In this document: in pieces, positions 1 to 60,000 of the stretch
How positions within the stretch are numbered: the stretch's first letter is position 1
How the letters are laid out: each line of letters opens with the position of its first letter
Program-made: the position numbers and the translations under genes
The notes under the pieces: generated by a model
Told to the model about the DNA's origin: nothing
The model's input: only the letters and a program-made list of their open reading frames with translations
Databases searched by the model: none
Assembly: GCF_963921235.1 (NCBI RefSeq)
Contig: NC_086107.1
Coordinates: 104,782,001-104,842,000, forward strand
Direction of reading: 5' to 3'
Length of the DNA stretch: 60,000 nt
Origin: Mobula hypostoma
Lineage: Eukaryota

Positions 1-2362
1 TCACTGCTGCTCTTTTGTTTGTGGACTGCTAAGTGAACCGTGTCTCTAGTACACTATGATGTAATCCACAAATATTGATATGCCAGGATAAGAGATTTGT
101 GATTTAAAGATAAAAGTTCACTTTATATTTCATTTGATTATTAAAGAGCTGCATGCTCAGTTCTTCCATGTGGAAATCTATGTAGTTTTCATAGTTTTCA
201 GTAATTCTGAATTTGAACTTGATTTACATGATCTTCTGAAGGCAGTGAGTATTCACTTCCTAAATAGGTAATTATAGAGTCAATCTTCAACGCTGTGAAT
301 AAATATCTGCCATCATTAATTTGTGGCTGTAATGAATTCACTTTGCTGTGGAATAAAATATTTATGTGCCTATTCTATTGAAATTTGGATCAAACGAGCA
401 TTTATTATTTGGATGAGGGAAAGAAAGATGAATCCAACTTCTGGTAATCATGGTTCAAGGTCTTGTCCGAGTGTGGAATAAGGGTGGATGAAGTGCTGTC
501 AGAATTAAGTTAAACTTTTAAATTTTTACTTTGAAACTAAATATTTTATCAACGTAGGTTGGTTAATGTTGGATTGCATTTTCTTCGTTATCTTAACAAA
601 GTCTTTGTATATTTGGTTTGTCTCTTTTTTGCAAGATTTGATCAGGAAATAATATATATGCGATCCAGCACTTAATAAGATTGTGGGGATTTTTGTCATC
701 TTTCTGTTCAGAGTGAACAGATACCGAACACTTATCTCTTCTGCACAACATTAGAAGTAATTACAGTATTAAATCAGAAGGCACTGGATTACAGTCAGCA
801 ACGGGCCGGGAGATGATGCTGGCATGAGGCAGCTGTTGTGTAGAGCTCTGATAGTGGTTCATCTGTTATTGGAGAAGTAGAAAATCCCTGGCGTGCAGCC
901 AACTTGCCGTGCTGGCTAACATATGTCATGCTGCGAGCTAAGATGAAGGCATTTTGATTTTGAATTTGTATATAAATGGTCTGCTATCTAGTGACTTCAT
1001 TGTAACTGTACGGAATGGTAAACACCCAGATAAACTGTCTGCTGGATTTTTCCATTTCTGCAGAGCATCACAAAATATGTATTTGCAAAATGACAGAAAA
1101 CTGGATCAAGCATTTGTTTTTTCAAGATTGAAAAACTAAAATTTGGAAGATGCTGAGTACTTGAACATCAAGTAAGCAAACCATACTTAATCACTGCTCG
1201 GCTTGCATTGTGTTTAGTGTATTGTAGATCAAAGGTGGGGGAGTGCTTTCCTGCAGGCTGGAAGAAAGCTTGGAAGTGAGTGTTGTATCCACCAGTCCCA
1301 GTATCTCTCCTGTGATTACTATAGTCGGTGGTGAAGATAGATATTATGAGAAACTGCTCTGAATAATTATTCAGAGAACAAGGGTAAAATATCAAGCAAA
1401 GGATGGCTGGAATTTTCCAGAAGTGTCATGAACTTACTAGTTATTTAAGATGTATGCTTCATGTGACATGGCAGATTTCAAATTTCATCGAGCTGAGGGT
1501 GTTTCTTGAGAAGATGGTCCCTAGTTTGACAAACAATGTTTGTGAAAATTATAGGAAATTTGAGTTTTAGGTTATTCAAGGGTTAGAGATTTGATTAACA
1601 AAATAAGAGTGTAAGGCATTGGAAGGTGAGGACCAGACTTGCTACTTGCTCCAGAACTATTACTGTAATTATCCAAATGTTTAGCTTGTGCAAGGACAAG
1701 GAGGTCAGTAATTTGGAGTGAGGGAACCTCCAGGTATTGGGAGAGCTCATTGCTATTACTTTTGCTGGTCCATTAAGTGCCACAGGGATGGGGCATTCAA
1801 GTGCTGAAAGGGTGGGGTATAACATGACCTCTGTGGGACTCATCTGATACCGCCTCCAGTTCGCAGTAGATTTCACTTGATTAATAGGTCAGCCACGAGA
1901 GGGAGAATCTAAATATTTATGGAGGACATCTTGCCAATTTGGGTCAAGTATCCTTGCCATCTCTGATTTAAGATTACAGTTAGTCAGATCAAGATGAGAA
2001 AATAATCTCTCAGTTCTCCATTCTGATTCCACCCCCAACTACACTAGGTAGGGAAATTTTAAAAGTCTTACTTTGGGTCCATTCACTCAAATTTTGTACC
2101 GTATTAACGGATGAAATCTGTTATCAATGTATGAAATCAAGTATCCACTGCAAGTCTCTTCCACATACTTGCCCCATTTCACTTGTGGGGAGACGGGGCA
2201 GGAAATATTTTGCAACAAGTTTTAAAAGGCACTATTTTCTTGCTTTCTCTATGTCTAATACCTGGTATATTTCATAACACACTGCAGCTAATATATTGCA
2301 AGAACTTTTGTAAATGCTGCAGGAGAATGAATCGTCCAGAATTATGGGTATTTGTCATATTA

Positions 2363-3205
2363 CAGGTCCACAATCCCTTATCCGAAATCCTTTGGGCCAG
2401 TTACATTTCGGAATTCAGAATATTTTGGATTTCAGACCCCCACCCCCCCCCCACCACCAATACCAAAAAACACGTATGCTCAAGTCCCTTATTCCCTTAT
2501 TTAACCTGGTTCAGTGCGGTGGATTTTAGGACCCAGCGGTGCACCAAACCTATGCACATCCTCCTGTATACTTTAAATCATCTCTAGATTACTTATAATA
2601 CCTAATACAATGTAAATGCTATTTAAATAATTGTTATACTGTATCGTTTAGGGAATAATGATGAAGAAATTTTATTTCCAACAAAAACATTCAATAAACA
2701 TAAAAATATACAGCTTCAAATGAACCAAATCAAACACATGGTAAATGACTTATTGGAATAAATGTAGAACGTCACTGTCACTATAAAGCTTCAGTAACTT
2801 GTCTTTCTGTTTATTTAAATCATATACAGTGGTAGTTCTGACACTATTTTCTTCAGTAAGACACCGCACAGACACACCACGATCAAGCTTCTGCAATAGC
2901 TCCACCTTCTGCGTTATTGATAGAGATGATTCCTTCTCTTTTTCTCATTGTTACTCATAGGGGTATCTACAGCTCTTTTTGACATTTTCACAGTGAAATT
3001 AAACACAAAGTCAACAGTGAACACAAAATATCAGCGAACAGCAAATGCACGTGTAACCAGTACGAGCGCTGAGCCACAACTGATGTCTGGCGGCCTCTGC
3101 TAGTGCTGCCGCGTCACACCTGAGTGACATCAGCTGTTGGTGAAAAATCTTCGGTTTTCGGAGCTTTTTGGATTTCAGAATTTCGGATAAAGGAATGTGC
3201 ACCTG
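2363..3205. mobile_element. Non-autonomous Tigger/pogo-type MITE with MER2-like interior
   Basis: TA flanks. Imperfect TIRs CAGGTCCACAATCCCTTATCCGAAAT and (reverse complement) CAGGTGCACATTCCTTTATCCGAAAT. No transposase ORF. Confidence 0.85.
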
Positions 3206-4605
3206 TACTATAAAAGGTTTCATACCCACCTTCAGTGTTCCAGCACTTCATCTCAGAAATGTATTATAACTTTGATGTTCATTGATGTTTTCTTTTTCAC
3301 TTGTACTTTACCTGTTGATCTGAGCTATACTTTGAATTAAAGTTGATGTTTCTGAGATTTTGCAAGCAACTAAGAAAGAAATGACACTTCTCTGACAATG
3401 CTCATATTGGTGGCACATCCTTGGGCATTTTGCTTTTTTTTTTGCGGTGTACACAGTTTGTAATTAAGAAAATGCATCAGCCAGATTGTGGACAAGTTAA
3501 TATGAAAAGCCACAAGAAAAAGACTAGGTGAAATTTACTGATGTTGATTGAAATTTTTTTTTGCTGTGGTATTAGTTCCTATTTATTGTTTCTCTTCATA
3601 TTAATGCCATGGAATCTTTATTGCCCACATGACAAAGCAATGGTGATGTATCAGTTTAACAACTTGTTCCCAAAGGTTTCCCCAGAGCTGCATAGAAGTG
3701 TTTACCAAGATTGTACTTTTCCTCCAAGTGAGGCTTGGACCTAAAATGGCTGACTTCAGGACAGAAATATGATCTACCAAACCTCATATTGTAGTAATGT
3801 TAATCTTTTTGTGGCAGACGCAGACCGCAAGAGATGCATTTGATTTTAGAAGATGTTTACTTTAATACATGCAAGACTATATTCGCTAGAAAGGCATTTA
3901 CATTTCACACTAATTAACATTTAGTGATGTTTAGGGTTATCCCAGCAAATATGCTATCCAGAAGCACTCTGATAGTTTGCTTTGGAAAAAAAATTGAAAT
4001 TTAGTTTCAGAAGTTGACCCTCTGGCTAAGTATGTTTGCAGTTCTTGTAACTTTTCAAGCTATCAGAAACTAAGGATTAAACATAAATATGTTTTGCTAA
4101 ACCACAAATGGAAACCCTTACACTGTCACAAAGAAATTCATTAAAATAGACTATTTTTCTGAGCTACTATACCAGTAAAATACAATATATAAAACTGATT
4201 AGAATGCTCTCTTGAAAGGCATTGCAGCTTTGGCTTGTAAAAAGTGACGCCGGTTTGAACTAAAGTGACAAGTGTGCACCTGTTCATGTCTATTACTGTA
4301 CAGACGCATTGGTTCCTTTTTAAAAAAAAAAGGTTCTTGGGTGGGGAAAACAGATGCCTTCTCTACACACAGACCCAGTCTTCAGGGCCAGGATTTGAGA
4401 GTTAATCTGCAGAAGTTTGATTGCAACAGCTGAAAACGTTACCGGGCAGAAAACCTCCCCTCCTCATGTTGCTGAAGGCCTGCACTGTGTGCATCACAAA
4501 TCCTTAAACAGCTGTTCACCATTGACGGATAGACCAATTCACTCTCACCCCAGCCATACTGCCCTGATTCTCCTTAATTCGAGTGTCCTACAGCAACTTG
4601 TAAGC

Positions 4606-4650
4606 ATGTTCAGTGTCTACTGTATGGAATATCCTTACCCTGTATTACAG
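4606..4650 (+). CDS. Candidate alternative RBFOX2 start exon MFSVYCMEYPYPVLQ
   Basis: agcATG followed by 15 codons and a consensus donor CAG|GTGAGT in phase 0, in repeat-free and relatively CpG-retaining sequence. No transcript evidence. Confidence 0.5.
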
Positions 4651-5659
4651 GTGAGTACTGGGTTAGAAATCCACGTTTTTCAGTCCGTTATTCTGGGACT
4701 GAGCCAGTGGTAATGTCTTACGGATTTGATGAAGGTTCTGCCTCAACAATACAGAGCCAGCATAGGTTCGTGGACCAGCAAATAAACTGTTTCAGTGAAG
4801 AAGCTTTCTGATTAAAATGTGCTTGAATCCTGTGAGGTTATTTCTGTACTGCACTGCAGAGTTCTATAGATCTTGAAGCAGTACTGCCACAATTTCCATA
4901 GAGGGGAGGCAGTAGCATAGCATTTTAAACTCCCAATTTTTAAGAGTTCTTTTACTGCATTGATGCACACCACTGTGCAGCCAGTTTTACCATTAGTTTC
5001 ATAATGGGTATAGTTGTGAGACATAATTTATATAATTGCGCTTGAAATTATTTTGTAATGTCAATACTATTGAAATACTATTTTGTAAGGAAAGATTGCT
5101 TCTGAAGCATGGAAATATCCTAAAAATCTAAATCTTTGGTTTAGCAACTTGTGCAATGCTCCCCCCCACTCCCCATCTTATCGTGAGGGGGTGAGGGCTG
5201 GCATTCTTAGAAAAAAAGCTGCGTCATGATTGTCCGTAATGTGAAGCCGCGTCATCTGCACGTGTCAAGAAACAAGGTCATTCTTCCATTCTTCTTGGGA
5301 AAAATATATTTACTTGTTATTCCCACGCAAGTTCAGTGAAAGCAAATTTTATTCAATATCTCAAATTTTTGGATATTGATTTGTGAATTCTGTAAGGGCA
5401 GATTTTCGTAACTGAAATGCTGTAACATGGGGATCAACCATACTCATGAGGAGCTAGTTAGGCTTCAGACGATCTCTTGTTAGCTTTGGTGTCAGTGGAA
5501 AATCTGCAGGATTTCTGCTTTTTGGTATCCATTAATGCTGCTGGAAAATTTGTAAGCACAGATAATAGGTGGAGGGTTTTGATTTCAGCTGTGATTCCAA
5601 CCCCCGCCCCTTTTAATTCCATATTCTGCTACTTGATGGTTTGCACTGTAGAATGACTG

Positions 5660-5758
5660 CTTGAATAACATTAGCTGCAGTTCAGAAGTACTTTACTGAA
5701 TATAAAGCACTTTGAGATGACTTTGAGGACATGATGAGGTACTTTATAAATGCAAGTG
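5660..5758 (+). mobile_element. DeuSINE (SacSINE1/AmnSINE1-like) 3' tail remnant
   Basis: taaagcactttgagatgac...ggtactttataaatgcaagt resembles the recalled AmnSINE1/SacSINE1 3' end. Confidence 0.55.
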
Positions 5759-7176
5759 CGGTGAGTTAATGGTAGTACCTCTCCCAAGTGCCATTTGTGA
5801 TTATACCCACTGAATTAATGAACAGAGAGAGAAGAGGAGAAAATAAGGGGTAAAACCAAAGAAATCATTCTTCCCTGCAGTTTTGTACTGAATTTGAATC
5901 AGTTAGAAGAATGATGAGTTCCATTGATTACTAACTGAAGGATTTACTATGTATATAACATAGATACACAATTAAATGTTATAAATTATGGATATCTTTG
6001 AGGTACTCAAGTTCCAATGTTGATGATAAAACGATATCAAAGATTTGTATAAAATTTTGTAGACTTTGCAAGATATGTATTTATACTGTGTTTGCTCAAC
6101 AAATATTCCTCTATTGTATTCTACACCTCTTTATCAACTCTCTTCAATCCTTGTGGTGATCATATGTTGCCACCTTTGTATTTGCAGTTTCTGCTTGTTA
6201 TTTTCTCTTGACTAGTTGACAGTCTCAGAACTTTACACCCATGCATGGCTTACCAAAGGGCTGATATAGCCCCAGATAGATAAGTTGACAAATTGCGCAA
6301 GCATTTGTAACAATATTGCACAAACCTCTTTCTTACTAGATAGACGCAGGATTGTTTTGCTGTTTTGAATGTACAAAAACGGGAGTTTTTTTAAAGAAAT
6401 TGTGCTTTAAATAAGGAAGGTTAGAACAAAGAACTTTTTCAGAAATATCTGTACATGCAGATAAATGTGTTCTTAATTTTCTTTGATTTTGTTTTTGAAA
6501 TTAAATTTACTTTTCAGAAATAGTTACATTGACATGATTTTAATCCTGCTGATGCAACTTTTTTTCTTTATTAGTTAGAGTGATAGGCACAGATGGACAG
6601 GAATGTTTAGCTGCAGGCTGCTCAGGCAGGCCAAGCTTAAAATAGTACTACTTGAAAAGCAACAGAAGCATTTTACAGTTTGAAATCTTGTCTTAATTTT
6701 CTTAGTTATAGTATCTTAGATATCATTTCTATCTGTCACTCTGGTTGCACCTCTAGCATTGTCCTTTGTTCCCTTAGAGAGCAAAGATGTGTACAATCAG
6801 ACAATTTTAGCATAGGAAGAGACAAGTCAGTCCAGCCTGGCCAAAAATGGATGAAATTAATTTACTTCCTATCTCATTAGATCCATACTGTGCAAGTTAA
6901 GATTCTTCGAACTGTTAATCTCTTCTATACCCTGTTTGGTAGTATCACATCCTTCATATAGAGAGCTGTCTGGAGCAGGATATAGGCCACAAGAAGAGTG
7001 CTAACAAATAATTTTAGATGTTTATAACATGAACATCTTTCTCTTGCATTCTTTGCCTCAACTATTAGTGGTGAACATTCTCTTTGTTAACCACCTTCCC
7101 TGATTGCCTTAAGAATTTGTGGTCATGCACTTCAAGTCCTCCCAGTTTCTTTAAATTACCTAGCATTTTTCATGTA

Positions 7177-7769
7177 CAGTGGATTCTAGCTAATTACACC
7201 AGCAGCCACTTATTTGGGACAACTCTTAAAGAACAAAAACTAAACGAGAAAATAGCCAGGATTTTCTTTGTTTATTTGAGACAAGAGACTGTTGCTGAAC
7301 AGTTTTGAACTAGCATCGGTTGTATGTACTTGGGTGGCTGTTAGACACTGAACCATACTTGGAGTGAACAGTTTTAAAATCATGTCAGTTGCACGTGTTT
7401 GTGTTCAAAACACAGTGATTTTTGTCACTGATGGTTGGCGAGAAGTAAAGAGTAAGACAGTTTGGAACTGTGTTGCTATACTAGGTGTCTGCGCTGATTT
7501 TGTTCATGTAGTCGATTAAAAGATTGGATGAATTCCTTTGTCGATAACTATTAGAAACTAGTACACAGTTTTATAATATTGTAGCATTGTTAGTGTTTTA
7601 ATTTGTTCTGTATTTCATTTAAATGCATAATCTTTTACTTAATTAAATGGTAGATCGTCTTTTTTTAATACCTTTAACAATTTTCATGAAATTTCAGCTA
7701 ATTTGGGCAGCCGTTTAATGGGCCAAAATCTGCTGGTCCCAATGTGTCCCAATTAACCAGAATCCACTA
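7177..7769. mobile_element. Non-autonomous Tc1/mariner-pogo superfamily MITE
   Basis: Left end TA|CAGTGGATTCTAGCTAATT and right end AATTAACCAGAATCCACT form imperfect TIRs. No ORF. Confidence 0.75.
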
Positions 7770-8389
7770 TTACCTTGCCTTATTTGCCATATCAGAATGC
7801 ACAGTACCTCTGGATTCAATTTAATATACAATTTTTTGGGCTAGCTGGGAAGGAACTTAATATCTTCCTATAACTTGGCTCTTTCTCCTAAACCATTGAG
7901 AGCACTCAGTCTTGGTGGTGGTGATGGTTTAACATTTTTAAGTGTCATCCCTGCATTGAAGTCCTGTACATGTAACAGGGTATAAGGTGGATGGGAGGGA
8001 GGAAAGGGGCTTGTTTTTCTGTTCTTGTTGCTTCGGTTGTTCTATTGAATATTGCTACATGCTATTTTGGTGCCAGAATATGTAGCAACACTTGTGAGCT
8101 GCCACCAGGGCATGCTTTCATTGTGTTAGTTGTTATTGCAAACAATAGATATCTCTGTATGTTTCAGTGTATATGTGATAAATGAATCTGAATCTGCAAC
8201 AAAACATGAAGACTGATTCTGAGTTTTATGGAAACTCCGAATCAAGTAGCTCTCCAGTCACAGAAAAATTTCTATAAAAAACTTTGCTTTCTGCCATTTG
8301 GTCAACTTTACATCTGACTTGCCACTTTCTATTGAATCCCATGGGCTTTTGCTTTCTTGATCAGTTTGCCATGTGGGACATTTGCATCA

Positions 8390-9980
8390 TGAAATGCAGA
8401 TGCTGAGCTCCCTAAAAGTGGCAAGACACATGAAAAGGATAAAGAAGTGATGCAGAATACTTGCCTTTGTCAGGGCATTGAATATAAAAGTTAGAAAGTC
8501 AAGTTGCAACTGTGTAAAACTTTCGATAGGACACACTTTGTGTGGAGTTCTGATAGCCACACTATAGAATGATTGTGGTGGCTTTGGAGAGGGTGCGGAG
8601 AGGTTTACCAGGATGTTGTCTGGATCTTGATAGTATTAGCTGTAATAAGAGGTTGGACAAATTTGGATTATTTTTACTAGAGAATTGAAGGCTGGGGGGG
8701 CGAGCAGATGGATGTATACAGGTTTCCCCCGCCATCCAAAGGTAGAGCGTTCCTATGAAACGGTTCGTAAGCCGGAATGTCGTAAAGTGAAGAAGCAATT
8801 ACCATTCATTTATATGGGAAATTTGTGAGCGTTCGCAGATCCAAAAAATAACCTACCAAATCATACCAAATAACACCCGGCACCTAATTAATTACCTTGT
8901 TTATTATGGCTTTTTTCTTAAAGATGTGCTGGGTGCATCCCGGCTACTACTGCATTCTCCGCAGCAATGTATCGGTCCGTGGCCCGGGTGGTGGGACACT
9001 GGGGTGTCATCTCATCGTTGTTTGTTTCCATCAGGGCAAGCAGTTCATCTTCTTCAATGTCTGCCTGCCTCAATGTCGAAGGTCGAGGTTCGTCGGCTGA
9101 TGTGGAAGGCTTGAAAAATGTCAGTATGCTTGACTGCTTTGCCTTGCGCATTTTTCTATCATCTCATGCAGTTGCTTCACGTTCAGTTCCTGGACAACTT
9201 CACTTTTGGTCCGTTCACTACTGCATTCGGTTTCGATTGTTATCCTTCCCTCTTCGAATTGCGTCAGCTCTTCATCTATCAGTTCTTGGTCATGGGATGC
9301 CAAAACCTCTTCAACATCATCTTCATCAACTTCCACAAGCCAAACTCACTTTGTTCTTACTTCATTCACCACAATCGAAATGCTTAATTATGTCTAGTTT
9401 TACGCTAAGTGTAACATCCTTACAAGCTCTTTTAGGCTTTTCCGATACCGTAAAACTCATCTTGCTAACGGCTGCTCAGAGGCAGGTGTTTAAGCAATGC
9501 CGGCTAGAATGCCGTTCCGGGGAGGAGCTTGGCTGCTCGGGGCACGCGCTGTCTTTTTTTTGTAACAGTGAAAACACCTTCTGTTAGCGAAAACAGGTAA
9601 CTGATGTAGGTCTTTCATAACAGCGAGGTTTCGTAAAGCGAATGTTCGAAAAGTGGGGGACACCAGTATCCAATTATGAGAGGTGTAAACAGTAGGAGTC
9701 TTTTTTCCCCAGGGTGAAAAAGTCAAATACTAAATGGCATAGGTTTATGGTGAGGGGAAAATTTAAAGGAGGTGTGCAAAGAATGTTTTTTTACAAATAC
9801 ACTGTAGGTGCTGGGAATGCACTGCCTGGGGAGGCAGTGCAAGCAGATATGATGGTGACATTTTAGGCAGACACCTGAACAGCAGGAAGGTGGTATATGG
9901 ACCATGTGCAGACCAATGGGATTAGTGTACATTGGCATCCTGAGCCAAAATGACCTGTTCCTGCACTATATTATGTGCAT
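8390..9980 (+). mobile_element. CR1-clade LINE 3' fragment interrupted by a Tigger element
   Basis: CR1 ORF2 C-terminal and 3' UTR motifs (gagaggtttaccaggatgttg, cttttttccccagggtg) continue on both sides of 8719-9666. Boundaries approximate. Confidence 0.75.
8719..9666 (-). mobile_element. Internally deleted Tigger (pogo-like) DNA transposon
   Basis: TA target duplication. TIRs CAGGTTTCCCCCGC and (reverse complement) CTGGTGTCCCCCAC. Minus-strand remnants EVDEDDVEEVLASHDQEL.DEEL and KQSSILTFFK are typical of Tigger transposase C-termini. Confidence 0.88.
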
Positions 9981-10434
9981 TGGCAACATCAAACAGACTG
10001 CCCTTCAATCACTCATCTACCCTTTATCCCTTTTTAAACATTAGTCCTTTGGCAGTCGTGTTGTTTCCAAAAAGCATAGGCAAAACTATCAAAGCCTTTG
10101 TTATTTCACCTCTTCCTGGCCTGATTTATTTATTTTTGAATATGCTAGACCCCTTTATTTATCCAGATAATTCGTGTCTACCCTTATTTCCAACTGATAT
10201 ATATCCTGCTGAATTCTGACAACCTTCTCCACTGTCCACAACTCTTGTCAATCTTTGCGTCATCCACAAGTCTACTAATCACCTTGCCAACATTTTTGTC
10301 CAAATCATCTGAAACAGAAGTCCCGCCACTAATTCCTGTAGAAGAGCACTGTCCCAACCCTTCATTCAAAATGATACTCTGTACTACCACCCTGTATCTT
10401 CATGGCCAAGCTAATATGAATCAACTTTGCAGCT

Positions 10435-10665
10435 CTTTACTTCAACCCTTCCCTTTCAGGATTCACCTATCGCCTTGTGTTTCTCTCTCCCTTCCCCCAC
10501 CTTTTAAGTCTTCTCATTTATTTTATTTAGTCTTGCTGAAGGGTCTTGGCTCGAAATGTCAATTGTATTCTTTTTCCATAGATGCTGCCTGGCCTGCTGA
10601 GCTCCTCCAGCATTTTGTGTGTGTTGCTTGGATTTCCAGCATCAGCAGATTTTCTCTTGTTTATG
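10435..10665 (+). mobile_element. Penelope-like element 3' end with degenerate hammerhead motif
   Basis: tagtcttgctgaagggtcttggctcgaaatgtcaattg followed by gatgctgcctggcctgctgag...ccagcattttgtgtgtg, the same tail as the GIY-YIG-bearing copies at 13430 and 45135. Confidence 0.75.
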
Positions 10666-11078
10666 AATCCGGTCTACCAAGTCTTCGTAGATCCCATGTG
10701 CTTGACCTTCTGGATGAGTCTAGCATGAAATAACTTTGTTAAAGTCCATATAGACAACATCCACTGCCCTATTCTCAATCACCTTCAGCACCTTCTCAAA
10801 AAAAAATCCATTTGTAAGACATTCTCTCCTCTTAAAAAGCTGTGCTGATTATCTCATGTTTTTTCAGATGTGAGGAAATCATACCATGATAATCTTTTAA
10901 AATAACTTCCCTTCCACTGATGTAAGACTCACTGAGCTATGATTTCTTGGTTTGTTTCTATTGCCCTTAAACAAAGGAATACTATTGGCTATTCTCCAGT
11001 TCTCTAGAACCTTGCCTGTTAGAGAGGATGCAGTAAGCTCTGTCAAGGCCCTAGCGATCTCCCCTCTTAATGACCCAG

Positions 11079-11203
11079 TGTGGTTCCTGACATGCCGTAC
11101 AGGTTGTGAAAGCCTCTGTATATAGTTTTGACGTTCGAAATAAAGTTATTTCTTTGGGCATGAAGTTGTCGAGTGCGCCTTTTTCAAAGTAGAAGTTACC
11201 ACA
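11079..11203 (+). mobile_element. 125-bp putative solo mini-LTR
   Basis: TGTGGT...ACCACA termini, internal AATAAA, flanks CCAG/TCAG (near-perfect 4-bp target duplication), CpG-retaining within decayed CR1. Confidence 0.5.
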
Positions 11204-12116
11204 TCAGACCTTGGGAATGTCCACCTTAATGTTCTCAAAAGATCTTATTCACCACCACCTCCTCGATATTAACGAGCCCTAGGATATCATATATTCCACC
11301 ACAATTTTACTATTCAACATTTCTTCCCCCTCAGTGAATACAGATGTGAAGTGCTCAATGCCCATGTCCTCTGGTTTACTTTCCTTTTTTTGTCTTGAGT
11401 GGCTCTATCCTCTACCTAGCTACCCTCTTGGTTTTTATGTATGTATAAAATACCTTGGGCGGCTTTTTAATCCTACTCACCAAGGACATTTTATGATCCC
11501 TTTTAGCCCTCTTGAATCCATGTTTAGGTTCTTCCCTATTTTATATTTTTCAAGGGCCCTAAACCTTGTGCATCCTTCTTGTTAACTTAGTTTACAGCAT
11601 TTCTTGGCATCTAGGATTCTCAAATCTTGTCATCCTTACCTTTCTGCCTCACAGGAACATGTCCTGAATTCTGACCAGTTGACTTTGAAGTCATTCCCAC
11701 ATGTCAGGTATGGACTTGACCAACAACAGCTGTTCTCATTCTTCTCTCCCTAGCTCCTGCCTAAAACTTGTAATTATCCTTCACCCAGTTTAGCACTTTC
11801 TCCCAAGGTTCTGTCTTACTTTATCCATAACAATTTGAAAACTTGGGTGATGATCACTTTTTTGCAAAATGATCTCCCACTTAAACTAGCCATGCTTAAT
11901 TCCTAATCCATTAGAGAGTCTAAGTCATATTAGACTCTAATATCTTTAGTTGAACTACTGACATGCAGGTTTAAGAAACCATCCTAGATTTACCTAACAA
12001 ATTCTACCCCATATAAGTCCCTGGCAATAAAGAAGTCTCAGGTCAGTATTGGAAATTAAAGTCACCCACTGCAAAACCCTTTTGCTTTCAAGTCTTTCCA
12101 TAATCTGCCATCGTAT

Positions 12117-12936
12117 CAAAGATTCAAAGTAAATTTATTATCGAAGTATGTATGCAGTATACAACCCTGAGATTCATCTTCCCACAGACAGCCACGAAAC
12201 AAAGAAATCCATAAAATCCGTTCAAAAAGAAACAGCAAATCCCAACACTCAAAACAATCACACAAATGGCAAAAAGCGAGCAAAAAACACAATATAACAT
12301 CAAACCACAGCCATCGAAGCAGTCCAGGAATATTCAGTTCAGCTCAATTCAGTCTAATATAGCATGCATTGTTCATTGACTGAAGACCACAGAGCCAGTC
12401 TGCCCCAATCAAAATCACGCTAAATAGCAACAAAAAAGGAGCAACCAGAAACGCTTCATAACATGAATTACAGAGCTCAATGCACAAACTGCGTCGAGTA
12501 AACCTTGCCCAAGACCCAAGACAGTGGCAGCATCGAACAAGAAGGGAGAAACACTGATCAAACACAGACATCTTCCTCTGGGAACAGCGAGAGAGAGGGT
12601 GGTTATTCGCCAGCAGATAGTGCTGAACACCCACTCATCTTTCCTTTCGCTCTCCTCCTCATTGATTTCAATCATCTTCAACACTTTAATGGGTGAGAAA
12701 TGAAGTCGATTATGGGCTCACGCCCCATCTCTAGGCCATACGATTCACTTGAAACCTCACCGAAGTCCCTTGGAGACAGCAAAGTGCCAGATCATTCAAT
12801 CGGCACAAAACCACACCATCGAAATATAGATCACAGGCTCCAGTAGCAGAATCATATTTGAAAAAAAGTAGTGAAAGAAGTAGTTTCATTAATTGTCTGA
12901 AGGATGTTGCATTGTTTGCTGATGCCATCTTCTTCC
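12117..12936 (-). mobile_element. Non-autonomous LINE-derived retroposon
   Basis: Minus strand begins GGAAGAAGATGGC and ends ...AATAAATTTACTTTGAATCTTTGA. Related 3' ends occur near 25155-25220 and 42028-42180. No RT ORF. Confidence 0.55.
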
Positions 12937-13429
12937 CAATGCCTTTTACAGTTCCTCGTGAGCTATTGGGAGGCCTGTATTATAACCTCATTACAGTATA
13001 TTGATTGCACTTCTCGTACTCTTAACCTCTAAGTGCAATTATAACATTATTCCTGATCAGTAGTGCAATCTTTCCACCTCTTAACAACCTTCTCTATTGC
13101 ATTAGAAACATCTAAACCCTGAAATGTTGAGGTGCAATCCTGCCCTCTCTCAACCAAATCTCTATAATGGCCACAACATTTTGGTTCCATGCACTAATTC
13201 ATGGTCTAAGTTCATCTGCCTTGTTTGTAACACTTGTATTAAAGTAAACATTTCAGCCCATCTGTACCATGGTGTTCATTAGTCTGGCCCTGCTAGTCCT
13301 TCCTTCCAGACTTACTTGACCTAAACTCTGTCTTCCCCTCAATACTTCCACTTGTTGGCTTTCTGCTCTGGGTGTCATCCAGTTTAGGTGCAGGTTGTTC
13401 CCTGCCTTAGAGGAGAACCCAAAAATCTA

Positions 13430-14120
13430 TGTAGCTGAATCTTCTGGGGTCTTCTATTGTGTTCGGTGCGCCTGATGTAGCCTCCTCTACATTGGGGGAC
13501 TGCTTTGTTGAACACCTCCACACAATCTGCCACAAGTGGGACTTCCCGGTGGCTAAACATTTTAATTCCAATTTCCATTCCTGTTTTCCTCTTGTGCCAA
13601 AACGAAACCACCCTCAGGGTGTGGGAGCAACACATTATATTCCATCTGAGTACCCTCCAACCTGATGGCAGGATATCAATTTCTTCTGAAATGCTGAGTT
13701 GCAATCCTGCCCTCTCTCAACCAAATCTCTATAATGACCACAACATTTTGGTTCCATGCACTAATTCATGGTCTAAGTTCATCTGCCTTGTCTGGCCTTT
13801 TACTTCTCACTTGCCTATTAGTTCCCCCTGAATCCCTTCCTCCTTCCCTCTCTCCTATAGTTCACTCTCCTTTCCTATCAGATTCTTTTTTTCCAGCTCT
13901 TGACCTTTTCCACCCACCTGGCTTCACTTATCACCCTCCAGCTATCTTCCTTCCCCTCCTGCATCTTTTGTTTTATTCTGCCAACTTCCTTCTCAGTCCT
14001 AAGGAATGGTCTTGGCCCAAAATGTCAACTGTTTACTCTTTTCCACAGACACTGCCTGGCCTGTTGAGTGCCTCCAGTGTTTTGTGTGTGTTTCTTTGGA
14101 TTTCCAGCATCTGCAGACGT
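13430..14120 (+). mobile_element. 5'-truncated Penelope-like retroelement (GIY-YIG remnant plus 3' end)
   Basis: Frameshifted VFYCVRCA*CSLLYIG / GDCFVEHL..PVAKHFNS / EQHIIFHLSTLQPDG, pyrimidine-rich 3' UTR, hammerhead-like motif at 13994-14031. Confidence 0.82.
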
Positions 14121-16084
14121 TTTTATATTAATCCTTCCCTTAGCCACAAATTTAACTGTACTGTTATCCCCTTTCTTGTCTTAGTGGCACAGGGTGTACT
14201 CTGAGATTACAACCCTAGAGGTCCTTTTTTTTAAACTTAACTCCTTAAATTATCTTTGTACAGCCTCACCTCCCTTCATTGTCGTTGGTTCCACTACAGG
14301 CAACAATCTCTGGCTACTCACTCTCTGCTTTCTACAGTGTTATCCTTGATCTTGGCACCAGTGTGTGAGCACACCATCCAGAGTCTAGCTCATGACCACA
14401 GATGCATATCCATATCCATGACAATGAACTCCTCTATCAATATTGCTTGCCTTTTGACCATCTTGCACTGAACTACTGAATAACAGAGGCAGTCATGTGC
14501 AGCTCTTCTCAACCATCCAACCTAACCCCACCCAACAATATCCAAATGGTATACTTGATTGAGAAATAGGATGACTGAAGCCATCAGTTCCTTTTACTCC
14601 AGTCCTTGGCTATTCATTTTATCCCATTTCTAGATTACTATCGCAAAGATTGTTCAACTGCACCACCATATTCCTCAACATTTGATGCTGAAAGTCAGTC
14701 ACACCTTTATAACATGTAGCTCTTGCTTGCATTTTTGCCTGGTCACTTACCCTCACCTATCACCATAGTCAGTCTTTCTCTGAACTTGAGGTCGTCCAAA
14801 CCTTTATAGTCCACATCCTATCTTGCACTTTCTGTTGACAAAAGTATTTAATCTGCTAAGTTTATATAATACACAGAGTGGTTTAAGTAATTTCCTTCTA
14901 TAAAAGCCCTTTGTCACAAGTAAGTTCTCTTGAATATATACTGCTGCTCACCCTAACAAGATTGCACTTGCCCTAGCATAGTATTTCAATTCTTTAAAAA
15001 GCCTGAACATGAGACCAATATCATTTTTGTAAGTACATGTTTTGCTTCACTGTAGTATCCATGCGATGTGGTACAATTACTGGACCAATTTCACTAGTGT
15101 TTTAGCTTTCTAACGTATCACACAGTGGATTTTGACATTGTGTTGATTATGGGCTGCTACACTGAAGCTAATAGAAATGTTCAGGGATTAACCCACGTAC
15201 AAGTGCTGAAATACAATTTAACTACAGTGAAGCATAATCACCAGTTGTATATTTGGAATAAAATGCTTATTGCTTTAACGATATAAAGATCACATGATAA
15301 AATTGCAAATTACAAAATCTGTTGCCTAAAATCTCAATTCTTTGTCCAAAATGTATGCCAAGGCAAAGTGCTTAAAAAATATCTGATGTAACATGAACCT
15401 CAACTGTGAACACTTCTTAACTGTACAACACGGGTGTAATATTTGGCCCTACATGGTAATGGTTATGTTTGCTGTGCGTCAGACTCTTAAAGTTAGACAG
15501 GAAGTTTCGATGCTAAGTGAAATATACTAAACAGATGCTGCACAGTATACTGTTTAAATGAGTTGAAGTGAAGAATTTTGTTTACATGAAAGATAATCTG
15601 AAGCTGTGTGTTAAGAGAAAATTAATTCTTCAGACAAGGGAAAAGTCCATTAATTGTTAATTGAGTGTTGTTGAATAGTGAGGCAGAAAACTGTCAAAAT
15701 TCAAATTCTTGATATCCATCCATAATCGATGCATGATTAACCACTTGTGAGGATAAGAATGGTTGAGACTCAAATATGCATTCCACGCTTGAATATTGCT
15801 CCCAGTGTAGACATGTATGTAAAGAATTGTCCTTCTCAGAAAATGTCTGAAGTCAAACAGTTATCTCTGAAACGTTTTTCCAAAAACAGGGGAGGAGTTA
15901 AGAAATCTACCACAATATGCTACTTTTTGTTTACATTTTAAATGTTGATCAATCTAATGAAGGGTTAAATACTTCCTGAACTAATTCTACTTGGTGTGGT
16001 GAGCAGTACTGTGTATCTTGGTAATTTAATAGTGTTTGAGCCTTGAATACTATTGATAATTGTAGTGCTTTAATCATAAGTATC

Positions 16085-16420
16085 AGCTTGGCTTAATTGG
16101 TCACATTCCCTTGTCCAACTTGGAAGTTAAGATAAGTGTAAGTCCATATGACGACATAAAATCTATCTAATACTGAGGTTTCACTGATCTTTTCAGTTGA
16201 ATAAAAACTCATGTTGTTTCTTGAGGAAGAAGTTTTTAGTTACTTTTTCCCCCAATGGAAAACATTACTAATCATTTATCTTGCTGCCATTGCAGAGCTT
16301 TGCCACGTACAAAATGGTCGCCACATTTGCCAATGTAGCAATAAATGGCTGCACTTCAAATGAATGTTATGTGCTTTGAGTGGTTTTACAAAGAGGTTAT
16401 ATAAGAAAATACATTTGTTT
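16085..16420 (+). mobile_element. Ancient DeuSINE-like remnant
   Basis: tRNA-like head (cagcttggcttaattggt) and Deu-core-like tttgccacgtacaaaatggtcgccacattt. Confidence 0.5.
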
Positions 16421-16887
16421 TTTCTTCTTCTTTGTGTTGCAGTTTCATCTGTTACTGGTTTGGATCATTTTTGATAAACTTTACTGTTATTCAAAAAGAA
16501 GAAATCAAATGAAAGGTTTTTAAATTGAGCAATTATTCTGATTGTAAACTTCATTTTTAGTTCACCATTAAAACGTAGAGCTAGAGCAGAAATGTGGAGC
16601 AAAAAAATTTCTATAATTTTTTTTGACATTATGCCAACCATGTTATGTTTACATTTTCCCCATGGGAAAATCTGTATTTACCAATTTGATTCCACAGTTT
16701 TACTGCTATATACCCACTTACTATATTTTGAAAAATCTGTAGTATCAACTAAAATTTTAAATTGGGTATTTTTAGCTATTCAGCAAATCTAATGCAGACA
16801 GTAGCTAGGATATGAAAATCAATAAAATTCCATTTTAGATGCTGTACAATTGTACATTATGTCCTTAATATGCATTATATGTTAATC

Positions 16888-18438
16888 TTTTGGTGAATGT
16901 ATGGAAGGCAGTTGGTCCAGGTAGAATACCTGGCCGTGTGCTCAGAGTCTGTGCAGGGCAGTTGGCCGGGGTCTTCACGGACATTTTTAATCTGTCCCTG
17001 GCCCAGGCAGTTGTCCCCATAAGCTTCAAGATCATCACCATTGTGCCAGTGCCAAAGTATTCCACTGCCACAGGCCTGAATGACTTCCGCCCAGTTGCAC
17101 TCACCTCCATCATTGCAAAGTGCTTTGAAAGACTGGTTCGATCACATCTGAAATCCTGTCTGCCCACTACCCTGGACCCCCATCAATTTGCCTATCGCAA
17201 CAACAGGTCAACAGAGGACGCCATCTCCATGGTACTTCACTCTGCCCTGACCCACCTGGACAGCCCCAACTCTTATGTCAGAATGCTGTTCACTGACTTT
17301 AGTTCAGCATTCAATACTGTGATCCCCTCCAAGCTGATCGCCAAACTTCACCAGCTTGGTATCAGCTTATCCCTCTGCAATTGGACCTTGGACTTTCTGA
17401 CTAACAGACCCCAATCAGTTAAGTTAGACAACCTCTGTTCCTCCACTCTCACCCTGAACACCGGTGTGCCTCAAGGCTGAGTGCTAAGCCCTCTTCTGTA
17501 TTCCCTTTTCACCTATGACTACGTTCCTGTACATGGTTCTAACTCCATAATCAAGTTCGCAGGCGACACCACAGTGGTTGGCCTGATCAGAGGGGATGAC
17601 GAGACGGCCTACAGGGACGAGGTCCAGCACCTGGCCGTGTGGTGTGCCGACAACAACCTGGCCCTTAACACCCAGAAGACCAAGGAGATCATTATGGACT
17701 TCAGGCATGCTAGGAGCCACACTCACGTCCCCATCTACATCAACGGAGCTGTAGTGGAGCATGTATCAAGCTTCAAGTTCCTTGGTGTCCACATTTCCGA
17801 GGATCTCACCTGGTCCCTGAACTCCTCCATCCTGGTCAAAAAGGCAGAACAGCGCCTTTATTTCCTGCGGAGCATGAAGGAAGCTCACCTCCGTCCCAGG
17901 ATACTGACGGACTTTTACCGCTGTACCATTGAGAGCATGCGCACCAACTGCATCTCAGTGTGGTATGGCAATTGTCCAGTATCGGACCGCAAAGCACTCC
18001 AGCGTGTGGTGAAACCTGCCCAGCGGATTATTGGCACCCAATTGCCTGACATTGAGAACATCTACCATAAACGCTGCCTGGGCAGGGCGATAAGCATTAT
18101 CAAGGATACATCTCACCCTAACTATGAACTTTTTACTCTCCTCCCATCCAGTAGGCGCTACAGGAGCCTCTGCTCCTGCACCAGCAGGTGCAGGAAGAGC
18201 TTCTTCCCTGAGGCTGTGACCCTGCTGAACCTCACACCACAATGCTAATCAGTATTCTACCCATGTTGTACTGTCTCAGTACTTTTATATTTGTGTGCTG
18301 TAGCACTTACTTTTTATTTGCAGTTATTTTGTAAATAACACTCTTCTTTGCATTTCTGGTCAGATGCTAACTTCATTTCATTGGCTTTGTATCTGTACTC
18401 GGCACAATGACAATGAAGTTAAATCTAATCTGATCTAA
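16888..18438 (+). mobile_element. 5'-truncated Rex1/Babar-clade LINE, reverse transcriptase pseudogene
   Basis: ORFs 16890-17480 and 17481-18248 are one frame broken by TGA in GVPQG*VLSP. Motifs [16 protein letters not shown], and FAGDT in place of catalytic FADDT. Tail of short repeats aatctaatctgatct. Confidence 0.93.
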
Positions 18439-18654
18439 AACATTTGATACAATTAACAATCCTCCTCTCTCTGTTATCCTGCTCAGTTGAGACTGCTGGT
18501 ACTTGATTCCAATCTTATCTAATGCATAGCCAGAGTTTTTCTAGTGCATTCAAGTTTGCACTAATCCTTTGGAGATTCTCAGTGATATGGAATCAAGCTT
18601 TCTGTCTGTTTCCAAAACCCATCTCCCAACCAATGCTCTATTTATTAAAAAAAA

Positions 18655-19405
18655 CAAATTACTAGACAACTGTAACTGACTGGGTTAGTCAGCATCAGCA
18701 GAGATAAAGGGATAGACTATTTCCAATGCATCTTCCTCTTTTATCTCACCCCTTCCTATCTAGTTATTTTAAACTGAAACAGCAATTTGTTTATCCCCTT
18801 CCAACTCATTCCATTACATTCGATGCTTGCAATGTGATCTTCTGAACAATGAAGAAGCCAAACTGATGGGGTGACTGCTTTGCAAAACACTTGTATTCAG
18901 TTTAGAAGGGCATCCCTAGCATTCCAATTCTATATCCTACTTTGACTGTGGTCTCCCAAGTTGTTCCAGTGTAAACCAACTGAGAACCAATAATTCGAGA
19001 TTGAATTCAGCAATGTCAGATAATTTGATTTTCCTGGATGTCTCAAAGCTATCCATTTCTTTTGGATGGTTAAGCATGTATAATATTAAACTCTGTTTTT
19101 TCACTGTCCACAGACATCACGATCTGGTGGGAACTTCTGCCATTTTTATTTTGGATTCAGCAACACCTCTGGCTTGTGTATAACAGCCAGTAAATCCTAT
19201 CTGCCCTCATTCATTTATTAAGACAGTACCTCTGTAAACATTAGGATTATGTGGCCTCATCTTACCAGAGAAATTCTGTCCTATCAACCCTTCCCAACCT
19301 TCCCTGCAACTTCAAACAAACTTGTTTTCTTACTTCTCTGTTTCAGTTCCTCTTCTGTTGATGCTGCCTGACCTGCTGAGTGTTTCCAGCACTTTTTGTT
19401 TTTAT
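18655..19405. mobile_element. Old Penelope-like fragments
   Basis: Decayed GIY-YIG-like segment near 18820-19010 (gggtgactgctttgcaaaacac) and 3' tail gatgctgcctgacctgctgagtgtttccagca near 19360-19400. Confidence 0.5.
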
Positions 19406-20070
19406 TCTATCAATACATCTTTCTGCCTGTTCACAAATTTATGCTTAGTTACCTTCTCAAATATATTTGGCTGCCATGATCCTAACACTCAATTAAAAAT
19501 GTGTTACTGTTATTATTATAATTTGGTCCATGTCATGTTTGTACCCTTGCTTGCATCAGCCCACCCCCACTGACTCTTGCACCACCCCTCCACCTACCGT
19601 TGGCTTCAGTGTTGATAAAGGAGGTACCTCAGGGATATTCTTGCAGCTGTTTCTATAAATCCCTGGGCCTTGCTTCTGTACTTCATACAAAAAAAAAATA
19701 AACTTTGATAGTGCTTTACTGTAAAATTGCACTGACTGAGCAAACCAATAAGATGTATCAATTGATACCTTGCATGTCCGACTTTGCTGATTTTGGTGAG
19801 GGTATTAAAACCACCTTCTGCCTCTCAGTTAGGGAGTGGACGAAACAAATCAGCCAGATGTTTGCATGTGCTATCAGTGACTTTTTTGGACTGTGAAGGT
19901 GAATAGATAGATAGTATAGATAGCTTTGGATTCAGTGGTTATCGTCTTCTACAATAAATGGCTTTCAGCATTTCCTATTTAACTAGAAACATGTCTCCTT
20001 GGTGTGCCCCAGCATCTCTTACACCAGCATCTGCTTCCCAGGAAAGGAATTTGTTTTACTTCTGTAGTTT

Positions 20071-20118
20071 CTCTTCTCCTCCTCCCCCGCCCCCCCCCCC
20101 ACCACCACCACCACCACT
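20071..20118 (+). repeat. C-rich simple repeat (CCT)n-polyC-(CCA)n
   Basis: ctcttctcctcctcccccgccccccccccc accaccaccaccacca seen directly. Confidence 0.9.
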
Positions 20119-20345
20119 GGGCTCGGTGCAAACTTCGCTAGTTAGCTGGCTCTGCTAACAACCACATGGCTCAGCAGTGAGAAGCCCACATTTCACAAGC
20201 AATATATATCTGGGATTGGTGTGATTTGGGGTTCAACCAAGCAGGGACGTCATGATGGTCCAATTAAAGAAACCTCGATTTGAGCAACTGCTGTGTAGAT
20301 GCTGCCCGTACACAATTTTTGGTCAGCAAGAATGTTAACCTTTAT

Positions 20346-21385
20346 ATTGAATTGACTTTATTACTTATAGCCTTCATATACATGAGGAGTAAAAATCTTT
20401 TCGTTACATCTCTGTCTATGTGCAGTGAGCAATTTTATAGTAATTTGTAATAAATAGTATGTACAACAGGGCAGTCAGTATAACATAGAAATACAATTGT
20501 ATCAGCGTGAATTAATTAGTCTGATGGCCTGGTGGAAGAAGCTTTCCCAGAGCCTGTTGGTCCTGGCTTTTATGCTGCGGTGCTATTTCCCAGATGGTAG
20601 CAGTTGGAACAATTTGTGGTTGGGGTGACTCAGGTCCCCAATGATCCTTCGGGCCCTTTTTACACACCTGTCTTTGTAAATGTTCTGAATAGTGGGAAGT
20701 TCACATCAACAGATGCGCTGGGCTGTCTGCACCACTCTCTGCAGAGCCCTGTGGTTGAGGGAAGTACAGTTCCCATACCAGGCAGTGATGCAGCCAGTCA
20801 GAATGCTCTCAACTGTGCCCCTGTAGAAAGTTCTTAGGATTTGGGGGCCCAAACCCAAAATACTTGAACCATCTGAGGTGAAAGAGGCACTGTTGTGCTT
20901 TCTTCAGCACACAGCCGATATGTACAGACCACGTGAGATCCTGGGTGATGTGTATGCCGAGGAACTTAAAGTTGTTCACCCTCCCAACCCAAGATGTATT
21001 GATGTCAATAGGGGTTAGCTTGTCTCCATTCCTCCTGTAGTTCACAACCAACTAGCTCCTTTGTCTTTGCGGCATTGAAAGAGACATTGTTTTCTTGATA
21101 CCACTGTGTCAGGGTGATGACTTCTCTGTAGGCTGCCTCATTATTATTTGAGATTAGGCCAATTAATATAGTATCATCAGCAAATTTAATTAGCAGATTG
21201 GAGCTGTGGGTGGTGACATAGTCATGGGTATAGAGAGTAAGGAGGAGGCTGAGGACATAGCCCTGAGGGGCATCTGTGTTCAGGGGCAGAGGTGAGGGAG
21301 CCCACTCATACCACCTGATGGTGATCTGACAGGAAGTCCAGGATCTAGCTACTCAAGGCAGGGTGAAGGCCAAGGTCTCTAAGCT
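20346..21385 (-). mobile_element. Rex1/Babar LINE 3' fragment
   Basis: Minus ORF ...VNNFKFLGIHITQDLTWSVH..KKAQQCLFHLR is homologous to the 16888 element. PQG-like motif near 21262. Confidence 0.85.
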
Positions 21386-21386
21386 C

Positions 21387-21980
21387 TGAATAACAGGTCG
21401 TACATCACATAACATTACAAAAAAAGTATATTTACAAATTTTAGCTTTATTTGACAGTTAGTAGGAAATTGAAAAGAAAAAATAATAAAAGGGCACTTTA
21501 CAGGTAAACCAGTCCAATGTGCTCATCCTGGAGTTGTCTTTTTCTCATGTGCAGGACTCATGTTCTGTGTGAAAACACACACATTCCAAACTTCACTCGA
21601 AATCCATCTCAAACACTCAGGCTGCCTCTCGGGAGTATTGGTCCTTCCTCCTTGGAACCATTGATCTGCTCAGAGCACTTCGTGCAACAGGGACGCTCCT
21701 TCCCACAGCATCCTCAGGCATCTTCCCTCCTGTTCTCTCCGTAGCTCCCTCCAAAAAGACCCCGAACCAGACTACTGCCCTCTCCGTCCTGCTCTCTCTA
21801 CAATTTACCTCGATTACAGCATCTTGATTGGCTGACACAACATTCCTAAGATGAACAGCAAGGCTTCTTATCTCTAACCGAAACCAAAACATTCTACCAG
21901 CAGGACACACTGCTTTTGCAGAAACTGCTAGAATGAAATACCTACAGCATTGCATTGGAAATCTTAACCAGGGTGTCACA
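21387..21980 (-). mobile_element. Probable solo LTR
   Basis: Minus strand starts TGTGACACCCTGG and ends ...TTATTCA with AATAAA near the 3' end. No clear target duplication. Confidence 0.5.
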
Positions 21981-22719
21981 TTAAGATTAAAAATGATGTA
22001 ATATTCTGTAAGAAAACTGTTTCAGAACCTACTGCAGGTGTGGAAAAATTGAAGTAAAACAAAATGTTAGATATGTTCAGTAAGTCAATAAAACAATATT
22101 TGTGGAGGGATAAGCAGGGTTAACATTTTAGACCAAAGGACTTTTATCAACAGGGTTTAGGTTTATTTTCTATGTATGTATCCATCCATTAATTTGTTTC
22201 CTAAAAAGATTGGATGCTTTTCCAGCCATTTAGTATGAATGGCCTGCAGCGTTTTTAATTAGCCTTTTACAGACTAATTGTTATCCAGCTAATCAAGAGT
22301 TAATAGCTGGAAAATTCCAACGTAACTGGATTAAATTATAGAACGTGAGTTAGATTATTTCTAACTAACAGAATTGGATTTCATTTTGACATATTTAACC
22401 TCATTATTTTTGTTGCACAGTTCATAACTTGAGTCCAGAACTAATAATTCAGTGCTGGAGCTCTAGACAAGCTTTCCCTTCTTTCACTATTAACTTCCTG
22501 AATTGCTTGTGCAACTGATGGCAGCTTTTAAAGTGACAGAAGAGCATAACAATATTAATCAGTTCCTTGAAAATGTGGTAGATTCTATATGTGACTTGCC
22601 CTACCTAGTGCATTGGTATCTTATGACCAATTCTGTACAGTGGGAAAATGATATGGATAATATACAAACATATTGAACTCTGCTTTGAAGTGAATTGTCT
22701 GAGAAGATTGCTGCAAATT

Positions 22720-23760
22720 CTTAATGAAATGACAAGCTTGGAGCAGGGTTTTGGCTAAGTTGGACCCCCAGGCTGCTTTTCATTTAGATAAGATTATGGT
22801 TGATCTGATCTTCAATTTTCTGCCCAATGTTCATAAGCCTTGATTCCTCAAGTTCAAAGATTTCAACTAGCTCAAATTTTAATATCCTTGATATGTCACT
22901 TTCCACAACATTCTATGGTAGAGAATTCTTTAGTTTTGCATCCTTCTGAAAAAGACACCCTTCTCATTTTGTTTAAGCAGTAGATCCCTTGTTCTGAGTT
23001 TCTTTGCTCTTAACTTACGACAACCCTTTTGTGGGATCTATCTTTCCTGTGAAGCCTTCTCAGAATCTCATCTTAATGAGATTAACTTATTGTTTAATAT
23101 TCCAGAGAATTTAGACCCTTCTTGCTAAATAAACCTTTCCCCTTTATAGAACCTACACAGCACTTTGTCTAAGGCAAGGACAGTCTTTTAAATAAGGAGA
23201 ACAAACTCCAGATCGGGGCTCACAAAGGCCCAGTACGGTTGTAGTAGACTTGTATACTCCATTGTTTTTTGCAATAAAGACCAATATTCCATTTAACATT
23301 TTAATTACTTGCTCTGCCTGCACTCCATCCTCGTACAAGAAATAGTTATTTGAAGCTATCTTGCAACAGTTTAATAAAACAGGGAACATTTCATTCCATG
23401 ATATAGTACTCCATCAGCTATTTTTGTGAACTTGCAGAACTTATCTTAACTCCATTTTGGGAGACATCATGCCTAGCTCACAATTTAATTTCCCACTTTG
23501 AGCCATTTCCCTTCAAGTTATTAATATAGATCATAAAGAGCTGATGACCTAACACAGATAATTGAGGTATCCTGCTCATTTAAGCATGCCAACATGAAAA
23601 TCATTTAATGTTTCTTTTATGTGTGTGAACCAGTTCTTTATCCATTGTAATATGTTAACTCTTAATCCCACAAGCATTTATCTTTTGCAGTAACCTTTTT
23701 TGTAGCACCTTATCAAATTTGCAAAAACAAGTAGTTGACCAGTGAAGCATTGGAAAGCAA
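22720..23760 (-). mobile_element. Decayed CR1 LINE 3' portion
   Basis: Minus-strand remnant VQAEQVIKMLNGILVFIAK...YKS...CSPYLKD resembles CR1 ORF2. Boundaries approximate. Confidence 0.6.
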
Positions 23761-24069
23761 TCTCAAAGACTGCGTGTATTCTGGTAGATAAGCAGAGGGT
23801 GGAATGAAGGGTGGTTGTTTCAGCACTGGAGGTGTTCCACTTTACAGTAAGTAGCCTTGGCTCAGAGACCAAGATAAATAGTACACCATCCTGGGGCAAA
23901 ACAGTAATACTCAACATCAACTTCCTGTATTATGTAGATTTGCTAATTTCATCATTGGAACAAAAGAGGGCCGCTGTTTTTTTGGGAGTCTTGTGAGAAT
24001 CTGGTAACTGGCCTCAATGGCTATCATCCCGTAACATTTACATCCATTGTGATATAGTGCTTTGAGAGG

Positions 24070-24690
24070 TTGGTGATGAAACATTATCAACTCCTGCCTG
24101 AGAAGAGACTTGGATCTGCTTTAATTTGTCTACCATCACAGTAAGTCAACAGCAGGTGCCATTTCATTGACTCTTCCCTCAAACCTGGAATGTCTGGACA
24201 GTGAAGATGCATACATCAGGACTTCATTAACTACAGTTCAGCATTCAATACTATCATCTTCTCTAAACTAATCAATAAGCTTCAAGACCAAGACCTCAAA
24301 ACCTCCTTGTGCTTAGACCCTACCTGTACCTATTCACCTTCTATTTATGACTGGGAGGCCTCAGCATAGCTGACGACACCACTGTAATTGGCCAAATAAA
24401 AGGTTGTGACAAATCAGCATATAGGAGGCAGATTGAAAATCTAGCTGAGTAGTGCCACAGCAACAACCTCTCACTCAAATGTCAGCAAGACCAAGGAGCT
24501 GATTATTGACTTCAGGAGGAGGAAACCAGAGAGTCATGAGCCAGTTCTCTTTGGGAGAATCAGAGGTAGAGAGGGTCAGCAACTTTAATTTCCTCAATGG
24601 TTATAATTTCAAAGGATTTTTCCTGGCTCCAGCACATAATTGCCATTATGAAGTAAACACAGCAGCCCCCTCTACTTAGAAGTTTTCAAT
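24070..24690 (+). mobile_element. Decayed Rex1/Babar LINE fragment
   Basis: tacagttcagcattcaatact (YSSAFNT), gctgacgacaccact (ADDTT), aagaccaaggagctgattattgacttcagg (KTKELIIDFR). Confidence 0.8.
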
Positions 24691-27256
24691 ATTTTCACAA
24701 CGGTAGAATTTATTATAGTTGTAACTACTATGTGTTGGAAGTATTCACTGTTGTCAAGTACACTGCAAACCTGCTTTAGTGCATTCTTTCACTCTTTTTG
24801 TGTTGTGAATAGTGTCATTCCTTTCCCATTTGACATTAATTGTGAATTGGGCTAACCAGCTAACACTGGCAATGCCCAAAGTTCCCCTGTTAGTATTTAC
24901 AGCTATTGGTCTTAGAAACGCTATATTTGAAAAATGGACAAGTGTAGCATTTAATATTCAAAGTGACCTTCATAGGTGATCTTAAATTGAGAAAGGACAC
25001 AGTAATCTTAAAGAAATAAACATAATAAAATTACAAATTTGCCTTTTAAAGGATATCTGCACATGTTAATGTTTTCCCATATAGTAGTGTTAGAGACAGT
25101 TAACTATTGCCTTTGTGTGTAATGGTCATTTCAAATCTCTAGTGTTGAATAAAATCTGAGGATGTATACAGTATACAACCTGAAATCCTTACACTTCGCA
25201 GACATCCACAAAACAGAGGGGAAAATCATAGTCATACTTTATTGATCCTGGGGGAAATTGGTTTTCGTTACAGTTGCACCATAAATAATTAAATAGTAAT
25301 AAAACCGTAAATAGTTAAATAGTAATATGTAAATTATGCCAGGACCAGCCTATTGGCTCAGGATGTCTGACCCTCCAAGGGTCTAGAGACCAAGGAATGA
25401 ATGACAGAAAAACCCAGAGGACCCCCCTCCCCTCCCCCCTTCTGCAAAAGGACCACCCATCACTCATCGAAGAATTCCTTGTATGGCATGGTAATTGATG
25501 GTATGGTTGAATTGAGTCAGTGGGGTCATGGCTGAAATGAATTTAACTCCATCCATTTGGCATCATACTGTATCCCATAATTGAGGAATGTTGGTTTGGT
25601 GTTTAAATTGCTGCATTGATCATCTAAAGATTTGGATGAGCAAATTGGAGGTGCAAGTTCAAACCCTAACACAGAAAATGGGGGGAAATTCAAATTCAGT
25701 TAATGGAATGATTTTTGTGACTATGAAACGGCTGTATTCATTAATTTATGATTTCTGCTACTAATAGGCTTCCTGTAACCAGATGCAGACTGTTAGCAAT
25801 GTGCATGATTTTTAACTAATGGCATCGGAAGCTACTGTTTTTAAAAACAATGTTGTGTTAAAACAAAAGAAAGAATAAAACTACAAACATCCAGCATTGC
25901 CAAAGGCATCAGATTTGGACATGGCTTAGTCACTATCAGGACAGTTAACCTTGAAAAATCCTCCTTACAAATGTCTGGGGACTGATGTCTATATTGGGAG
26001 AGCTGTCCTGCAATCTAGTTGAACAAAGTTCAATACAGCAAAGTTCAATATTGCACCCTTGAAATCATTACATGAAGTTCATATTCTAACCTCTTTTACA
26101 GTTACTGAGAACATCCTATCCCCGCAGAATAGGGAGGAATGCCCTGATTTTCTTTAATGCCTAGCTCAAGAAGTTTTGTGAATTCAGGCCAAACAAAAGG
26201 AAACCCGATTACCATGTACCGTCATCATTAAGGTGGTGAACTTGAGAATGGTCAGGGCACAGTGTCTATTCCAGATGGGACTTCAATATCCATTGCAAAG
26301 AGTAACCACATATACCAAGCCAAACAAATCATGAAAGTTCATAGCAAATAAACATGGGAAAAATCTGCTTAAACTATTCACCCATTTACCTTTTGCAAGG
26401 CCATCTGTAAATAACAATATTGTAGGAGCAATCACTGCTTAATACTTGAGGACTACCTCCACTATAGTGTATGGACTAACTGATCGTGGTAAATGACTAT
26501 TTCAGAATAGATTTAGCAGCTCAAAGGCTGATGATCTATGAGGTACTGGGAGCTATCAACAGCAGTACAATTGCATCCATCTGCAATCTGTAACCTCCTG
26601 GGTCTGGTATATCTGTCATGAATATGCATCTTTGAGCCCAAGTCTGGTTCATTGAGAAATGTAAAAGGACATGCTGCATCATCACCAACTGTATCTTTTA
26701 TTTAAAAAAGGCTGTGAATTCTTCATTACCAGAATGCAGAGCCACGTATACTAAACGAAAATAGCAATCGATAGAGTTTAGTAATCTCACAAACAAATGA
26801 TCAGATTAAATGTCTGCAAGCCTCTCGTATCGAGTTTTGTATAGTGGAGCACAATTAACTAAATAATGAGGAAGTGGTTCCAATACTGTGAATTGTCACT
26901 TGTTGCATAGCCCATCTGTGAGTACCAAAGAAGATCAAAGGACTGTAAAACTCCAAAGACCTACTATGTTGAATAATCCATCCTCCCAAAATTTCTGGCA
27001 TCACAGAAGCCAGTCTTCTGGTAATTTGATTCACTCCATGTGATTTCAGAAAATGGTTCAGAGAACTGGATATAGCAAAGGCTTGGAGACAGAACACTGC
27101 GCTTTTAGTATTGAAGACTTGTGCTCTAAAGTTAGTCATGCTGTTGAGCTGACTAACTCTGAATGTTACTACAACACTGGCATCTAATCAACAATATTTT
27201 TTAAAAATGCCCATGTGTCCTATTCACATTCCAAATCAGCTAATAACTATTCCATA

Positions 27257-27516
27257 GTAGACAAGGTAGCCTAGTGGCGAGCACAACACTTTGCAGTACA
27301 GACAACCGAGGTTCAATTCCCGCCACTGCCTGTAAGGAGTTTGTATGTTCTCCCCGTGACTGCGTGAGTTTCCTCCCAGTCCAAAGGCACACCGGTTGGA
27401 AGATTAATTGGTCATTGTAAGTTGTCCCACAAATTAGGCTGGGGATTAAATCGAGCGATTGCCGGGCAACATGGCTCGAAGGGCCTATTCTGCAATTTAT
27501 CTCAATAAATAAATAA
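27257..27516 (+). mobile_element. tRNA-derived SINE
   Basis: A-box TAGCCTAGTGG, B-box GGTTCAATTCC, core aaggagtttgtatgttctccccgtgac, (AATA)n tail. Confidence 0.85.
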
Positions 27517-28309
27517 GCTCTCCATAACAACGTGATAGTGAGTTTTGTCAGTAGTGCTATAGATAATCATTCACCTATAATTCTACTAGCCAGTGCGCAC
27601 TTGGGGTTTCACTTCTGATTACTTAGCTCCAAACTCTAGTTTGGCCTACATCCAAGAATGGACAAATATTCAGCATTACAGTGATGAATTGAAAGTCTCT
27701 GCTGTAAACATCAAGATAACGTGACTAACTTTGCTATCCAGGAGCTCTGGTAAAACTAAAGTCAAAGGGAGGCAATTGGAAAACTTTACACTGGCTGGAG
27801 TTGTGGCTTGCAGATGATCGTTATGGACGTTTAATTTTCTCATGGTGGCATCTTGAATCCAGTAATATTACAATGCTTTCATCAATAATCCTCATTCTAT
27901 CAGAAACTTGTAAATGAGGATCCTCCTTGATTGTCTTGTGTTCAATTCTGTTCACACCTTCATGGAATGAAGTATGCTAAACCATCATGCAACAAGGCTT
28001 AGGCAGTAGTTGGGGCATGAGCTGATGAATGACGAACGATATTGGCATACACATTTTCAACAACAGAGTATCTTGTGACCCATGCCTGATATTCAATGGT
28101 ATCATTATTGTTGAATTACCTACTATCAAGATTCTGGGGTTTGGCATTGCCCTAGAACTTAATTGGACTACTTGGATACAAGAACAAACAAGAAACTTGA
28201 ATGTCCTGTTATAGGTAACTTGCCTCCTGATAAGTAAAACTTCTGATTTCAGCAGGATATGTAGTGAAATATTTTGCACTTGCCTGTATATGTGTAACTC
28301 CTTAGAAAA

Positions 28310-28640
28310 TGGTAACTCAGCCAGAAAACCACCTGCCTCACAGCCCCAGTGACCTGAGTTCATTCTGACTTCTACTGCTATTCTATAAGGAGTTTACATA
28401 GTCCCCCTGTGACTGTGTGGAAATCACAGACTTTCTGAAGATATGGGCAGTGGTAGTTAATTGGCCACTGTAAATTGCTTCTAGAGTGTAGGTGAGTGGT
28501 TAAAATCCAGGGAGAGTTGATTGGAATATGAGGAGAATAAAGTGGGATCAGTGGAGATTTACTGGAAATGAGTACTTGGATAGTTAGCATAGATTTGGTG
28601 GGCCAGAGGACCCGTTTCCATTGCTACATGACTCCATAAC
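28310..28640 (+). mobile_element. Older tRNA-derived SINE
   Basis: gcctcacagccccagtgacctgagttcattc head, core ttaattggccactgtaaattg, CR1-like tail. Confidence 0.7.
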
Positions 28641-28654
28641 GCTAATAGCTTAGT

Positions 28655-29010
28655 ACTGTTTGGAAGTTTGGTTGATCGCCAAGCTTGACAAAATGTTAGC
28701 AGACATTTTGGGTCCAATCAAGAAGCCATCATCAGTGCTCACTTGAGGGTGTTCTCTCCTCAGAATTCCAGCTTATATATACTCCTCCAGGGCGGAATGG
28801 ATATTGATTAGATGTCATGATCTGGTTGGCTGGTTCAAAACACTGAATAGTTTAGCAGTAGGAAATTCTGATTGGCTAGCTTTGAGGGAGGTCTATTGGA
28901 AATGTTTGTTTTGCTGTCCAGATCCTGAAGATTACTGGCAATTTGTTGATTGTTGGCTTCATTGTTTCTCTTTTCTCCATCAGGGTTCATATACCAGATT
29001 GCCAAGCTCG
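28655..29010 (-). mobile_element. Second Penelope-like family, terminal region with hammerhead motif
   Basis: Minus strand reads CCAAT boxes, then TATATATAAG, then GCA-CTGATGA-...-CAAAA-TGTC-TGC. Confidence 0.55.
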
Positions 29011-30484
29011 GCAATCAACTAAATTTCTAAATAGCCAATCTGAGCTACCAATATTCTACAGTATTTCAAAGCTTAATACTGTCTTCGACAAAGTACTCCA
29101 CTTGGTTGGTATCCTATCCACCACCCAGAACTTGCTATACTTTAACCACTGGCAAACTGTAAACCGCTTGGTGAATTTGACAGTATCTCTCAAAAAAAAC
29201 TATCTCCAAATTGAAAATGTATCACCATTCATTCATTGCTGAGTCCCAGTCCTGAGACTGCTTAATCAATGATACTGTGACTGTACCTTCACCAACAGGA
29301 CAGCATCACTTGCAGGATGCAGCTCACAGTGAGCTTCCCAGGTGCCGTTAGAGATGGGCAGTAAATACAAGGCTGCTAGTGATATTCCACATTCTGTGAA
29401 GAAAGTAACATTTGGCTTGCAGAAAATCTATTCTTGCATTAAAAATAATTAACTGAATTGACATCTGTCGTTTGATGCTTTGGCCTGAAGAAGCCCTTGT
29501 AGGACAGGGATGAGAAGAAATTTCTTTACTTACTGGTGGTGACAGGTTGTGAAAGTTTGGAATTCTCTGCCTTTGAAAGCAGTGGGTGCTTTGTCATCGT
29601 ATTCTTTATGAGATCAATGTTTTTAGACTCTGAAGAAACCAAAGTTTATGGGAATCATGTAAAAGCGGATTTGAGGAGAAAAATCTGCATAATCTCATTG
29701 AAAGTTGGATCAGGCTTGCTGTATTTGTGTATTGAGTGACCTGTCTCTTGAAATTTTTTTCTCCCTGCTTTGTAGGCATCAAACCAGTGGGCAAATTTTT
29801 CAGTTCCTTTTATATCTAAGCACGGTAATCGAATTATCTGTTGAACTTCAGTATTTCAAGAAGCCGAATATTAATGTAATTGCTGATCAGAATCCAGTCC
29901 TTGGAGTTCTGATAATATTCTGATGAATCTTTATTAAAAGGCCATTATATTCTAGGGTTTGATGCTTAGAACTGCAAGCAGTCACAGATTTGCTCAAATC
30001 GGGGAGCTATAGCAATAAACAATCTCCTGGAGGACCTCAGTCAGTTGAGCAGCATCTGCGCAGGTGTGGGGGTGGTGAAGGAATTGTCAATGTTTCAGTT
30101 TGAAACTGCATCAGGTTTATGTCACTGTAGCACAAGTTCCTCTGCTGTATATTCTAGCTATCCAAAGAGATTTAGAAATTAGCCTTTCTGATTCTTATTT
30201 CACTTCTATGCATAGATTCTTAAATCTTTTTTGGATTTCTGCTAGCTTTTTGCTTTTTTAAAGTATTGATTCAAAATAATTAACTTGCCTGCATTGAAAT
30301 GCATTTGCCATATTTTACTTGCTTCACTGGATCAGTTTATTCCTGTCTATAATTTATGCTGCCAACCAGAACATTTAGAATGTCATAATTTTTTGTGCCA
30401 TTGCTGACTTGGTCGTACTGCACTAAACTAAATAATGTAATCAGTAAATGAAGTGAATTACCCCATTTTGAATCCTAGTGTCCA

Positions 30485-31197
30485 TGATGAAGTTAATTTT
30501 ACAACTCCCTGCAGCTTGCTTCGATCCTGTGCAGTAGCCCCCTCCCCTCCCCCCATACCAGACAGTGACGCAGTCAGTTAGAATGCTCTCCACGTACATC
30601 AGTAGAAATTTGTGAGTGTTTTAGGTGACATACCAAATCTCCTCAGACTCCTAATGAAATATAGCCACTGTCTTTCTCTCTTTATAGCTGCATCAATATG
30701 TTGGGGCCAGGTTAGGTCCTCAGAGATATTGATACCCAGGAACTTGGAATTGCTCACTCTCTCCACTTCTGATTCTTCATGTGTTCCCTTCTCTTACCCT
30801 TTCTGAAGTCAGCAGTTCTTGTCTTACTGACGTGTGCAAGGTTGTTGCTGCAATACCACTCAACTAAATGGTATATCTTGCTCCTGTATGCCCTCTCATC
30901 TCCAGCTAAGATTCTGCCAACAGTGTATCATCAGCAAATTTATAGATTGCATTTGAGCTGTGCCGAGGCACACGTCTTGGGTGTAGAGAGAGTTGGGCAG
31001 TGGGCTAAAGTACACATCCCTGAGATGTGCCAATGTTGATTATCAGTGAAGTGGAGATGTCATTTCCAATCCACAGATTGTGGTCTTACTGTTAGGAAGT
31101 CGAGGATCCAGCTGCAGATGGAGGCACAGAGGCCCAGGTTCTGGAGCTTTTCAGTCAGCACTGTAGAATTGATGGTGTTGAATGCTGAGCTATAAGT
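30485..31197 (-). mobile_element. Rex1/Babar LINE fragment
   Basis: Reverse complement shows DYSSAFNT, KFADDT (tatcatcagcaaattt) and FKFLG-like motifs. Confidence 0.8.
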
Positions 31198-32289
31198 CAA
31201 TAAACAGCATACTGACATAGACATTTGTCAAGGCCTATTGTACAGTAGTTTGTTTCCATACATAACCTAATATTCTTATGTAAAAATATTATTGAAAGCC
31301 TTTGGGAAGTCCATATAAAACTACATTCATTGATTGTCTCAGTGTATTGTATCAGTTGTTTAAAAAAACTCAGTTCTACTTGACATGACCTCTTGATTCC
31401 CATCAAGCAGAGGGTTAAATTACTCTTTAGAGTTTCTAAAAACTTTCCCATGCCGAATGTAGACCAACATGTGTACTCACTGTCAAATTAAGTCTGAATT
31501 TTCTAGTGAAGCAATTTTAAGTATTGTACTGTGCTAAAGGTGCTAAATTAATTCAAATTGTGTGTCTTGAATGCAGTTATCTGAAACAACAGTGGTTAAA
31601 TAGAATGCTGTCATATGTTAATAAGTGGAAGCACCCAGAAGAGAAAGTTACAAAACCTGCTTCTCTCTTTTATAGATTCAGATGTGACTCTTAAAAGCAA
31701 TTAATTACTGGGTTGTAAATGTAGAACCTGTGCAAAGTAAATATGCTCATTATTTTATGAGTAAGCAGAAACAAACTATCATCACCAATATCCCTCTTTC
31801 TCCTCCTCTCCCCCCACCCACCACCTTCATGCACCCTTTCACCACATGGAGGTGAGAAAACCATTTTTTTCCTTTTGTGTCTCTTCAATGCGTTTGTCAG
31901 TTTGGATTTGAGAATCAGTATCTTGTTTAGCAGCCTAAAGCCGTCCATTCTATGTAAGTGGGCATCAATGAGGTGCTTTGGAGAGCTGTTCTTTGTTTGA
32001 GTACTTTTTAATGACTTGCACGGTTTGTGACATTGCCTCAGTATATTGGTCCACTGAAATATTTGCTATTAAATATTTACACCTAAATGTAGGTGTAAAA
32101 GGAAAAAAAGGCAAGGGATTCAGACACATATTTATGGGGGGGGTATTTTCAATGAACAGAGTTCTGTTTTATGACTTTGGAGGTACTAAAGCTTTTCATA
32201 TTTTTGAGAAAGGAAGAAAATTAACGCACTTAAATGAAGAAAGCAAATGTGTTTTTCCCTAGAAGGTTAGTAAGAAGTTAAATCTAACA

Positions 32290-32645
32290 TATCTGGGCTT
32301 GGCATTATAAGCAGCTGCGTGTTAGAAATGTCGTCTTAATTCACCTCGGGGAGTGCTGGGAGAGTGCAGACATTTGGGCTGGCTTTCCTGCTTTTTCTTT
32401 TTGTGAGGATCAGGTATCAGGTTCGGAGACCGGGGGTGGGGGTGTGGAATGGTTGGTGGGGGAGTGGCTAGTTATGATTAATAGCCCGTGGCATGCAAGG
32501 CGGAGCCCGCACGAGCCATCTGGCCAAGATCTGGGAGTTGCTGTGGGGGAGATAACAGGAGAGGAAAGAGAGGGGCCAATCTGTGCAATCTGTGTCTCAA
32601 AGTCAAGCTGAATCAGGAATTACTCACATTTGGTTTGCTTGGTTT
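32290..32645 (+). promoter_or_regulatory. Putative promoter/5' UTR region of the MERK exon
   Basis: TATA-like TTATAA next to E-box CAGCTG near 32305-32317, G-rich tract near 32431-32467, CCAAT near 32576, locally higher GC/CpG, repeat-free, directly upstream of the start exon. Confidence 0.45.
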
Positions 32646-32672
32646 ATGGAGAGGAAGACGATGGTTTCACAG
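32646..32672 (+). CDS. RBFOX2: RBFOX2 alternative start exon, coding part MERKTMVSQ
   Basis: ATG GAG AGG AAG ACG ATG GTT TCA CAG|gtatat. The 9 codons and phase-0 donor fit the 55123 exon and resemble the human RBFOX2 isoform start MEKKKMVTQ|GNQEP. The 5' boundary of the exon is uncertain. Confidence 0.85.
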
Positions 32673-35344
32673 GTATATCTTAGTGCTTTTAGCCGCTGTT
32701 GTCTCTGAATGTTTGTAGAAAGTGTGAGCTGAACCATGTGCCTGTGCCGTGCAGTTTTTATTTGTACAGAATGAATCATTGCTTCTATTGTCTGCCGTGT
32801 TCTGTGCTTTCTGTTGGTTATCAGGGAGGCTGCTTGCATTCCTTGTGTTTCCCATATTCTCGGGCATCAAGACTTGCAAAATCCATCAGAAAATCAAGTC
32901 ATTTTTTAAACCTAAACCAGTTCATGTGATCACATTGCTAAACGCTGTGAAATCATTTGAATTTACTAACCTGACTGATGGAGTAAAAAAACACATATGT
33001 TCTTGTCCTGTGTAAAACCGAGGTTCGGCCGTCTATTTATTTAAAGAACCCTTTCTCCTTGTCTGTATACTGCAGTAATCGAGACAAAGCACAGGATATT
33101 TAACTCTATGCATGCCGAATTTGCTTCTCATTTTAGTACATGTATGATTCTCTGCTTTTCCAGCAGCTCTGCTAAACAGAGGTGTAGGAAGCCATAATAA
33201 ACCAAAAACAGCTTTTCAGTGTGAATCCATTTTACTGGCAGAGGATCAAATAATTTTAAGAGTGCAGCAGCTCGTATCTTCATATTCATATTTTAGGGTT
33301 AAAATTATTGTAGTCATTGATACTGAAACGTGTGTAATATTGAGTTGGCTTGATAATTTCTTTGATTTTCTTACTAACTTAATTTACCTGTCGAGTTTCT
33401 GAATTTAAATTAGAGCAAGTGGGTGTAGGCCCTCCCTCCTGATCTTTAGCAAACAAAAGGAGTCAGCTGGGGAATTAAAATATATATATATATATACATG
33501 GGACATAATTATGTGTGATAATTCAGACCAAGGCTATTGACCTCTTTCAGCATAGATTTAATTTAATATAATTTCATTATTTTGGTGAATGTTGTGTATC
33601 GGGTGTTTTCTTGTACTTTTTATTGAATACCTCACACCTAATGTTATTATATCAATTACACAAAGAACAGCAATGGCTTTTGCAGTATAGGGAATGTGAT
33701 TTGGAACAGATTTTATACGATACTCCTGAAAGAGCCTGCAAATTCTTAATGGAAGAAACCAGAATTTGCAAAAAAAAAATGTTCTGCCATCGCTGCACAC
33801 AGTATATCTAAAACTGGAGTTATTAAATATTTTTTACAATATATGAAAAATATTTTAATTTGAGATAAGTTGTTGGCTCTACCAATTAATATTTTTAAAA
33901 TGAATGTCATCCATTCTGATCATCTTCATTCCAGAAATTCGGTAATGCTATTATTCCACTTTGTCATTTTAATTCATATTCATTTGAAATATTCCACTAA
34001 TAGTCTGAATTGACAAAGGTAGTAACTGAATTAATTTCAACCGACACAAGGTGACTTTTAATTCTGACCTTTAAGCACTGAAATTCTTTAAAAAGATTTG
34101 TATAAACTATGAAGCTTGTATAAATATAGAAACTGCAGTTAAATCCATGTCATTATACCTCAGTGCTTTACATGCACAATAGAAATTCCAAGTATCAGCC
34201 TTAAGAATGATAGAGAAAACAAATAAAATGCCATAGTTCTCACTCCTGATTTGTTTCTCAGTGTTCCATGCTGGAAATGCATGTGTACTTCAATTGAGTA
34301 AGGCACTTGTCTGCAGTTGAACGGCCTGTGGATGCCTCTCTAGGTTCATGCAGAAAAAATGGAAAATATTAAACAATGTCGATACATGAGAAGTTAAGAT
34401 ATTGCTAAGTATAACCTTTGCAAATGGGAGCAAACTGCAAGGAAAATTCTAGTAAAAAGAAAACATTTCATTGTTATTGGGGTAGCATTCTGTGAATAAA
34501 GAATTTTTTTTCCCTGCACTTATTAGTCTTGAACAGTTCATACCTTGTAATATATTAAAGGTCTAAAATCTGCTTATGTTAAAATAATTTTAGTGTCAAT
34601 TTAAGAATCACTTTTGAAATTTATGTAATTGAAATTAATGATTCAGACTGATTGGCTTAGTTGCTGAAGGTTATCTGCGTGGGATGTGGCATAATAAGTC
34701 GCAGAGAGGAAAATATTTTTTCGAAGGTACCTGGTTTTGTCTAGTTTTCAAATGCATATACATTTAACAAAGAAAGATGAACAGGTTTAGGTTTTTTTGT
34801 TTTAGGATATGCTGATTGCCAATTTTATATTTTTTGGGGGGCATCTGTTCATTTGGGTGAAAATTCATATTGTTCTCTGTTTCCCAGCAAGTTGCTGAAT
34901 ACCAGAATAGGAAATTGTGAAATGGTACATAAAAATGTTAGATGGCCAAATAGCCCTTCAGAACACTAATTTTTAAGAAATAATAAATCTGGTGCTTAAA
35001 ATAAGAGTGAAAATGAAATATTTTAATAGATCATGCAAAACATAAAATAAGAATATTAGAAATAGTAGGGCTAGGTTACCTGTACCATTTCCTTGTGCCT
35101 GTCCCACTATTCATTGTCATTGCTATCTTACCTCAGTGCCACATTTCTATACTAATCCCATATCTTGTATTTAAAAAGAATATCATTCTCTGAATATACT
35201 CGTTATTGAGCTCTTGGGTATTGATTTCCAAAGATTCACCTTCCTCCGTGTTTATGTAAAAATAACTTGTCCTCTTGGTCTTGAATGGCCAAATTCTTAA
35301 ATTGAGACAGTCATCAAGGTTCTAAAGCACCATCGCCAAGGGAA

Positions 35345-35520
35345 ATACTGTATTGCCAACCCACATATTCTTGGGATATGGGAGGAAGCCAGAACAACTG
35401 GAGGAAGCTCACTGGGAGAAAATGCAAACAGAACACAGACAGCACCAGAGGTCAGGATTGAACTCAGGTCATGGGAGGCATGACGCAGCGCACTCCTAGC
35501 TGTACCTCTGTGCTGCTTCC
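35345..35520 (-). mobile_element. tRNA-SINE 5' fragment
   Basis: gtcaggattgaactcaggtc (B-box, reverse complement) and gggagaaaatgcaaac core. Confidence 0.65.
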
Positions 35521-35615
35521 AATAATTTTGTATGTTTCGGTTTGATCATCTCTAATTTTTCTACTCTTAAGGATGTCCGCACAGAAAGCTGACCAGCTAA
35601 AGAATCACTTTAAAG

Positions 35616-35696
35616 CAAGGGTTCCTAACCTTTTTTAATGCCATGGACCCCTACTATTAACTGAGGGGATCGTAGACCCAAAGTTGGGAACCCCTG
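35616..35696. mobile_element. 81-bp hAT (Charlie-type) MITE
   Basis: TIRs CAAGGGTTCCTAACC and (reverse complement) CAGGGGTTCCCAACT. 8-bp target duplication CTTTAAAG/CTTTTAAG. Confidence 0.85.
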
Positions 35697-35699
35697 CTT

Positions 35700-38260
35700 T
35701 TAAGAAACTTCATTTCCTTTATCCTTCCTCAGATCCAACCTGTGCAAACCATTCCCACCAGGACCCTATAAAATGGAAATAAAGGCCAATATGCTGTTGT
35801 CTTCCAATTTGTTGTACCTGTCCGTTACCTTGAAGTAGTTCATATACAGGGACCTCCGAGTTCTTGTGAGTACAAACACGCTTTTGTCATTTAAAAATAA
35901 TATTCATTCTTTCTTTTTTTGCATAATTAATGACCTCGCAATTTTCCACATTACATCTACCATATCCGTGCTTGTTCTGAAATCCCGGAATGCCTGTGTG
36001 CATTCCTCAGAGGCAATGCTGTTACTACTTAACTTTGTATTGTTGGCAAACTTTGATTTATTATACTTGATTCCCTCATCAACATCATTGAAATGGGTGC
36101 TGAGGCCATTGAATAGATTTCAGTGACATCCCACCAGTCATATCCTCATAGCGCAAATAAAATCTATTTAGATTATGAGAACACTCAGTCCTCTTTTATT
36201 GTCATTTAGAAATTCATACATGCATTAAGAAATGATATAATGTTTCTCCGGAGTGATATCACAGAAAACAAGACAGACCAAAGACTAACACTGACAAAAC
36301 CACTTAATTAGAACATATAATTACAGCAGTGCAAGCTATACCATAATTTGATAAAGAACAGTCCATAGGCACAGTTTAAAAAAAAAGTCTCAAAGTCCCG
36401 AGTCGATCGACTCCGGAGTTCCCGATAGTGGCAGCAAAAGGGAACTCCCTGCCATAAACCTCCAGGCACCATCAACTTGCCGATACCTTGAAAGCAGCCG
36501 CCCCTGAGTCCATCCGACCAAAAACTCCGAGCTTCCGAGCAGCCTCTCCAATACAGCATCCTGAGCGCCATCCTCTGCCGAGCGCCTTCAACCTCTCCCC
36601 AGCCACTGAAACACGCAAAGCCGAGGATTTCAAGGCCTTCAGCTCCAGAGATTCCGGTTACCACACGGTTACATTATCTAATCCTTGATCCAGATCAGTG
36701 AATTATCCTTTACACAGTGCACTTTAATTTTTCGTATTCATCTCTTGTTTGCTACCTTTTTAAGGGATTTTTAAAATCTAGGTGCACCACATCAACTGAT
36801 TCACTCTTACCTATACTGCTAGTTAATGCCTCAAAAAAAAAACTGGTGGATTTGACAAACCCTTTTGTAAGTCCATGTTAATTCTGTTCAATCCTATTAT
36901 TAGTAGTAGTAAATACTCTGTAATCATCCCTTTGATAATAAATTCAGGCATTTTTTCCCTTCTGTCTTTCTCAGGCTAACTTGTCTATATTTCCTAGGTT
37001 TCTTCTTTTCCTTCCCCCACCCCTTCTAGAACAGCAGGGGCCTCTTTGCTGCTGTCCAAACTGAGGCATCACATCAGTTTTATGAGATTTTAGTGGATAT
37101 ACTAGTTGTCGTCCATCTCCATTGCTGTCTTGTTCAAACCCTTTTGATGCAGAATCATCAGGGCCTGGGAATTTATTGTCCTTCAGTCTCATCAGTGACA
37201 AAATAGTATTGGACAAATTAATGTTAGTTTCTTTGCACCTTGTTCACTCTGGACCTTGAGTTAATTATGATTTTCTGTGTCTTTGGTGAAGATGGTCATT
37301 AAAGATTTCTTTCTCTTCCATTTTCTGATTCTCCAGTATATTCCTGTCTCTGTCTGAGGAACCCACATTATGATGTCCTCGCGTATCTATAGAAGCTCTT
37401 GCTTACATTTTGATGTTTAATTCTGGTATCCTTTCATTCTTCTTTCCATTTCTTATCAATGTCCTAGCACAGGAAATGTTCCCAGCTGTCAACCTTACTG
37501 TTCCTTTGAAGGCATCATTGTCTTTTACCTTTTAGTATTTATCTTTGCCTTTCTTAATACCCATGGATCAACTACTTTTCCTATATTTTGTCATAAGTAT
37601 ATGTTACTAGTAAAATGTTGAATAATTCTTTTACTGTTAGCCATTGTTTGTTTACAGTCATACTAAACGTAGATTCTCCATCTACCATGGCCAGTTCATA
37701 CCCAGTGCCACCTTAGTTTGGGTTTAATTCAGAATTACGTCTCCGATTTCAGATTTAAGTAAATCACTTTCAATTTTTTTGATATGAAATTTCTCACATT
37801 ATGATCACTGCTCTCTAAATGGTCCATTAGCCATCAGATCAACCCTTTGTCATAACACAGTACTAAATCAAAAATAGCCCATTTTTAATAATTGAATGCA
37901 ACAATTTTTAATCTACAGAGATTATTTGGTTTGTCTGCACTGTTTCTAGATGGAAACTTGTCCATGGTTATTGTACATGCATGTTCAATTTTCCAATTCC
38001 TTGCATTTTCTACAGTTTGGAGAGCCTATATACAACACTCATCATTTTTTCTGCCCCTTCCCGTTTTTCAGTTCAGCCTTGACTCCATCAGGTCTTTCTG
38101 CCTCCACCTCTATTTTGCCTAAATCACCTTAAAAATAAATGCAGAATTTTGAATTCCCAACCTTTGTTAATATGCAACCATGCCTCTGGAATGGCTTTTA
38201 GATTGTACCCAGTAATTTATGCCATTACTTCTCTGACCTTGCTATGTGGTGTATTCAGAT
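35700..38260 (-). mobile_element. Highly decayed CR1 LINE
   Basis: Minus remnant LMRLKDNKFPGPDD (KSPGPD motif of CR1 ORF2). Boundaries approximate. Confidence 0.55.
36170..36668 (-). mobile_element. Young non-autonomous retroposon
   Basis: CpG-rich island within decayed CR1. Minus-strand 3' end ...ATGACAATAAAAGAGGACTGAGTGTTCTCATAATC. Flanks ttagattat/ttacattat may be a target duplication. Confidence 0.55.
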
Positions 38261-38859
38261 AAATCTGAACCTCTACTGATGCTCATTGGAATTGTACTAA
38301 GCTTTGTATGTTCTGCTCTTTTTACGATAGGCTTTAGTTATCATTCGCTATTTCCTATTCTATTGTGTTTTTTTTCCCCTGTAATTTTCTATTTGTCCAC
38401 TCACTAGAACCCTAACCTTCCTCAATGACAGAAAATCCTGGAAATGCTCAACAAGTCAGACAGCATCTGTGGAAAGATAAGCCGAGTTAACGTTTCAGCT
38501 CAATTTGTCAGAACTAAAATTCTTTGATTAGGTGGTGTTCAATTTGTGGTAGGAGGAAGACATGTGGAAAATCCACAATCCTACTGCACATTTGTATTAG
38601 GAAAACTGTCCACATGAGTAATCTATATAACACACTTGCAATTTGTATTGAATTGAATATGTTCCTTTACAATGCATTTTATGCATGCTTAATTATTGAT
38701 ATATTTACATTAAAATATTGTTTTTCTTATAAAGTTAGATAATCCAAGATGAATAGTGAGCAACTCAATTACCACTGCTACAGAATTTTAAGAGGATTGT
38801 TTGCATCCACAACTCTTAATACACACTAACAACTTTGCAGTCTGACATCACTCATTGTA

Positions 38860-40455
38860 CAAACCCCATTTCCAGAAAAGTTGGGATATTTTCCAAAATG
38901 CAATAGAAACAGAAATCTGTGATATGCTAATTCATGTGAACCTTTATTTAACTGACAAAAGTACAAAGAAAAGATTTTCAATAGCTTTACTGCCCAACTT
39001 AATTGTATTTTGTCAACATACACAAATTTAGAATTTGATGGCTGCAACACACTCAACAAAAGTTGGGACAGAGGCATGTTTACCATTGTGTTACATCACC
39101 TTTCCTTTTAATAACACTTTTTAATCATTTTGGAACTGAGGATACTAATTGTAGATTTCCAATTGGAAATTTTGTCCATTCTTGCTTGATATAAGACCAG
39201 CTGCTCAGCAGTCCGTGGTCTCTGTTGTCCGATTCTCCTCTTCATGATGCGCCATACATTTTCAATAGGAGATAGATCTGGACTGGCAGCAGGCCAGTCA
39301 AGCACACGCACTCTGTGTCTACAAAGTCACGCTGTTGTAGCCCGAGCAGAATGTGGTCTGGCATTGTCCTGCTGAAGTATGCATGGACGTCCTGGGAAGA
39401 GACGTCACCTTGATGGCAACATATGTCTCTCTAAAATCCTAATGTACGCCTCAGAGTCAATGGTACCTTCACATACATGCATCTCACCCATGCCATGGGC
39501 ACTGATGCACCACCATACCATCACAGATGCTGGCTTTTGCACCTTTCGCTGATAACAATCTGGATGGTCATTTTCATCTTTGGCACGGAGAACTCGACAC
39601 CCGTTTTTTCCAAAAACCAGCTGAAATGTGGACTCATCTGAGCACAGCACACGGTTCCACAGTCTTTCGGTCCATCTGAGAGGAGCTCGGGCCCAGAGAA
39701 CTCGCCGGCGTTTCTGCATCGAGTTGATGTATGGCTTCCTTCTTGCGTAATACAGTTTCAGGTTGCATTTCTAGATGCAGCGACGGACTGTGTTGAATGA
39801 CAATGGTTTTCCAAAGTACTCCCGAGCCCAGGTGGCTATAATTGTCACAGTAGCATGACGGTTTCTTAGGCAGTGCTGCCTGAGGGCTCGAAGATCACGC
39901 GCGTTCAGCAGTGGTTTCCGACCTTGCCCTTTACGCACTGAGATGTCTGTGACTTCTCTGAATCTTTTCACAATATTATTTACTGTAGATGTTGAAAGAC
40001 CTAAATTCTCTGCAATCTTGCGTTGAGAAATGTTCCTTTTGAACTGACTAACAATTCTCTCACGAATTTTGGCACAAAGGGGTAAGCCACGACCCATCCT
40101 CGCTTGCAAAGACTGAGCCTTTGGATGCTACTGTTATACCCAGTCATGATACCTCACCTGCTATCAATTAGCCTGCTTAACGTGGAGTCTTCCAAACCGG
40201 TGTTACTTGAATATTCTGTGCACTTTTCAATGTTATTTTAACTCTGTCCCAACTTTTGTTGAGTGTGTTGCAGCCATCAAATTCTAAATTTGTGTATATT
40301 TACAAAATACAATTAAGTTGGTCAGTAAAACTATTGAAAATATTTTCTTTGTACTTTTGTCAGTTAAATAAAGGTTCACGTGAATTAACATATCACAGAT
40401 TTTTGTTTTCATTGCATTTTGGAAAATATCCCAACTTTTCTGGAAATGGGGTTTG
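38860..40455 (-). mobile_element. Full-length Tc1-like DNA transposon with ~210-bp TIRs
   Basis: TA flanks. TIRs start CAAACCCCATTTCCAGAAAAGTTGGGA (about 38860-39073 and 40242-40455). Transposase on the minus strand. Confidence 0.96.
39080..40097 (-). pseudogene. Tc1 DD34E-type transposase pseudogene
   Basis: MGRG..HTH..GRKP, VLCSDES, QQDNA and WPAASPDLSPIENVW motifs. Premature stops at 39771 and 39405 plus C-terminal frameshifts. Confidence 0.92.
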
Positions 40456-41114
40456 TACATAAAACCATGTTATTTGATGCTGCTTCCACCCTACAGTTCC
40501 CATGCGATTTCCTTGCAAATCATTGGTTCTACAGTTAGGAAGGTGGGCCAGCCTGCTTTAAGAAGGTTCATTGTTGGAGTGGAGATTAGTTTTGATACCT
40601 TCATTGCGAACTTCCTAGTGATCCAGCCACACACACCATAATGCCTAATAAAATCTTCTTTATCTTCTACCTTTACACAAGAAATTTAATTGATAGTTGC
40701 CAAATAAAACAACTGGTTGGAGCCCTTTTGAATTTTTGTTTTGTGCACCACTTTCCACCCCTGTCTTTTTGCTCCAAATCTGGGAGCAATGAAGTCCCAT
40801 GCATGCCTGACTCGTAGAAGTTCCTTCACAAACTAGGGAATGGAATACGTACATGCCTTCAGCTTCATTCAGAACAAGGTAATACCTTTATCTGCTAGGT
40901 CACAAACCAAAATGAGCTACACTCTCAGATCTTGGTAGATACTTTGAAAGACACGATCTTCAGTTATCTTCTTTTGTTTTAAATTAGCTGAACTCGTAGC
41001 TTTTCTTTATCATTGTTTTAAAGAAAATCTGTTGCATTTATTTTTTCCTACAAACTCCAGTTATTTTGTGTTCCACGTGTCAGCTTTGAGTTGACAGAAA
41101 CAGCATGCGATAAA

Positions 41115-41355
41115 CACTGGGCAATCTGTTCACAAGTATGATTGATGGTCACTTGGTCAAGACCCCAGGGACAACACCTGATCTTTTTCCTAGATGATGC
41201 CATGGGATTTCTTGTTTCCACCTGAGTGCAGCTAAGGCTTCAGTTCCATGTATCATACTGATAGTATTGCCTAATCAGTATTGCATTGGAGTGTCACCCT
41301 GATTATTTGTGTTCCGGGCTCTTAGGTGGAACTTGAGCCTTCAAACCCTTGATTC
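41115..41355 (-). mobile_element. DeuSINE (SacSINE1-like) remnant
   Basis: tgccatgggatttcttgtttccacctgag...gcattggagtgtcaccctgattatttgtg...ggaacttgagcc resembles the recalled family on the minus strand. Confidence 0.55.
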
Positions 41356-43489
41356 AAAAGCAATTTTAACTCATTCAGTTATAAATCAGAGAAATGTTTC
41401 TTTGATGCTATTAGGAACATTTGCTTTTGCAAATGTACGGCAACTTCACTTGAATAATAAATTTGCTCTTGTTTTCCCTTGTGTTAAACAGGTAGGATGG
41501 TACATGAGCAATATACTAATTCTAAACTGAATTTGTCATATTTCAGAACTGAAACTTTGGTCAGATCTATACTTGGGTGGCATGGCCAGTGCTGACTTGC
41601 TTTAAAAGTACAGCTTCACATTTTTTAAATATACCATTTCTAACATCTGCTTCATGTGTTAAAATGAAGTGGAGAAAAAGTGGGAAGGAGCACAAAATAC
41701 AGTGGATTCAGTTTAAATTTATAAATTATTTTTCAAAAAGTATCAGTACATGGCCTTTTCAAATTTCTGGAATTTTAAGTTTCTACTGGATGGTTTTGTC
41801 AGAACAATTGCTAATACCAGTAATTCATCAGTCATCCAGGATCTATGGGGAATAGGGAGTGCCAGTTGTATCAGAATTGCTCAGAAAACTTTATATTGCT
41901 GAACTATATTTCTTTTCCTTATCTTTTTAAATAACAATGATTAATACTGCAATTTTTTTTAAGACTAAGCATTATTAGTGTAAACTACAACAAAATAAAT
42001 CATGGGATCATACTCATCAGTACATGAGGTTCAAAGGTTTATTTTACTATCGGAGAATGTATGCAATGTACAACCTGCAATTCTTACTCTTCACAGACAT
42101 CTATGAAACAAGAACCCCATAGAATGAATGATAGAAACCTCAAAATCCTCAAAGCCATCCCCCCATCTCCCTTCACACAAGGGAAACTCTTTTAAAAAAA
42201 AGATGTTGCTACTATTCAACCTACAACTATAAATTATATGTTTAAACTAAACTAAAGATGTCTTTCCATACCTATTTTGTATTTTGAAAAATATGTATCA
42301 GTTAACATTAGGAATTGTTGCCAATGTTATGAGAATCCAAGATAGATAAATTACAGATAAAGGAGAGGTTATTATATTTTGCAATCTGATATGAATTTCA
42401 AACTTCAGTATAGACACGGAAAGTCTCTCATTTGAATTTTACAGTTTAAGCTGTTTTTCATAATCGAAGTTACAAACTCAGTTGTGCAAAGATCTGACAG
42501 CTTCTGAGATGAATGGTTATGATCTCGCTGACTATAAGTTATGGCTGCAGTCTAGGTCTGATTTTCTAGTTGATAGCAGCAGAGAAATGTGGGTTGAGAT
42601 GGGGATGTAGGGAGAAGATGGTGACACATTAAAAGAAAGGCTGAAGCCTATTCGTTTATCAGAAAGCGCCTGCTTCATATTTGGATAATTATTGTACATT
42701 CTTCCAAAAAAACACTTATAGATGAGTATAACAGCAGCGTTAATACTCCCAGTGGAAAAAATTCATCGCGAACTACTTACTCATGTCTGAATGCAATTTC
42801 ATTCATCTCTGCTTGAACCTCAGGGATGCTGAGATCCAGCAGATAAACATAAATGCTTTTGTAGAGAGATTCCGATTGGGAGAGTGGAAAGATTCTTGGA
42901 TGGTATGTCCTTTTGAAATCAGCTTTTTTGGTTACATTCCAGTAAACCTAGTGGCCTCTTTAATTCAGGTGCATGGAGAAAGAATTGTAATCCTGCACAA
43001 ATTGCTTTCTATTTAGAACAGTAACAAATCCTTCTATTTTACTGAAAGTATAGTTTGGATCTGATTCTTTAATTGCCTAAGAAAATGTAATCACTTCTTT
43101 ATTTGGATCCAGCAGCTTCTACTCTTCCAGGAACAATCATTAGTCTTTTAAAGCCTCTGAAATAAAGATGGCCAAGTAGCACAGCTTAATTTTGCATATT
43201 GCTGCTGAGGTACTCGGATCAAATTGCAGCCAAGGCTATCATTTACTCTGAGCTTTCCCCTTAATGATAAACTGCTACTCTTGCTTTGTTTAAAACAGCA
43301 TTCAGCCTACCGTCACAACTTAAATATAGGGCAAAATTGAGATTATTTAACTGCTCATAGGACAAACTTTTAACGGTGAGACTTGTTCTTAAGTACAATT
43401 TATTTTGGAAAAGGAACTTATCTGATTTTTTTTCTGTATATAAGAAACTGTAATATAAAAAGCTACTTGACAGGCTATTGAGACATAAA

Positions 43490-43708
43490 GACACAAGACT
43501 ACAGATGGTGGAATCTGCAGCAACGCACAAGACCTTGGGGGAATTCAGCAGGTCAAGCAGCATCAATGGAGGAAAATGACATTGGAGGTTTCAGGTTGAG
43601 ACCCTTAATCTGTCATCCAGTTGAGGGGTCTTGACCCAAAATCTCAACTGTCCATTTCCTCTATAAATGCTGCCTGACCCACCAAGTTCCTGTAGCTTTT
43701 TGTGTTCT
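43490..43708. mobile_element. Fold-back pair of Penelope-like 3' ends
   Basis: cagcaggtcaagcagcatc...tcaggttgagaccctt mirrors ggggtcttgacccaaaa...atgctgcctgaccc around an axis near 43613. Confidence 0.75.
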
Positions 43709-43710
43709 TT

Positions 43711-44316
43711 TGAGACAGAGAGAGAAGGGAGGAGCTACTTGATGGATGGCTGGTGTTCAGCAGGGTGAGATAAATAGAAGGTCAGCTGGTAGACACAGAG
43801 ACACATGATTTTGGACACTGGATGAGCTTTGTTGTGCCCACAGCAGGTGGTCTTTTGGAGGATCGATCAGTGGCTCTCACAGTGTGGAGAAGGTGTGACT
43901 GGTGGGAAGTGTGTCCAACCCTCGCCTTGGTTGATGACTTCACCACAGAAAACGTCCCCTTGTTGTGGTCACATTCGGTGACTTCGAGAGGATTTTGGAG
44001 GACAGCGGGAAGAATTGACGACATCAGCTTACTCAAACAACAACAACCTCTCCATCACAACTCAACTCAGTACCATGAACTGAACTGAACTTTATCCATC
44101 ACTGTAATACTGTATCCATTTACCTCTAGGCTTGAAGAAGCTTGGTTTTTATATTTCCACGCTTATATGTATAATCATTGCTAACCTATTTGATATATCT
44201 GATATATTATTGTATTGTGTAGTTCCTAATAAACGAGTATTAGTTAATAGCAATTCCAAACTCCAAGGTGTCTTCCATTTCTGCTGGTTCTTTAACCTGT
44301 CACGGGGTACGTGACA
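43711..44316 (+). mobile_element. 5'-truncated LTR of a tRNA-Pro-primed LTR retroelement
   Basis: TATA-like GATAAATA near 43769, AATAAA at 44228, terminus ...TGTCACGGGGTACGTGACA, then AAAT and the primer binding site TGGGGGCTCGTCTGGGAT. Confidence 0.8.
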
Positions 44317-44320
44317 AAAT

Positions 44321-44383
44321 TGGGGGCTCGTCTGGGATTTGAACCCAAGACCTCTTGCACCCAAAGTGAGAATCATACCCCTA
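44321..44383 (-). pseudogene. Reverse-transcribed tRNA-Pro(TGG) copy with CCA, lacking the 5' 12 nt (extended primer binding site)
   Basis: Reverse complement TAGGGGTATGATTCTCACTTTGGGTGCAAGAGGTCTTGGGTTCAAATCCCAGACGAGCCCCCA is 58/63 identical to the recalled vertebrate tRNA-Pro(TGG), with mostly CpG-type differences. Confidence 0.92.
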
Positions 44384-45134
44384 CTCATTCCTGATTAGAT
44401 TGTCTGGCATTTTGAATGGGGTGAATTCACAAAACTTACTTGGTACCTCTAACTGCACAAAGTTATATTCTAAAATGTAGCAAAAATGAGTGACAAGATA
44501 GCAGTGGCTCTGTATGAAATGGGCATGGAAATACTTAACTTGCCTTGTTCATTGTAGCATTGTTTGTCTATTACTATTAAACATCCAGAAATGAGTCTAA
44601 AATATTAGACCTCGTTACATCAGGAAAAAAAAATCACTTTACGATAAATTTAACATTTCATACTGTTCAGGAAAATACCATGAGTGGGGTTCTAAATCGA
44701 TAAGTTGAGCAAACCCCGAACTCACAGAAAGATAGAAGAGTGATAGATTCAACTTGAAAATAGATTGCATTTTTTGATCCAGAATGATTAATTCTGACTC
44801 CTGGTTTGAACAAATTATTGATAGCTGATCTCACAGCAAAGGCAGTATTTGGAAGTGAGGTGATCAATTTTTCTAACTGGCCAATCAAACTCTATTTTGG
44901 AAATTTTTGATATTTTAATAGTTGAATTGGTGAGAGGATTGGAACGGAATCAGAGCAATGTGACCTTAGAAAAAAGGTGGCATAAGTTTTATTTCAAAAT
45001 ACAGCAGTATTCCAGCCCACTTGTGATTCTCAATCTATGGGAAAAATCTGGGGTAAGGAAGCTAAATCTTAAATATTGTTTTGCAAACCTGGAATAATTA
45101 ATGGGTGAAGAAATGCATCCCCCTCACCTCCATT

Positions 45135-45790
45135 CAAGGCCAAGTGAGCTAACATTTCACCTAATCTGTTGGGGTCATCTATTGCATCCAGTGCTCCCAA
45201 TGTGACCTACTCTGCATTGGTGAGACCTAACCCAACGTAAATTGGGGATCACTTTGTCAAGCACCTCCGTTCTATCCACAATAATTGGGAATTTGCTGGT
45301 GACCAACCATTTTAATTACTATCCCCATTCCTGTTCCAAGATGTTGGTCCATAGCATCCTCTTCTGCTATAATAAGGCCACTCTCAGGGTATGTGAGCAA
45401 CCCCTCATATTCCTTCTAGGTAGCCTCCAATCTGATGGCATGAACATCGATTTCTCCTTTCAGTATTCTTTTCTTTTCCTCTCCTCCTATCTTCTTCTAT
45501 TCCCCACTCTGGCCTCTTACCTCTCTTCACCTGCCTACTTCCTCTTAGTGCACCTCTTTCCTCTCCAGCCCTTGCCTTTCCCACCCACCTTGCTTCACCT
45601 ATCACCTAGCTTGCCTCCTTTACCTCTCCCTTTCTATTCTGACATCTTACCCCTTCCTTTCCAGTCCTGATGAAGTGTCTCGGCCCAAAACATCATCAGT
45701 TTATTCATTTCCGTAGATGCTGCCTAACCTGCTGACTTTCACCAGCATTTTGTGTGTTACTATGGATTTCCAAAATCTGCAGAATCTCTT
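45135..45790 (+). mobile_element. 5'-truncated Penelope-like retroelement (GIY-YIG remnant plus 3' end)
   Basis: GVIYCIQCSQCDLLCIGET, NHFNYYPHS and EQPLIFLLGSLQSDGMNIDF. Hammerhead-like motif at 45662-45699. Confidence 0.85.
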
Positions 45791-48254
45791 AAATGTATAA
45801 TTCATACAGCCCTGCAAGATTATTGGTCTTTGATGAGGTTACCATGTGCTATATAGTTGACCTGTGCTCTCAAACATTTCCAGTTAACCAAATATTACCT
45901 GGCATTTGCTGGCACTGTAAATTGACTACTTTGTTCCTTCGTGGGGTGCTGAATTGACTTCATTGTTTCCTTCGTTTTCCGGGTGCTGCAGAGTGCTTTA
46001 ATTGAATTTTTTTGGCTGCAACAAAACCATTCCTGATCATTATCCAGCAACCTGCACTGGAATACATCAACAGCCAGTTTGACAGAATATTGGAATTAGC
46101 CACTTTGGACATTGCAATCCAATTGAGTGTTGCCCTTCTTCTTAATGCAGATTCATTTATGAGTACCCCTTTAGGTGAAAATATTGGATTGTCACAGTCT
46201 GAAAGATTGTATTCTAGTCTGGTTAATGACAATGGATATCAACTCCATTTGAAAGATATCTCTTTATGATTCAGTGTTTGTGAAAAATGAAACATTTTTT
46301 TAGGTTAAATTGTTTGAAGGTATGAAAGCCATAAACTCCTACTGCACCTCATAATGGACAGCTTAATGCAGCTTTAGTCTAGGTGTGACTGAAGCTCTTT
46401 TTAATAACCTTGTACTTGAGACCAAGGCATAACACAGTAGCTTCCAGGGAAGAATTAGTGTTTTTGTTTGAACTGACAAATAAATACTTTTGTGGAAAGG
46501 ATGGTAGTGGTCTTGTCTATGAATATTATCGAGATCTGAGTATGAGACTGTCTACTGGAGTGGATGTATTCCTTCAATTGTCTTCCTTCATTCTTTTATT
46601 ATGGAGTTCAAGAGTTCTTATTAAAGTAGATTAATTAGGAATTGTGGATCTCTGGAAAGGTATTTGTTTTGACATGTATAAAGCAATTTTTTTTGAAGGA
46701 AAATCTTTTCTTCCTAATGAGTAATTATGACATAGGATTACTGTAGTAGTTTAGTTTTTAAAGTAGATTATGTCTGCTGCCACCCACAAAGAAATATAAC
46801 ATGATAAAAGACTAAAAAAAAAATCTCAAATCTAAGGGAAAGGTTATTCAACTATTCATTCTGGGATAAAACTGACATTGACATTAACAAAAGAAGAAAA
46901 AACTCAAGTTACAAAGAAGCTAGTATATCTCAAATTAAATTTTTGTGTGAAGAAGATTTTGTATTTTAGTAATGGGTGCTCCAGACATCTTGGAAATGAA
47001 TACTGCAGCAGTGGAAAGTTCTGCTTGAATCATGATGAAATGTGTTTTTCATTAGTGACTGCCTTTGGCAAATGCTGTGAATTTCTTCAGTGTTACTGAT
47101 AGAGTTCTTTAGTTAACTCCATACACACCAAATATTTTATTTTCTCTTTGATAACAATATGAAAGGATACTGAAGCACATTTCTTTAATTTTAAAATAAT
47201 TATAGCCTCAGTTAAGTTGAAAACCACTGCCAATTAATTTCAAACTTGTCCGGGTAAGTCTTAGCTGACCAATGGAATAATTTCGGAACACTCCTGAGCA
47301 GGAAAACTGTCACCATTAATCTCTCAGCAGTCAAGAAGTTGCATGAATAGTAAAGAATGGAAAAAAAATACGGTGCACACATACTCTTCCTTCATCGCAG
47401 CACACCTCTAGGAAAACCACTGTAATGAAAATAAATGACAAGATGTGAATTTTTGCTGTACAAAAATCTTTTGCTCCCTTGTGCCTTAATGAGTAAATGC
47501 TGTGCCTTGCATAGCACAAAGCAATTTGGAATTCCTCATCTTCCCCATCTGCTCTCTTCATCTTTCCCAAAGAACCAACCAAGTCAGCGAATTTAAGCTG
47601 ATTAGTAGTTAAATCACCCCAAGTGCCATGAACTCTGAGAAGCTGATGACCATCTATTGATTATATTGTCTAATGCTAATGAGGTTTTTGCTTTACTCAT
47701 TATTGAGTACCTGCTATTTGTACTCTTCGTTCAACCTCTGAAATGAAGCCCTATTATTATTGTTGTTGTTGCTGTGATTGTCATTATTAAGACTACTTTA
47801 AAAGGCCCTTTCGTTTGTAATATCTGTAAAAGAAGTGAGACTCAAAATATCTTCACATTGCGCTCTCTTATTGCATAAGCTCAGTTAGTGTATGTTTTCA
47901 AATTTGCCTCTAAAGACCTACAGATCAGTGAAGGCAGATGGTAAAAAAAAATTATTTAAATCTATTTTTTCCAAAACTGAAATTGCTATTTTGAGCTTTG
48001 CCTTTAAATCAGTGCCTTGCGTCAGCATACTTGTGTCATGCTGGTTAGACTATGCTGAAACTCTTAAGCTGGTTCATCACATTTTATATTCCGGAGGGAA
48101 ACTGGGTTTTCCAGTGGCAAAGGGCAGGATCTCTGTGCTTTGCACCTCTTTGGACTACTGATGATCAGGATTGCTATTGACCAAGGGAAACTTGGGTTAA
48201 CAACCAGCAATATTTCCATTAGGTAATCAGATTCAGGTTTATATCCAACATGCA

Positions 48255-48386
48255 GTTCTGCAGATGTTGAAAACCTTAAGCAACACACGCACACAATGCT
48301 GGAGGGTCTCAGTTTGAAACTTCAACAGTTAATTTCTCTCCCTAGATTCTGCCTGATCTGCTGTTCCTACAAGTTTTGTGTGTTTA
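48255..48386. mobile_element. Deleted fold-back Penelope-like 3' ends
   Basis: ttctgcagatgttg...acacaatgctggag (minus orientation) is fused to gggtctcagtttgaaacttcaacag...ttttgtgtg (plus orientation). Confidence 0.6.
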
Positions 48387-48747
48387 TTATCATTGACAGT
48401 GCTTTAGTGCCAAAGACTTTTGTACAGTAATATATTTGTCAACGTGGAGCGGTGAATGAGGTTTGTAAACCTGGCAGGAGCAAAGGGTGTTGGGAATGGC
48501 GAGGGTGAGGTGCTGTGGGAGGGGTGTGGGAAAGGTGGCAGAAAAGGAATAATGGGGGGGGGGCGTCAGGTGGTGCAAATGTTGACACACCCAGCCCTGA
48601 GACACCAGACAAGGTAATTTGATTCTAAACAATTGGTTTATTGATGATTACAGAATGTCTGGTGTTTCCCACTCCCTCACCCCTTTTCCTAATCATAATT
48701 CCCCTCTCCCTGGCCCCTTCCCACTCTCAGTCCAGAATAGTGACCCA

Positions 48748-49220
48748 TATTAGAATCAGGTTTACTATCACTCATATATGTCATGAAATTTTCTTTTTTT
48801 TTGCAGCGCGGTATAATGTAATACATAAAGTTACTACTGTGCAAACGTCTTAGGCACCCTAGTGCGTGCTTTCTCACCCCCCGCCACCCCCCTTCCTCAC
48901 ACCTCAGACTTTTGCACAGTACTGTGTGTCATGAACTTTGTTTTGTGTGAGATAGTGTTCCATGGATTCATGATCTGTTCGGAAATCTGAAGTCAAAGAG
49001 GAAGAAGCTGTTCTTAAAATATTGAGTATGGGCCTTCAGGTTCCTGTACCTCCTCCCCGTTGGTAGTAACATTAATAGGCCATGTCCTAGATGGTGAGGA
49101 TCTTCAGTGATGGATGGCAGCCATCTCTTGAAGATGTCTGTGATGAAACTAGTCGAATCTGCAACCTTAGCAGCCTCTTGTGGTCCTATGCAGTGGAGCC
49201 TCCATACCAGGTTATGATGT
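48748..49220 (-). mobile_element. Rex1/Babar LINE 3' end containing a small Tc1-type MITE (about 48833-48923)
   Basis: Minus ORF ...DPHHLGHGLLMLLPTGRRYRNLKAHTQYFKNSFF. The MITE has TIRs TACTGTGCAAACGTCT / AGACTTTTGCACAGTA. Confidence 0.7.
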
Positions 49221-50399
49221 GCAAGATTTTGGAGTGGAAGGTGAGAATAGTGTAGTTGGGTGAAATATTTGAGAATGAGGAACAAAAAATGGTTTCAGTT
49301 TATATAATGCTTTAGCCTACATTCTGGATGTTACTAAATATTTTACAGCCAATTAATTATCACAACACCACCCATTTTATACAGCGTTCAAAGCAGTAAA
49401 AAGGATTAATTCCTTTGATTTCTATTGCTGAGAAATATTTCTAAAGACCATATTGGAGAAATAATGCTGCCTAAAGATGATACTTCGTCTTTTGATGGCA
49501 TTATCTCAATATAACATGAGCACCTCCCCTATATTTCTTGATAAATAGGTAATGAGCAAACTTTACTAAACAGTTATCTCAACTCTGGTAAATTAATTAA
49601 AAAACACAGAAGACTGTAGATGAGAGTTAATAATTACACTGGGAAAGATGAATGCAGGAAGGATGCATAAAAGCTGGCTTATTGCATTTCTATATATAAA
49701 CTCTATATAACTTTCCCAATATTAGGCATGAGATTTCAGCTAAAATTAGTTTATACATATCATCACTAAATACTGTTTCACTTTTACCATGGACTTACGG
49801 ATAAATTATTTTTGGAGGAGTATAGTTTTCTGAGATCTGATTAAAGAAACTGCTCAGTAGTTTTGTCTTTTTTCTGTGCAGGTCACTTACCTATGCTTTA
49901 TATGAATATGGTTTGGGAATGGTATCCTTTTATGTGAAAATTCATCATCATCTTCCTCCCCAAGACACTGAGTGAGAAAGAGAATTGATCTCTGATTTCC
50001 ATCTTTTTCTGCATGATCTCTTGATGATTCTCTTGATTATAATGCCAGATTTTAATGGAATATTAGAGTTTGGATACACACTTTTTCTGGATGACTGTTA
50101 TTTTGTTTTATTTTTCATTTTCACCACTGGTCTGAATCTCTTAAATAATAGCCACCAGAAACAGATATTAGTTCAGTTAATTCACCAAAACACACTGATA
50201 CTGAAAGTCGGTGTAAACCTAGGAAATAGTTGTTAATTTCTTTGTTGATCAAGCTTAATTTCTGTTTAACTATGCCCTACTCATTGCATTTTCTCAAAGT
50301 TGCCCTGTTTTTATTAGGAAAGCTTGTACATATTTTCTTCTTCTGCTCCTTAAATCTATTGTTTTCAGAGCAAATTCACTTTGCTGCATAAAGTGAGTC

Positions 50400-52110
50400 A
50401 TGCAGCCTGCCCCACCTCCAATTAAATGGCTGACACGATGTTGTCAGTAAATATTTTGTTCTTTAATGTGTGAAACGTGTTTCAATGTCCCAAACTATTG
50501 ATACCCCATCTAGCCACTGTGATTTACAGCTCTGTGCATTCAATTAAATTGGTAGTTGACAAATCCAAAAAATAATCTGTTAATTCCTATTTTTTTAAAA
50601 TCTGTTAACCAATCCTCAATCCACACCAATTTTCCCCCATCTGCTCTAATTTTGTTCAATAAAATCTGTGCCAATTTATCAATAACCTCTGAAAGCATGC
50701 CACGTGCACTGGTTTGTCCATGATTTTCTTTCATAAAAGCATGTTAACTGTGCCCTGTCTTATTAATCCTGCTACCATTTCAATAATACACACAAAATGT
50801 TGAAGGAACTCGGCAGTCCTGATGAAGAGTCTTGGCCTGAAATGTCAATCGCTTACTCTTTTTCATAGATGCTGCCTGGCCTGCTGAGTTTCTGCAGCAT
50901 TACCTTGATTTCCAGCAATCTGTAGATTTTCTCTTGTTTGTGACCATTTCACAATAGTTTGTAGCATCTTCCCCATTGCACCTGCCTTGCTTCATTAAAT
51001 AATTGGTTACATTTGCTATCATGCAATCTGTAGGAATTGTTTCTGAATCTATAGAATTCTGGAAGATGATGTTCAGTCCATCTACTGGCTCCATTGTCTC
51101 CACTGTCACAATTTTCACAATCTTTGGATCGTCAACTCCTAGAAACTTTTTGCAGTCTGAATTGTTTCACTGGTACTTTATTAAACTATTGTTAATTACT
51201 TTCAGCTTCCCATTGACTCTACTCAAGTTGTCCTCTACATACAAGAGATTTTCTTTATCATTTTTGAAAGCAGAGGCAAAGTGGTTGTTTTAATTTGTCT
51301 TCCTTTTTCTTATTTTTCAATATATTTTCTCCTGTCTAAATCTATTTGTCTTACTGGGTTTTTTGCTTTTTACTGATCTGTTCGAACTTTAATACGATTA
51401 TAATATTTCTTCTCTTCTGTTCCTTTTGTGTATTTTGTCATCCTTTGAATTCTGAAATTTCCCCATTCTTCAAGTGATCTAGGATTTGGGCGTTCTGGTG
51501 CATAAATCAAAAAGTTAGCAAGCAGGTCCAACTAGTTAAGAGGGAAAATGATATGCTGTCCCTGTTTGCAGAGAGATTGAAGTTTATGAATAGGGAGGGT
51601 TTATTGCAGTTGTACAGAGTATTGGGTGAGGCTGCATCTGGAATAGTGTACCCAGTTTTATTCCACTTGCCCCTTTATCTTTTTTTTTTAAAAGGGTATA
51701 GTAACATTAGAAGCAGTGCAAAGAAGATTTGCCAGGTTCATTTCTGGAATATGAAGGTTATTCTATCAAGAAAAGCTAGACAGCATGGGTTTATGTTCCT
51801 TGAATTTTGAAGAATGATCTATCAAGGCAGTTTGGCAATGTAGATGTCAAGTTATTTCCAAGTCCAAGGGGCCAGTCATCTAAAACTGAGGTACATACAA
51901 ATTTCTTTTGAGAGGGTGCTGAAATTTTGCAATTTTGTTATTGAGGGTGATGGAAGTATTAAGTATAAGTGGCAGATTATCAGGAATATTTATGGTGGAA
52001 GATAGAGGAATTAGTGCTATGGGATGCTGGCACAGAGGAGGCTAATGTAGATCAACTATGATCACATTGAAGGCCAGGGCAGGAATAAGTGGCCTATTCC
52101 TATTTTTTGA
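50400..52110. mobile_element. Decayed CR1 fragments (minus to about 51480, plus thereafter)
   Basis: Minus: WIEDWLTD and NIIFQNSIDSETIPTDCMIANVT. Plus: LKFMNREGLLQLYRVL. All CR1 ORF2-like. Confidence 0.65.
50788..50942 (+). mobile_element. Penelope-like 3' end with short inverted 5' piece and the best-preserved hammerhead core
   Basis: cagtc-CTGATGA-agagtcttggcct-GAAA-tGTC at 50814-50846. ACCATTTCA occurs on both sides (50774 and 50943). Confidence 0.8.
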
Positions 52111-53875
52111 GTGCTATCCATTTGATAACATTCCCTTTTTTTCTAATACTATTTGTTTATCTCTCTTGTTAGCCGTGGCTTGGTTTGTTTTAAAAAGAAT
52201 GAAAGATCTGCATCTGAGTACAAAAGAAAATCAAGCTGAATCTTCAAAAAAGTGTGAAAGCCTAAGAAACAGAAGTCTGAGTGTCATAAAGAGACAGCTA
52301 CAGAAGAAAATAGTGTAAAGTTTAATTAACCTCAGGTAAAAGGAAGGAACAAAACATAAATGACTAGAAATGAAGAATAAATTTTAATGAAGGATAGAGA
52401 TATTGAAATACCAGTTGTATAGTCGAAGGAAATCAAACAATAAGAGAAAAGGGTAGAGTCACATAATTGTAGATAAAAATGAGGTGCTGTAAAATTGCTG
52501 AACCTGTAGTTGGAAAAGCCATCACATCCTAATGGTTGCATTTTAAAATTAGGAAAGTCAGACACAGCTGCAACTATAATTTTTCTTTTTGTCTGCAAGT
52601 TGTACCCAAATTCCACCAATACGTAACACCTGTTCATAAGGTTACTGCAGACCAGACAGCCCTTTAGTCACAATACAGATTAAAAATCATGACATTTAAG
52701 GTTACGGTGTCTTTCATTTTTATTTGCACCTTTTGCTTTCTTACTATAAGCAGTGACTGGAGTTCAACAGCTGTGATTTAGCTTATGACTTGTATCCATG
52801 CCTCTATTAATAGATGTTCCTTCTGCAAATTCCATTTCATTTTACAGGATTATGTGTCTAGATTCCCACTAAAAGAGATTTATTCAAGTTTTTTTGTATC
52901 ATGTTGTTTCTTTTTTTATAATATTAACCATGATAGTTCAATTAACTTCATTGTTTTTAACCCCAAATTGTAATACTTCAGTAGAAAACTACTACATTTT
53001 TATGTAAGGTTTGTCCTTTCTTTGATTTCATCATTAACTTTAGTTAAATCATATATTCCAACATCTTTTTCCATGCTTTTCTAATCGTTGTTATTTTTAG
53101 CTGTATTATAGATGAACACTGTTTACCTACTGAGATTTGCCAAATGTGAACAAGCTTTTTCCTTCAGTGAATGTTCAGTTGCATTCCCACATTGAAGGAC
53201 CTATCCATATTATGAAATATGTATTGCTGTTAAATTGTTCTGGATGGTAGATATTAAGTATCATATGATGGAGTTTTGTGTTACAGCTGATAAAACTGAG
53301 TATTTCAGTGCCAGTCTTCATTCTTGCACTGACTTGGTGGGGGTGGGGTGGAGATGATGTGATAGTCATGAAGGTGGAATACAAATTATCTCTTTCCACT
53401 GGTAGTTACATTTGGTAGTAGAAGTTTATGCCCATCCCAGCTACATGGCAAACCTGTGTATTTTAATATTTGCCTCCTCACACATGCAACATGGTAGTTG
53501 CCAGAAAACACGACAGCAATTAATGAGGGTCATTGAAGACTGGACCTGAGGTCAGTGTGCTCCAATTAGTAACATTACTTTGTCTTCTGACATATGAAGT
53601 GAAAGCAGTTTTGCAATCGATCGGTCTTTTCAGTTCTACAAATATCCAGCCCTAATACATTATGTATATTCCATAACCAAAGGCTAGATTTACTTTGACT
53701 AATTAGTAGGAATATTGCATTGTTTATGTTTGTATTTATTTGACCATGTTATCAGATATGGTTTAATAGTGAGACTTAAGGGGAAGAAATGTTTAAAAGG
53801 GTTTTGTGGACTGGAGCTGGACATTATAACTTGGATATTGAACTTCACACAGTCACATTGTGCTTTTTATTTTGT

Positions 53876-53975
53876 CCGACTCTCAATAAAGGGTCTCAGC
53901 CCGAAACATCGACTTCATTTCTCTCCATGACGCTGCCTGACCTGCTAAGTTCTTCCATCATTTTGTGCGTGTTGT
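53876..53975 (+). mobile_element. Penelope-like 3' end fragment
   Basis: aagggtctcagcccGAAACatcgact...gacgctgcctgacctgctaag. Confidence 0.7.
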
Positions 53976-55122
53976 TTTTTTAAGTGTTCTCACCTACTGC
54001 CTGCCCAAGTCTAGTTTTTTTCCCCATCTCTCTGTCATTTCCCCTGTCATTCCCCCTTTCCCTCCCATATTTTTTGTCCACATGATTAATGTGCTGTAAA
54101 TTTTCTGGTTATTCAACACAAAAGCAGACATACTGAATCTGTGTCAAGCATTTTTTTTTCCCTGTGTATCATTTATCATGCCAGAATCATGAGGAAAATT
54201 TAATATTTCATCAATGTTGGCAACTAAATATGGGAATGGATCTCAGAAATTCAGCATGAGTTTTAAACTGCTAGCTATTTGGAAATGGATTAATATTTGC
54301 AAGGATCCTACACAGAAATGCTGAGAAACCAATAATTTATGGTACTTTTTCATGCAGAATGTGTATTTTGCACAACTGTTCTGTTGGTATTAGTCATTCA
54401 CTCAAACATGATGCTGCCATTTGAAAACTATTAATGAGCAATGAGACTGGTGAACTCTGATTACCTAAAGGATCATTACTGGAAATAGCTTTCATGTATT
54501 CTGTCAATCTGAAATTTGTGTTTTGGGCCACATAGTTGAATGATTGTTGTATCGTGCTGTTTTGATTCTTTTGATCTTGCTTCTATGTTTCAAAACCAGA
54601 AATTTGAAAATGGTTTCATTTTCAAACTTTCTCTTGCCCCCCCGCCCAACAAAAGCTGCCATATAATTTTGCTAATCTAAATATTAACAATTATCTTATG
54701 CAAATATATAAAAATAGAAAATACACCGGAAGTAATGTTTGCCAGCATTTAGAAAAGGCGAGAGCCAACTTAAGGTTTCCAAGGCTTTCATGCTAATGTC
54801 CTTTAGGCATTATCCTCCCAATTCTCTTCTCAGATACTTCCATGTGGTATTTCAGATATTTGGCATATATAGTTTTTAACTTCATCTTTACAGGGAATAA
54901 GTATGATTTCTAATATTTCAGTAATTTCTGAAAAAATTTGGTATTAAAAATGAACAGACATAATGCTTCAGTAACCTAAAGGGGAAATATCATGCACAAT
55001 TGTTGTTAATGTCTTGAATGTGGTCATGTCAGTCAGGTCATTGAATATTCACATTTAACTCCTATCCAAGAATGTCATAAGAAACGTTCCTCAAATGTCA
55101 TTTTTCATTCATGTTTCTTCAG

Positions 55123-55374
55123 GGTAGCCAGGAGCCAGCAGCCACCCCAGAAGCTATGGTACAGCCGTATGCAACAGTTCCATTCCCTCCTCCCCCTCCT
55201 CCTCCTCCTCCACAGAATGGAATTCCAACAGAATACACTGTTCCACACACTCAGGACTACACAGGTCAGACGCCAGTCCCAGATCATAGTCTGAACATCT
55301 ACGCATCCAGTCAGACCCTTGGGGAACAGAGTGGCACAATTGCCAATGTACAGCCTGTATCTGGAACCGCCACA
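55123..55374 (+). CDS. RBFOX2: RBFOX2 (RNA-binding Fox-1 homolog) first shared coding exon, 84 codons, phase 0/0
   Basis: Acceptor ttcattcatgtttcttcAG ends at 55122 and donor GTAAGT starts at 55375. Translation [22 protein letters not shown]9[20 protein letters not shown]...VSGTAT matches the recalled RBFOX2 N-terminus [45 protein letters not shown]. Confidence 0.93.
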
Positions 55375-57897
55375 GTAAGTTAAAATCTGGGCTTTAGTCT
55401 TCATCTTACATGGTGATGCAATGCAAAAAAAAAGTTCAATTTTCTGTTTCAAGTTACATGCCACAGCAAGAATAAAATAATGTGGAATATTTGGTTTTAC
55501 AAGTGGTCAACTTGCCATATTTGTGTGTCATTTATATTTAAAGAAAGTAACTTCAGAATTCTAGCAACCCATTCACTGTTTATATTATGGTAACAATGCC
55601 CCAGGATCTGCATGTTTGCAGTTTATGAATAAAATTTTAAAACAAATGCGCAATTAATATAAATTAAAATTTTTGATTTGAGAAGACCAGCTGAAATTTA
55701 AGTGCATTGTCTGTTTGCATGAGTGTCTTCTATATAGCAAGACCTAAGAAAATCTAATTATTTTGTTTTAACCAATAGAACCTGTTTAACGTTTCTGTTG
55801 GTGACCCCCTATAACTGAAGGAGAAAACCCCCTGCCCAGTGAAAGATTTGCTGGTTCTATAGTAACATGCGAATTTGCTGTCGTCTCTAAGAGAACTCAG
55901 TCATTGGTCTAAAAGTCCTTTCCTATCATTAAAAATTAATGTTTCTGCTTTAAAATAATGGAAACATTGTATGACACAGGGCCAAGTGTATGGTTTGTGT
56001 GGTAATTGAATGAAAGTCACTCGCATCTAAATGAAGTACTTCCCTCTAGCATCTATATTCCTTGTATTGCCCACACTGTTAAGAATTTAAACATTTGCTG
56101 TCTGATTTATAAATGACTTTGTACACTTTCTGTGCTGTTTAGTCATGTCTGGAAACACTAACAAACATGTAGGATAGTGGATACCTGGAGCTAATTCCTC
56201 CAAAAGAACAGAAGGCAAAGGCAATTGAAAATGTGAAAAACTGAATTTAACAGATATTACAGCAAACAATTTTTAAAATGTTACAAAATTCAAACCAGAT
56301 AAATAATAATTAAGATGCGTGGTAGATCAGTCATGATATAATTGAGTGCAGAGCGATTCTTAAAGAACTAAAGGAAGTTCATGTGTTATAATGGATGCAA
56401 GTTTACTTGGTGATTTCACTACAGTCTGGTATCATTAAGTGCCTTAAATGCAGTTAACTTTCATGCTCATCTTTCCAAGTGGTCAAAATGGCACAGTTTC
56501 ATCAGCAATAAAAAGCATATCTCCTTTGCTCGAGTTTGCATTTATCTTGCATGTTTGTCTTATTTTGTATGATTTAGCAGAATTCAGCTTATACTTAAAC
56601 ACAAGATCCTAAAAAGGTCCATTCTGGCTCTCTTTTTTCAGTCCCCTTGCAACTTACTCTCCTGCACATGTACCAGTTAATTCATTTATTTTGATAGTAA
56701 CTCCCAAAGGGTAATCTGAAGAAGCCAATTGACCTATTAGTCAGTCTTTATGCTTTGGGAGGAAATGGCAGTACCTGGTTTAAAACCATGAGGTCACAGA
56801 GAACTGTGAAGATAACACCCAAGGTCACAAATGAACTCAAATTCCTGGAGCTGCTATGCAGCCATATTAACCGCTTCTCCATCTTGCCTATGTTTGCTCA
56901 TAATTAATGGACATAAATCACAGTTCAACTTCATAGTATTATTGTTAACATGGTTGCTTACCAGGTCCAGGAATATTCTGGAAAATCAACAAATCAGTAC
57001 ACAGAGCAGCCCCTTTTTTCATCTAATGAATTATTGTAAAGTTCTGAATCCTTTTATCTGAGAATATTACAGCTCTCACCAGCGGTAATTAATGGTCTAG
57101 TTGTGGAATAAACCCTTCTGACCAGAACATTAACTAGTAAGATACTATTTAGATTTCTTTTATCCTTAACTTTTTAACTGTGAACTGACTTCCAGTCAGT
57201 TGCAAATACTTTGAGTTTTGGGTTCACCCTAGATTTGATTATCCAATGTGAAAGATGCCCATATGTAGCTTTTTGCAAGAACAGTTGAATATATTGGCCT
57301 GTAACTAATGGGGATAAATGTAATCTTCTAAATGGTCATGTGCGCAGGTTAAAAAAAGTTGTATTTTTATTTTAATTTATTAAAATGATCACTGGCTTAA
57401 GTTCTTCTGTTTTTGTGGAGGGTTCTATGTTGGCAATCAAGCAACTTGTCCTGCTTTTCTCAGTTAGGATGCTGGGTTATAGAAGCAGTCTCTATGCCTG
57501 TTTGAAAGGGTCTTTGACAAAGAGTACATGGAGAGGCCACACTGTCGATACTTGATGGCTTACACAGCTGTCAAACCAGTCCAACATGTTCAGTCCTTTC
57601 ACCCTCTGTTCTAGTTCTGATGTTCCTGGACAACTGTACTCAGAAGGCCATGTGGTGTATTTTGAATACAATATTCAAAACCATTTTTCTATTGCTTTGC
57701 CCTCCTTAAGATGCAGCATTTGGTTATAAAATGAAGTAGGAAATAGTTGCCTTGGTCTCTGAGAGGATTGTAAACGTATACTGCCTTGTATCCAGACTGT
57801 GCTACATAGTCGTCAGATTTTCTGATCCAGATTCAGTTTCACAGTTCTGAGCGTGGACTTCAATTTTTCCTTTTGCTACGTAGCTCACAAATGAATA

Positions 57898-59432
57898 CAG
57901 TGCTTTGTAAAAGTATTCAGCCCCCGACCCTTTGTTCACATAAATGTGTATTGCAACCAGGGATTTTGATCAAATTAACTGAGAATTTTTATTTGTGAAT
58001 TGCATGCTCCTGTTTTCACGGTAGAGCCCAAAAATGGAGAATTGTAAAGCATGAAAAACAAAAAATTCAAAAACTGAAATATCAATAGTTCAAAAGTAGT
58101 TATCCCTCTTTGCTGAGTACTTGGATGAACCACCTCTTGCAGGATAATTATCTTATTTGAATAAGTTTCTAATGTGTTGCATAAATGGAGCAAGGTTGCC
58201 CTTTCCTCCTCACTAAGTTGAGTAAGCTGTGCCAGGTTAGTTGGGGAGCAGCGGTGGACAGCAGTCTTAGGTCTTGCTGGAGATGATCTGACTGTGCCAC
58301 TGAAGGATATCAGTTTTCATATTTGAAGCCACTCTATGGTTGCTCTGGCAGTGTGCATGGGGTTGTTGTCCTACTGAAAGATGAACTTCCCAGTTTAAGC
58401 TTTCTGACAGAGGCTAGCAGGTTTTATCCAGGATGTCTCTGTTTTTAGCAGCATTTATCTTCCCAACAATTGTGATCAAATTTCCAGTCCTTGCTGCTGA
58501 GAAGTATCCCCATAGCATGATGCTTCCTCCACCATACGTTAGAGATGGTGTTACTTGGCTGATGTGCGGTATTAGATTTGTGCCACATATATCGTTTAGT
58601 ATTGAGGCCAAAACATTCCACTTAGTCTCATCCAACCATAAGACCTTCTTCCACATGATACCGTATCTTCAAAGTGATGCTTTGCGATCTTTACAGGGAA
58701 AGATGTGCTTTTTTTTAGGCAGGGCTGCTTCCTTGCCTGTCTTCCACAAATACCCTTTTTGTGCAAGACCTTAAGAGAATATGGAGCCATGAACTTCATC
58801 AGTTGCAGACACTGGCTTCTGCAGCTCACTCAGAGTGACTGTTGGCGTCATAGCAGCCTCACTTACAAGTGGTATTCTTCTCCAGCCATTATGTTTAGAG
58901 GGATTGTGGTTGTGATTTTATATTTTTTCCACTTTTATGCAATGGAATGTACTGAGTTCCAAGGTATATTCAGTGCTTTTGAGATGATCTAGTACCCTTC
59001 CTAAGGTTTGTGCTTCTCTGTTATTTTTTCCCTGACGTGCCTTGTTTGCTCTTTTGTCTTCACTTTGGTTTGGTTTGTTGAAATTTTACCATACTGTTGG
59101 ACCTTACAAAGAGAGGATGTATTTATTCAGGTGTTCATCCAATTTTCTACATCAACAAATTGGGTGAGTTGGTAAGGTACTATACAGTATTGCACCTGAG
59201 GAAAGCTAGCATAGTATTTACAAAGGAGATGAATACTTTTTCAGCCTCACTATTTTAGTTTTTAATTTTTCTTAAATTGTTGACAGGTTTTGGAATTTTT
59301 CTCTTGGTTTGACGTGATGCACAATGTTTTGTAGATTAGCTTAAAAAATCCTACTTCAATATATATGTTAAATGTAGAAAATAGTAAAATGTGAAAATAG
59401 TTGCGGGGACTGAATACATTTTCAAAGCAGTG
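57898..59432 (-). mobile_element. Decayed Tc1-like DNA transposon (second family)
   Basis: TA|CAGTGCTTTGTAAAAGTATTCAGCCCC with an imperfect inverted copy near 59405-59432. Minus remnants WKKVLWLDETK and YGGGSIMLWGYFS. Confidence 0.88.
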
Positions 59433-60000
59433 TGTATTTTTAAGTGAAGAGTGCTGGGTCTACCAGTTCTCTCCTTATTTGTTTATGTTAGCTATTGAAA
59501 TATGCCAGGAAAATACCCCAGTATTTCATTAGAACTGTATATTCTTAACATCCATTATGTTTTGTAAAGCTATTTATTCACTGACTGCTGATATTTGATA
59601 AGTGATATTGTAGAACAGTGGTGTAGAAGAAGTTTATTAAAATGTGTTTGCACATCTTTATTCTAGAGATAAATCTGTAGTAGTACAGTGTTCATGTTTT
59701 CTGGAAAGAAATAATTTCCATCGATTCTTCAATGAGCTGAGTCTGCAAGTGCCACATTTTGGAGTAAAGTGATGTAGCTGAAATAATTTCTTTGTCATTC
59801 AAATACTTTTCAGCAGTTTATTTAGATTTTGAAAGGGACGCTTCTTCGTGGCAGGATTGTGAATTAACATTGCTTTTCTTGTCACGGTGCTTGTAAATGT
59901 GCCATCAGAAAGCAGCTGAGCCTAGAAAATGTGTTAATTTTTTACACCTGTGGGCTTGCTGGTGTTCTACAGAATGAACTGTACATAGTTCATCTGTTTG

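Follow-up and report, generated by a model that had tools for sequence, protein, structure and literature searches.

Long terminal repeat ends joined to antisense copies of their tRNA-Pro primer in the Mobula hypostoma genome

In a 60,000-nucleotide stretch of the Mobula hypostoma genome (contig NC_086107.1, positions 104,782,001 to 104,842,000; hereafter the window), the end of a long terminal repeat (LTR) is fused in register to an antisense copy of a mature tRNA-Pro (positions 43711-44383). We regard this copy, with a probability of about three in four, as an over-extended plus-strand strong-stop DNA that was captured at a break without integrase. Across the genome, such read-through is the outcome of recurrent independent events in several tRNA-Pro-primed LTR families.

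The course of events that we propose would begin when a Gmr1-like Gypsy element was reverse-transcribed from its tRNA-Pro primer. Synthesis of the plus strand would copy the LTR and run into the still-attached primer, and the enzyme would pass A58 and G37 and halt in the D-arm; the product of this process is seen in the DNA, while the process itself is presumed. The over-extended DNA would be unable to complete plus-strand transfer, and a germ-line double-strand break would then have been patched with it by end joining guided by microhomology, a pathway suggested by the observed junctions. Capture would have cost the LTR its first ~157 nt and the target 17 bases, and produced no target duplication. 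The same accident would have recurred often, in several LTR families that use the tRNA-Pro primer, and modifications carried by the mature tRNA (m1A58, m1G37, and I34 or a modified U34) would be reflected in where the copies stop and which bases they misread.

The LTR piece, the primer copy and the empty site

The GTGACA terminus, the 4-nt spacer and the 63-nt tRNA-Pro match with CCA named in the original prediction are all present at 44311-44383 (Table 1). The LTR segment had been placed from 43711 onwards; its match in fact begins in the LTR interior at 43715, and 43711-43714 is host DNA. Compared with close copies, the piece lacks the first ~157 nt of a roughly 785-820-nt LTR. That no gag or pol follows was borne out, as no open reading frame of at least 100 amino acids occurs in 44088-45224. 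The locus thus shows what defines an over-extended product, namely a U5 end, a spacer, the primer site in register, and then the complement of a mature, CCA-bearing tRNA. U3, which such a product also contains, is present in the sister copy L059/L042 and may be present in the window copy.

Table 1. Features of the locus, in window coordinates
Feature	Position	Strand	Remarks
Host repeat, family D1	43657..43714	+	7 copies in window; insert sits in its tail
5'-truncated LTR, Gmr1-like Ty3/Gypsy family	43715..44316	+	602 nt; ends GTGACA
Left junction microhomology, 5-7 nt	43715..43721	+	LTR interior equals empty site; alignment ends at 43719 (X13) and 43721 (X17)
Poly(A)-signal-like AATAAA	44228	+	inside LTR piece
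LTR terminus GTGACA	44311-44316	+	
Family spacer, 4 nt, from LTR end to primer site	44317..44320	+	same in ordinary copies
Primer binding site, 18 nt	44321..44338	+	complement of tRNA-Pro positions 76-59, CCA included
Read-through copy of tRNA-Pro positions 58 to about 13-15	44339..44383	+	T-loop, anticodon arm, D-arm
Right junction microhomology, 3 nt	44381..44383	+	from empty-site alignment

The tRNA match (44321-44383) is identical at 58 of 63 positions to a genomic tRNA-Pro(TGG) gene called by ARAGORN (L082) with a CCA end appended, and four of the five differences fall at CpG positions; the copy has decayed at CpG sites since insertion and is probably without function. The match is 63 nt long, as predicted, but 44381-44383 also occurs in the empty site, so that the length copied from the tRNA is 60-63 nt. 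The anticodon had been given as TGG; it may be that or a CpG-decayed CGG. The D-loop is of the intron-less isodecoder type. Neither ARAGORN nor Rfam made a call on the fragment, and its folding was unremarkable (z 0.26).

A pattern search confirmed by ARAGORN found tRNA-Pro genes with the anticodons AGG, CGG and TGG and none with GGG, AGG being the commonest. None of the 12 genes inspected encodes CCA, whereas the window copy carries it, and the template was therefore a mature tRNA, in agreement with the original prediction. A further set of tRNA-Pro-like genes (L060, L066, L067 and L069-L073, on contigs C90, C64, C67 and C154) has a 16-17-nt insertion between positions 37 and 38, which is the intron position; their D-loop differs, and ARAGORN miscalls or misses them. 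Intron-containing tRNA-Pro genes are unusual in vertebrates.

That the upstream segment is an LTR was upheld by a related ordinary copy, L044, whose LTR is 69% identical to that of the window. Its two LTRs are 88% alike, end in TG..CA and are flanked by a 4-bp target duplication (the same four bases on both sides), and between them Pfam recognises Integrase_H2C2 and rve, then RVT_1, then RT_RNaseH. A SCAN-type gag was found by Pfam in L043, so the domain evidence for the family comes from these two copies. An integrase upstream of the reverse transcriptase and RNase H, together with a SCAN-type gag, is what we take to be the Gmr1-like arrangement of Ty3/Gypsy elements.

We aligned contigs of four coded organisms (A, B, D and E) to the stretch. 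The right junction in its filled state is spanned by contigs of organisms A and B, which differ from the window at 0 of 873 and 19 of 914 letters. At the left junction a carrier alignment (X5) extends 30 letters past 43714, short of a formal bridge. Organisms E and D have the empty site, which had been sought in relatives, and differ from the window at 32 of 782 and 61 of 811 letters in the right flank. The insertion is therefore later than the split from E and earlier than the parting of A and B. The empty-site contigs match the window to 43721 (X17) or 43719 (X13), continue with 17 other letters and resume at 44381; the target thus lost 17 bases between the junctions and shows no target duplication. 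The microhomology lengths in Table 1 are taken from these alignment ends rather than from inspection of the letters.

An integrase-made insertion or a solo LTR would have a complete U3 end and a target duplication, whereas the window copy has neither. By contrast, the target deletion, the junction microhomology and the missing duplication expected of cDNA captured at a double-strand break were all found against two outgroup organisms. Together, the truncated U3 end, the 17-base loss, the missing duplication and the microhomology argue for the patching of a double-strand break, not for integrase, and the empty site supports the original suggestion of a plus-strand strong-stop read-through captured without integrase.

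The captured molecule could alternatively have been a minus strand that still carried its RNA primer (R-U5 strong-stop DNA or longer), the tRNA being copied during repair. Such a molecule would account for the absent first ~157 nt of the LTR and is of the same type as the retained-primer model of Colicelli and Goff, as described in PMC12220202. We consider it unlikely, because the sister copy L059/L042 has the whole LTR from its first base, and because a candidate GATAAA motif at 43769 hints at a transcription start downstream of 43715. Less probable again is that integrase inserted a larger aberrant element, which deletions at either end later cut down. L042, which has the same four bases at both of its U3 ends, shows that integrase-made structures of that kind exist, but trimming would need two deletions that end in microhomologies and together remove only 17 host bases, and the right junction is shared by organisms A and B.

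Pseudogenes of tRNAs do occur in this genome (L087-L091 and L094), and an independent tRNA retropseudogene or SINE head might by chance have come to lie beside a solo LTR. We judge this very improbable given the exact register with the family spacer, the joint absence of LTR and tRNA from the empty site, and the lack of a tail and of a duplication; the genomic pseudogenes, moreover, have neither CCA nor LTR ends. A tRNA-derived SINE or a LINE-made retropseudogene was also rejected as a class for the window copy, in which the first 12 or more tRNA nucleotides are missing, no tail is present and the junction is unique.

Read-through copies across the genome

A search of the 3.48-Gb genome for the LTR end returned 2718 first-look candidates. 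Pattern searches of the genome then recovered 120 copies in which an 18-nt primer site is followed by internal sequence (two mismatches allowed) and 188 further copies with a variant primer site that mismatches tRNA-Pro (one mismatch allowed), the latter outnumbering the former. Against these at least 308 ordinary primer sites, nine copies run on as tRNA, including the window copy, a copy that has just 7 LTR bases and another of a different LTR subtype. The extended copies differ in end point, and none then enters gag. A genome pattern search for extended copies with the variant, non-tRNA-matching primer site gave 0 matches, which indicates that the extended tract was templated by the tRNA and not by element RNA.

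The original prediction had offered a choice between a one-off event and a family that carries a near-complete tRNA as its primer site, to be decided by the length of the tRNA match after each LTR copy. The census fits neither, since extended copies number nine rather than one, and read-through recurs independently in several LTR families. A family design has in its favour a duplicated primer site with a 35-nt extension in seven near-identical places (the L074 group), but nine extended copies with ends that all differ and no gag after them, against 120 and 188 ordinary ones, make it the least credible of the explanations considered.

We also searched with a pattern blind to the LTR. This gave 40 matches, and among the 30 fetched, 16 open with the complement of CCA. 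All 16 have a CA-ending LTR-type end, of several kinds, 2-5 nt upstream, although for about half of them the LTR assignment is by the end motif alone. The other 14 comprise 13 gene-type sequences without CCA and one duplicated primer site. Two more long copies, of 67 and 69 nt, were present among 8 further matches, and the read-through end points overall spread from 27 to about 75 nt.

The over-extended molecules met several other fates, seen as tail-to-tail LTR joins, as jumps at short matches, and as a copy that has two U3 ends and is flanked by a 4-bp duplication. In that last copy (L042, C63:62700300-62710244), a full LTR with a 69-nt tRNA copy is joined to the rest of the element in inverted orientation. 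The structure has a U3 end on each outer side, next to the same four bases, which indicates that an aberrant cDNA was accepted by integrase. Integrase-free capture is thus not the sole route by which extended copies were fixed. Elsewhere, LTR pairs lie tail to tail with a 34-39-nt tRNA copy as filler (L035, L036, L055 and L058), and extended primer copies of 27 and 33 nt (L034 and L038) pass into sequence near the 3' end of the element, as if the over-long DNA had itself acted as a primer at a short chance match. In L074 and six like matches on small contigs, a primer site that has A opposite A58 and is extended by 35 nt is followed by a second primer site and then by normal internal sequence. 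A second site in L005/L040, about 280 nt downstream of the ordinary primer site, is a near-complete tRNA-Pro copy with an internal deletion. The anticodon loop of L045 is flipped in orientation after nt 38, and in L047 a tRNA copy with few LTR bases is flanked by two 180-nt direct repeats.

Probable traces of primer modification and a possible over-extension sequence

Numbered from the CCA end, nt 19 corresponds to A58, nt 40 to G37 and nt 43 to the wobble base. In six of 15 independent copies the tRNA match ends at nt 39, immediately ahead of G37 (p about 1e-4, geometric null); in a strict count that scores L058 as 40, the figure is five of 15 (p 1e-3). L051 was dropped as a duplicate of L050, and L092 and L093 were left out because they came from a pattern favouring long copies; the stop and mismatch statistics cover the tRNA-Pro primer alone. 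Opposite A58, a mismatch was found in 4 of 20 extended copies, compared with 14 of 526 non-CpG background positions (p 0.0017). The wobble base in the nine LTR-linked copies that reach nt 43 is C in three, A in five, G in one and T in none, although AGG genes are the commonest; C is the reading of no gene. In 25 matches of a further pattern, wobble C was confined to two LTR-linked copies, and T stood in 10 genes or pseudogenes without CCA.

According to two published sources, m1G blocks AMV reverse transcriptase, human Pro-UGG carries m1G37 while Pro-AGG gives no signal, and inosine is read as C in the copy (PMC8062790), and a wobble C can also arise from a modified U34 (PMC11251516). From these human and yeast data we infer that the stops at nt 39, the wobble C and the mismatches opposite A58 may be signatures of m1G37, of I34 or a modified U34, and of m1A58, respectively. 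Because tRNA-Pro genes broken between positions 37 and 38 exist, the ends at nt 39 could also be run-off from a cleaved 3' exon. Marks of a modified RNA template are seen in the set of copies, not in the window copy alone, in which positions 58, 37 and 34 are all read correctly, so that the evidence on modification comes from the other copies only. The under-modified primer of the original prediction fits the correct bases opposite A58 and G37 in the window copy, and on that footing may be presumed for it.

Downstream of nt 18, the ordinary copies have one variable base followed by five tRNA-matching bases, of which nt 22-24 were fixed by the search pattern. By hand count of the 100 listed among 105 matches, nt 19 is A in 74, T in 10, C in 10 and G in 6. 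In the same 100, nt 19 varies in 26, nt 20 in 3 and nt 21 in none, and nt 18, 20 and 21 jointly differ in 4 of 300 positions. The excess variability of nt 19 over nt 18, 20 and 21 has a Fisher p of 2e-13, for copies that are not independent. Such a run of tRNA-matching bases, kept beyond a variable base opposite A58, resembles the primer over-extension sequence of lentiviruses and spumaviruses (PMC13191261; PMC8599865), whose bases downstream of the primer site match the tRNA T-loop. The resemblance has limits: the putative element here belongs to a Gmr1-like retrotransposon, uses a tRNA-Pro primer and shows four states opposite A58.

Indirect tests of a lentivirus-like over-extension sequence in the family gave mixed evidence, and we hold its presence to be possible though doubtful. 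In the variant-site copies, the base opposite A58 is A in 28, T in 21, C in 8 and G in 1 of 58 (hand count of the 100 listed among 188, with five ambiguous rows, all A, set aside), and a prediction that T would dominate there failed. One sub-lineage among the same 100 has A opposite A58 in 37 of 37 copies. This means that the nt-19 base is inherited and that the position is not a mutational hot spot; it is no proof of rewriting opposite A58. A tree of 29 LTRs, from a biased sample with long branches, requires nine changes opposite A58, and 136 of 1000 shuffles were as low. In a second LTR-end type, the over-extension motif occurs in only 11 of 108 copies.

Relation to known systems and significance

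Retroviral plus-strand strong-stop DNA overruns the primer when m1A58 fails to stop it and then cannot complete transfer (Fukuda 2021, PMC8599865; Syu 2024, PMC11251516). Our copies likewise join an LTR to a primer copy longer than 18 nt, but the retroviral products were non-integrating and seen in vitro or in cell lines, whereas those described here are fixed in the germ line, belong to a Gypsy element and recur. In Ty1 and Ty3, the initial strong-stop DNA, which includes tRNA sequence, builds up as a dead-end product, and the element does not inherit its primer site from the tRNA (PMC5371799); Ty1 cDNA is also captured at double-strand breaks (reviewed in PMC7175516). The present case shares with them a Ty3/Gypsy-type element, a tRNA-containing by-product and the patching of breaks by cDNA, and the 188 copies with a non-matching primer site fit the rule that primer sequence is not inherited. 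The yeast products copy 12 nt of the primer, while ours, as dated vertebrate fossils, contain 27 to about 75 nt. Similar in form are a circular MoMLV DNA whose LTRs have a nearly complete copy of tRNA-Gly between them (Colicelli and Goff 1986, via PMC12220202) and an HIV provirus with 67 nt of tRNA-Gly next to it (PMC12220202), each showing a CCA-bearing, 5'-truncated tRNA cDNA adjoining an LTR end. Those were single laboratory clones with a non-cognate tRNA, whereas here the cognate primer lies in register and many independent events are involved. The literature searched, which covered few subscription journals, contained no report of germ-line fossils of an LTR with an extended primer, nor of an over-extension motif in retrotransposons.

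Taken alone, the locus is probably a neutral relic within an intron-like region, and the interest lies in the genome-wide pattern. Within the window, a proline-rich frame at 55081-55383, for which Pfam gave no hit, resembles an RBFOX N-terminal exon, and the tRNA copy may lie inside an intron of that gene. The window also contains the remains of a DNA transposon whose inverted ends measure 218 nt and which has an HTH-bearing frame (38856-40459) and decayed LINE reverse-transcriptase frames (16869-18248).

For the family as a whole we offer, with more doubt than conviction, a model in which the plus strand of the Gmr1-like element would often overrun m1A58, a lentivirus-like over-extension sequence would be retained as a rescue for short overruns, and misincorporation would occasionally rewrite the base opposite A58. 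Longer overruns would become fixed germ-line tRNA cDNAs that can be dated, a fossil read-out of m1A58, m1G37 and I34. If that part concerning the over-extension sequence holds, such sequences would extend beyond retroviruses. Failures of reverse transcription described in vitro and in cultured cells have repeatedly entered the vertebrate germ line, and where the copies end and which bases they misread seem to record how the primer tRNA was modified at the time. This pattern of stops and misreadings makes it testable from genome sequence how firmly m1A58 halts plus-strand synthesis in vivo, which is debated, and what halts it next. If the model is true, repeat-rich vertebrate genomes could be mined for germ-line tRNA modification, for every primer tRNA.
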